This document shows, piece by piece, positions 1 to 64,000 of a stretch of DNA of 64,000 nucleotides (the first letter of the stretch is position 1; every line of letters starts with the position of its first letter). Position numbers and translations under genes: made by a program. Where the stretch lies: the NCBI GenBank assembly GCA_030390025.1, contig CM059431.1, positions 135,844,001-135,908,000 on the forward strand, given 5' to 3'. This DNA is from Squalus acanthias. Its lineage: Eukaryota. The notes under the pieces were generated by a model. It worked only from the letters and a program-made list of their open reading frames with translations, ran no database searches and was not told where the DNA came from.

Positions 1-289
1 CTTGCGAACCGCATGCACCCCTGCGATACATGGGGCTCTGCCCGCGGGTACCCAGAGAGTCCCAGGATCGCAAGCCTCCATAAAACGAGCGTGCAGCAAA
101 CTGGCAGAGATGCTGTCAGCGCTTCTTAAAGGGACATACACATCTTTCAGGTAAGTTTGCATTTAAGTATTTAGACTGGATTTTTTATATTTTATTGAAG
201 TCGTGGCTTGGTGCAATACATGTTAAAAGCTTTTTTAAGCATGCAGAGAGTGCACAGAGTGTTGCTGGACATTTGCAAGACCTCTGAGA

Positions 290-352
290 AGATAGAAAAT
301 GCTGGAAATACCCAGCAGGTCAGGCAGCATCCATGGAGAGAGAAACAGAGTT
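290..352 (-). mobile_element. Penelope-like pseudo-LTR 3' fragment, cut by a Harbinger element
   Basis: AGAAAATGCTGGAAATACCCAGCAGGTCAGGCAGCATCCATGGAGAGAGAAACAGAGTT matches the pLTR ends at 17520-17580 and 51630-51690. Confidence 0.7.
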
Positions 353-355
353 CGC

Positions 356-2980
356 GGGCTGGATTTTACTAACCTCGGCGGGTCCGTGGCGGGTCCCGGC
401 CTCGCTGCCAGCTCCAATCTGCTGTCCAAAATTATTTTCCCCTGATTAGGCTTGTTAAGCCTGCCCAGTGCATTTGCCGGCCAATTGAAGGAAGCGGGTC
501 TGATGATGTCATTTGATGACACGTCATCAGCCGTTCCCTTAAAGGAACCATGCGCAAATTGATTTTGACAGTGATGCTGTCAGTGTTCTACAACATTGAG
601 GTGCTGCAAACACTGATAAGCACTTCACAGAGGTGCACGGCTGCACCCTGGCTCTCCAATGACTCCCTCCACATGCTTATGAAGGGAGTCACAGCACGCA
701 GGGCAGTCCTCTTCCCTTTCCATGGGCGGAAGAGACCTCCCCAGGAGACCAACACAGCTTGGTTGCACATTACACAGGAGGACCAGGCTGCAGTGGCGCA
801 AACCTTTCAATGACCCAGTGCTAAACTCAGCGCTAAGGTCCAAGTTCACAGAGCATGACGTTAAGTCGGTCTGCATGCTGACTGAGGTCACGCTCTCCAT
901 ATTTGCATCTCCAGGGTCAGCGTTGCTATCGGCAGCGCTATGGCCCTCACCAAAATGGCAGCCACCAAGTCCCGCGCCAGAGAAGGGTGTTAGAGTGACG
1001 GCCCCCATTTGTTACCGGGATTGTGGCAGTAACTCGTGGCGGTAAGGTAGGGAATTTCTGGGCTCATGACTCTAGTTTCGGACTCTGGGGGCGATTTTGG
1101 CAGCCCTGGGGAGGCGGGTTTGGAGGCGGGACTACCGGGAAAATTGCAGAAACTGGGGGCGGGTACCCATCACGCCCCCAACCTGCCTCCGTGCCATCTT
1201 CCCAGGAGGCGGGTACCCGACCCGCGCCAGGTCCCGTCTCCTCAAGGCAGGAAGGGGATTACAGCCACTTAACTGCCTGTTAACAGGTAGTTAACAGGCA
1301 GTTAAGAGGATTATCCCCATTTTTCCAACAGAAGTGCGGGCTTCCCGACGTCGGAAAACCCCGCCAGGATCAGCGAGGCGAGCAGTGGGTCTGCGGGGGT
1401 CGGAGGGGTCAGAGGGGTCAAAAAATGCGCTGTGAGTGATGGGTGAAAGTGTGGAGAAGTAAGTATGTGAGGTGAGTGAAAAGTGTTAGAAAAAGTTTAC
1501 TTACCTTTGTTTCTTCCTGCAGGCTTCAATCGTTGGGGATTCGAAGGCTCCAGCATCTCCACGGCAGAGATGACAGAATGGCTGCTGCATTCTCTGATGC
1601 AACAGCCATCTGCTTTCTGCTCAGAAAATAGGTTTGGTGAGTCTTGAGTACAAGAACTCACAAAACGACAGAGAATATCAGTGTTTGATAGCTTCTCAAA
1701 GCTGTCAAATGATGACAATTCATCTGTCAAAAAATTTTGACAGATGAAACGTCATACACTGACGTCCTCTGTCACCGACTTTCACCTAATTGGCCTGCTA
1801 AGCCCACAGAGCGGGCTTAACAAGGTCAATCAAGGGAAAATAGCATGGGTTGGCTGGACGTCGATGGAGGCGGGACTAAAACCCGACAAACAGCAGTCCC
1901 ACCTCCATCACGTCCCCATTGGCAAAATCACCCCCTTAGAATTTCACATTGGGATTGAGAGTGAAATGCTTATCATTTTATGATCACTCTTCCCCAGAGG
2001 CTCCTTTACTATGAGATTACTAATTAACCCAGTCTCATTACTCAATAGAAGATCTAAAATAAAGCCACACTCAACCTCATCCTGCTGTGCCATTCATCAC
2101 ATTCCCATCACTCTGCCTTCACTACCCTACTCCTGCACAACCTTACTCACACCAACTTACCTTGTAGCTCCACCCATCCCTCTCTATCTACATTAGCATT
2201 TCCCTATCTCACTAGCCACCCCTCACACTCCCCCTCATCCTAGTGCAATCATACCAACCACCAACACACAAGGGTAGGCACTTGGGTGTTTTATGCAATG
2301 TTCATGTAAAGTTTCTGTAAATGTGGTATCAAACATTGAAACCTTTGCATTCTTGGACAGATTTGTGTGCACCTTTCGAAGTGGCTTAGTGAGTTGCAGT
2401 GAATGATGAGACATAACAGTACCCCCCACAATGGTGATGAGTGTGAAAGGAATGGCTTGGGCATTGTAGGGATGCTTTATGGTGTTGGTGTGGGGTAGTG
2501 CCAACCTGGTGCATCATGTGGCAGCCAGGGTGTACAGCATCAAGTGAAGCAAATCTGGCCATGGTGAGGCCATCCCTGGCCTCCCAGGCAACAATGTGGT
2601 CGAGTGCTGATGCTCTGTGTCCTGTGCAGCATCAGTTGATTGCGGAGAAGGTGGGTGTTGTTGTTGGTGCTGCTGGTGTTGGGGCTGATTGTGGTGGGAT
2701 TCTGAGAGAGTTTCAAGGGCACTGATGCTGATGGAATAGATGGCAGGTGAAGTAGAGATGACAGAAGCGATCTGTCAATGGTGGGAGAGGTAATGAGGTC
2801 AGACTGGATAGAGACTTGTGTAAAGACTTGCAGCATTATGAATCTGTAGTGGAAATGCAGTTTAGACAAGCTAATGGCTAAGGGAAGATATCTGATTCAG
2901 CTGGGAGCTTTGACTTTACATTTGAAGCTGTCAACTCAAGAGCTCAAACAATGGCAAGTCACCTCCCAACTCAGCTTTAA
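356..2980 (+). mobile_element. PIF/Harbinger deletion derivative (family A), interrupted by other TEs between about 816 and 2060
   Basis: Starts with TIR GGGCTGGATTTT. Myb/SANT-like remnant AAPWLSNDSLHMLMKGVTARRAVLFP at about 630-815. Segment 2061-2980 is colinear with the copies at 30362-31995 and 32678-35230. Confidence 0.75.
1087..1935. mobile_element. Non-autonomous Harbinger MITE (hairpin family)
   Basis: TIRs GGGGGCGATTTTG...CAAAATCACCCCC; interior homologous to 6158-7286 and 52856-53699. Confidence 0.8.
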
Positions 2981-5900
2981 GAGCTAAAGACTCCTATTTG
3001 GGAATTCTTTTTAATGTAATTTTTTTTCAGAAGGCAATTGAGCTGTAAGGGCTAAAACTGCCTATTTTTATTTTATTTTTTTCATTTTAGAAGGCAGTTT
3101 CCCTTTAAGGGACCAAACTGCACTCTAAAATAAAAGCCTTGCTTTAAGAGAAGGCTGTTCTTGCTGCAAGGACGCTACATTGGGGTCTCCTGCCATGACC
3201 AATGCCATGAAAACAGCCCTGCACGGTAAGTTTAGCGCTGAGTTAATGTTAATTAGTAACCTGCACCAATTTACTGGTCCTGCCAGTGCCATCAATTTTG
3301 GCAGCCATTAACTCTGGCCTGCGGTGGCACTGGCAAGTTTTTAGCCATCTCCAATTTCTAGGCCATAAACAAAGCCAATTACATAGGTATGAGGGGCGAG
3401 TTGGCTAAGGAGATTAGGAAATTAGAGTAAAAGGTATGACAGTAGATAAGCAGTAGCAAACATTTAAAGAAATATTCCAATTTTACTAAGCTGAGAAGTG
3501 ATTTAGCAAAAGTGGACTGGAAACAACTACTTGAAGGTAAATCAGTGTCAGAGCAGTTGGAGGCATTCAAGGAGGACATCGTGAATGTTCAGAGAAAATA
3601 TGTTCCCACAAAGAAAAATGGTGGGACTCCCAAATCTAGAGCCCCTGGATGTCAAGGAGCATACAGGGTAGGATGTGGCAAAAAAGGGAAGCTTATGGCA
3701 GATACCGAGAGCTAAATACTGCAGAAAGTCGAGAGGAGTATATAAAGTGCAGGGGTGAAATTAAAAAGGAAATTAGGAAAGCAAAGAGAGGGCATGAAAA
3801 AATATTGGCTAGTAAGATCAAGGAACACCCAAAGATGTTTTGTAAATACATAAAGAGCAAGAGGATAACTAAAGAAAGACTAGGGCCTATTAGAGACAAA
3901 AACGTAACCTGTGTGTGGAGGCGGAAGACGTGGGTATGGTTCTTAATGAATACTTTGCGTCTGTTTTCACAAGAGAGGGATGATGCAGACATTGTAGTTA
4001 AGAGGAGGAGTGTGACATATTAGATAAGATAAATATAGTGCAAGAGGAAATATTAAGGTGTTTAGCATCTTTGAAAGTAGATAAATCAGCAGGGCCCGGA
4101 TGAAATGTATCCCATGCTGTTAAGAGAAGCAAGGGGGGAAATAGCAGAGGCTTTGACCATCATTTTCCAGTCCTCTTGGCTACAGGTGTGGTGCTGGATG
4201 GCTAACGTTGTACCACTGTTTAAAAAGGGAGAAAGCAATAGACCAAATAATTACAGGCCAGTCAGCCTAATCTCGGTGGAGGGCAAATTATTGGAAAAAA
4301 TTCTGAGGGACAGTATAAATAGTCATTTAGAAAGGCACAGATTAATCAAGGTCAGTCAGCATGGATTTGTTAAGGGAAGGTCATGTCATAAGAACATAAG
4401 AAATAAGAGCAGGAGTAGGCCATACGGCCCCTCGAGCCTGCTCCGCCATTCAATAAAATCATGGCTGATCATCGACCTCAACTCCACTTTCCCGCCCGAT
4501 CTCCATATCCCTTGATTCCCCTAGAGTCCAAAAATCTATCTCAGCCTTGAATATACTCAAAGACTCAGCATTCACAGCCCTCTGGGGCAGAGAATTCCAA
4601 AGATTCACAACCCTCTGAGTGAAGAAATTCCTCCTCATCTCGGTCTTAAATGGCCTACCCGTTATCCTAGAACCCCCTAGTTCTAGACACTCCAGCCAAG
4701 GGAAACAACCTCTCAGCATCTACCCTGTCAATCCCCTTCAGAATCTTGTATATTTCAATGAGATCACCTCTCATTCTTCTAAACTCCAGAGAGTATAGGC
4801 CCATTCTACACAATCTCTCATCATAGGACAGCTTTCTCATCCCAGGAATCAATCTAGTGAACCTTTATTGCACCGCCTCCAAGGCAAGTATATCCTTCCT
4901 TAAATAAGGAGACCAAAACTGTGCACAATACTCCAGGTGTGGTCTCACCAAGGCCCTATACAATTGTAGCAAGACTTCCTTACTCTTATACTCCAACCCG
5001 CTTGCAATAAAGGCCAACATGCCATTTGCCTTCCTTATTGCTTGCTGTACCTGCATGCTAGCTTTCTGTGTTTCTTGCATGAGGACACCCAAATCTCTCT
5101 GAACACCAACATTTGAAAGTTTCTCAACATTTTAAAAATATTCTGTTTTTCTATTCTTCCTACCAAAGTGAATAACCTCACATTTCCCTACATTATACTC
5201 CATCTGCCACCTTACTGCCCACTCACTTAGTCTATCTATATCCCTTTGCAGACTCTTTGTATTCTCCTCACAGCTTACTGTCCCACCTAGCTTTGAATCA
5301 TCAGCAAATTTGGATACATTACACTTGGTCCCTTCATAAAAACGTAAGAAATAGGAGCAGGAGCAGGCCATTCGGGCTCTCGAGCCTGCTCCACCATTTA
5401 ATGAGATCATGGCTGATCCGATTTTGCCCTCAACTCCACTATCCTGCCCGCTCCCCATAACCCTTGACTCCCCTGTTGCTCAAAAATCTGTCTATCTCAG
5501 CCTTGAATATATTCAATGACTCAGCTTCCACAGCTCTCTGGGGTAAAGAATTCCAAAGATTCACGACCCTCTGAGAGAAGAAATTCCTCCTCATCTCCGT
5601 TCTAGATTCCCCCACGAGGGGAAACATCCTCTCAGAATCTACCCTGTCCAACCCTCTCAGAATCTTATATGTTTCAATAAGATCACCTCTCATTCTTCTA
5701 AACTCCAATGAGTATAGGCCCAACCTGCCCAACCTTTCCTCAGAAGACAACCCTTCCATCCCAGGAATCAACCTAGTGAACCTTCTCTGAACTGCCTCCA
5801 ATGCAAATATATCCCTCCTTAAATAAGGGAACCAAAATTGTACACAGTACTCTAGGTGTGGTCTCACCAGTATCCTGTACAGTTGTAGCAAGACTTCCCT

Positions 5901-6157
5901 ACTTTTATACTCCATCCCCCTTGAAATAAAGGCCAACATTCCATTTGCCTTCCTAATTACTTGCTGCACCTGCATGTTAACTTTTTGTGTTTCATGTACG
6001 AGGACACCCAAATCCCTCTGTATTGCCATATTCTGTAGTCTTTATCCATTTAAATAATATTTTTCTTTTCTATTCTTCACATTTTCCCACATTATACTCC
6101 ATCTGCCAAATTCATGCCCACTCACTTAACCTATCTATATCCCTTTGCAGACTCTTT

Positions 6158-7286
6158 GGGCTGGATTTTGATACTGGGGACATGATGGAGGCGGCAACAC
6201 GGTGGCATAGTGGTTAGCACTGTTGCCTCACAGCGCCAGGGACCCGGGTTCAAATCCGGCCACAGGTGACTGTCTGTGTGGAGTTTGCACATTCGCCCCG
6301 TGTCTGCGTGGGTTTCCTCCGGGTGCTCCGGTTTCCTCCCACAGTCCAAAGATGTGTGGGTTAGGTTGATTTGGCTATGATAAATTGACCCTTAGTGTTA
6401 GGGGGATTAAATACGTGGGGTTATGGGGATAGGGTGGGATATGTGTCGGTGCAGGCTCGATGGGCCGAAATGGCCTCTATCCCCACTGTGGGGATTCTGT
6501 GACTCCCACTTTTTGGGTTGTAGTCCCGCCTCCATCGACTTGTGGCCAACCCATTGCATTTTCACTTGATTGACCTTGTTGAGCCTGCCCAGCGAGCTCA
6601 GCAGGCCAATTAAGGGCCACCCGGCAACAGGTGACGTCACAGATTGACATTTCATCTGTCAAGAGCTTTTGACAGATGAAATATCAGCGTTTGACAGCTC
6701 TGTGAAGCTGTCAAACACTGACAATCTGTCTTCTAACTTGAGTCCTTCCTCTCAGGCTGAGTTAGAAATCATTCCAGCACAGAAAACAGAGGCTGCTGTT
6801 TTTGGCAGCTCCACGGCCATTCTGCTTTCTGTGCCGTTGAGATTTCTGACTCCCGAGACCTGAAGGGCTGACACCTGCAGGAGGAAGTTAAGGTAAGTAA
6901 AACTTTTTCCCGCACTTTACACTTACCTTACACACTTACCTCTGCACACATGCATTCATCACTCACCTGCCCACCGGACATATCGACCCCTCCAACCCCT
7001 GCAGACCCACGGTCCGCCTCGCTAACTTGGTGTGGTTGGGACCTGTCGGGAAGCCCACATTTCACGCATCAAAATAGGGATTAGGCAAAAAACTGCCTGT
7101 TAACTATCTGTTAATCCCCTTCCCGCCTCGGGGAGGCGGGTCCCAGCACAGGTCGAGTACCTGCCTCCAGCGAAACTGACATGGAGGCGGGTTGGGGGCG
7201 GGATGGGTTCAGGACCCCCGAATCTGCAACTTTAACCCCCCAGATGCCTCCAAACCTACCTCCACGGGTCAATGAAAATCCAGCCC
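6158..7286. mobile_element. Non-autonomous Harbinger MITE (hairpin family)
   Basis: TIRs GGGCTGGATTTT...AAAATCCAGCCC cleanly split a CR1; inverted homologue of 52856-53699. Confidence 0.88.
6191..6505 (+). mobile_element. HE1-type V-SINE (tRNA-derived, CR1 tail)
   Basis: A box TGGCATAGTGG, B box GGTTCAAATCC, V-domain GTGTGGAGTTTGCAC...GGTTTCCTCCCACAGTCCAAAGA, CR1-like tail GATGGGCCGAAATGGCCT. Confidence 0.9.
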
Positions 7287-10200
7287 TTAATGCCCTCCTT
7301 ACAACTTGCTTTCCCACCTATCTTTGTATTGTCTGCAAATTTGGCTACAATACAATCGCTTCCATCATCCAAGTCATTAATATAGATTGAAAATAGTTGA
7401 GGCCTCAGCACTGATCCCTGTGACACCCCCCTAGTTACAGATTGCCACCCTGAAAATGACCCATTTATCCCGACTCTCTGTTTTCTGTTTGTTAGCCAAT
7501 CCTCTATCCAATCTAATATATTACCCCCAACACCATGAGCTCTTATCTTATGCAGTAACCTTTTATGTGGCACCTTGTTGAATGCCTTTTGGAAATCCAA
7601 ATACACTACTGGTTCCCATTTATCATTACCTCCTCAAAGAACTCTAATAAGTTTGTTAAACATGATTTCCCTTTCATAAAACCATGTTGACTCTATTTGA
7701 TTATATTATGATTTTCTAAGTGCCCTGCTACTACTTCCTTAATAATGGATTCCAGCATTATCCAATGACAGATGTTAGGCTAACTAGCCTATAGTTTCCT
7801 GCTTTCTGTCTCCCTCCTTTTTTGAATAAGGGCGTTACATTTGCGATTTTCCAATCCACTGGGACTTTTCCAGATTCAACGGAATTTTGGAAGATTACCA
7901 CCAATGCATCCACTATCTCTGCAGCCACTTCTTTTAAGACCCTCGGATGCAAGTCATCAGGTCCAGGGGAGGGACTTGTCAGCCTTTAGACCCATAAGTT
8001 TGCCTAGCACTTTTTCTCTAGTGATAGTGATTGTTTTAAGTTCCTCCCTCCCTTTTGCCCATCGATTTTCTACTATTACTGGGATGTTTTTAGTGTCTTC
8101 TACTGTAAAGACAGATACAAAATATTTGTTCAATGCCTCTGCTGTTTCCTTGTTTCCCATTATTATTTCCCCAGTCTCATCCTCTAAGAGACCAACAGTT
8201 ACTTTAGCTGCTCTCTTCCTTTTTATATACTTGTAGAAGCTCTTACTGTCAGTTTTTATATTTCTTGCTAGTTTACTCTCATATGCTATTTTCTCCCTCT
8301 TTATTATTGTTTTAGTTATCCTTTGCTGGTTTCTAAAATTATCCCAAACTTCTGGCCTACCACTAATCTTTGCAATATTGTATGCTTTTTCTTTCAATTT
8401 GATACCATCCTTAACTTCCTTGGTTAGCCATGGTTGGTTCATCCTTCTCTTCGGTCTTTCTTTCTCACTGAAATATATCTTTGTTGAGAGTCATGAAATA
8501 TCTCTTTAAATGTCTGCCACTGCTTTTCTACCGTCTTACCTTCTAATCTATTTTCCCAGTCCACTTTAGCCAACTCTCTCCTCATACCTTTGTAATTGCC
8601 TTTATTTAAGTTTATTACTCTAATTTCAGACCGAAGTTTCTCACCTTCAAACTGAATGTGGAATTCTATCATGTTATGATCACTCTTCCCTAGAGGATCC
8701 TTTACTATGAGATCATTAATTAATCCTGTTTCATTACACATTACCAGATCGAAAATAGCCTGTTCCCTGGTCGGTTCCACAATGTATTGTTCCAAGAAAC
8801 TGTCCCAAATAAACTCTATGAACTCATCCGCAAGGCTGCTTTTGCCAATTTGATTTGTCCAATCTATATGAAGATTAAAATCGCCCACGATTATTGCAGT
8901 ACCTTTCTTACAAGCCCCCATTATTTCTTGATTTATACTCTGTCCTATAGTGTAGCTACTGTACTCATCTACGTCATTAATATAGATTGTAAATAGCTGA
9001 GGCCCCAACACTGAATGTTGTGGCACCCCACTAGTTACAGCCTGCCAACCTGAAAAGGATTCGTTTATCCCTACTCTGTTTTCTGTCCGTTAACTAATCC
9101 TCTGTCCATGCTATTATATTACCCCCAACCCCATGAGCCCTAATCTTGTGTAATAACCTTTTATGTGGCACCTTATCGAATGCGTTTTGGAAATCCAAAT
9201 ATACTACATCCACTGGTTCCCCTTTATCTACCCTGCTAATTACGTCCTCGAAAAACTCTAATAAATTTGTCAAACACGATGTCTGACTAACTTGATTGAA
9301 TTTTTTGAGGAGGTAACAAGGAGGGTTGATCAGGGTAGTGTGTTTGATGTAGTCTACATGGATTTTAGCAAGGCTTTTGACAAGGTCCCACATGGCAGAT
9401 TGGTCAGAAAAGTAAAAGCCCATGGGATCCAAGGGCAAGTGGCAAGTTGGATCCAAAATTGGCTCAGTCGCAGGAAGCAAAGGGTAATGGTCGACGGATA
9501 TTTTTGTGACTGGAAGGCAGTTTCCAGTAGGGTTCCGCAGGGCTCAGTACTAGGTCCCTTACCTTTTGTGGTATATATCAATGATTTAGATATCAATGTA
9601 GAGGGCATGATTAAGAAGTTTCCAGATGATACAAAAATTGGCTGTGTGGTTGATAGTGAGGAAGAAAGCTGCAGACTGCAGGAAGATATCAATGGACTGG
9701 GCAGGTGGGCAGAAAACTGGCAAATGGAATTCAATCCAGAGAAGTGTGAGGTAATGCATTTAGGGAGGGTTAACAAGGCAAGGGAATACACAATAAATGG
9801 TAGGACACTGAGAAGTGTAGAGGAACAGAGGAACCTTGGAGTGCATGTCCAGAGATCCCTGAAGGTAGCAGGACAGGTAGATAAGGTAGTTAAGAAGGCA
9901 TACGGGATATTTGCCTTTATTAGCCGAGGCATAGAATATAAGAGCAGGGAGGTTATGCTTGAACTGTATAAAACACTAGTTAGACCATAGCTAGAGTACT
10001 ATGTACAGTTCTGGTCACCACATTACAAGAACAATATGATTTCACTAGAGAGGGTACAGAGGAGATTTACAAGGATGTTGCCAGGACTGGAGAATATTAG
10101 CTATGAGGAAAGATTAGATAGGCTGGGGTTGTTTTCTTTGGAACAGAGGAGACTAAGGGAAGACTTGATTGAGATGTATAAAATTATGAGGGGCCTAGAT

Positions 10201-10885
10201 AGAGGGGATAGGAAAGACCTATTACCCTAAGCAGAGAGGTCAATAACCAATGGGCATAGATTTAAAGTAATTGGTAGAAGGATTAGAGGGGAGTTGAGGA
10301 GAACCTTTTTTCACCCAGAGAGCGGTGGCAGACTGGAACTCACTGCCTGAAAAGGTGGTAGAGGCAGAAACCCTCGTCGCATTTAAAAAGTACTTGGATA
10401 TGCACCTGAAATGCCGTAACCTACAGGGCTACGGACCAAGAGCTGTAAAGTGGGATTAGGCTGGATAGCTCTTTTTCAGCTGGTGCAGACACGATGGGCC
10501 GAATGACCTCCTTCTGCGCCGTAAATTTCTATGATTCTATAAAAATTCTCAATGAATATACATTCCATTGAGAAATAAAAAGTCCATGGAAAAAGTGATC
10601 CATCTGTGGCTAACTAAAGAAGTTAAGGATAATATTAGATTAAAAGAAGAGGCTTATAATGTTGCAAAGAATAGTAGTAAGCCTTAGGATTGGGTGCGCT
10701 TTAGAAACCAGTAAAGAATGACCAAAATATTGATAAAAAGGGAGAAAATAGAATGAGAGTAAACTAGCAAGAAATATAAAAACAGATTGTAAGAGCTTCT
10801 ACATGAATGTAAAAAGGAAGAGAGTATCAAAAGTTAGCGTTGGTCCTTTAAAGGATGAGACAGGATAAACTATAATGGGGAATGT

Positions 10886-11480
10886 GGTTCGCAAGCTCCC
10901 CTGGGATCATGTGGGTCAGCCCAAACAATTAGAACGGGGATTCCCATTATGCTTACGTACGGAATCCCCATAAGCTTAATAGGAATCACATAAAAAACAC
11001 ATGTACACAACCTTGAAATAAAAAAAGTAATTACATGTTTAAAATTAATTAAAATACAATTTCATTAAACATTTAAAACAAAAATATAATTTTTTGAAAA
11101 ATAAATTTAAACATTTTTTAAGGGGCCATAAATAACACAAACTTATTTTACAGGTTTTTGAATGTTAAAATGATATTAAAAAATGTATTTTGATATTTAT
11201 TTTCACCCTTACACTGGTAAAAGAAGACCTTACGCCTGCTTTTACCAGGCATAAGAGTTTCATGGGCATTCGGTTGGCAAGAGTTGGGCAAATAGCCCAA
11301 CTCTCTGCCAGCGGATGTCCATTTCCCGGGATGTGGAGGATCTGTCAAGAAGATTCTTAACAGATCGCAAGTTCCGGGTTTTCACGCATGCGCAGCCCAT
11401 GCGTAAACCCGGAACTTGCCAGGCAATTATGGCTGCATACGCACCGCGTACATGGTCATAGGCCATGGAAAATCCAGGCC
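10886..11480. mobile_element. Harbinger-type MITE fragment
   Basis: Ends AAATCCAGGCC; subterminal GCGTA/TACGC palindromic motifs; interrupts a CR1. Confidence 0.55.
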
Positions 11481-12381
11481 AATATGATTAGGCACAGTCA
11501 ACATGGTGTTATAAAAGGGAAATAATGTTTAACAAATATAGAAAGTTTTGAGGATGTAACTAGCAGGGTCGATAAAGGGGAACTAGTGGATGTAGTATAT
11601 TTGAATTTCTAAAAGCCATTCGATAAAGTGCCACATAAAAGGCTGCTACGCAAGGTAAGGGCTCATGGGGTTGGGAGTAATGTATTAGCATGGATAGAGG
11701 TTTGGTTAACAGACAGAAAACAGAGACAGTGCTATCAAGCGGCACTTACTCATCAATAACCTGCTCACTGATGCTCAGTTTGGGATCCGCCAGGACCACT
11801 CAGCTCCAGATCTCATTGCAGCATTATTCTAAAAATGGACAAAAGAGCTGAATTCCAGAAGGGAGGTGAGAGTGACTGCTCTTGACAGCAAGGCAGTATT
11901 TGACCGAGTGTGGCATCAAGGAGCCCTAGTAAAACTGAAGTCAATGGGAATCAGGGGGAAAACTCTCCACTGACTGGAGTCATACCTAGCACAAAGGAAG
12001 ATGGTTGTGGTTGTTGGCGGTCAATCATCTCAGCCCCAGGACATCGCTGCAGGAGTTCCTCAGGGCAATATCCTAGGTCCAACCATCTTCAGCTGCTCCA
12101 TCAATGACTTTCCCTCCATCAGAAGGTCAGAGGTGGGGATGTTCGCTGATGATTGCAGTGTTCAGTTCCATTCGCAACTCCTCAGATAATGAAGCAGTCC
12201 ACGCCCGCATGCAATAAGACCTGGACGACACTCAGGCTTGGGCTGATAAGTGGCAAGTAACATTAGTGCCACACAAGTGCCAGGCAATGACTATCTCCAT
12301 CAAGCTAGAGTCTAACCACCACCCCTTGACATTCAGTGGCATTACCATCGCCAAATCCGCCAACATCCTGGGGGTCACCAT

Positions 12382-14010
12382 TGTAAGGGGGCGTGTCTCA
12401 GACGGTGCTGGTGCGAGGTTAGGCCTTCGTTGCCTATACTATTGCTTGCTCTGGTCTCCGGCCAGCCTTTTTGCAATAAGCACCTGTGAGTGGTTCGACC
12501 CACTCGCCCTTACGGTTCTGACACCTGGACTTAGATGCAAGGAGCAGTAATGCAGAGAAAAACTCAAATAGACCCGGTTGAATAGTACGAAATGAAAATC
12601 TTTATTGCATGGCGTCTAGAATCATGAAATACATGTCATAGGCGCAAATCAAAGAGAGTACAAGTATACACACATTCATAAAACTTAGTCTATGGAAATG
12701 GAGAACACACGGCACATCGTAAAAAGGGGAACACATTATACCTTAACCTTATAAAAACCACCCTCCCTTAACAATACCTAAACTACGTCTGGATTTGTAG
12801 GATCGGAAAGCATGCTCACCACTCGTGTTACTTCGGAGATTTTAAAGTGAGGCACTCAGCTCGTTTCGCTGCAGCGCCTGACTGTCACGTGTTTGGAAGG
12901 GTTTCTGCACCCCACTTGTTTACTTTCACTGCTGCGAAAAGCAGGCCAGACTCTCTGTTGTCATGAAAAAATCGATGGACTCAAAACGTTTTAAAATTCA
13001 AAGAAGAGTCTTCCTGTGTTGCGGTACAGGTAGAATTCGGTAGAACTCAAAGGAAAGTTCTGTATTTATATTTTCGGGCGCGGTCGGGGTTTACTGACCG
13101 TGGCGGCACGTGGAATTTCTTCTCGTCTTCTTCTCGTCTCGTCTCCTCGGGCCTCCGGGTCCAGACACCGTTTACCAACACTCGGGATGGTGTACCCTGT
13201 TACTTGCCCTTGTCGGGGCGGCTCGTTCCGATTGAGCTCCACCCAACACTCGAATAATCGACCAGTACGGCTAAGAGTCAAGAGTCAACAAAGTCCAGAG
13301 AAACACAAGAGCCCACAAGTCAAGCGAGTTCAGCAAGAGGCAAGAGAATAAGAGAGATAAGAGAGCGATGGACATTTGTTCTCTATAGTTATAGTGATGT
13401 GTCCGCTTTATCTCCCGCTCAAATCTTAATGTTTATCCTTTGTGTAATATTGGCGCTCAAAACTCCCAGCATGGGGCGATTATCTTCTTAACGGGTTTCG
13501 GTAGCACCTGAAACTGGCCAAATATCCGTTAATGTCTTCCCCATTGTTGAACCAGCCAGGATGTGTATGAATCGTCTCCTCGACTGGTTTTGGGGCCCCC
13601 CCGAATACTGGCTTAATCACCCGTCAATGTCTCTCTCATTGTAGAGCCGGGGGGGTATTTGTGTATTGATGTGTCTGGATGGGCCTTCGATTGCCCAGTT
13701 CAATGATCCTTACTGTGCATAGGAAAACGATTCCAGCACTTATATCATTGCTATTGTTCAAAATGCAAACGGGTTGCATCCTGTCTTTATCAATGTTTAC
13801 CGAGTATGATCCAATCTTATACTGAATGTATATTCGACGCCATCTTGTCTGCCCACTGTGTTTCTGGAAGCTTCTGCCACGATGCGCGGCGGCCATTTTA
13901 CAGGCTTCTGTGTCCTTTATTATCAGGACAGCATTTCGTTTAATAAAACTGATCAATTGAATCTGCTTCTCTCATGTTATTTTGAATCGCGATAATTGCG
14001 AAACTCTACA
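12382..14010 (-). mobile_element. Solo LTR, 1629 bp (Gypsy or ERV)
   Basis: TGTA...TACA termini; 4-bp TSD CCAT (12378-12381 and 14011-14014); host LINE rejoins exactly; minus-strand AATAAA at 12601-12606 and TATA-like motif near 13383-13394. Confidence 0.85.
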
Positions 14011-14107
14011 CCATTGACTAGAAACTTAACTGGACCAGCCACATAATTACTGTGGCAACAAGAGCAGTTCAGAGGCTGGGTATTCTGCGGCGAGTGTCTC
14101 ACCTCCT

Positions 14108-14556
14108 GATTGAGGAGAGATTGGGTCGACTAGGCCTGTATTCACTAGACTTTAGAAGAATGAGAGGGGATCTCATTGAAACGTATAAAATTCTGACAGG
14201 GTTAGAGAGACTGGATGCAGGGAGGATGTTTCCCCTGGCTGGGGGGTCTAGAACGAGGGGTCACAGTCTCAGGATACAGGGTAGGACATTTAGGACTGAG
14301 ATGAGGAGAAATTTCTTCACTCAGAGGGTGGTGAACCTGTGGAATTCCCTACCAGAGAAGGCTGTGGAGGCCAAGTCACTGAATATATTTAAGAAGGAGA
14401 GAGATAGATTTCTAGACACCAAAGGCATCAAGGGGTATGGGGAGAGAGTGGGAATATGGTATTGAGATAGAGGATCACCCATGATCATATTGAATGGCGG
14501 AGCAGGCTTGAAGGGCTGAAAGGCCTACTCCTGCTCCTATTTTTCTATGTTTCTAT
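14108..14556 (+). mobile_element. CR1 LINE 3' end
   Basis: EERLGRLGLYSLDFRRMRGDLIE...GYGE plus the 3' stem-loop and TTTCTAT tail. Confidence 0.9.
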
Positions 14557-14607
14557 TCCCAAAAGCCTTTCCCACCATCTACAAGGCACAAGTCAGGAGT
14601 GTGATAG

Positions 14608-14804
14608 AATTTCACTGCTTGAAAGGGTGGTGGCAGCAGACTCAATCATGGCTTTCAAAAGGGAATTGGATAAGTATCTGAAGGAAATTTTTTTTGCAGG
14701 ACTACGGGGAGTGGGACTAGCTGAAGTGTTCTTGCAGAGAGCCGGCATGGGCTCGACGGGCTGAATGGCATCCATCTGTGCTGTAACCATTTTATGATTC
14801 TATG
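14608..14804 (+). mobile_element. Short CR1 3' end
   Basis: ORF2 C-terminus and ATTCTATG tail. Confidence 0.85.
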
Positions 14805-15414
14805 ATTGTACTCTCCACTTGCCTGGATGAGTGCAGCTCCAACAACACTCAAGAAGCTCGACAGCATCAGGACAAAGCAGCCCGCTTGATTGGCACCCCA
14901 TCCACCACATTAAACATTCACTCGTGGCTGCAGTGTGTACCATCTACAAGTTGCACTGCAGCAACTTGCCAAGGCTTCTTCGGCAGCGCCTCCCAAACCC
15001 ATGACCTCTACCAGCTGGAAGGACAAGGGCAGCAGGCATATGGGAACACCATCACCTGCAAATTCCCATCCAAGTTACACACCATCCTGACTTGGAAATA
15101 TATCACCATTCTTTCATCGTCGCTGGGTCAAAATACTGGAACTCGCTCCCTAACAGCACTGTGGGAGTACCTTCACCACACGGACTGCAGCGGTTCAAGA
15201 AGGTGGCTCACCACCACCTTCTCAAGGGCATTTAGGAATGGGCAATAAATGCTGGCATTACCAGCAACGCCCAAATCCCAGGAACGAATAAAAAGAACAG
15301 TCGCTGTCATAATTTTGTCATGTTCTGCTGTTGAGGTGGGTAAGAGAAAGTGACAATTGCAAAAAGTTCTACTGTGTGTTACAGGCCACCATTTTAACTA
15401 AATTCTTTCACTTA

Positions 15415-15640
15415 GGCTGGAATTTTCCTTACCTTGGCGGGTCCGGTGCGGCTGTGTCGGTGGCAGGTCGCGACCCCGTTGCTGGCTCCATCACGCTATA
15501 GAAAATGAACTTACTTTAATGGGGCATATTAAGTCTGCCTAGCGCATTACCCAGCCCAATGAGATGGAGTGGGTCTGGTGACGTCACTCATGGTTCGTTT
15601 TAAGCCAGGATCCTTAAAGGGACCCTGGCCGCATTAAATT
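15415..15640 (+). mobile_element. Harbinger family A left end
   Basis: GGCTGGAATTTTCCTTACCTTGGCGGGTCC matches the ends at 32678 and 31995. Confidence 0.7.
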
Positions 15641-16266
15641 TTAAGTTTAATCTAACATAGTGGGTGTTGAATCTTTACTGTACAATAATATAATAAATGT
15701 TATATATGAGTGACAAACAAATATTTAAATAATATCATTAAGTAACATGACTCCATCTACAAATACAATCAAGAACTTAATTAAAAATGTACATTAATTG
15801 GGAAGTTATTGCTGCTTTAATCACAAATCTATAGACTTTCGTCAGTAACTGGTACAAATAAAAGATGCGTGTGCATAGGTAATATATAGAATTAAGCAGA
15901 TTTTAAATATAATTGTAAAGGGGAGGATTTGCGATCTTATGCAAGTTCAGTGGAAGAGCTTCAGAATCCCTGACAAACAGTGTGCTTACAATGTGTTTCT
16001 GGGATTTCTGCAGCTCGTCCATTGAAGTTAACAATGGACAAGTGAGAGAACCATTGCAGAAATTCACCCTAAATTCTCAGACTGAAAAATTAAATTAGTC
16101 ATATTCAGGGACTGAAAGCAAATTGAACCAGTCGAATGTGTGATGAAATTGTTACGGTTGATGATTTGATACAACTTGTAACTGGACAATCACAGTACAC
16201 TGTGAGAAAAATCTGACCAAAAACAACACAAAAATTTATTTAAATGGTATATGTAATTTTTTATAG

Positions 16267-16354
16267 TGCAGATCAATTCACTGCAATTACTGTTGATTTG
16301 GAAGGCAACAGCCGAGAATGGCCAGTGAAAAATGTATTTCCCTCACCATCCAGG
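16267..16354 (+). CDS. Internal coding exon of an unidentified host gene (ADQFTAITVDLEGNSREWPVKNVFPSPSR)
   Basis: Unique sequence; acceptor TTTTTTATAG, donor AGG|GTAGCT; only one open frame; phase-compatible with the next exon. Confidence 0.6.
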
Positions 16355-16486
16355 GTAGCTCTTACTTACCCTTCAGGAATTTCTGAATGAACATTTACCA
16401 GTAGCTTTTCAAGTAGAACAGAATCTCCATCAATCTGTTAGCTGATGTAATCAACATGTTTTTATTTTGCTTTGTTATCCATGCAG

Positions 16487-16590
16487 TCAAGTCATCAGCT
16501 GGAGCAATGGCCACGGAACTCATGCCTCAGGTTGACAGACATGGTTCCCGAACTGCGTGAATCCCGTGACCGTGCAGGGAAATTTAAAAA
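16487..16590 (+). CDS. Internal coding exon of the same gene (SSHQLEQWPRNSCLRLTDMVPELRESRDRAGKFK)
   Basis: Pyrimidine tract plus CAG acceptor, donor AA|GTAAGG; the single open frame continues the upstream exon across a 132-nt intron. Confidence 0.65.
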
Positions 16591-16599
16591 GTAAGGGGA

Positions 16600-16815
16600 A
16601 AAAGGCTCTTAAGTGCTCGTAAAGTACCTCATAATGATTTCAATTGAGTCAGCCACCGCTGTAGGTTGGGTCAGCTCCATGATGACAGACGCGCCTGTGG
16701 GAAAGGCGCATAGGAGTGAGATGATAGCGGGTTCCCGACCTGCTGTCAAAAAAAACAACTTTCCTACCCAACCCGCCACCGATCGCGCCCGCTACCACCA
16801 CAGAAAATTCAGCCC
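16600..16815 (+). mobile_element. Harbinger family A right end
   Basis: Ends AAAATTCAGCCC; resembles 35050-35230. Confidence 0.65.
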
Positions 16816-17575
16816 TTTCTGTTTTCTGTCAAATACCTCATGTCATGTTGTTTTGTTGTAAGTAAATTAGGCAAATTTACTGTAAATAAATTATAGTATC
16901 AACTGAACAAATATATAGTCCTCAAAAAGTAGAACACATTGAATTTGTCATATCAGGGTTTTATAATGTAGCTTTACAGCCTTCACAGTTTTTTAAATAT
17001 TCATTTTATATTAAACATCTTCAAGAGGCATCTCAACATATGTATTTGGTTGTAGGTTTTGCATTCTAACCAAGCAACAGCCTTGGAGGCATCTACTATT
17101 TGGATTGCCCCTCCGTCCTGGTGGGGATGGGGGTGGGGGAGGGGACGGATGGTCGGGAAGGAAGTGCTTTGTAAAGAAAGTCAGCAGAACCGGCATGAAT
17201 GGTAAATGGTACATCTGTCTGTTTTCTCAAGACTTCTCTGAATTATCAAATAATAGCCTTTAAATTATAGCTTGGGATACAAGCATGTGAACATTTAATC
17301 TAAAGTTGTTTTCCCTCTTATTTTAGTGGACACGTTAGCCCTTTTAAAATGCTTCTGCTAAAATAGCAGAGACAGAGGGGGAATTTTAACACCCAAAAAC
17401 GGGTAGCATTGAGTTGGGTGGGAAGTTAAAATGTTAAAAATTTCAAATCTGCACCCAACCCGCCTCAAACACTAATACGATAGCAAAATACTGCGGATGC
17501 TGGAAATCCAAAATAACAACAGAAAACGCTGGAAAAACTCAGCAGGCCAGGCAGCATCCATGGAGAGAGAAACAG

Positions 17576-17612
17576 TGTTAACGTTTCAGGTCGAAGACCC
17601 TTTGTCAGAACT
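17576..17612 (-). ncRNA. Minimal hammerhead ribozyme motif with mutated core (CUGACAA)
   Basis: Minus strand AGTT CTGACAA AGGGTCTTCGACCT GAAACGTT AACA; G8 is changed to A. Confidence 0.6.
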
Positions 17613-18088
17613 GAGAAAAAAGCAGGAAATGAAACAGATGAAGTTGGAGGCTGGGGGAAGGAATAAAAGAACAAAAGGGGAGGTCTGTGAGGAGTAGAGA
17701 CATTAAGAGATGCTCAAGGCGAGACGAGATGGTAATAGGACAGGTTAAGAAACAAAGGATGGCTCAGAAGTGTGAAATGCGCTGGCAGAATGAAAGACAG
17801 CTGCCATGGGGGAGAGAGAAAAAAAAGGGAAAAGGCACAAACCAAAAGTGTGGATAAAAAATATATATATATATACAGGAAACTTTCGTTTATCCGGCAT
17901 CGACGGGACCGGCGTGGTGCCGGTTTATCGAAAGTACTGGATAACGGAGAGTTATATCTACCGAGGCTATTTTTAACCTAAAAGAATCAAGAAATGTGCA
18001 GTATACAGTATTTGATGCTTGATTAAGTACAGTACTGCCAGTTGAGGGTAATCCATAACTCTTTAATTACTTAACAGTAAAACAAAAC

Positions 18089-19897
18089 TTATAAACGACT
18101 GTCTACAGTACTGTAGTTGACTGTACACTTATTCTGAGTCATCTGGTTCATCAGAAATATCCGTATCCGTGCCAGCTGGGTCATCAGGATCACGCAGTTC
18201 CACCGATGCCACAGATTCTTCAGGCACTTCCGCTGCTGCGACTCTTTTGGAAGCTTTCTTAAACATGTTGCGGATGTCGGTTTGCTTAGTGGACTCTTGC
18301 CTTTTCTGGAGAAAGGTGGAATGCAGAATATGGAGTTGCATAACTTCTTGTGCAGTGTAGCAATTCTGCCTTTCAGCAAATTTGAGGATTGTAGAAAATC
18401 CGTCTGCAGCTTTAGCCCGAGAAATCTTCTCTTCTTCAGAAATCTCATCCTCTTCACTTTCCATCTCGCTTTCCTTTTCTTTGGATTCAAAACATTCTGA
18501 ATTATTTCATCATCACTTAGCATATGCACAACACCAACTTCTCTATCTGCATCAACCCACTGCTCGATATCACTTTCACTGAGGTGATGTAGAGGGTTTG
18601 CTGCGCCTGCATTTTTCACCATTCCAGCCATTTCCATTATTGTACTCTTCTTGGGACGAACACTGAACCCTTGAAATTCCTCCTCTGAAGAAGAACCTTC
18701 AGCAAACATTACAGAAGGCCACAATTTGTGCCAGGCTTGCCTCAGAGTGTGACCTTTCACCAATTTCCAGGAACATGCAACATTATAGATGGCATCTTTA
18801 ATATTGTATTCCTTCTGCAAATCTTGAATATTCTCATCTTGGCTTAGCAGTTTACGTAGGAAGTCTTTCTTGTAATGACACTTCAGATTTTGGATAACGC
18901 CCTGGTCCATGGGTTGGATGAGAGAAGTTACATTTGGTGGCAAATAAATGGTGAAAATATTTCCCGAAACCAACTGGGATTCATGCGGATGGGCTCTGCA
19001 ATTATCAAGCAATAAAATGCATTTGCTATCTTCAGGTTTCCCTATTCTGCGGAAATGTTCCTTCACAGATGGAACAAAAATATGATGGAACCAATCGGAG
19101 AAGATTTCCTTATCCATCCAAGCATTTTTTTGAGCTTTGTACTCAACAGGTAAGTGCCTCACATTTTTAAATGCACGGGGATTTTTATACTTCCCGATAA
19201 CAAGAAGTTTAACCCGGTGTGATCCAGCGGCGTTCGCACATGTTAGCACGGTTACACAATCTTTATTTTTCTTGTAACCTGAAGCATTAGCCTCACTAGC
19301 CCCAGCAAGCGTTGATTCTGGCAAAAACCTCCAAAACAAGCCAGTTTCATCGGCATTGTAGATCTGTGCTGGCGACAAATCATGTCGCTGCACAATCCGA
19401 TTGAAATAATCGCAGTATTCTTCTGCGGCTTCGTGATCAGCTGATTTCTTCTCCCCGGAAATATCGAGTCGTCGTATCCCGTGCCGTAACTTGAAGCACG
19501 TTAGCCATCCCTCGGAGAAAGCACACTTGGCAGTGAGCTCCATCCTATCGTAGAATTCCTTCGCTTTCTCGATGAGCATGGGTCCGGAAATTGGAACACC
19601 CTCTGAACGCTTAAGAGAAAACCATTCATAAAGCACGGTATCCAGCTCTTCAAGCTTAGGCTTACGAAGCGTACGCCGTTTCTCTACACTCTTGCATGTC
19701 TCCGAGCTTGAATAAAACTTGAGCAGCTTATCCTTCTGCGATTTGATGTCGTAGATTGTTGACGAACCGATTTTGAATTCATTCATAATGTTGATACGCT
19801 TCTCTCCCCTTTCTAGTCGTTGGCATATCTCGATTTTCTGTTTTAAAGTTAAGACCACTCTCTTCCTTTTGCTTGGACCAGCTTTTGGGAATTCCAT
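18089..19897 (-). CDS. pogo/Tigger (CENP-B/Jerky-like) DD32D transposase with a frameshifted C-terminus
   Basis: ATG at 19897 ([21 protein letters not shown]); CENP-B-type HTH domains; catalytic [16 protein letters not shown] (32-aa spacing). The native-looking acidic tail with KQTDIRNMF lies in another frame (18129-18464). Confidence 0.93.
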
Positions 19898-19936
19898 AAT
19901 GCAAGATGGAGGAGATAATTGCCGATGAAGATGGAA

Positions 19937-20120
19937 AGACACACAGAACAATGGTGGCTAGGAAGAGACTACCACCAGCGTGGCAGACACACAGCAAAAT
20001 GGTGTATCAGAAGAGACTACAGTACCAGCAGTGTGGGAGACACACAGCAAAATGGTGGATCAGAAGTGACTACCAGCATCGTGGGAGACACCCAGCAAAA
20101 TGGCCGATCAGAAGAGACTC
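19937..20120. repeat. Four imperfect tandem repeats of about 48 bp in the Tigger 5' region
   Basis: AGACACACAG-type anchor at 19937, 19985, 20038 and 20086. Confidence 0.85.
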
Positions 20121-20452
20121 CAGGCAGCGCGGGGGAATCAACTCCTGCTACTGCAATGTTTCGGACTTGCGACAGCGCCAGGAGGCCGAGTAGTGGCACT
20201 TTTGAAAAGTACCCCTACTGACTAAATCGGCGTTCGCGGACTCGGACTCGGACTCGGGATCGGCAACATTGCCGGTTATTTGAGAGGAGTTTTCGGAGCA
20301 CTCGGCGTTCGCGGAGACTCGACTGCAACTCGGCAACATTGCCAGTTATTTGAGAGGAGTTTTCGGAGGATGATTTTTGCCGGTTATGCGAGAATTCCGG
20401 ATATTTGGGTGCCGGATAAACGAAAGTTTCCTGTATGTGGTAGGGGCCGAGG

Positions 20453-20710
20453 TTATGATCTGAAATTGTTGAACTCGATATTGAGTCCGGAAGGCTGTAA
20501 AGTGCCTAATCGGAAGATGAGGTGCTGTTCCTCGAGCTTACGCTGAGCTTCCGTGGAACAATGCAAGAGGCCGAGGACGGTGAGGTCTGAGTGGGCGTGG
20601 AGCGGTGAATTAAAGTGACAGGCGACCAGAAGCTCGGGCTCACCCTTATGGACTGAACGGAGGTGTTCCGCAAAGCGGTCACCCAATCTGCGTTTGGTCT
20701 CCCCAATGTA
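20453..20710 (-). pseudogene. Penelope GIY-YIG endonuclease C-terminal fragment
   Basis: YIGETKRRLGDRFAEHLRSV...VACHFNS...EEQHLIFRLGTLQPSGLNIEF. Confidence 0.9.
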
Positions 20711-21025
20711 CCTAATTTACTTGTACTTCTTGCAATCTAGTATACTGTATTCGCTGCTCACCATGTGGTCTCCTCTACTATTTATCCACACTTTTGGTTT
20801 GTGCCTTTTCCTTTTTTTTCTCTCTCCCCCATGGCAGCTGTCTTTCATTCTGCCAGCGCATTTCACACTTCTGAGCCATCCTTTGTTTCTTAAACTGTCC
20901 TATTACCATCTCGTCTCGCCTTGAGCATCTCTTAATGTCTCTACTCCTCACAGACCTCCCCTTTTGTTCTTTTATTCCTTCCCCCAGCCTCCAACTTCAT
21001 CTGTTTCATTTCCTGCTTTTTTCTC

Positions 21026-21061
21026 AGTTCTGACGAAGGGTTTCGACCTGAAACATTAACT
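21026..21061 (+). ncRNA. Minimal hammerhead ribozyme motif in the inverted pLTR
   Basis: AGTT CTGACGA AGGGTTTCGACCT GAAACATT AACT; core intact, stem III palindrome decayed (AACGTT to AACATT). Confidence 0.65.
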
Positions 21062-21944
21062 CTGTTTCTCTCTCCACGGATGCTGCCTGGTTTGCTGAGT
21101 TTTTCCAGCGTTTTCTGTTGTTATTTCCGCCTCAAACACGACCACTTCCAGTTTTGATGGAGGCGGGATGAGGGACGAGCAGCCAATCAGCTCTCAGAAG
21201 GCGGGTCAGGTGGCAAAACCTTTTAAGGATGCTGCGCGTCTCCATTTTAATATGATTTCTATTTTTAACTACAGTCGGCTGGGTTTCCCTGGCCTCAGGA
21301 AACCCGGCAGGTAAAAGGAGCCAAGAAGGGCTGGATCCACCAGGTAAGTGCCTTTACAGCACTGCTTGTGGGCCAGGAATAGGAGGAAAAGTGTTTCCTC
21401 TCAGCCCAACAACTCCCGCTGCCACCCCGATGCGATCTGTCCGTCACCCTCCGCAATTCCCAATCCCCCCACAAGCTCCATCCCACGATCTCTCTGCTCC
21501 ACCCAATCTATCTGCTCCCTCCACAATCCCTCTGTTGCCCCCCCACAACCTCGCTGGTCCCCGCGATGTAAATGATCCCCCTTCCCGTGATCACCGACGC
21601 CGCCCCCCCCCGTGTCGCTCCGCTCCTTCCACAAGATCTAAACGCTCCCCTCACCGCCCGCAATCTCTGCCCACCACCACTACCTGCTCCGCGGCTGCAA
21701 TCTTGTGCCACAGGATTTACTGTCCTGTCAATCAGGCTGGCTGTGAGGTGGGAAACCTGGAGAAACAAATTAAAACACACCCTGGAGTTAAAACACGTAT
21801 CTCCTGGTTTCCCGACCATAACTCTTCCCTGCCCCAACCCCCACCTCTGAACTCGCGCCTCGGTAAATATCAGGGCTATAGTTTCAAACAACTGCATTGA
21901 GCATTAATGCCTTTCATCCCACTGTATATTTTTGAAGCCCATGA

Positions 21945-22475
21945 GATCAATTTTGACTTTTGGATGCCGCAGGTCACCAGAACTCGAGGCAAAGAGGCCC
22001 CTGGGATTTTGACGCCCGGCCACATTTGATTCGGGCTGGTGAGCTGCAGATGTCAAACAGGCATATCATATCAGCTTGCCAGCTTTGACCCACAGCAATG
22101 TCGGCCAGCAGATGCAGGTCCTGGGTGGGTGGAGGCATGGCCAAAGGGGACCCCGAGTCCCCATAGAAATAATTTCAAACTTACCTTTTTAGTGCCTCTA
22201 TAGTTTGCGGAACTGATCAGAGCATACATGGTGCAAGCTCTGACTAATTCAAATGGCAGTTGGAGTCCTATGTACATCATAGGGCCCTGGTTTGCATATT
22301 AAAAGGGGCCTGCCACCTGGATCAGGCAGGCGCTTTGGGTGCCAGCGGTAGGTCCCTTTCAGAATGATGCTAGCCGCATCATCGGGGTTAATGGGGGTGG
22401 TAAGGTTACCGGCCCTATTTTGAGGCTGTTGCCTCACATTAATGCTGATTTTGGGGAGTTAAAATCATACCACGG
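21945..22475. mobile_element. Old Harbinger-type MITE
   Basis: GC-rich block with AATTTT/AAAAT ends, TTTGCATATT motif and a minus-strand donor ACTTACC. Confidence 0.45.
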
Positions 22476-23243
22476 GCATTTTGGTTTTATAGCTTTCAAA
22501 TTCTATTTCTCAGTTTGTTTCTTCTTTAAATTAATTTTAGGGGTAGAATATTAATATAGAAATGATCTACAAACTTAAATCAAGAAGAACCCAAGGCTCA
22601 GTCAGTGAATACACTATGTGGTCTGGCACTGGGTCATATTCTCGCTGTTCTCACTTTTAAGTTTCCTGGGTTGCCATGAAAAATTCTTCACACTAAACAT
22701 TATGAAAAAAAAATATTACTAAGGATACTTAGTTCTTGAGTAAGACTCACCCTTTATATCATTTCAGAAATGATAAGTAGCTTCTGCATGGCTCAATGAC
22801 TTTATCCAATGAATAGCTGAGACAATCAGGAAGGTCCCAGATTCTTGGTCCGTACTGAGCTAGCAGATCTCAGTTAGGTTGATGAGGATTTGTGATTTGC
22901 TTCACTTCCTTAAGGTTAGGTAGTGGAAATTGGCCAGGTTCCCAACCTGATTATGATCCAGAAAGCCCTGTTGTAAGTGTACCGATGTGTGGACTTCCGG
23001 TGAGGACAGGGTCAGGTTTGGTTGGAATGCACCCTGTAATCAAACTGACTGCCAGCACTCACTGTCAAAACTTACACCAGAATAAAGAGTGAGGACAATT
23101 GGTGCTTGTATCGCCATATGTTGGCAGATAGAACATCCTCAGGAGCGGAGAAGAGGAAAAAAATCAATGATAAATATCCATCAAATTAAGTATGTCATTT
23201 ATAGCATGATATCTTGCAGAGGTCAAAGGGTTCTAGTTCCAGT

Positions 23244-23468
23244 AAGAAAGAAAGACTTGCACTTATATAGCGCCTTTCACGACCACCGGATGTCTCAGAG
23301 CACTTTACAGCCAATGAAGTACTATTTGAAGTGCAGTCACTGTTGTAATGTGGGAAACGCGGCAGCCAATTTGCGCACAGCAAGGCCCCACAAACAGCAA
23401 TGTGATAACGACCAGATAATCTGTTTTTGTTATGTTGGTTGAGGAATAAATATTGGCCAGGACACCAC
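23244..23468 (-). mobile_element. Deu-domain SINE (SacSINE1-like) 3' part
   Basis: AAAGACTTGCACTTATATAGCGCCTTTCACGACC...CACAAACAGCAATG; repeated at 35655, 37757, 47800 and 53843. Confidence 0.8.
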
Positions 23469-24914
23469 AGTAGAACTACACTGATACATACTGTTGGTCT
23501 CCTGTACCCAAGTCACTAACCTTATTTAAATGCATTTTGCTTAGGAGTACTACACTATAATAGATTTTATCATGACAATTTTTCACACAAATTAATTAAT
23601 TAGTTTTATAGACAAGTATTTAAATGGTGTTTCTATTAATAGTGTTCTCAAATTAATCTTAGCTTTCCAAACCTGTCAGATAACATTTTGTATATTCACT
23701 TTTAGGACCATGCTAACTAATCAAAATTTTAAAAACTTCACTATTTGCACTTTCTCAATCTGATAATATTCAAAATAAATTCATGATATGAGACCTTTGA
23801 ACTGTGATTTGTGCGGTCCTGGCTTACGGTGCCTCAACGCCCTTGCGATTTTGTAGTTCATGGTTAGTTTATGGCAGCAAAGCCTAGAGTTCTTCCCATA
23901 CGGTATGGCAGTGAGCAAGGAACCCTTTGAAGGCTCTGTCATTGATTCCTGCACACCACATTAATTCTGATTTGCTATGAAATGGATTAAACATAATTGA
24001 AAGTGAAGCGGCTTCCAGGAAGAATATGTGAAGAAAACGTCTCAACTGACAAGAAAGGCTTAGGGTAAGAAGATTATGAATTAAACTGGAATGGTAGCCA
24101 CAGAGACAGGGGCATTGTTTAATTTAATCATCAATGCAGGTGGTTGGAGACTTTAATCTCGAAACTTCAAGGCCATTTGTGTCAAGAACAGCCTTTGTAC
24201 CTCACAGGTCATCTAAAGCAGAATCATTTTTTATTCTCCTTTAGGTCCTAATTATATCACATTTGTATCTTGTTCATTGTACAGAGAACAAAGAGGATTA
24301 TCACCCTGATTGGGTGCGTTCACATGACTAATGTAGGATTAGTGAAGCAGCCATAACAAACACAGTTCATCTTGCCCTTTGAGCAGGAGATGAAGGGGCA
24401 GATTTAGGTCAGCAGATTGATAGCTCTGCATCTAAATGGATTAGCTTTGGCACTGCATATCGGCACAGCCATGCCAAGGAACAGCAGTTCTTCATCTAAC
24501 TGCCAGATTCCAACTGGCAGGCTACTTTTTTTGAAGATGAAAATTCAAGTTAAGAGTGTGATATTACAGTGAGTTAGAAGTGTTTACCTGGGTGCAGCTT
24601 ATGTACTAGCATAGAAAGGACAATCATTGGCTTTTAAATGAACCTAAAATAGGGTTCAAAGTAAACCCATTTGCAGATGTTCACTCTGCCTGTTTACGTT
24701 TTTTTACTTCATAAATACCACACATTTGTAATTCACTTGAACTCAATTGGTTTTGGTTCTCAAATCTTGCTGAATAAACTTTCTTTTTCATAGCAAAATC
24801 CAAAGAACATACTGACTGTATTCATCTTTTTCTTAAGTTTCAGAAATCTGATTTAATATTCTTTCCATAGAATATCTTTGTATAAACTGTACCACTCGTT
24901 GACGTATCTCAACA

Positions 24915-27900
24915 AGTGTGACTGCGAGTCAGGAAGGTATGGGGACCCAGGATATAGTGCTGGAGGAACCTCAGCCCTTGACCTTGTCCGACAGGTATGA
25001 GGTATTTGCTACCTGTATGGATGAGAATCAGGACTGCAGGGAGGATGGGCAAACTGACCACGGCACTGTGGTACAGGAGGCCATTCAAGTGGGGGGAGTA
25101 AAAAGGAATGTGGTAGTGGTAGGTGACAGTATAGTCAGGGTGATAGATATTGTTCTCTGCAGCCATGACAGGGAGTACCGAAGGCTGTGTTGCCAGGGTT
25201 AAGGATATCTCCTCGTGGCTGGAGAAGAACTTGGAGTGGGGGGGGGAGGATCCAGTTGTCATGGTCCACGTAGGAACCAACGACATGGGTAGAACTAGGA
25301 AGGAGGTTTTGCTGAGGAAGTCTGAGGAGCTAGGATCCTAATTAAAAGCAGAACGTCAAAGGTAATAATCTCTGGATTGTTACCTGAGCCACACGCAAAT
25401 TGACATATGGACAATCAGATTAGAGGTTTAAATGCGTGGTTCAAAGAGTGGTGTGGGAGGAAGGGGTTTCAGTTCATGGGGCACTGGCACCAGTACTGGG
25501 GAAAGAGGGAGCTGTTCTGTTGGGACGGGCTCCACTTAAATCGGGCTAGGACCAGTGTCCTGGTGAATTGAATAACTTGGGCAGTCGACAGGGCTTTAAA
25601 CTGATGAAGGGGGGTGGGAGGATTCAGGAAAGAGTAAACTTAAAAGCAGTAAGAGAAATGACAAGGCTCTAGAGCAGACTAGAGTTTTGGGTAAAACTAA
25701 GCAGAGTGGGTCAGGAAGGGACAGAGAGAGTAACAAAGGTAATAGGGCATCAGTGACTAAGGTGACATCAGGGAAAAATAGAAAAAGGTCAAAGCTAAAG
25801 GCACTATATCTGAATGCGCGAAGCATTCGCAACAAAATAGATGAATTAATAGTGCAGGTAGAAATTAACAGGTTTGATCTGATAGCCATAACAGAGACAT
25901 GGTTGCAAAGTGACCAAGGTTGAGAACTAAATATTCCAGAATACTTAACTTTTAGAAGAGATAGGCAAAATGGAAAAGGAGGAGGGGTAGCCCTGATAAT
26001 AAAGGATGGGATAAAAACAGTAGAGAGAAAGGATCTTAGCTCCAAAAATCAAGAAGTCAAATCAGCTTGGGTGGAGCTAAGAAACAGCAAGGGGCAGTAA
26101 ACATTGGTGGGAGTTATTTATAGGCCCCCAAACAGTAGTTGTAATGTAAGGCAGAGTATACATCAGGAAATTAGAGGCGCATGTTACAAGGGTAATACAG
26201 TAATCATGGGGGACTTTAAAATCTACATATAGACTGGACAAATCAAATTTCCAGTAATAGTGTGGAGGACGAATTCATGGAATGTATACAAGATAGTTTT
26301 CTAGATCAGTATGTTGAGGAACCAACTAGAGAACATGTTATTTTAGATCTAGTATTGTGCAATGAGAAAGGGTTAATTAATAACCTTGTAGTAAAGAGGC
26401 CTTTAGGGAAGAGTTACCATAATATGATAGAATTTAATACTGAATTTGAAAGTGATTTTGTTTAATCCGAAACTATGGTCTTAAATCTAAACAAAGCAAA
26501 CTACGTAGGTATGAGGGGCGAGTTGGCTAAGGTAGATTGGGAAACTAAATTAAAAGGTATGACAATAGAGAAGCAATGGCTAGCATTTAAAGAATTAATA
26601 CATAATTTTGCAACAAATATACAATCCTTTAAAGCACAAAAACCCACAGGAAAAGTGATCCAAACATGGCTAGCAAGAGAAGCTAAAGTTAGTATTAGAT
26701 CAAAGGAAGAGGCTTATAATGTTGCCAAAAAGAGTAGTAAGACTGAGGATTGGGAGGATTTCAGAATTCAACAAAGGAGGACCAAGAAATTGATAAGGAA
26801 AGATAAAAAAGAATATGAGAGACATAACAACAGATTGTAAACATTTCTATAGGTATGTAAATAGGAAGAGATTAGTGAAAGTAAACGTAGGCCCATTAGA
26901 GGCAGAGACAGAAGAAATTATAATGGGCAATAAGGAAATGGCAGAGACATTCATAGAATCATAGAATGGTTACAGCACGGAAGAAGGCCATTCGGCCCGT
27001 CGAGCCTGTGCCGACTCTCAGCTAGACCCACTCCCCTGCCCTTTCCCCGTAGCCCTGCAATCTTTTTTCTTTCAGATACTTAGCCAACTCCCTTTTGAAA
27101 GATAAGATTGAGTCTGCCTCCACCACTATTTCAGGCAGCGCATTCCAGATCTTAACCACTCACTGCGTAAAAAAGGTTTTTCTTATGTCGCATTTGGTTC
27201 TTTTGCCAATCACCTTAAATCTGTGTCTTCTGGTTCTCGACCCTTCTGACAATGGAAACACTTCCTCTCTATCTACCCTGTCCAGATCCCTCATGATTTT
27301 GAACACATCTATCAAATCTCCTCTCAATCTTCTCTGCTCCAAGGAGAACAACCCCAGCTTCTCCAGTCTATCAATGTAACTGAAGTCCCTCATTCTTGGA
27401 ATCATTCTTATAAATCTTTCCTGCACCCTCTCTAAGGCCTTCACATCCTTCTTAAAGTGTGGTGCCCAGAATTGGACACAGTACTCCAGTTGGGGCCAAA
27501 CCAGTGTTTTATACAGGTTCATCATAATTTCCACACTTTTGTACTCTATACCTCTATTTATGAAGCCCAGGATCCCGTAAGCCTTTTTAACTGCTTTCTC
27601 AACCTGCCCAGCCATCTTCAACGATTTATGCACACATACCCCCAGGTCTCTCTGTTTGTGCACCCCCTTTAGGATTGTACCATTTAGTTTATATGTCCTC
27701 TCCTCATTCTTTCTACCAAATCTCATCACTTCACGCATTAAACAAATACTTTTGTATCTGTCTTCACAGTAGAAGATACAAAAAACATTCCAGAAATAAT
27801 GGGGAACCAAGGGTCTAGAGAGAATGAGGAACTTAAAGAATTCAGTATAAGTAAAGACATAGTACTGGCAAAATTAATGTGACTAAGTGGCGACAAATCC

Positions 27901-29370
27901 CCTGGACCTGTCGACCTGCATCCTCAGGTTTTAAAAGAGGTAGCTGCAGAGATAGTGGATGCACTGGTATTAATCTTCCAGAATTCCCTAGATTCTAGAA
28001 CAGTCCCCAAGGATTGGAAGGTAGCAAACAAAATCCCGCTATGTAAGAAAGGAGGAAGAGAAAAAACTGGGAACTATAGGCCAGTTAGCCTGACTTCAGT
28101 AGTAGGCAAAATGCTAGAATCTATTATTAGGGACTTGGTAACAGGGCACTTAGAAAATCATAATATGTTTAGGTAGCCCCAACATGGTTTTATGAAAGGG
28201 AAATCGTGTTTGACAAATCTGTTTTTTGAAGATGTAACTAGTAGGACGGATAAGGGGGAACCAGTGGATGTAGTGTATTTGGGTTTTCAAAAAGCATTCG
28301 ATAAGGTGCCACACAAGAGGTTATTACACAAAATTAGGGCTCATGGGATTGGGGGTAATGTATCAGCATGGATTGAAGAAAACAGAGAGTAGGAATTAGC
28401 GGGACTTTTTCAGTTCGCTGGCTGTAACAAGTGGGATACCGCAAGGATCAGTGCTTGGGCCTCAGGTATTTACATTCTATATTAATGAGTAGACTGAGTG
28501 TAACGTATCCAAGTTTGCTGATGATACAAAGTTAGGTGGGAAAGTAAGCTGTGAGGAGGACACAAAGAAGCTGCAGAGAGATATAGACATGTTGACTGAG
28601 TGGACAAGAACATGGCAAATGGAATACAATGTGGGGAAGTATGAAGTTATCCACTTTGGTAGGAAAAACAACAAAGCAGAATATTTTTTGAATGGTGAGA
28701 GACTGGGAAATGTTTGCATTCAGAGGGACCTGGGTGTCCTTGTACATGAATCACAGAAAGTTAACATGCAGGTACAGCAAGCAATTAGGAAAGCATATAG
28801 TATGTTAGCTTTTATTACAAAGGGATTAGAGTATAAGAGTAAAGAAGTCTTACTACAATTATACAGGGCATTGGTGAGGCCACACCTGGAGTACTGTGTA
28901 CAGTTCTGGTCTCCTTATGAGGAGAGATTGAGTAGACTAGGCCTATATTCCTTAGAATTTAGAAGAATGAGAAGTGATCTAATTGAAACATATAAAATTC
29001 TTAAGGGGCTTGACAGGGTTAATGCTGGGAAAATGTTTCCCCTGGCTGGGGAATCTAGAACCCAGGGTTACAGTCACAGAATAAGGGGTAGGACATTTAG
29101 GACTGAGATGAGGAAAAATTTTGTCACTCAAAGGGTTGTGAATCTTTGGAATTCTCTACCCCAGAGAGCTGTGGATGCTCAGTCATTGAGTATATTCAAG
29201 ACAGAGGTCGATAGATTTTTGGGAACGAGGGGAATTAAGGGATATGGGGATAGTGCGGGAAGGTGGAGTTGAGGTAGAAGATCAGCCATGATCTTGTTGA
29301 ATGGTGGAGCAGGCTCAAAAGAGCCAAAAGGCCTACTCCATCTCCTATTTCTTATGTCCTTATGTTCTTA
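24915..29370 (+). mobile_element. Near full-length degenerate CR1 LINE (ORF1 SGNH esterase and ORF2 APE-RT)
   Basis: VVVVGDSIVR and VHVGTNDMGR (ORF1); YLNARSIRNK and AITETWL (APE); RT motifs; TTCTTATG tail. Confidence 0.92.
26952..27735 (-). mobile_element. CR1 3' end inserted in a CR1
   Basis: CATAGAAT tail; LVWPQLEYCVQFW; CATT duplicated at the junctions. Confidence 0.9.
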
Positions 29371-29560
29371 ATACAATTTTTTTCACCATTAGGGGAAGGA
29401 TCTTTATTTTGATATATACCACAAGCATGAATTGTTTGTTACAATCTAGGCTAAGCTTGTGCATTTTTTGTGTCTGTCTTTTTGCATCTTTAGTAAATAC
29501 TTTAAAAATGCATGGTTGGGGTTCCCTCCCTGAAGCCATGAACATCAACAGAGACACTAC

Positions 29561-29727
29561 GGAGTTAAATTTCTGTGGAGGTTCTCCCAATCATCTACTG
29601 TGACTTTGGCAAAAGATCTGTAGAAACCTTGGAAAAAGTGTGTTTATGCCTTTTCTCCAGGGTTTCCACAGATCTTCGGCTAAAGTTGAGGCACAGGATT
29701 GGGGAACACCCCATGTAAGATTAACCC
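29561..29727. repeat. Old palindromic MITE (fold-back)
   Basis: AAGATCTGTAGAAACCTTGGA pairs with TCCAGGGTTTCCACAGATCTT; CCCAATC pairs with GATTGGG. Confidence 0.7.
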
Positions 29728-30361
29728 ATTTATGTTTATAACTGCTTTAGATGTGCATGGTACCAGAACCTTTCAAACTCTAGTGAGATGCCCAATGCAA
29801 CAAGAAATGATTCATCAAAGTGTTCAAGAATAGGGTTCAGCACTGCGCAACATAGGAAACATAGTAGCAGGTGGAATGACCGTGCTGAAACCAAATTGAT
29901 GATCATGGAAATATGAGCCTAAATTATCCAAGTTTGCACTGACAGTGAGGAACTTTATCTGTAGCCAATGTATATCAAATATTCGGAGTGATGTGCTTGC
30001 GATTTTCCAATTTCCTCAGGTGGCAAACATGATTATTTGCTTCTAGCTCATAGTCATAAAATTACCCCCATAATGCCCATTCAATACCAGTTCTGGAGGA
30101 TTGTTCCAAACAGCACAATGACTCCAAAGAATGGCTAGAATGAAGGCCTACAGTGAGAATCATTGAGACAACCTCAAGTCCTACTCCATTCAAAGGCTAA
30201 CAGTGGCAAGCATCTTTCCAGTGACTCAACTTCCCAAAGATTAGCATCTGATATTTTTGAAATATAATCTTATTAATAAAAGTGGTAATAATTTCAACTA
30301 CTTTTTCATATTTGCTAAAATATATTATTTTTTTATTTTTTAATAATTCATTTGATATACT

Positions 30362-31995
30362 GGCTGGGTGGTAGCGGGCATGATCGGAGGCGTGTCGGAT
30401 GGGAAAGTAGTTATTTTTGGGAGCGGGTATAAATTATATAAAGCTAGTTGTCAGACCCTTAAGAGTGGTTTTAACTTTACCTTTTAAATTTAAATTGATG
30501 ACCACGGGAAACACGCTGCTCGGGAACCATGTCTGTCAATCTGAGGTGGGAGTTCAGTGGCCATTGTTTAGTTGATTAGTTGAAACCATCAAATGTACTA
30601 TAAAAGCTCCCACCTGACAGATGATCACTTTCCTCAGCAGAAGCTGTTTCTTACTGCATTCCTAGTACAGATTCTGCAGGCTGCAGTCTTTCCAGCAAAG
30701 TCTCCATCCAGTGTCACCTCAATGGAAGAACTCACTCACCATTGCCAGATTGCTTCTGTCATCTCTACTTCACCTGCCATCTCGTCCATCAGCATGGGTG
30801 CCGTTTATACTGTCTCACCTTGGTCCTCAGAATCGGATCATGATCAGCCCCAACACCAACAACAACAACACCAACCTTCTCCGCAATCACCTGATGCTGC
30901 ACAGGACAGAGGGCATCAGCACCCGACCACATTGCTGCCCAGGAGGCCAGGGATGGCCTCATCATGGCCAGATTTACTTCACTTGATGCTGTACATCCAT
31001 ATGGCTGCCACATGATGCGCCAGGTTGGCATCATCCCACACCAACACCATAAAGCATCCCTACAATGTCCAAGCCATTCCTTTCACACTCATCACCATTT
31101 CAGGGGGTACCGTTATGTCTCACCATTCACTGCAACTCACGAAGCCACTTAAAAGGTGCACACAAATCTGTCCAAAACCGGAAAGTGTTGAAAATAAAGA
31201 TTTTTATGTTTGACAACACATTAACAGAACCTTTACATAAACATTGGATAAAACACCCAAGTGGCTACCCTTATGTGTTGTTAGTTGGTATGATTGCACT
31301 AGGATGAGGGTGAGTGTGAGGGGCAGCTAGTGAGATGGGGGTGTGAAAATGTAGATAGAGAGAGAGGGATGGGTAGACGTGCAAGGTGTGTTGGTGTGAG
31401 TAAGGATGTGCTGGAGTAGGGTTAGGAAGGCAGTGTGATGGGGATGTGATGACAGGCACAGCAGGATGAAGTTGAGTGTGGCTTTGTACTCATGTTTCCT
31501 GATCTAATGAGATCTTTGAAACGTTTGCAGCACTGCACCCTGGTCCTCCTAACCACTTCCCTGCTGGTGACCTCTCTGCAATCTCCAACCAGGCTGTTTA
31601 GGTCCCCTATGGAGGTCTCTTCTGCCCATTGGAAGAGGACCTTCCTGCATGCTCTGACTCCCTCCATAAGCATATGGAGGGAGACATCAGAGAACCTGGG
31701 TGCAGCCCTCTGCCTCTGTGCAGTCATTGTCAGCGTTTGCAGCACTCCAATGCTGTAGTGCACTGACAGCAGTATGTTACATTGACATTCAAATCCAATG
31801 CGGCCATGGCCCCTTTAAAGATCCCGGCTGAAAATGCATCATCGATGACGTCACCAGACCCGCACCATTTAATGCAGGATAGTTTTAATATGCCCTATTA
31901 AAGGAAAGTCATTTTCAGCAGCAGGATGGAAGCAGTAGCGACCCGCCATGGCCACCGCCCGCACCGGACCCACCCAGGTAGGGAAAATTCCGACC
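30362..31995 (-). mobile_element. PIF/Harbinger deletion derivative (family A)
   Basis: Inverted homologue of 32678-35230; end AAAATTCCGACC. Confidence 0.85.
31495..31727 (-). pseudogene. Harbinger Myb/SANT-like DNA-binding protein exon remnant
   Basis: MTAQRQRAAPRFSDVSLHMLMEGVRACRKVLF...RRTRVQCCKRFKDLIRSG (trihelix Myb/SANT pattern). Confidence 0.82.
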
Positions 31996-32677
31996 ACTGT
32001 CTTTTTTCATCACTTTTGAATCTAAACCCATTTTCCCTGATACAAGTTAATATTATCATATTAAATTGAAACAAAAGACATTTATTCATACGATGTGTTT
32101 CAGCACTTTCACTTTATATTCTGTCCGAGCATATATCATGATCCTTTATCCTCTGCGTTCTGATTTTCTTAACATATGCACATAGAAAGTATTTAGCCTT
32201 GACCAAGCAACTCACAAGTAAGTGATGCCATCCAGTTTCCATTCAGTTCATATTTGCAGCTATCAATTAAAGACTACACTGTCATAAAATGTAGATGGTT
32301 TGAACGCCGCACACAAATAAAAACAATCAGAGTTAATGCATCTATGTTTCTAAAGCTCTCCGAAGATTCATTATTAGGAAACAATATGCAGTGTCAGTGA
32401 AGTATCAGTGATAATTCTATTTCAATTTAGGCTTAGGGTCAATTGCTCCTGCTGTGGAACAGACAGCAGCATTGATCAGAACATCAGGTGTGGCGGTTAA
32501 TGCGCCCAGTTGGTAGTTGTTCTGATTTTCCAGTGAAATGAGTGGAAAATCAGGAGCGCTAAGTATCTAAGTATCTGAAGTCTATTCAAAAGTTATCTGA
32601 ATGGCTGCTATTACTGTTCCTAAAATATATCTGTATAATATATTTTAAAAGACACAGCAGTGAGTAGTAGACATTAT

Positions 32678-35230
32678 GGCCGCAATTTACTTACCTTGGC
32701 AGGTCCGTGGTGGGCGATGTTGGCGGGTCACGGCCCCGCTGCTGGCTCCATCCCGCTCTGTGAAATGACTTTCCGTTGATGGGGCTTGTTAAGCCCGCCC
32801 AGCGCATTTCCCGGGCCAATTAGAGGAAGCGGGTCTGGTGACATCATTCATGACGTGTCATCAGCCAGTTTCCTTAAAAGGACCATGTCCAAATTTATCT
32901 TGACATTTATGCTGTCAGTGTTCTACAGCATTAAGGTTCTGCAAACACTGACAATAACTGCACATATGCACAGGGCTGCACTCAGATTTTCCTATGACTC
33001 CCTCCATATGCTTAGGAGTCACAGCACGCAGGGAGCTCCTCTTCCCTTCTGATTGGTGGAAGAGACCTCCCCAGGACAACTAAACAGCCTGGTTGCACAT
33101 TGCAGAGGAGGGCACAAATATGGTCAGGAGGACCTGGGTGCAGTGGCGCAAAGCTTTCAATGACCTCAGTAGATCAAGAAACGTTAGTACAAAGCCACAC
33201 TCAACCTCATCCTGCTGTGCCTCTCATCACATCCCCATCACTCTGCCTTCCCTATCCTACTCCTGCACATCCTTACTCACACCAACTTACCTTGCACTCC
33301 ACCCATCCCTCTCTATCTATATAATCACATCCCCATCTCACTAGCCACCCCTCATACTCACCCTCATCCTAGTACAATCATACCCAACTAACAACATACA
33401 GGGTAGGCACTTGGGGGGGTTATCCAATGTTCATGTAAGGTTTCTGTTAATGTGGTGTCAAACATTGGAACCTTTATTTCCAACACTTTGCATTCTTGGG
33501 CAGATTTGTGTACACCTTTGGAAGTGGCTTAGTGAGTTGCAGTGAATGATGAGACATAACGGTACCCCCTGCAATGGTGATGAGTGTGAAAGGAATGGCT
33601 TTGGCATTGTAGGGATGCTTTATGGTGTTGGTGTGGGGTGGTGCCAACCTGGTGCATCATTTGGCAGCAGGGGTGTGCAGTGTCAAGTGAAGTAAATCTG
33701 GCCATGGTGAGGCCATCCCTGGCCTCCCGGGCAGCAATGTGGTCGGGTGCTGATGCTCTGTGTCCTGTGCAGCATCAGTTGATTGCGGAGAAGGTTGGTG
33801 CTGATGTGCCTGGTTAGTATGCAGGTGCAGCAAGTGATTAAGAAGGCAAATGGAATGTTGGCTTTCATTGCTAGGGGGATAGAATATAAAAATAGGGAGG
33901 TATTGCTTCAGTTGTACAAGGTATTGGTGAGACCGCACCTGGAATACTGCATACAGTTTTGGTGTCCTTACTTAAGGAAAGACATACTTGCTCTCGAGGC
34001 AGTGCAAAAAAGGTTCACTCGGTTAATCCCGGGGATGAGGGGGTGGTCATATGAGGAGAGGTTGGGTAGATTGGGACTCTACTCATTGGAGTTCAGAAGA
34101 ATGAGAGGCGATCTTATTGAAACATATAAGATTGTGAAGGGGTTGGATCGGGTGGATGCGGGGAGGATGTTCCCGATGACGGGTGAGACGAGAACTAGGG
34201 GACATAGTCTTAGAATAAGGGGCTGCTCTTTCAAAACTGAGATGAGGAGGAACTACTTCACTCAGAGGGTGGTAGGTCCATGGAATATGCTGCCACAAAA
34301 AGCTGTAGAAGCTACAACATTAATTAAATTTAAAACAGAAATAGACAGTTTCCTAGAAGTAAAGGGCATTAAGGGTTACGGGGAGCGGGCAGGAATTTGG
34401 ACATCAGTCTAGGTTCGGATCGGTCATGGCCCTGTGGGTAGTGGAGCGGGCCCAGGGACTGTGTAGCCTGATTCTGCTCCTATTTCGTGTGTGCAATTCT
34501 GTTAGATGCAGGAGATGGTTCTGTGATAGATAGTAGATTGGCGGTTAGGATCAGATCAGCCATGATCTTATTGAATGGCGGAGCAGGCTCGAGGGGCCGA
34601 TTGGCCTACTCCTGCTCCTATTTCTTATGTTCTTATGTTCTTATGCTGGTGTGCCTGGTGATGCTGGTGTTGGGGCTGATCGTAGTGGGATTCTGAGGAC
34701 CAAGGTGAGATAGTTTCAAGGGCACCCATGCTGATGGAATAGATGGCAGGTGAAGTAGAGATGACAGAAGCGATCTGTCAATGGTGGGAGAGGTAATGAG
34801 TTCAGACTGGATGGAGACTTGCGTAAAGACTTGCAGCATTCTGAATCTGTAGTGGAAATGTAGTTTCGAGAAGCTAGTGGTGAAGGGAACATTTTTCAAT
34901 CAGCTGGGAGCTTTGACTTGACATTTGAAGCTGTCAACTCATCAATTGATTCAATGGCCACTGACCTCCCACCTCAGCTTCACAGACGAGGTCTGGGCAC
35001 AGCAGGAAACCAGTGGGCGACCTGTCAAATTCAAAAAGCTGGGGGGGAAAAATTAAGTGGCTGTAAACAGCCACTAATGATTTTAATTGCCTCCCCCGCC
35101 GCTGCTCAGCGCTGACAGACCCTACATTTGTTAAAGGTGCATGGCGGCAGGTTCACATCGAGAAAAAAAACACTTTCCCACCCGACCCACCACCGATTGT
35201 ACCCGCTGACCCCCCAGCAAAATCCAGCCC
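32678..35230 (+). mobile_element. PIF/Harbinger deletion derivative (family A) with both ends
   Basis: GGCCGCAATTT...AAAATCCAGCCC; Myb remnant at 32960-33180 (RRTWVQWRKAFNDL); CR1 inserted at 33815. Confidence 0.87.
33815..34643 (+). mobile_element. CR1 3' end with TSD
   Basis: Open ORF2 C-terminus; (TTCTTATG)n tail; 16-bp TSD TGCTG[A/G]TGTGCCTGGT at 33799 and 34644. Confidence 0.93.
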
Positions 35231-35654
35231 ATGGACTCTAGAAGTTCCCTCCACCACCCACGTTAGGCTGACTGGCCTATAGTTACCTGGTTTATCTCTC
35301 TCCTCTTTGAACAGGGATGTAACAGTTGCAATCCTCCCGTCCTCTGGTACCACTCCTATATCTAAGGAGGATAAAATGAAAGAAATGCTTCGTATATTAC
35401 TTGCAGTGTTTTACTTTTTGCATATCTGTAGTATGAGATGAACACATTTATGTATCTATTTACCTGCAGTGGTTAAGGAAACACTTTATTTTTAGGACCT
35501 AATCAAGAATAGCTACTGCACTGTCTCTAGGGAGATCCCTTACAAACTTCTTTCCAAATTATTTCAATGGAGTTATGTATCCCTGCCCAGTTTCACATCC
35601 ATGTGCTGTCTTCTCTCCTACACCACTCAAGCTCGATTAAAAGAAGAACATAGG

Positions 35655-35842
35655 AGTTCCCTGTGTCCTGGCCAACGACTAACATAACCAATATAGATTA
35701 ACTGGTCATTCGTCTTATTGCTGTTTGTGGGACCTGTTATATTTACCTACGGTGACGATGCTTCAAATGTCATTAATTGGCTGTGAAGCGCTTCGGGATA
35801 TCCTGAGGACATGAAAGGCGTAAAATAAATGCATGTTCTTTC
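35655..35842 (+). mobile_element. Deu-domain SINE fragment
   Basis: ATTGCTGTTTGTGGGA...GTGAAGCGCTTCGGGA...TAAATGCATGTTCTTTC. Confidence 0.7.
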
Positions 35843-36407
35843 TGCCTCTGACTCAACACGAGCAACTCCATGAGAGCTCTGCTAGTATCATAGATAATTG
35901 TAAATAATATGAAGCTTTATGTATAAACACCAGCAATGTGGCAGCTACCATGCTTAGTAGAGATCTTTTGTAGGAAGTCGTAAGCCATGTAAACAATATT
36001 TCAACACTATCCATTCTTGCGCTGTTTTTGCTCTAACAGCAGGGAGCATTATTAATAAAATGACAAATATTTTCTCGAACTTCTTCCATTTCTATCTCAT
36101 TTTATGGAGTACTGGAAAATTATAAATGATCAAAATTAATACAAGCAATAGAAAATAGTAAAGTTTTAGATTTCTTTTCTCTAGAACTGTTTAATAAAGT
36201 TCAACAAATTGTATGTCATTACTTAAGGTACTGTTAAACTATCGAAATATTTTCAAATTTCAAGAGAAAATGCATTTAAGGTCAAGTGAATCATTCTTTC
36301 TGGGGAGGTGATTGGTAATGTATTGGCTTTTAATGAATTCATAACATTGCTGGTCTCAAGTATTTTGCAGATGTGGAGAAGCGCTTTGGGACATCCTAAG
36401 GAAGTTC

Positions 36408-36878
36408 TGTAAACTTGAGCTCATCCAAAACTCTGCTGCCTGTGTCCTAAAGTTCCGTTCACCCTTTTCCCCCCGTGCTAGCTGACCTACATTGGCTCCC
36501 GATCCAGCAACACCTTGATTTTAAAATTCTCATCCTTGTTTATAAATCCTTAAATGGGCTCGCCCCTATCGCCACAACCCTCTGAGATCTCTGCTTATCC
36601 CCAATTTTCATCATCCACCAGTGCTGGCCAATGCCTTCAACTGCCAAGGCCTTACGTTTTGGAATTGTCTCCCTAACTCTCTCCACCTCTCTACTTCTCT
36701 CTCCTCCTTTAGGACATTCGTTAAAACCTACCTCTTTGATCAAGCTTTTGGTCACCTGTCCTAATATCTCCTTATGTGACTCAGTGTCAAATTTTGTCTG
36801 ATAATGCTCCTGCGAAGCGCATTGGGACATTTTACTATGTTAAAGGCGCAATATAAATACAAGTTGCTGTTGTTGTTG
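36408..36878 (+). mobile_element. L2-clade LINE 3' end
   Basis: KLELIQNSAA...LADLHWLP...DFKILILVYKSLNGLAP; tail ATATAAATACAAGTTGCTGTTGTTG. Confidence 0.82.
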
Positions 36879-36931
36879 GAAGTGCATGTGCATTTTGTTT
36901 TCTATTTTGAAGTTATATTTATAAAAACTTT

Positions 36932-39310
36932 GGCTTAGAAATCCGATCACGTCGGGTGCACACTGCCCACGCCAGCTAAGGTGAATATGCGCCAGCATGC
37001 AATATTCATGGCGCCTGCTGATTCTGATAATCTAGGCATGCGGCCAGCACTACCTGCCTATTGGGGGGAGGGGGTGGTTATTGGACGTCCATGATGCTAT
37101 TAAAGGCAGCCAGCACCTCTCAAAGGGGAGGTACCATCTGGCTGCCGACACCCAGGAAGAACTTGCTGACCAATTGGCTGAAGGAAGGAAGGAGTGAGTG
37201 GGATCCAAGGTTCTCCGATGCTGCACTGAAAGTCATGGTGAAGGCAGTTGACAGGAGGAGGCACATTCTCTTATTCCCCACTCCCAGGCTGTAAGAAGTC
37301 TTCCAGGCATCATCATCATAGAAAGTGCGAAGAAATAGCTTAGCATGTCAATGCCAGGAGCATTGCAACAAGGGCATGGCTGGAAAGCCATAAAAATGTA
37401 AATGATTTAATGAGAGCTGTTAAGGTAAGAAGATTGCTCTCATACTTTCTGCTCGCAACTGCACTACTTACCGCCTCATTAATCACAACAATGACATACT
37501 CGCAAGACTACCCTCCCCACTATCCTTCACCTCCTCCAATCACTCCACCACACTTCACTACACCTCCTTCTCCTCATACTCACCAATATTACAGCCCTCA
37601 CTTACCCACAAATCACATCTCACACACAGACTGTTAGCTATGCTACCATGAAAGACACACTGTCCAAACACCTCACAAGATTGTCACTAACACACACCTT
37701 CTTTCTTGGAGGAGAAGGTCGCACACAACAGCAAGCAAAAGGCAGCCACTGGAGGGAAAGAAAGACTTGCATTTATATCACACCTTTCATAACCTCAGGA
37801 CATCTCAAAGCACTTTACAGCCTATGAAGCACTTTTGATATGTAGTTACTGTTGTAATGAAGCAAATGCAGCAGTCAATATGCCCACAGCAAGATCCCAC
37901 AAACAGCAATGAGATAAATGACCAGATAATCTGTTTTAGTGATGTTGGTTGAGGGATATATATTAGCCAGGACACTGGGTGAGCTCCCTGCTCTTCTTTG
38001 AATAGTGCCATAGGTACTTTTACGTCCGCCTGAGAGAGTAGATAGGGGCCTCAGTTTAACATCTCATCCAAAAGATGGCACCTCCCTCAGAAATGCACTG
38101 GAGTTTCAGTCTGGATTTTGTGATCAAGTCTCTGGTGTGAGATTTGAGCCCACGCTCTTCTGACTCAGAGGCAAGAGCGCCACCACTGAGCCACGGCTAA
38201 TACCAGGAGGAAGATCCCACCTGTACACCTTCTCCTCTCTTGAACAGAGCTTGCTTGCCATCATGGTAAGGGGCAGACTGGAAGCCATGGCAACTGGCAA
38301 CGCTGGAGGAGATGTCGCAAAGGGTTTCTTCATAGCTAATCCTCTGTCTTCTAACTTCTCCCTCACCCCATACACTCTGCATAACAAGCTGCAGATGCTA
38401 TCAACACCAACTTCTTTCTCTCTGCTCTCTCTCACACCACAAGCTAACCCTTGTCCCCCTCTTCCATTTCAGGTACTGAGAATGTTGATGCCAGTGAAGG
38501 AAGCGGAGGTGAGCTTCACCGAAGATGCACCTTCACTTGATCTGAACCTCGCAATCACTATCTCAGATACTGGCACCACGCGGACTTTAAAGGCTCAGTT
38601 AGAGGAGGTGTCTGCGTGTGGTGACTCACGTGTGCAGGAGACAGGGCAGGGGGACAGCATGCCACAGGTGCCAGGGAGATTACGCACATTGTTATGGAGA
38701 ATGGAGGAATCCAACTCCAACTTGTCTCGAGGCTATGCGCAGAGCATGGAGATCATTCTATCCATCAACATCACAGTGGTACCCACCATGATGAAGCCTC
38801 TGCTGACAGCTTTGACAGCTTCCATGGCAGCACAAACTGCAGCCATGGAAGCTTAGACAGCTGCTAATTATGGCTTTGAGGTTCACTGTTGAAAGTTGCT
38901 TCCAGGGCATTACATCACTCATAGACTTTTTTCTCCAGCAGAACCTTAGGAGTGCTGAGGTGTTGCCCCAGGCGAGTGAACTTGGCTCCATGGGAGAGGC
39001 ACCTTCTGTCCTCTTTCAGGATGACAGCATGCCAGCAACCCTGCCAGACACTCCGCTAGTGCCCTTGCTGGTGCCACACGGTTAGCTAGACCAAACTGCT
39101 GCAGCCCACGCCGTAATGCTGCAGTCTACAATCGGACCCTCTAGGCCCAGAGCTGTTCAAGGTAGTCTCCCATGGCCAATGCAAGTGTCCTCAAGGTAAG
39201 CTCAGCAGCCATCCACCTCCCAAGCTGTGGCCACTGGGAAACACCTCTTAGGAGGAAAAGATTAGGAAAAAGAGCACACAAGACAAGCACTAAGGGCCTG
39301 CAAAAGGGTG
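36932..39310 (+). mobile_element. Harbinger relic carrying a multi-exon Myb/SANT-like gene
   Basis: GGCTTAGAAAT end; PRFSDAALKVMVKAVDRRRHILLFP then donor AAG|GTAAGA; later EKVAHNSKQKAATGG; acceptor TTTCAG at 38472. Confidence 0.7.
37757..38197 (-). mobile_element. Full-length Deu-domain SINE
   Basis: tRNA-like head (GCCGTGGCTCAGTGG...GGGCTCAAATCTC on the minus strand), Deu core and L2-like tail. Confidence 0.85.
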
Positions 39311-39354
39311 ATGTTATTTTTGTAATTTGTCACAATCTTCCTCAGTATTAACTA

Positions 39355-40010
39355 TACCCCCCCATTTGGTGTACTTCCCATTCCCGAATCCAAATCATTT
39401 ATGTAATTAGTGAACAGCAGTGGTCCTAGCAACAATCCCTGTGCAACACCACTTCCCACCTTCCAGCAGTCTGAGTAAATACCTTTAACCCTACTCGGTT
39501 TTCTTTTTTGTATGAAATCACAAGCTTTCGGCACCGGCATCTCCGCATCATGACCACTATCGACACCACAAACTGCCGGCTCAAAGTGGAGAGAATCGCC
39601 AAGAAGAAGGAGCAATCGATAGCTCCGAAAGCTTGTGATTTCAAATAAAACTGTTGGACTATAACCTGGTGTTGTGCGACCTCTCAATTTTCTTTTTTGT
39701 ACCCAGCTTGCTAGCCATTCTGCTACTTATTCCTTTATTCCACATGCTCTAACCTTAGTACCTTATCAATGGCCTTTTGAAAATCCAAGTATATTAACTC
39801 TACTCCTTCTCCACTGCTTTAGTTACTTCTTCAAAGAATTCAATAAGGTTGGTCAAGCATGAACTTCCCTTTTGAAATCCGTGTTGACTAGTCTTCATTG
39901 TGGTTTCGGTATCAAGATGTTTTTCTATTACATCTTTGAGTATAGATTGCATTATCTTTCCTACCACTGACGTTAAGCTAATTAGTTTATAGGTTCCCTG
40001 GACTTGTTCT
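39355..40010 (-). mobile_element. Old CR1 RT fragment
   Basis: SGVAQGLLLGPLLFTNYINDLD. Confidence 0.75.
39513..39687 (+). mobile_element. 175-bp rearranged Penelope pLTR mini-insertion (second PLE family)
   Basis: 14-bp TSD TTTTCTTTTTTGTA (39499 and 39688); 19-bp inverted repeat; partial hammerhead GAAGGAGC...GCTCCGAAAGCTT; putative ORF start MTTIDTTNCRLKVERIAKK. Confidence 0.75.
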
Positions 40011-40100
40011 ATGCTCCTTTTTAAATATAGGAATAATTCTATACATCAAACATCATACTCAAGAGTATTCATAGACAAACATTCTACTTATAAAATCATA

Positions 40101-40786
40101 GGGCTGTATATTAACTCGGAGGCGGGGATGGAGCATGGGGGGTTGGTGGGGGGCTGCTTTGAGGTCAGAAAACCCGTAAAAATGGGTTTCCTGAAGGTCC
40201 TGCCGAATTTAACGGTAGGACCTGATTAGCATTTTTTATCTCTGCTTCCCGGCTGCTGGCTGGCTGTCAGGCGGGTAGGCCTTCGGCATCAGGCCGCAGC
40301 CAGGGAGTGTAGAGGAGGGAGAGAGGCCAGGGGGGCGGGGGGGAGGAGGAAGATCGAAGGCCAGAGGAAAGATCGGGGTCCAGGGTCAGGGGGAGATCGA
40401 AGGCCAGAGAAATGATTGGGGTCTGGGCCAGGGGAGAGTGGAGGCCTGAGTTGGGGGGAGATTGGAGGCCTTGTGGAGGAGATCAGAAGGGTTGGGGGGA
40501 CGGGCGGGGGGTGGAGGGGGAGTGGTGAAGCAGATAAACTGGATACAGCAGGTAAGTAGAAAGACAGTTATCTCCTGGATCCATCAATCCTCGCCTTCTT
40601 TAACCGTTAGGTTTCCCGAGGCCCGGAAAACGCGGCCGGCCAGGGTTAAATTTAAAATGATGGTTAAATATGAGGCGCGCAGCCTCATTATAATGTTTAA
40701 GTTGCCAACACACCTCCTGGGAGTGGGTTGGTTATCCGCCCCCTCCCACCTCCATTAAAACTGAAAGTGGGCGGGTTGGAGGCGGT
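40101..40786. mobile_element. Harbinger-type MITE
   Basis: GGGCTGTATATT end; reverse homologue of 21127-21876. Confidence 0.65.
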
Positions 40787-43700
40787 TAGGATTTCTGTAT
40801 ATAGACACCAAAGTCTCTCTGCTCACCCACACTTTTCAAAATCATGTCATTTATAGTATACTGTCTTTCCATATTAGTCCTCCCAAAGTGCATCACTTCA
40901 CACTTCTCCACGTTGAACTCCATCTGCCATGCTTCTGCCCATTTCACCATCCTGTCTGTCATCCTGAAGCCTATCACGATCCTCATCATTATCTACTACT
41001 TTGCCAAATTTCGTATCATCTGCAAACTTTATAATGCTGCTCCCTACACCCGAGTCTAGGTCATTTATAAAAATTGAAAAGAGTAATGGACCCAAAACTG
41101 ACCACTGCAAACCACCTCCCAGTCTGAAAAACATCCATCCACCACTACCCTTTGCTTCCTGTCACTGGGCCAATTTTGTATTCATACCATCACTTTCCCC
41201 TTAATTCAATGGCTAACATTTTCTTAATATGCCTCCTGTGTGGTACTTTGTCGAATGCCTTCTGAAAGCCCATATATACAACATTTACTGCACTACCTTG
41301 ATCAACCTTCTCTGTTACCTCATCAAAGAATTCAATCAAGTTAGTTAGACATGATTTGCATTTAACAAATCCATGCTGACCTTCCTTGATCAGACATATC
41401 CTCTGCCTTCTACATGAAGATTTCCTTTTGGGTCCTTAATAGGCCCAACATTTTCCCTAGCTAACCGCTTACACTTTATATATTTATAAAATGTTTTCGT
41501 ATTCACTTTAATGTTGCCTGCTAATCTTTTCTCATAACTTTTCTTTGCCTCACGTATTAACTTCTTCAATTCTCTCCTGTACTTTCCATAATCTTCCTGG
41601 TTATTAACTAAATCTTGCTCCTGATATTTGTCATAAGCCTCCTTTTTCCATTTTCTTTTAACTTTTATTTCCTTTGTCATCCAGGGCGCATTAGCTTTTG
41701 ATGGTCTACCTTTTCCTTCAAAGGAATATGCCTAGTTTGCACCTGAACTATCTCTTACCTGAAGGCCCTCCATTCCTCTGTTACTGCTTTACCCTGCAAT
41801 CGCCTTTTCCAATTTAACTGTGCTAGGTCCCTTCTTAAATCACTGAAATTCGCTCTTCCCCAGTTGAGAATATTTACCTTTCTATATTTTCTGGTCTCTT
41901 TCCATAATTACTATGAACCAAATTATATTGTGATCACTGTTAGTTAGATGATCTCCTACTGCAAAAACACTCCACTTGGCCTACTTCATTTTCCAGAACC
42001 AGATCCAACAGATCCTTCCTTTCTTGTTGGACTGGAGACATATTGATCAGGAAAATTTTCCTGTACACCAATCATAAATTCCTCTCCTTCCCTATCCTTA
42101 GCACTATGTTTTTCCCTGTCTATATTAGGGTAATTAAAGTCTCCAAACATTACTACTCTATTTTTGTTAACACGCCTTTGAAATTTGCCAACAAATTTGC
42201 TCATCTATCTCCTTCTCACTGGAGCTCTATAAAAAAACACCCAACAATGTAACAGCTCCCCCTCTGTTCCTCAACTCAAGCCAAATAGATTAATCCTAGA
42301 ACCGTCTAGTACATCCTTTCTATTTAGAACTGTAACATCATCCTTAATCAATACTGCCACGACCCCTTCTCTTTTTCCTTCTCTATCATTCCTGAATACA
42401 TGGTCACCAGGAATATTAAGAACCCATTCCTGGCATTGTTTGAGCCATGTCTCTGTTAATGTAACCTGCAGCTCACCAAACTTATTAGTCACACTGTTGA
42501 GGCTGCCGCGAAACACGAATTAAGGCTGAATGCATGTGTGTTAAACAAGAGACTTTTTAATCACTGCATGGCACAAAAATGGCTGAACCGAAAAGCTCCC
42601 AGAATTCTCTGGGCAATCCCTGAGGCCCCGCCCACTCCTGCCTTAAAGGTAAGGTGCCTTAAAGGGAAGGTGCTGGATATTTGTCCACGGACGGAAGAGT
42701 GGATAATGCCCGTTTAGGTGGCGATCCGCCACAACACTATGGATCTTGATACCTCCTTCATCACTTTTGCTATTTTCCTCAATCTGGTCCCTGCAATTTT
42801 TGGAATGTTTCTAATTTTATTGCTGTTTATATCACTCTGATCGAATTTCTGCTCCTTTCTGCTATTTCCTGGTTCCCCTCCCCCTGCCAAATTAGTTGAA
42901 ACCCTCCCCAACAGTACTAGTTAACCTCTCAGCAAGAACATTGGTCCCGGCTTTGTTCAGGTGCAACCCGTCCATCTTGTACAGGTGTCCCTTCCCCCAG
43001 AATCAGTTCCAAGAATCTGAAACCCTCCCTCCTGCACCACTTCTCCAGCCACACATTTACCTGCACTATCTTCCTGTTTCTATATTAACTAGCACATGGC
43101 ACTGGGAGTAATCCTGAGATTACTACCTTTTGAGGTCCTGTTTTCTAATCTTTTTCCTGGGTCTGAAACTCTGCCTGAAGGATTGCAACACTTTTTCTAC
43201 CTATGTGATTGGTTCCAACATGGACCGTGACTTCTGGCTGTTCCCCTTTCCCCTCATAGAATGTCCTGCACCTGCTCAAAGATATCTTTTACCCTGGCAC
43301 CAGGGAGGCTACATACCATTCAAGAATCACGTTTGCGGTTATAGAAATGTCTGTCTATGCCCCTAATTATCGAATCCCCTATGACTCTGCATTTCTACTC
43401 TTTCTTTTTCCCCTGTGTGCAGTTAAATCTCCCGTGGTGCAAGGGGTTTAATTCTTACTGCATTCCTCCAAGGAGTCGTCACCCTCCCAAACTGAAAACC
43501 GGTTAGCAAGCACTGGCTTGGGGGATTCCTGCACTACCTATGTCTTCCTCCTGCTCTGTCTGATGGTCACCCATTACCTCACCTCCTGCACCTTCAGCTG
43601 TGGGGTGACCACCTCCTGGAGCGTATGTTGGAGGAAACTCTCAGACTCCCGGGTGCACTGCAGTGACTCCAGCCTCTCCTCAAGCTCCAAAACTCGGAAC

Positions 43701-43930
43701 TTGAGCTCAAGCAACTGGCGGCTATCCAGGATGCATTAAGTGTCCTGGAGTTGCCACCTAGAACAGGATGCACAAGCATTAGGTCCCCACTGGCCTGCCA
43801 TGGTAGTCAATTCACTTGGCACTGATCTCTAAAAATCTAAGAAATTGACATCTAAGACACTGACCTATAAAACTCTAAGAAACTGACCTCTGAAAGACTG
43901 AGATACTAAAATAGTAAAAAGTTAACTAAA
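40787..43930 (-). mobile_element. Degenerate CR1 including 5' UTR/ORF1 zipper, APE and RT
   Basis: LLELKFRVLELEERLESL (ORF1), FGDFNYPNID, LTETWL, KFADDTK. Confidence 0.85.
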
Positions 43931-43945
43931 GGGACTGGAAATCAT

Positions 43946-44207
43946 GGGGGCAAAATTCGATAGCCCCTGAAAACAGGCGCAGGGATCGCGGTGTGCGATA
44001 AACCCGCGCTCTTTCAATGTAATGCAGGCATTACACCAACTTCGTGCTGCCTGCTCATTTCAATGATTTCAGCATGCAGCCAGAGCTAAGTGCTGTTGCT
44101 TGGCTGCATACATCAGCAGGGGGGCCCAAAGTCATGAGAGGCTTGCATGAGTTAAAGCTGGCCTGCACTGCTTAAAGCTAGCCTGCACCACTCTCAAAAT
44201 CTGCCCC
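43946..44207. mobile_element. Short Harbinger MITE
   Basis: GGGGGCAAAATT...AAAATCTGCCCC. Confidence 0.65.
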
Positions 44208-44209
44208 AG

Positions 44210-46320
44210 TCAAGATCAGGGTCAAAGTGGCTGAGCACTTGAACAAGTATAAGCTGATCGAGAGTTAGCATGGATTTCTGAAGGGTAGATCATGTCTGAT
44301 TAATCTAGTTACATTTTTTGAGGAGGTCACTAGCGAGATGCATGGGCGAGTGTCTATGGACTTCCAGAAGGCGTTTGATAAGGTTCCACACAATATGTTA
44401 GCAAAAATAAAAGTGGACGGAATTGGAGGTAACATTGTGACATGGGTCGGTAATTGGCTGGGAGATAGGAGACAGAGGGTAGAGATAAAGGGAATGTACT
44501 CTGATTTGTGGGATGTAACAAGTGGTGTTCCCTAGGGATCTTTACTGAGGCCTTAGCTTTTCACCATGTATATCAGTGACTTGGATTAAGGAATACAGGG
44601 GGAGAAATTCGGTATCGCCCCGTTTGGGGCTCAATTATCGGCCGGGCGCAAAGTTTAGCACCTGCCGCTAATTATTGCCTCTGACTGCAAACTTGGCTTC
44701 TATCGCCCCTGGAGGTGGTTGGAGCACTAAATCAGGCACTACACACCTCTCTTAAGGCGCTAATGCAGAGGAGCGAGGCGCTACTTCAGAGCGCTGGCGA
44801 AGCTCATGTGATGTCAGTCAGCAATGGAACACAGACACACTGGCACTGGCCAGTTCTTAAAGGAGGGGGTTCAATCTTGCTCTCCATCCACACCCTGCTC
44901 ATTGCAGCCTTGAATCTTGGCCTGGAGAGACCTGTACATCAAATCTGCTGGAAAGAACAATGGAGAGGCCCAGGGAAAGAGCTCAGAGTGCAGCCCCCAT
45001 AGTCTCTTCTAAATCGATGCAAGGAAGGTCAAATCAAAATGAACCTGCAAAGTGCTGCTCAGTACCCAAAACTCCTTCACATAGCGTTGAATCTCTCCAG
45101 AAGTCTCTCTCTCTCAGAATGCGTGGTGCAAAAATGTCGCCGACAAAAAAACACAGGAAGCAGTCGCCTTTAAATAGCGCTCCCCCAGTCCCTTCCCGAC
45201 TGCAAAACGTTCCCCTCAACCTGTCATTGCGAGCGGCAGGCGGAAAGGCAGGGGGCGCCACTCAATATCCGGTCCGGGGCGCTACCGGGGCATTGCACGC
45301 TCAACTGATGTCACAATCTGCGGGCGCAGGAGATCATGGCGGTAGTGTTTAGCGCCGCTGCAAAATGTCTGGTCAATTTCGCGAGTGGCGCAAATATCAC
45401 CGCGGGAGGTGCAAAGCAACCAAATTTTTCCCCCACAGAGTCATATATCCAAGTTTGTAGATGACACAAAGTTAGAAGATACAGTAAGTTGTGTAGATGG
45501 AAGCAGGAAGTTACAAAGAGACATCAACAGATTAAGTGAGTGGGCAAAACTGTGGAAGATGGAGTTCAATGTGGGATAGTGTGAAATTGTTCACTTTGAA
45601 TCTAACAAAGACAAATTGGAATATTTTCTTAATGGCGAGAGACTAGGAACTGTGGAAGAGCAAAGGAATTTGTGTGTCCAGGTAGACAAATCACTAAAAG
45701 CTAGTGGATAGGCACAAAATGTAATCAGAAAAGCTAATGATTGGTCTTTATCTCATGGGGTGGAAGTTATACTTCAGTTGTATAGAGCCTTGGTCAGATT
45801 TCGGTTTTGGGCACTGCACATCAGGAAAGAAATATTGGCCTTGGAGAGGGTACAGCGCAGGTTCACCAGAGTGATACCAAAGCTTAAAAGGTTAAATTAA
45901 GGTTGCATCAATGTGCCTTAAGTTTAGAAGTTTGAGGGATGATCGATTTGAGGTACTAAAATGATTAAGGGATTCAATAGGGTAGATACAGAGACATCTG
46001 TATGGGGGAAGCCAGAATAATGGGGTATAATCTTAAAATTAGAGCTAAGCCTTTTAGGAGTGAAATCAGGAAGCACTTTTTCACGCAAAGGGTAGTAGAA
46101 ATCTGGGACTCTTCCCCCAGAAGACTGCGGATGCTGGATCAATTGAAATTTTCAAGACTGAGAGCGACAGATTTTTGTTAGGTAACTGTCTCAAGGGATA
46201 TGGATCAAAGGCAGGTAAATATATTTGAGGTGTAGATCAGTCATGGTCTAATAGAATGGCAGAACAGGCTCGAGGAGCAGAATGTCCCACTCCTGTTTCT
46301 ATGTTATTATGTTCTTATGT
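44210..46320 (+). mobile_element. Old CR1 RT to 3' end
   Basis: DFQKAFDKVPH and KFVDDTK; TTCTTATG tail. Confidence 0.85.
44598..45434. mobile_element. Non-autonomous Harbinger (family B)
   Basis: TIRs GGGGGAGAAATT...AATTTTTCCCCC with a perfect 3-bp TSD ACA; related to the element at 63275-64000. Confidence 0.9.
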
Positions 46321-47160
46321 ACTAGGCTCAGAAGTAGAATGCAGGAGAGTTATTATCAAGCAAGAGAACCCATTGATGTGGAGAACACAGCACATTAATT
46401 ATCTTTACATTCTTACATGTAGACAAGTTGTATCGATTGTATTAAGTGAGACCAATTCTAACTGTATATTTCCTTGCTGCAAAATAAAGCAGCTTCATGA
46501 TTCCTATCAGTACTTGTCTTACTAAGTGTTTTCTTGCTTCACCTTTGAAAAGGAGAGGAACATGTGAGCATGTGTGAAAGATACAAATATCTGGTTCATA
46601 TCACAGTAGGGTACCATTGTTACACCCTGTTATATCATCACGTAAGTAGATAATGGGCAGTGTGAGGTCTACTCTGGTATTTAAGAGGTATGTGGGATCT
46701 ACTCACAGGTGTGATACATCACTGAACCTGAGAAGTTATCTACGACATACCCAAACTTTTAACAGTGATCCATTGTGGAAGTAGCACTTGTGGATTAACA
46801 AGATATGTCCGTCTTATTCAGGATATTGTATTTCATTAATATTTGGTGAAATATCATTCAAATTTAATTGTTTCTATACTTAGTAGGTATTCACTTGTGA
46901 GGATTTGGATAAATCCTCCAAAAAACAGAGGGAATATAACATCTGATCAGTGAACTTCAGATACAAATCCTAAGCACATTCCTCTGTGCAATTTTTAGGT
47001 TAAGCGTTTATCGAAGTTATTTTAAATGGGTTAATGTCTGCCTAATAATAGTGCACTGTGGAATGCATATCAAGCATTTGTACCTGAACTTTGTGCCTGA
47101 TCATAAAATATATCCAGTATGTAGCGAGAGGAAGTTCTGGTCATTAATTGAGGACATAAA

Positions 47161-47600
47161 GGCCTAGAATATGGCTGCATAGTGCCCATTTTTCGGGCAC
47201 TATTCGGCCTCCTAAGTCCCCAAAATGGTGGGAAGGAAGTGCACTACCTACTACATTGGGCAAGGACAAACAAGACCCATGCCTGAAGTCGGCGTTAGGC
47301 CCTTTGCGTATGTAAATAATGGCTCAATGCCTGTTTGAGGTCCCCGCTGCAAGATTGGCTTGCCCTGAGGCACCCAGTACAACACTAGAGATTGCCTTCA
47401 ACCAAAATTATAAGTTACTTACCTCTAAATATGGAGCCGGGAGGAGCAGGAGTGCTGCCAGCCACCTCTTTCTTCCCCCACCAATCGCGACCTTGATCCC
47501 ATCTGACTCGCCGCCGCTAACCCATCGTGATCGCCACCGCTACACACCCCTCCCGATCCCGGCCTCTGCCCCCACTCCGCCACCCGCACTACTAAAAATT
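47161..47600. mobile_element. Harbinger-type MITE fragment
   Basis: GGCCTAGAA end (compare AATTTCTAGGCC at 3353-3364); minus-strand donor ACTTACCT. Confidence 0.55.
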
Positions 47601-48311
47601 TAGTAAACGCTCCACATACTGTTGTACTAAGTCATACAGATCATGAGGATTTCAGGTTTCATCTCTGGTTTGTACTGAGTTAGGCTTGGCTACAATAACT
47701 TGCCAGCATTCAATGTCCAAGCTATGATATAGAGAATGGCCACTTGGGTTATACTTGACAGCTGTCAGTAGTTGTAGAAGGTACCCCAGCCACAGTCACC
47801 ACCTTCAACAATACAATACTTCAAAAATACTTAATTGGTTGTAAAACGCTTTGAGGCGTCCGGTGGTCGTGAAAGGCGCTATATAAATGCAAGTCTTTCT
47901 TTTTTCAGAAAAGGGGAGAAAATTGGTGGTGGGGAAATTTAATTTAGAGAATCAATGCACAGAGATTAGGGCACAACTTTCTACTGGATGGGAAGTAGTG
48001 GATTTAATGTTGATTTTTCTGATGGTTTCTGCCCAGAATTTGAATTTTTGCCAATGTGGCTAAAATGTAAAATGGAACCGTATCAACTTGTGCTGAGTTA
48101 ACTCACTGGATTGTGCTGTTATTTTTTTTAATCAAATGCAAAGAGAACCCAAGGAAGCAGCAGGTGGTAGTTTTGCTCACATAGTAAAAATGATGGTTAT
48201 CACAAAGTATTTTTAAAAAAACATTCTGCCCTGCTCAAACCATTAAAGAGAAAAAATTATGTGCATTGATCAGACACGCTGAAAGGGACACATTGGTTAG
48301 ACACAGAAATA

Positions 48312-48377
48312 TTTATACATGGAGAACCCCATTTTATACATGGAGAACCCCATTTTATACATGGAGAACCCCATTTT
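48312..48377. repeat. Perfect 21-bp tandem repeat, three copies
   Basis: (TTTATACATGGAGAACCCCAT)3. Confidence 0.95.
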
Positions 48378-48731
48378 TCAAGCCAGCAGGCACAAGTAGG
48401 TTAAATTTGATTATTTATGCATATACCAGAAATGGGTCTGATCATGTCAAAGTTGGATTGCTGCTGAAAAAACAGTTGCAAATATTTGCTTAAAGGAAAA
48501 CATTTCTCAACGCTAATTTATTCTCAAACACTCAATATTGGTTGTCCAATAGAATTGATTGGACAAAGCAAGCCAGCTCACAATTTTTCCATTCTATTAA
48601 AATGAATGGGGTGTGGCTGGGGGCGGGTGGAATCACAGGCTGACAAACACATAAGCAGAAAACTTCAGCCAAAATATTTTGTTTGCCTCAGGGTTTTATT
48701 TTTTATTTTGTTAAGAACATGAGAACATAGG

Positions 48732-49705
48732 ATATATTTTAATGACTTGGATGTGGGTGTACAGGGAACAATTTCAAAATTTGCAGATGACACAAAACCT
48801 GGAATTATAGTGAACAGTGAGGAGGATAGTGATAGACTTCAGAAGGACATAGACAGGCTGGTGGAATGGGCAGACACGTGGCAGATGAAATTCAACGCAG
48901 AAAAATGCGAAGTGATACATTTAGGTAGAAAGAATGAGGAGAGGAAATATAAACTAAAGGGTACAATCCTAAAGGGGGTGCAAGAACAGAGAGACCTGGG
49001 GGGTATATGTGCACAAATTGTTGAAGGTGGCAGGGCAGGTTGAGAAAGCAGTTAAAAAAGCTTACGGAATCCTGGGCTTCATGAATAGACGTATAGAGTA
49101 CAAAAGTGTGGAAATTATGATGAACCTGTATAAAACACTGGTGTGGCCTCAACTGGAGTATTGTGTCCAATTCTAGGCACCGCACTTTAGGAAGGATGTG
49201 AAGGCCTTAGAGAGGGTGCAGAAAAGATTTACGAGAATGATTCCAGGGATGAGGGACTTCAGTTACGTGGATAGACTGGAGAAGCTGGGGTTGTTCTCCT
49301 TAGAACAGAGAAGATTGAGAGGAGATTTTATAGAGGTGTTTAAAATCATGAAGGGTCTGGACAGAGTAGATAGAGAGAAACTGCTCCCATTGGCAGAGGA
49401 GTCGAGAACCAGAGGACACAGATTTAAGGTGATTGGTAAAAGAGCCAAAGGCGACATAAGAAAAAACTTGTTTACGCAGCGAGTGGTTAGGATCTGGAAT
49501 GCACTGCCTGAGAGGGTGGTGGAAGCAGACTCAATCACTGCTTTCAAAAGGGAGTTCGACAAGTACCTGAAAGAAAAAAATTTGCAGGGCTATGGGGAAA
49601 GGGCAGGGGAGTGGGACTAGCTGAGGTGCTCTTGCAGAGAGTCAGTACGGGCTCGACGGACCAAATGGCCTTCTTCGGTGCTGTTACCATTCTATGATTC
49701 TATGA
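48732..49705 (+). mobile_element. CR1 3' end
   Basis: KFADDTK through GYGERAGEWD; (ATTCTATG)n tail. Confidence 0.92.
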
Positions 49706-50369
49706 TAACGTATGAAATAGGAGCAGGAATAGGTCATCCGGCCCCTCGAGCCTGCTCCGCCATTGAATAAGATCATGACTGATCTTCGACCTCAACTTCA
49801 TGTTCTACCCGATCCCCATATGCCTTGATTTCCCTAGAGTCCAAAAATCAATCTATCTCAGCCTTGAATATAATCAACGATTCAGCATTCACATCCCTTT
49901 GGCGTAGAGAATTCCAAAGATTCACAACCCTCTGAGTGATGAAATTTCTCCTCACCTCAGTCTTAAATGGCCTACCCCTTATCCTGAGACTATGCCCCCT
50001 AGTTCTCGACTCTCCAGACAGGCGAAACAACCTCTCAGCATCTACCCAGTCAGTCCCCCTCAGAATCTTATGTTTCAATGAGATCAGCTCTCATTCTTCT
50101 AAACTCCAGAGTATAGGCACAATCTACTCAATCTCTCCTCATAGGACAACCCAGGAATCAATCTAGTGAACCTTCATTGCACCCCATCCAAGGCAAGTAT
50201 GTCCTTCCTCAGATAAGGAGACCAAAACTGTGCACAGTACTCCAGGTGTGGTCTCACCAAAGCCCTGTAAATTGTAGTAAGACTTCTTTGCACTTGTACT
50301 CCAACCCCTTGCAATAAAGGCCAACATGCCATTTGCCTTCCTAATTGCTTGCTGAACCTGCATGCTAAC
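49706..50369 (-). mobile_element. CR1 3' end
   Basis: LVRPHLEYCAQFW, FITQRVVNLWN and the tail. Confidence 0.9.
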
Positions 50370-50995
50370 TGTTGTGGAAAGAAACCACTCGGAGTCACGG
50401 GTAGGCTGCGATATGAGAGAAACATTATTACAAACTTGCAGGGGAGAGCCTTCAGTGTACCGTAGTCTCTCAAATTTACAATGGTCGTGGCAGTTTATTT
50501 ATACATAATCAACCATTAATTACTGGTTACGTAGGTTTTGGCAGGTGCTTCCCGCTATCTCAACTGTCCCAGACCCAAGGTCCTTACTTCTGCCTTTCTG
50601 CAGTTTTGTTTATCTTCTCCGGCCTCCAGTTACCATTATCTTTGTTCATTGTTCCTGATTCAAGGTTTCGTGGAGAAACTTTATTACAACTACTGCTACT
50701 GTTAAATGCTGACACTACGGGCTGGATTTTGATACTGGGGCGGGTTGGGGGCGGGTTGGGGTCTTGTCCTCCGCATTTCGTGTTATCCACCCGACTGCAA
50801 TTGGATGTGGGAGATTGATGCAATTTTCACCTAATTGGGCAATTGAGTTCCAGCATGTGGGAACCCATGAACTAATTAGTGTTTTGAGTCTGAAAGTCAC
50901 CTCTGATGATGTCATCATTGCTGCTGCATTGAAGGTCTTCAGAGACTGCCTGGCCTTTGATGTGAGTGGACCTGAATGCAAAATGAGCAGCAGCT

Positions 50996-51034
<39 letters not shown>

Positions 51035-51570
51035 TTTTTTCCATCCAGGTCCTCTCACAGCAAAGGCCAGGCAATCTCTGAAGACATTCAATACAGCAGC
51101 TGAGGCGACTTTCAGACCTAATACGACTACTACCTTCATCACATCTCCGTTGTAATAGTGGACCTGCAGCTGATAGTCAGCTATCCACTTGTGCTCCCGC
51201 CAGGTTTCACTGGCGTGTTTCACATCAGGCGTGCTTCACATGGGAAAAGGGTTAAACTAGCTAAAACGTTTCAAAATGGCATTACAGAGCCAATTTAGGG
51301 CTTGTTAAGGGCTTTAATGGCCTCTCCCGCCTCTTGGAGGCGGGACGGAGTCGGGAACACCACACACGATTTTATCAAAATTGTGTGGAGGCGGAATGGA
51401 GGCGGGATCAGGTCCGCCCGCCACTTTTCACAATTTTAACCCCCCACACGCCTCCAAACCCGCCTCCACGGGTCAATGAAAATCCAGCCCTACGCTTTGA
51501 TCTGGTTTTGGTCAAGCTTCCCATCATGCCTTGCAGTTACAGTAACATTTTAACAGCATGGCTTCTAACG
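50370..51570 (-). mobile_element. Probable solo LTR split by a Harbinger MITE
   Basis: TGTT start; other end CTAACG (decayed AACA); flanks TAAC/CAAC; minus-strand TATAAATAAA near 50485-50494. Confidence 0.45.
50719..51490. mobile_element. Non-autonomous Harbinger MITE with a long internal hairpin
   Basis: Perfect TIRs GGGCTGGATTTT/AAAATCCAGCCC and perfect TSD TAC. Confidence 0.92.
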
Positions 51571-51585
51571 CAACTATAATATACA

Positions 51586-52270
51586 TGTAGCAAAATACTG
51601 CAGATGCTGGAAATCCGAAATAACAACAGAAAACGCTGGAAAAACTCAGCAGGCGAGGCAGCATCCGTGGAGAGAGAAACAGAGTTAACGTTTCAGGTCG
51701 ATGACCTTTCGTCAGAACTGGAAACAGCCGGAAATCAAATAGATTTAAGGTTAGGATAAAGCTGGGAAAAGGGGGAGGGGATGAAAGAACAAAAGGAGAG
51801 ATTAAGAGACATTACGAGACATTAAGAGATATTCAAGTCAAGAGGTGGTGTTAATGTGACAGGTTAAGGCTGAAAGAAGTGTGAAATCCACTGGCAGAAT
51901 GAAGGACAGCTGCCAGCTTCTAGGAGGGGAAAAAAAAGGAGGGGGGGGCCAAATAAAAGGGTGGATGAAAAAATAAAATATAAATGTGATTGGGGCTAAG
52001 GTTATGATCTAAAATTGTTGAACTCGATATTGAGTCCAGAGGGCTGTAGCGTGCCTAAACAAAAGATGAGGTGCTGTTCCTCGAGCTTACGCTGCGCTTC
52101 CGTGGAACAGTGTAATAGGCCGAGGACGGTGAGGTCAGAGTGGGAGTGAAGCGGTGAATTAAAGTGACAGGTGACCGGGAGCTCGGGGTCCCCCTTACGG
52201 ACTGAACGGAGGTGTTCCGCAAAGCGGTCACCCTTTGCGGAACACCTCCGTTCAGTCCGTAAGGGGGACC
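51586..52270 (-). mobile_element. Penelope-like element 3' end with terminal fold-back
   Basis: GIY-YIG C-terminus at about 52003-52233 homologous to 20453-20690; pLTR homologous to 17481-17860. Confidence 0.9.
51683..51719 (-). ncRNA. Minimal type I hammerhead ribozyme, intact motif
   Basis: AGTT-CTGACGA-A-AGGTC(ATC)GACCT-GAAACGTT-AACT: stems I and II pair, and stem III is the palindrome AACGTT. Confidence 0.78.
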
Positions 52271-52421
52271 TCGGTTTAACGTCTCATCCGAAAGACAGCA
52301 CCTCAGACAGTGCAGCACTCCCTCAGCACTGCACTGGAGTGTCAGCCTAGATTTATGTGCTCAAGTCCCTGCAGTGGGACATGAACCCACAACCTTCTGA
52401 CTCAGAGGCGAGTGTGCTACC
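52271..52421 (-). mobile_element. Deu-domain SINE 5' part
   Basis: Matches 38050-38197 and 54130-54520. Confidence 0.8.
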
Positions 52422-52493
52422 CAAGAGAGCAAAAGATTACCAGCTTGAATGTGGGAAGTTGGATGGGATACAATGGATCACCTACCCCTTATA

Positions 52494-52810
52494 CAGAATC
52501 ACAGAATCCCCACAGTGCAGATAGAGGCCATTTCGGCCCATCGAGCCTGCACCGACACATAGCCCACCCTATCCCCGTAACCCCACGTATTTAATCCCCC
52601 TAACACTAAGGGTCAATTTATCATAGCCAAATCAACCTAACCCGCACATCTTTTGGACTGTGGGAGGAAACCGGAGCACCCGGAGGAAACCCACGCAGAC
52701 ACGGGGAGAATGTGCAAACTCCACACAGACAGTCACCCGGGGCCGGATTCGAACCCGGGTCCCTGGCGCTGTGAGGCAACAGAGCTAACCACTATGCCAC
52801 CGTGTTGCCC
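52494..52810 (-). mobile_element. HE1-type V-SINE, full length
   Basis: Near-identical reverse complement of 6191-6505. Confidence 0.92.
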
Positions 52811-52855
52811 AAAATTACACCCCACTTGATTTTCCTTTCCAAATTCAAAGTCTTC

Positions 52856-53699
52856 GGGCTGGATTTTGAATGACCCGTGGAGTCGGGTTTGGAGTCGGGG
52901 GGGGGGTTAAAGTTGCAGATTCGGGGGTCCCGACCCCATCCCGACTCCAACCCGCCTCCATGCCAGTTTCTCTGGCGGCGGGTACCCGACCTGGTCTGAG
53001 ACCCGACTCCCTGAGGCGGGAAGGGATTACTGACAATTAACTGCCTGTTAACAGGTAGTTAACAGGCAGTTTTTGGCATAATCCCTATTTTCAAAGGAAA
53101 AGTGTGGGCTTCCCGACAGGTGGCAAACACTCCAAGTTATCGGGTCGGGCCGTGGGTCTGCAGGGGTTGGAGGGATTGATATCTCCGGTGGGCAGGTGAG
53201 TGATGGGTGCATGTGTGCAGAGGTAAGTGTGTAAGGTAAGTGCTAAGTGTTGGAAAAAGTTTTACTTACCTTAACTTCCTCCTGCAGGTGTCAGCCCTTC
53301 AGTTCTCGAGAGTTAGAAATCTCACCGGCACAGAAAGCAGGAAAGCCGTGGACCTGTCAAAAACAGTAGCCTTCTGATTTCTGTGGGGGAATGATTTCTA
53401 ACTCAGTCTGAAAGGAAGGACTGAAGTTAGAAATCATATTGTGAGTGTTTGACAGCTTCACAGAGCTGTCAAATGCTGATATTTCATCTGTCAAAAGCTC
53501 TTGACAGATGAAATGTCAGTCTGTGACGTCACCTGTTGCCGGGTGGCCCTTAATTGGCCTGCTGAGCCCACTGGGCGGGCTCAACAAGGTCAATCAAGGG
53601 AAAATACAGTGGGTTGGCCACATCTCGATGGAGGCGGGTTCACAAGCCAGAATGTGTGATTCCCGACCTCAACACGACTCCAACTTCAAAATCCAGCCC
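52856..53699. mobile_element. Non-autonomous Harbinger MITE (hairpin family)
   Basis: TIRs GGGCTGGATTTTGAA/TTCAAAATCCAGCCC and perfect TSD TTC. Confidence 0.93.
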
Positions 53700-53842
53700 T
53701 TCGTCTTGCACCCCCACTGAAGTTTAATTTTAGCCCGAGTCTCAAACAGTTCTACCCAATAAATTCATGCTTTTGAAGCACATTTTTGCCTGCATGATAG
53801 AAATGAACATGAAGCAAATTGGGTTACAATGTTAGTGAGTTA

Positions 53843-54525
53843 AAGGAAAGAACTTACATTTAAATAGTGCCTTTCACAACCTCAGGATGCCCAAAAGCAG
53901 TTTCCAGCCAATTAATTACTTTTGTAGTGTAGTCACTGTTGTAGTGTAGGAAACACGGAAACCAGTATGCGCACGGCATAGTCCCACAAACAGCAATGAG
54001 ATAATGATCAGATAATTAGTTTAGGTGTTGGTTGAGGGATAAATATTGGTCAGGCAACCAGGGAAACTACCCTGCTTTTCTTTGAATAGTGCTTTGGGAT
54101 ATTTTACGTCCACCTGAGAGGGCAGACTTGGTTTCATGTCTTATCTGAAAGACAACACCTCCGACAGTGCAACACTCCCTCAGTACTGCACTGAAGTGTC
54201 AACCTGGATTATATGCTCAGGTCTCTGGCGTGCAGCTTGAACCCACAAACCCACCCAGAGGGTTGTGGGGGTCTGGAACCCACTGCCTGAAAGGGTGGTA
54301 GAGGCAGGAACCCTAACCACATTTAAAAAGTACTTGGATGTGCACTTGGGATGCTCTAACCTGCAGGGCTATGGACCAAGAGCTGGGAAGTGGGATTAGG
54401 CTGGATAGCTCTTTGTTGGCCGGTGCGGACACGATGGGCCGAAATGGCCTCCTTCCGTGCTGTAACTTTCTATGATTCTATGAACCTTCTGACTCGGAGG
54501 TGAGAGTGCTACCAATTCAGCCATG
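53843..54525 (-). mobile_element. Deu-domain SINE with a CR1 3' end inserted at about 54252-54482 (+)
   Basis: SINE homologous to 37757-38197; AACC is duplicated around the CR1 tail. Confidence 0.85.
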
Positions 54526-55440
54526 AGATTCAGAGAATGTGAGGGCATCACAGGCAGCTGATGTCAGAGCACCAACATATTTGGAAATTGGTAGCTTTAA
54601 CGCCAGCTAGTTTTTGTCCCTCTGACTGAATGATGTTAGCCTGCTCTAGTTTCTTTCAGTAAGCAGAGACCCTTAATGCTGGGGCAAGCTATTAATCACA
54701 GGTCAGGAGATCACCATTGTGGAAGAAGCCAGGGTGTTAACAGCAGGTGCAAAATGTGATTTTCTACCATAATTAAGTGTTGCAGGAACAAAGAAATGCA
54801 ATTATAGAGTTCTGCTGTAGAAAATGATGCCAATGATTTGATGAAATTAAGATACAACTCAGTTTTGAAAGAATTTCAGAGAATTCCCTGTGGTAGGGTT
54901 ATACGCGTGTATGACTTTAAATAGTGTGTAAAATAATTGGAGGTTTCCTTTTTCCTTTAAATTTTTGCATACAGAATGCAGATAACAATCACTCAGTGCA
55001 AATAAGATTTTAAAGAAAATCACACTCAACTAAAATTGCTCATATAAGTGTTTTGCTCTTTTGGACCTTTTTACTTCTTGATCCAAGAATTGTTACACCC
55101 ATGCAGAGCCAAAGTGAGTAGCTGCAAGAGAAAATTGCCTTTAAGTAACTTGTTCTCAAATCGAATCATTGCGCATTTCAAATGGTTAATGAAATGACAG
55201 CATACTAAGTTCCATTGTTTATTTTCTCATCGACTCATCATCCCAAATATTACAAAACTTCATTGAGGTTTTTTTTTAATATACCACTTTCCTGCTTTTC
55301 TTTTAAGAATAATGGAGCATCATTAAATACTTCCAATACAATGCCCCACTACTAAATCCTCCAACTTAATTTTAATGAGTAGCCTCAAGCAATCTTTGCA
55401 AAATATGAAGCTGATTTTCCAGTGTAGGTGTATTAGATTA

Positions 55441-55606
55441 CCTGGGCGCAGTGAGCAGAGGGAAATTGGGCAGGAATGATTGCATGCCCATAAGGGATTC
55501 TGCCTAACCTTCCACCCATTTTAATTAATGGACAGGAAATCAGGCAAGCTCCCTTACAGGCATGTGATGCTCTCTGCCCATTTTTCCTCTATGGACTTTG
55601 CCCAGG
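55441..55606. repeat. Old palindromic MITE (fold-back)
   Basis: CCTGGGC...GCCCAGG, AGAGGGAAAT/TTTTCCTCT, CATGCC/GGCATG and TAAGGGA/TCCCTTA arms around CCATTTTAATTAATGG. Confidence 0.7.
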
Positions 55607-55761
55607 GGATCCAGGTTCAGGAACAGAAAAATATACCCCAATATTTTTTAATTCATAGCATGATGAAAACCTGAAGATCTATTTGAATATACACAATAGA
55701 AATCTATAAATAGCAGGGGAAAGGTTAAAGATTGTGAGGCTTACATCTTCTTGAGTGATTC

Positions 55762-58700
55762 TGCAACATTCTGAAGGGGGAGGGCGAACAGTCAGAGGTC
55801 GTGGTTCACATTGGTACCAACGACATAGGTAGAAAGAGGGATGAGGTCCTGCAACAAGAATTCAGGGAGCTAGGTAGCAGATTAAAAAGCAGGACCTCAA
55901 AGGTTGTAATCTCTGAATTACTCCCGGTGCCAAGTGCTAGTGAGTATAGAAATAGGAGGATAGAGCAGATGAATGCGTGGCTAAAGAGTTGGTGCAGGAG
56001 GGAGGGCTTCAGTTTCCTGGATCACTGGGTCTGTTTCTGGGGAAGGTGGGACCTGTACAAGTCGGACAGGTTGCACCTGAACCGGAAAGGGATAAACATT
56101 GCTGTGGGGAGGTTTGCTAGTACTGTTGGGGGGGGTTCAAACTAACTTGGCAGGGGATGGGATATGGAGAGGAGCTATAGTAGGGGGTGATGCACAGCCA
56201 AATATAGAGGAAAAAACAAGTCAGCCTGGAAGGCAGAGCAAATATGTAACGGCACAAGGGAGTATGGCAAGGCTGGATGGCATTTATTTTAATGCAAGGA
56301 GTCTTGCGAGTAAGGCAGATGATTTTTTTTTATTCGTTTATGGGATCAGGGCGTCGCTGGCAATGCCAGCCTTTATTGCCCATCCCTAGTTGCCCTTGAG
56401 AAGGTGGTGGTGAGCCGCCTTGAACTGTTGCAGTCCGTGTGGTGAAGGTACTCCCACAGTGCTGTTAGGTAGGGAGTTCCAGGATTTTGACCCAGCGACG
56501 ATGAAGGATCGGCGATATACTTCTAAGTCAGGATGGTGTGTGACTTGGAGGGGAACTTGCAGATAGTGGTGTTCCCATGCGCCTGCTGCCCTTGTCCTTC
56601 TAGGTGGAAGAGGTCGTGGGTTTGGGAGGTGCTGTCGGAGAAGCCTTGGCGAGTTGCTGCAGTGCATCTTGTAGATGGTACACACTGCAGCCACGGTACG
56701 CTGGTGATGGAGGGAGTGAATGTTTAAGGTGGTGGATGGGGTGCCAATCAAGCGGGCTGCTTTGTCCTGGATGATGTCGAGCTTCCTGAGTGTTGTTGGA
56801 GCTACACTTATCCAAGCAAGTGGAGAGTATTCCATCACACTCCTTACTTGTGCCTTGTAGATGGTTTTAAAGGCTTTGGGGAGTCAGGAGGTGAGACACT
56901 GGCCGCAGAATACCTAGCCTCTGACCTGCTCTTGTTGCCACAGTATTTATGTGGCTGGTCCAGTTAAGTTTCTGGTTAATGGTGACCCCCAGGATGTTGA
57001 TAGTGGGGGATTCGGTGATGGTAATGCCATTGAATGTCAAGGGGACTCTCGCTTGTTGGAGATAGTCATTGCCTGGCACTCCTGTGGCGCAAATGTTACC
57101 TGCCACTTATCAGCCCAAGCCTGAACGTCGTCCAGGTCTTGTTGCATGTGGGCATGGACTGCTTCATTATCTATGGAGCTGCGAATGGCACTGAACACTG
57201 TGCAGTCATCAGCGAACATTCCCATTTCTGACCTTATGTTGGAGGGAAGGTCATTGATGAAGCAACTGAAGATGATTGGGCCTAGGACACTGATCTGAGG
57301 AACTCCTGCAGCAATGTCCTGGGGCTGTGATGATTGACCTTCAACCACCACAACCATCTTCCTTTGTGCTAGGTATGACTTCAGCCAGTGGAGCATTTTC
57401 CCCCTGATTCCCATTGACTTCAGTTTTACTAAGGCTCCTTGATGCCAGACTCGGTCAAATGCTGCCTTGATGTCAAGGGCAGTCACTCTCACCTCACCTC
57501 TGGAATCCAGCTCCTTTGTCCATGTTTGGACCAAGGCTGTAATGAGGTCGGGAGCCAAGTGGTCTTGGCGGAACCCTAACTGGGCATCAGTGAGTAGGTT
57601 ATTGGTGAGTAAGTGTCGCTTGATAGCACTGTCGATGACACCTTCCATCACTTTGCTGATGATTGAGAGTAGACTGATGGGGCAGTAATTGGCCGGGTTG
57701 GATTTGTCCTGCTTTTTGTGGACAGGACATACCTGAGCAGTTTTCCACATTGTCGGACAGATGCCAGTGTTTTAGCTGTACTGGAACAGCTTGGCTAGTT
57801 CTGGAGCACAAGTTTCAGCATGATAGCCGGGATGTTGTCGGGGCCCACAGCCTTTGCTGTATCCAGTGCGCTCAGCCGTTTCTTGATATCACGTGGGTGT
57901 GAATCGAATTGGCTGAAGACTGGCTTCTGTGATGGTGGGGACCTCAGGAGTAGGCCGCTATGAATCATCCACTCAGCACTTCTGGCTGAAGTTGGTTGCA
58001 AACGCTTCAGCCTTGTCTTTTGCACTCACGTGCTGGGCTCCACCATCATTGAGGATGGGGATATTCTTGGAGCCTCCTCCTCCCGTTAGTTCTTTAATGG
58101 TCCACCACCATTCACGACTGGATGTGGCAGGACTGTAGAGTTTTGATCTGATCTGTTGATTGAGGGATCGCTTAGCCCTGTCTATAGCATGCTTCTTCTG
58201 CTGTTTATCATGCATGTAGTCCTGTGTTGCAGCTTCCCCAGGTTGGCACCTCCTTTTTAGGTACGCTTGGTGCTGCTCCGGGCATGCTCTTCTACACTCG
58301 TTGTTGAACCAGGGTTGGTCCCCTGGCTTGGTGGTAATGGTAGAGTGAGGGATATGCCGGGCCATGAGGTTACAGATTGTGGTGGAATATAATTCTGCTG
58401 CTGCTGATGGCCCACAGCGCCTCATGGATGCCCAGTTTTGAGCTGCTACATCTGTGTTGATGAACACATGGGAGTATGATATTGTTGCTATCACAGAGAC
58501 ATGGTTGAGGGAGGGGCAGGACTGGCAGCTCAATATTCCGGGGTATAGAATCTTCAGACGAGACAGAGGGGGGTGTAAATGAGGAGGGGGTGTCACAATG
58601 TTAATCAAGGAGTCAATTACTGCAGTAAGGAGGGATGATATCTTAGCAGGTTTCTCTAATGAGGCCATATGGGTAGAACTTAAAAACGAAAAGGGGGCAA

Positions 58701-61255
58701 GCACTTTGCTGGGAGTGTAGTATAGGCTCCCAAACAGTCAGGGGGAGATAGAGGAACAGATATGTAGGCAAATCTCAGAGAAGTGTAGAAATAATAGGGT
58801 AATAATAGTAGGGGATTTCAACTTCCCCAATATTAACTGGGATAGTCAGAGTGTGAAAGGCCTAGAGGGTGCGGAATTCTTAAAGTGCATCCAGGAGAGC
58901 TTTTTGAGCCAGCATGTAGAAAGTCCTACAAGAGAGGGGGCGGTACTGGACCTAATTCTAGGGAATGTAGCCGGGCAAGTGGTAGAAGTGTCAGTAGGAG
59001 AGCATTTTGGTGACAGTGACCATAATTCGGTGAGATTTAAGGTAGTCATGGAAAAGGACAAAGATGGACCGGAAATAAAGGTTCTAAATTGGGGGAAGGC
59101 CGATTTTAATATGATAAGGCAGGATCTGGCCTAAGTGGACTGAACTCAGCTACTTGTAGGAAAATCCACATCAGGGCAGTGGGAGTCATTCAGAAAGGAA
59201 ATAGAGAGGGTACAGCGCCAACATGTTCCCGTAAAGGTCAAAGGGTGGGACCAACAAGCCCAGGGAACCCTGGATGTCAAGGGATATACAAGAATGGATT
59301 AGGAAAAAAAGGGATGCTTTTGGCAGATACAAAGGACTAAAAACAGTGGAAGCCCTAGAGGAGTATAGAAAGTGCAGGGGGGTATTAAAAAAGAAATTAG
59401 AAGAGCGAAGAGGGGGCAAGAAAAAACACTGTTGTGCAAAATAAAGGAAAATCCCAAGGTGTTTTATAAGTATATTAAGTGCAAGAAGATAAGCAGGGAA
59501 AGAGTAGGGCCCATGAGGGACCAAAGTGGCAATCTGTGTGTAGAGCTGGAAGATGTAGGTGAGGTTTTAAATGAATATTTTGTTCACTATGGAGAAGGAT
59601 GATGTAGGCATAGAAATCAGGCAGGGGGATTGTGATATACTTGAACAAATTAGCATTGAGAGGGAGGAAGTACTAGCGGTTTTACCGGGCTTAAAAGTGG
59701 ATAAATCCCCAGGCCCAGACGAGATGTATCCCAGGCTGCTGTGTGAGGCAAGGGAGGAGATTGCAGGGGCTCTGACACAAATTTTCAGAACCTCTCTGGC
59801 CACAGGGGAGGTACCAGAGGACTGGAGGACAGCTAATGTAGTACCATTATTCAAGAAGGGTAATAGGGATAAACCAGGGAATTACAGGCCAGTGGGCCTA
59901 ACATCAGTGGTAGGGAAATTATTGGAAAAAATTCTGAGGGACAGAATTAGTCTCCACTTGGAGAGGCAAGGATTAATCAAGGATAGTCAGCATGGCTTTG
60001 TCAGGGGGAGATCATGTCTAACCAATTTGATTGAATTTTTCGAGGGGGTGACTAGGTGTGTGGATAAGGGTAGTGCAGTTGATGTAGTCTACATGGACTT
60101 CAGTAAGCCTTTTGACAAAGTCCCGCATGGGAGACTGGTCAAGAAGGTAAGATCCCATGGGATCCAGGGCAATTTGTCACATTGGATCCAAAATTGGCTT
60201 AGTGGCAGGAGGCAGAGGGTGATAGTCGAAGGTTGATTTTGTGACTGGAAGCCTGTGCCCAGTGGTGTACCACAGGGATCGGTGCTGGGTCCTTTGCTGT
60301 TTGTAGTGTACAATAATGATATAGATATGAATGTAGGAGGTATGATCAGTAAGTTTGCAGATGACATGAAAATTGGTGGAGTGGTAAATAGCGAGGAGGG
60401 AAGCCTCAGGCTACAGGACGATATAGACGGGTTGGTCAGATGGGCACAACAGTGGCAAATGGAATTTAACCCTGAAAAGTGTGAGGTGATGCATTTTGGG
60501 AGGACTAACAAGGCAAGGGAATACACAATGAATGGTAGGACCCTCGGAAGGACAGAGGATCAGAGGGACCTTGGTGTGCATGTACATAGATCCCTGAAGG
60601 CAGCAGGACAGGTAGATAAGGTGGTTAAGAAGGCATATGGGATACTTGCCTTCATTAGCCGAGGCATAGAATATAAGAGCAGGGATGTTATGATGGAGCT
60701 GTACAAAACATTAGTTAGGCCACAGCTGGAATACTGTGTGCAGTTCTGGTCGCCACACTATAGGAAGAATGTGATTGCATTGGAGAGGGTGCAGAGGAGA
60801 TTCACCAGGATGTTACCTGGGCTGGAGCGTTTCAGCTATGAAGAGAGACTGGACAGGCTGGGGTTGTTTTCCTTAGAGCAGAGAAGGCTGAGGGGAGACC
60901 TGATTGAGGTGTACAAAATTATGAGGGGCATAGATAGGGTAGATAGAAAGGAACTTTTCCCCTTAGTAGAGGGGTCAATAACCAGGGGGCATAGTTTCAA
61001 GATAAGGGGCAGGAGGTTTAGAGGGGATTTGAGGAAAAACTTTTTCACCCAGAGGGTGGTTGGAATCCGGAACTCACTGCCTGAAAGGGTGGTAGAGGCA
61101 GGAACCCTCACAACATTCAAGAAGCATTTAGATGAGCACTTGAAATACCATAGCATACAAGGCTACGGACCAAGTGCTGGAAAATGGGATTAGAATAGAT
61201 AGGGCTTGATGGCCGGCGCAGACACGATGTGCTGTATAACTCGATGACTCTATGA
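55762..61255 (+). mobile_element. Long CR1 LINE (ORF1 esterase C-terminal half and ORF2), interrupted at 56323-58455
   Basis: VHIGTNDIGR and DRLHLNRKG (SGNH); FNARSL, AITETWL, SDHNSV; RT at 59571-61193 broken by one in-frame TGA at 60234-60236. Confidence 0.93.
56323..58455 (-). mobile_element. Second LINE family (CR1/Jockey-group), 5'-truncated
   Basis: NYCPISLLS, ALDIKAAFDRVWH, AGVPQISVLGP, FADDCT; poly(A) tail. Confidence 0.9.
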
Positions 61256-63274
61256 CAAAATACATTTTAATTTGGAAAAGCACGTGTTAATCAAGGAGAG
61301 CCAGCATGCATTTGTTAAAGGCAAATTGTGTCTGACTGACTTGATTGAATTCTTTGATGAGGTAACAGAGAAGGTTGATCAAGTTAGTGCAGTAGATGCT
61401 GTGTATATAGACTTTCAGAAGGCATTAGACAAAGTACCACACAGGAGGCTTATTAAGAAGATGGAAGCCCATGTAATTAGGGGCAAGTGGTGGCATGGAT
61501 ATAAAATTGGCCCAGTGACAGGAAGCAAAGAATGGAAGTTTTTCAGACTGGGAGGTGGTTTGCAGTGGTGTTCCCCAAGGTTCAGTTTTGGGTCCATTAC
61601 TCTTTGCAATTTTTATAAACGACCTAGACTAGGGTGTAGGTAGTAGCATTATAAAATTTGTAGATGATATGAAACTTGGCAAAGTAGTAGATAGTGATGA
61701 GAATAGTTGTAGGCTTCAGGATGGCATAGACAGGATGGCGGAATGGGAAGAAGCATGGCAGATGGAGTTCAATGGCATGATTTTGAAAAGTATAGATGAG
61801 CAGAAAGACCTTCGTGTCCATATACACAAATCCTTAAAGGTGGTAGGACAAGTTGATAAGGTGGTTAAAAGCATATGGTTTAGAACATAGAACATAGAAC
61901 AGTACAGCACAGTACAGGCCTTCGGCCCTCGATGTTGTGCCGAGCATTGTCCGAAACCAAGATCAAGCTATCCCACTCCCTATCATTCTGGTGTGCTCCA
62001 TGTGCTTATCCAATAACCGCTTGAAAGTTCCTAAAGTGTCCGACTCCACTATCACAGCAGGCAGTCCATTCCACACCCCAACCACTCTCTGAGTAAAGAA
62101 TCTACCTCGGACATCCCTTCTATATCTCCCCCCATGCACCTTATAGTTATGCCCCCTTGTAACAGCTACATCCACCTGAGGAAATAGTCTCTGAACATCC
62201 ACTCTATCTATCCCCCTCATCATCTTATAAACCTCTATTAAGTCGCCTCTCATCCTCCTCCGCTCTAAAGAGAAAAGCCCTAGCTCCCTCAATCTTTCCT
62301 CATAAGACCTCCCCCCCAAACCAGGCAGCATCCTGGTAAATCTCCTTTGCACTCTTTCCAATGCTTCCACGTCCTTCCTATAGTGAGGTGACCAGAACTG
62401 CACACAATATTCCAAATGTGGTCTCACCAAGGTCCTGTACAGTTGCAGCATAACCTCACGGTTCTTAAACTCAAACCCCTTGTTAATAAACGCTAACACA
62501 CTATAGGCCTTCTTTACTGCTCTATCCACTTGAGTGGCAACCTTCAGAGATCTGTGGATATGAACCCCCAGATCCCTCTGTTCCTCCACGTTCCTCAGAA
62601 CCCTGCCGTTGACCCTGTAATCCTTATTCAAATTTGCCCTACCAAAATGAATCACCTCGCACTTATCAGGGTTAAATTCCATCTGCCATTTTTCGGCCCA
62701 GCTCTGCATCCTATCAATGTCTCTTTGCAGCCTACAACAGCCCTCCACCTCATCCACTACTCCACCAATCTTGGTGTCATCAGCGAATTTACTGATCCAC
62801 CCTTCAGTCCCCTCCTCCAAGTTATTGATAAAATCACAAACAGCAGAGGACCCAGCACCGACCCCTGTGGCACACCGCTGGTAACTGGTCTCCAGTCCGA
62901 AAATGTTCCATCCACCACCACCCTCTGCCTTCTATGAGATAGCCAGTTTACTTGGGTTTATAATTAGAGGAATAGAATATAAAAGCAGAGAGATCATGCT
63001 AGAACATTATAAATCACTGGTTAGGCCTCAGCTGCAGCATTGTGGACAATTCTGGGCAAAACACTTCACGAAAGATATAAAGGTCTTAGGAAGTGTACCA
63101 GGGATGAGGGACTTCAGATATGAGGAGAGGTTGGAAATGTTAGGACTGTTCTCCTTGGAATGGAGAAGATTATGTGGTGACCTATGGAGGTTTTCAGGAT
63201 GATGAGAGGTTTTGCTAGAGTAGATAGAGAAAATGTATTTCCTCTGGTGAGTGGGTCAATAACTAGAAGTCATA
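61256..63274 (+). mobile_element. Old CR1 RT fragment (pieces 61256-61881 and 62946-63274)
   Basis: DFQKALDKVPH and LVRPQLQHC; same subfamily as 40787-41390. Confidence 0.8.
61882..62945 (-). mobile_element. Young CR1 3' end
   Basis: Uninterrupted RT C-terminus (285-aa ORF); (CATAGAA)n tail. Confidence 0.92.
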
Positions 63275-64000
63275 GGGGGAAAAATTCAGTTGGTTGCGCC
63301 TCCCGTTAGCGCCTTAAGAGGGCGCTAATGGGGCGCAAAGCAATTAGCGCCTGGGCGCAGCGATGTTTGCGCCGCTCGCGAACTTAACTAGACATTTTGC
63401 GGCGGCGCTAAACTTTACCGCCGCGATCTCCTGCGCACGCAGATCTTGATGTCATACGAGGGTGCAACGCCCTTGTGGCGCCCCGGAGCGGAAATTGAGT
63501 GGCGCCCCCATCCTTTCCGCCTGGCGCATCCAACGACCGGAAGACTGGAACGCTATCAGTCGCTGTGGGGCTGGGGGGGGGGCGCTATTTAAAGGGGGCC
63601 TCTTCCTGTCTTTCTCTGTGGTTGACATTTTTGCACCACTCGTTCTGAGAGAGAGAGAGAGATTCGGAGAGAGAGAAAGAGAGACTTCTGCATTGAGTCA
63701 ACGCTGTGTGAGGTAGTTTTGGCTACTGATCTTAACTTGGCAGGTAGTTTGGTTTTTGGCCTTCATAACTTTGCTTGCTAAGAGACTATGGGGGCTGCAC
63801 TGATTGGGGGCGTCGTCCTGCTACAGCTGAATCGGAGGACACAGAGACGCAGAGAGAGAGTGGCAGAGAGAGAGTGGCAATGATGGCCAGACGGAGGAGG
63901 GCCAACAGGCGTATGTACAGGAGAGCTTACCCTCCCAGGGTATATCGTGAACAGCTCTCCTACATTCATATGTCTGAGGAGCAGTGTTTGCGAAGGCTGC
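63275..64000 (+). mobile_element. Harbinger family B element running off the window, with the start of a HARBI1-like nuclease gene
   Basis: TIR GGGGGAAAAATT; 63892-63999 reads RRRANRRMYRRAYPPRVYREQLSYIHMSEEQCLRRL; the upstream ATG at 63788 is out of frame. Confidence 0.78.

What the first reader, a model, noticed from the sequence alone, without database searches (positions are those of the whole stretch)
17876..20433. Young, complete pogo/Tigger transposon one base away from an intact transposase
Seen: perfect TIRs, TA TSD, abundant CpG, and intact HTH and DD32D domains. Adding one A to the run at 18475-18478 joins NVLNPKK to [10 protein letters not shown]...[11 protein letters not shown] (589 aa). 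As assembled it reads 602 aa with a basic out-of-frame tail. Known: pogo transposases carry a C-terminal PCNA-binding (PIP-like) motif. Inference: a recently active, possibly horizontally acquired family and a candidate for reconstruction. This copy would give a catalytically complete but PIP-less enzyme, unless the indel is an assembly error.
Basis: partly seen in the sequence, partly recalled or inferred. Interest (0 to 1): 0.72.

Follow-up and report, generated by a model that had tools for sequence, protein, structure and literature searches.

The report
Decayed shark Tigger, cousin of JRK
This is a complete but broken copy of a cut-and-paste "jumping gene" in what looks like a shark genome, from the same transposon lineage that mammals turned into their JRK (Jerky) gene; it is a new member of a known group and shows no sign of a recent jump between species.

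Summary
The element is real: 24-bp perfect TIRs, TA at both ends, CENP-B_N + HTH_Tnp_Tc5 + DDE_1, DD32D, CpG o/e 0.82 versus 0.39. It sits inside a Penelope-like repeat in a probably cartilaginous-fish genome. It is not one base from intact. All 4 public runs laid on it carry four more bases at the break, and the copy has Cys at an Arg kept in 118 of 120 homologues, plus CpG-decay changes. The frameshift removes a conserved helical hairpin, not only a non-canonical PIP-like motif. Family contigs differ by 0.9-2.0% and include internally deleted forms, so the family was mobile; with sharks' slow mutation rate that may still mean millions of generations. No protein above 74% identity was found. 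The element groups with carpet-shark proteins inside the clade holding coelacanth, alligator and turtle Tiggers and mammalian JRK, so recent horizontal acquisition is unsupported. The reptile Tiggers are already published beside JRK; this family was not in the survey rows I saw. The scan earlier noted a related, apparently domesticated carpet-shark gene (e1-7788937), not this family. Verdict: new member of a known kind; modest interest as a mobile cousin of JRK.

The parts
17874..17875 (.). TA target dinucleotide, left (end of a (TA)n run)
   Evidence: sequence
17876..17899 (+). Terminal inverted repeat, 24 bp (downstream end of the transposase gene)
   Evidence: 17/24 identical to published turtle and alligator Tig1-like TIRs, the inner 10 bases identical
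18089..19897 (-). Transposase ORF as assembled, 602 aa; the last 130 aa are out of frame and have no homologues
19715..19870 (-). CENP-B_N helix-turn-helix
   Evidence: Pfam PF04218, E 1.7e-18
19469..19651 (-). HTH_Tnp_Tc5 helix-turn-helix
   Evidence: Pfam PF03221, E 1e-14; CENP-B DNA-binding structure 1hlv hit by sequence and by fold
18731..19261 (-). DDE_1 match; triad codons D183 (19349-19351, just upstream of the Pfam match), D298 (19004-19006), D331 (18905-18907): DD32D
   Evidence: Pfam PF03184, E 3.5e-55; model matches Mos1, SETMAR and Sleeping Beauty catalytic domains
19256..19258 (-). Codon 214: Cys in this copy, Arg in the family and in 118 of 120 homologues; a CpG-decay change at the start of the second strand of the catalytic fold
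18728..18730 (-). Codon 390: His in this copy, Arg in the family and in 101 of 120 homologues; CpG decay
18475..18476 (-). Frameshift: this copy lacks one 4-bp unit of a short tandem that other copies carry
   Evidence: table 4 (X6, X8, X12 at full depth; one contig and a matching loose end in X1)
18129..18476 (-). True C-terminal region (115 aa + stop), out of frame in this copy: acidic linker, helical hairpin, PIP-like motif, acidic tail
18231..18419 (-). Predicted two-helix hairpin (tail residues 20-36 and 42-82; pLDDT 96-98 over 21-60), conserved through to mammalian JRK
18261..18284 (-). PIP-like motif QTDIRNMF (Met where the consensus has Phe)
   Evidence: consensus from PMC5371812
19937..20123 (.). 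Three to four ~50-bp direct repeats in the 5' untranslated part
   Evidence: D1
20227..20393 (.). Subterminal direct repeats holding three imperfect copies of the inner TIR core (20269, 20339, 20377): possible extra transposase sites (inference)
   Evidence: (D2, D4, D5)
20410..20433 (-). Terminal inverted repeat, 24 bp (upstream end)
20434..20435 (.). TA target dinucleotide, right
   Evidence: sequence; an X6 contig stops exactly at 20435 (table 8, record 22)
17511..21126 (.). Host repeat: Penelope-like fragment with inverted arms 17511-17858 and 20781-21126 (339/348 identical) and an endonuclease-like ORF piece at 20456-20716; the transposon interrupts it
   Evidence: empty paralogue at 51588-52233 and empty-site joints. 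The Penelope/GIY-YIG label is recalled; Pfam gave no hit

Best explanation
A full-length, now dead copy of a Tigger (pogo superfamily, DD32D) cut-and-paste transposon family of cartilaginous fish, from the clade that also holds coelacanth, alligator and turtle Tiggers and mammalian JRK. Inferred from family knowledge: an intact family transposase bound the inner TIR through its two HTH domains, cut the element out with the DD32D core and inserted it at a TA, here inside a Penelope-like repeat; it also moved internally deleted derivatives. Shown: this copy then acquired a 4-bp tandem-unit loss that swaps the conserved helical C-terminus for 130 unrelated residues, and substitutions including R214C. 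Inferred: these are neutral post-insertion decay (slippage, methyl-CpG deamination), the product would be inactive, and with both TIRs intact the copy could still be moved in trans. The family is young in sequence (this copy is roughly 0.3-0.9% from it) but probably millions of generations old, and most likely reached this host by descent within sharks.
For: Anatomy. Family form has four more bases at the break in 4 of 4 runs. Six ORF substitutions among the rows shown are fixed or nearly fixed against this copy in all four runs; 5 change a residue and 3 are CpG decay. Internal-deletion joints 17977>20112 in 4 of 4 runs and 17959>20375 in 3 of 4; empty-site joints of the host repeat in 4 of 4; within-run polymorphism in X1. 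Pooled differences to long family contigs: 17/1909 (X6), 24/1809 (X8), 38/1900 (X12). Host-repeat arms differ at 9 of 348 columns, a similar upper bound. Best protein identity 71-74% (whale shark, coelacanth) among 120 listed full-length hits and at most 69% among 120 listed short hits. Tree: window + Rhincodon + Chiloscyllium 100/97, inside a 20-row clade (84/96) with JRK (97 SH-aLRT). Named non-bacterial best hits of a neighbouring LINE are sharks. All four laid runs also hold the host's Penelope-like repeat. Shark mutation rate 7e-10 per generation.
Against: No genome is held, so copy number, copy identities and intact copies in this host were not measured. No run is known to be the window's own individual (best word share 0.64), so an assembly origin of the 4-bp loss is not excluded; in X1 only 2583 of 34455 depth units show the longer form and the rest is uninformative (short contigs). 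Only 40 of 107 substitution rows were shown. The JRK-containing clade has bootstrap 84 only. One lineage per host is rejected for coelacanth (p-AU 0.011) and for turtle + alligator (0.009), so old transfers among vertebrates remain possible. The effect of R214C is inferred from conservation alone.
Confidence: 0.72

Rival explanations
1. The family entered this shark lineage recently by horizontal transfer, and its low divergence reflects a recent invasion.
For: Low divergence among holders (18 rows at word share 0.39-0.64 in 9 studies and 8 coded organism labels); high CpG; a 71% core identity between shark and coelacanth elements is high for the time since they split; the deep tree does not follow one lineage per host; Diaby 2022 reports frequent Tigger transfers, including other shark families.
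Against: No protein above 74% identity in either search; the nearest relatives are shark proteins (100/97); grouping with the snail/spider rows is rejected (p-AU 0.005; group named after seeing the tree); 4 of 4 laid runs hold the same host repeat, so they look like related hosts; slow shark mutation explains low divergence.
Confidence: 0.12
2. The frameshift is an assembly error and this locus holds an intact, possibly active element.
For: Every other form seen has the longer sequence; the site is a low-complexity purine run; the source reads were not seen.
Against: The difference is one 4-bp tandem unit rather than a homopolymer slip; the copy has other private changes, three of them CpG transitions typical of real decay, including R214C, so it would be damaged even with the frame open.
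Confidence: 0.08
3. The copy makes a functional or regulatory shortened product: a TIR-binding protein without the C-terminal hairpin that represses the family, or a full-length protein by ribosomal frameshifting.
For: The as-assembled frame stays open for 602 aa with both HTH domains and the triad; this clade has given host genes before (JRK; perhaps the carpet-shark gene).
Against: The new tail has no homologue in 120 proteins; private changes are 5 replacement to 1 silent, no sign of selection (small numbers); the site has no canonical X XXY YYZ slippery heptamer (read; rule recalled) and a 4-bp loss is not a conserved family feature; the copy lies in a LINE-rich stretch inside another repeat.
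Confidence: 0.05
4. It is a domesticated single-copy JRK/TIGD-type host gene.
For: Databases name its closest relatives 'jerky protein homolog'; DD32D matches JRK's triad.
Against: Perfect TIRs, insertion inside a young repeat whose other copies are empty, internal-deletion derivatives, broken frame; the 'jerky homologs' of coelacanth are 15 proteins at 92-99% identity on contigs of seven different lengths, and those of turtles and alligator match published transposons by species and length.
Confidence: 0.03

Closest known systems
Tig1-like1 Tiggers of turtles (Chpi, Chmy, Mate, Pesi, Apsp) and Alsi/Almi-Tig1-like of alligators (Gao 2020, PMC7386202 Table S1; Alsi_1 and Pesi_2 in Diaby 2022, PMC9219625 Table S1)
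   Same: 2.3-2.8 kb, 22-26-bp TIRs, TA, 586-601-aa transposase in most rows, DD32D where intact; TIR 17/24 identical with the same inner 10 bases; 68% core identity to the Chrysemys (591 aa) and A. sinensis (597 aa) proteins that match those rows by species and length. Gao's Fig. S5 lists them directly beside JRK.
   Different: Those are 4-10 copies, several with mismatched TIRs or a broken triad; this one has perfect TIRs starting CAGGA, lies in a cartilaginous fish, and its family contigs are within 0.9-2.0%.
Coelacanth 'jerky protein homolog' families (P0003 cluster; P0004 cluster)
   Same: 70-71% core identity, 589-aa full-length members, intact triad and conserved Arg.
   Different: Annotated as genes, and called a JRK pseudogene in Gao 2020, but 15 members at 92-99% identity on several chromosomes point to a transposon family with open frames; their TIRs could not be examined.
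Mammalian JRK (Jerky) and Tigger15a
   Same: Same domain order, DD32D/E, 55-61% core identity, conserved C-terminal hairpin; same clade. JRK still binds Tigger15a termini (PMC13538051).
   Different: JRK is a single-copy host gene; the named JRK rows lack the PIP-like motif. Reptile and one coelacanth family are closer to JRK than this element is. No Tigger15a sequence or JRK matrix was available for comparison.
Carpet-shark JRK-like protein (Rhincodon P0151, 588 aa; Chiloscyllium P0007)
   Same: Sister group in the tree (100/97), 66-71% identity over the core.
   Different: An earlier scan note reads it as an immobilised, kept gene (unchecked for synteny here); it has a long stem branch, and one clade with JRK is rejected (p-AU 4e-6).
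Passer (pogo superfamily; active in human cells, PMC9976928)
   Same: pogo-type element from fish used as a gene-transfer tool.
   Different: DD35D, 400-500-aa transposase, separate family; activity shown there, none shown for this family.

Membership tests
Tigger (pogo superfamily) transposon | Short TIRs (8-33 bp in Diaby 2022) | tested here: met
   24 bp, perfect
Tigger (pogo superfamily) transposon | TA target-site duplication | tested here: met
   TA on both sides; empty paralogue and empty-site joints place the insertion at an AT/TA run. The left TA is within a TA run
Tigger (pogo superfamily) transposon | CENP-B_N + HTH_Tnp_Tc5 + DDE_1 in one ORF | tested here: met
Tigger (pogo superfamily) transposon | DDxD triad as in the JRK-side Tiggers (DD32D) | tested here: met
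Tigger (pogo superfamily) transposon | Phylogenetic placement with published Tiggers | tested here: met
   Same clade as turtle and alligator proteins that match published Tigger rows by species and length; reference Tigger1/pogoR/Passer sequences were not in the tree
Tigger (pogo superfamily) transposon | Dispersed multiple copies in the host genome | tested here: inconclusive
   No genome; indirect only: deletion derivatives, within-run variants, contig ending at the TA
Active autonomous element | Full-length frame with conserved residues | tested here: not met
   4-bp frameshift, R214C, R390H in this copy
Active autonomous element | Excision or integration activity; polymorphic insertions | not testable with these tools
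   needs assay and population data
pogo PIP box | Qxx[ILM]xxF[FY] at the C-terminus (PMC5371812) | tested here: not met
   QTDIRNMF has Met at position 7; the alligator relative has the canonical form at the same place
pogo PIP box | Binding to PCNA | not testable with these tools
   no suitable PCNA sequence in session
CENP-B-type C-terminal dimerisation domain | Sequence or fold match to the CENP-B dimer domain | tested here: inconclusive
   Hairpin predicted; Pfam, PDB sequence and fold searches gave only generic helical matches, best Z 7.7, rmsd 2.2 over 65 residues
Domesticated JRK/TIGD gene | Loss of TIRs and mobility, conserved open frame | tested here: not met
   perfect TIRs, broken frame
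Domesticated JRK/TIGD gene | Conserved orthologous locus | tested here: not met
   inside a young repeat with empty copies; no listed contig bridges the right end into this flank (the listing was cut)
Tigger15a family | Match to the Tigger15a consensus and to the JRK binding motif | not testable with these tools
   neither sequence nor matrix appeared in the text I could read

The most novel reading that the evidence does not exclude
The family still has intact, mobile copies in some shark genomes, making it (with the open-frame coelacanth families) a living representative of the transposon clade that was domesticated at least twice, as JRK in mammals and separately in carpet sharks. One could then compare a working ancestor-type transposase and its TIR with JRK directly: whether JRK recognises these ends, what the conserved C-terminal hairpin and PIP-like motif do, and what was lost on domestication.
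Probability: 0.3. Interest if true: 0.6.

Novelty: new member of a known kind. Interest (0 to 1): 0.36.

Why it matters
JRK is one of very few human proteins reported still to bind its ancestral transposon's ends (PMC13538051), but that ancestor is a fossil in mammals and the published reptile relatives are few and worn. A little-diverged family from the same clade, with perfect TIRs and deletion derivatives, is the material needed to study the mobile state, and it suggests that some 'JRK pseudogenes' and 'jerky homologs' annotated in sharks and coelacanth are transposon copies. Diaby 2022 found signs of current Tigger activity in only two vertebrates, so an active family would be uncommon. 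This particular copy is dead and is a poor starting point; the value lies in the family.

Tried and rejected
Whole-genome copy census: no genome held. Expression: no RNA holder listed; not evidence either way. Depth was not used as copy number. Homodimer prediction of the tail hairpin: no answer, score 0.12, alignment not used by the tool; no evidence either way. The idea that the tail is a CENP-B-type dimer domain came from a recalled resemblance and from the hypothesis in PMC4231638; CENP-B's domain was not listed in Pfam, PDB sequence or fold searches, which neither supports nor excludes it. Mapping R214 onto a Mos1 residue: the fold search gave no residue-level alignment; a correspondence with Mos1 K190 is recalled only. 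Programmed frameshifting: no canonical slippery site. Other TIR copies in the window: none within 5 mismatches. Earlier scan findings by sequence and by relatives: none. The first 68-row tree did not finish its careful search; a 35-row subset did. JRK motif and Tigger15a consensus: not found as text; file 13 of that paper's supplement was not searched.

Full report
Observation. The element runs from 17876 to 20433 (2558 bp), with 24-bp TIRs identical at 24 of 24 positions and TA outside each. CpG observed/expected is 0.82 inside and 0.39 in the rest of the window. The minus-strand ORF from 19897 is 602 aa and carries CENP-B_N, HTH_Tnp_Tc5 and DDE_1, with D183, D298 and D331 spaced DD32D. A model of the 473-residue core (mean pLDDT 80) matches the CENP-B DNA-binding domain and the Mos1, SETMAR and Sleeping Beauty structures.

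The lesion. I laid 4 of the 24 listed runs (X1, X6, X8, X12; four coded organisms, four studies; all contigs) on 17600-20770. All four show four extra bases behind 18475, at full depth in X6, X8 and X12; in X1 one contig (2583 of 34455 depth units) and a matching loose end show it, and the other X1 contigs are too short to say. The copy has therefore lost one unit of a short 4-bp tandem, not one A. It also has a 6-bp tandem duplication at 18158 that X6, X8 and X12 lack; by arithmetic the family frame is 588-590 codons, like the whale-shark (588) and coelacanth (589) proteins. Of 107 substitution rows 40 were shown, 24 of them in the ORF. Six are fixed or nearly fixed against this copy in all four runs (18135, 18604, 18671, 18729, 19258, 19386); five more are seen in all four but are mixed in X1 or X8. 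Five of the six change a residue and three are CpG decay. One gives Cys at position 214, where 118 of 120 homologues have Arg, at the start of the second catalytic strand; another gives His at 390 (Arg in 101 of 120). The source individual's reads were not identified (best share 0.64), so an assembly error is not excluded, but the pattern is that of real post-insertion decay. The lost tail is more than a motif: it folds as a two-helix hairpin (pLDDT 96-98 over residues 21-60) that is conserved as far as mouse JRK (34% over 65 residues). The motif QTDIRNMF misses the PIP consensus at position 7, and a review states that the functional relevance of pogo PIP boxes remains unclear (PMC5371812, passages).

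Family and age. Long family contigs differ from the copy by 17/1909 (X6), 24/1809 (X8) and 38/1900 (X12) bases, figures that include differences between hosts and subfamilies; the six fixed changes give a lower bound of about 0.3% (6 in 1766 coding bases, my arithmetic). Internal-deletion joints (17977>20112 in 4 of 4 runs, 17959>20375 in 3 of 4, two more in fewer), a variant TIR end, and mixed sites within X1 indicate a dispersed family with non-autonomous derivatives; copy number could not be measured. The element sits in a Penelope-like repeat (label recalled; no Pfam hit) whose inverted arms differ at 9 of 348 columns; an empty paralogue lies at 51588-52233 and empty-site joints occur in 4 of 4 runs. 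If the arms began identical, this caps the insertion at roughly 1.3% per lineage. Perfect TIRs are expected about 65% of the time at 0.9% decay. The host looks like a cartilaginous fish: of 12 hits to a neighbouring LINE, the best with an animal name are Stegostoma and Chiloscyllium at 64-67%, birds at 46-48%; two bacterial labels at 67-69% on 1.6-1.7-kb contigs are probably contamination (inference). At the epaulette-shark rate of 7e-10 per generation (CI 1.4-14.1e-10; PMC10587355, passages), 0.9% is about 13 million generations (6-64 million) and 0.3% about 5 million. 'Young' holds in sequence terms, not necessarily in years.

Relatives. No listed protein exceeds 74% identity among the best 120 of 1505 full-length hits or the best 120 of 141 short hits. 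The nearest are 'jerky homologs' of whale shark, coelacanth, turtles, alligator, bamboo shark and then mammalian JRK (55-61% in the rows compared). In a 35-row tree the element groups with Rhincodon and Chiloscyllium (100/97) inside a 20-row clade (84/96) of coelacanth, alligator, turtle and JRK rows plus one unnamed long-branch protein (97 SH-aLRT in the 68-row quick tree). AU tests, with groups named after seeing the tree, reject coelacanth monophyly (0.011), turtle + alligator (0.009), window + snail/spider rows (0.005) and carpet-shark + JRK (4e-6), and do not reject a shark versus bony-vertebrate split (0.18). So descent within sharks is the simplest reading for this family, while the clade's older history needs several coexisting lineages or old transfers.

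What is known. Gao 2020 (PMC7386202; passages, Table S1 and S2 rows, text of Fig. S5 part 3) lists turtle Tig1-like1 and alligator Tig1-like transposons of 4-9 copies whose TIRs share 17 of 24 bases with this one, places them beside JRK, and calls the coelacanth and cartilaginous-fish relatives JRK pseudogenes. The coelacanth cluster here has 15 proteins at 92-99% identity on contigs of seven lengths, which reads as a transposon family. Diaby 2022 (PMC9219625; passages and Table S1 rows) lists chondrichthyan Tiggers with other TIRs (four rows seen, one row between them not seen), has no match to this TIR's first eight bases, and finds current Tigger activity rare in vertebrates. The Codebook papers (PMC13538051, passages and Supplementary Note 2; PMC11601254, one passage) report that JRK binds Tigger15a termini; I could not obtain the motif or consensus. 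PMC4231638 and PMC9976928 were read as passages. Paper searches turned up no description of this family; Repbase and Dfam could not be searched, so it may be catalogued there. An earlier scan note (e1-7788937) reads the carpet-shark relative as a kept host gene; my tree is compatible with that and makes it separate from JRK, but I did not test synteny.

Mechanism. Shown: anatomy, lesions, deletion derivatives, insertion into a repeat, placement. From established family knowledge: TIR binding by the paired HTH domains, DDD-catalysed excision and insertion at TA. Inferred: this copy's product is inactive through loss of the hairpin and R214C; the hairpin may mediate self-association (tests inconclusive); the copy can be moved in trans if an intact source survives.

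Verdict. A real, full-length, decayed Tigger; a new member of a known JRK-side clade. Interest 0.36. The boldest reading not excluded is that the family is still mobile and offers a working counterpart of JRK's ancestor (probability 0.3, interest 0.6).

Noticed in passing
window 17511-21126: Penelope-like fragment with 348-bp inverted arms (97.4%) around an endonuclease-like ORF piece; it is the target of the transposon and gives an internal clock. An older, empty copy lies at 51588-52233.
   Followed up: partly
P0003 cluster (P0123-P0136) and P0004 cluster: Coelacanth 'jerky protein homolog' entries form two multi-copy families, many with long open frames; one is closer to turtle elements and JRK than the alligator element is. 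Probably un-annotated transposons and better candidates for activity tests.
   Followed up: partly
P0058 cluster (P0164-P0171): A more distant 581-587-aa JRK-like protein shared at 90% or more by skates, Mobula and unnamed Logan proteins (one on 67 contigs): either a kept batoid gene or another young family.
   Followed up: no
P0013: Softshell-turtle JRK-like transposase fused to a domain annotated PF01352 (KRAB, name recalled): a possible further domestication from a neighbouring branch.
   Followed up: no
window 17959/17977/18004/18014 joined to 20375/20112/20165/20198: At least four internally deleted (MITE-like) derivatives, and a variant TIR end at 20419 in X6 and X8 that suggests a second related subfamily.
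   Followed up: partly
window 19937-20393: Two sets of direct repeats upstream of the ORF; one repeats the inner TIR core three times, giving asymmetric ends.
   Followed up: partly
P0292, P0293: LINE reverse transcriptases 67-69% identical to a window LINE are labelled Proteus mirabilis and Klebsiella pneumoniae on 1.6-1.7-kb contigs: probably host contamination in bacterial assemblies.
   Followed up: no
whole window: Dense with LINE fragments of several subfamilies (many 65-90% self-matches); apart from the transposase, the recognisable ORFs of 150 aa or more are LINE-like and I recognised no host exon among them.
   Followed up: no
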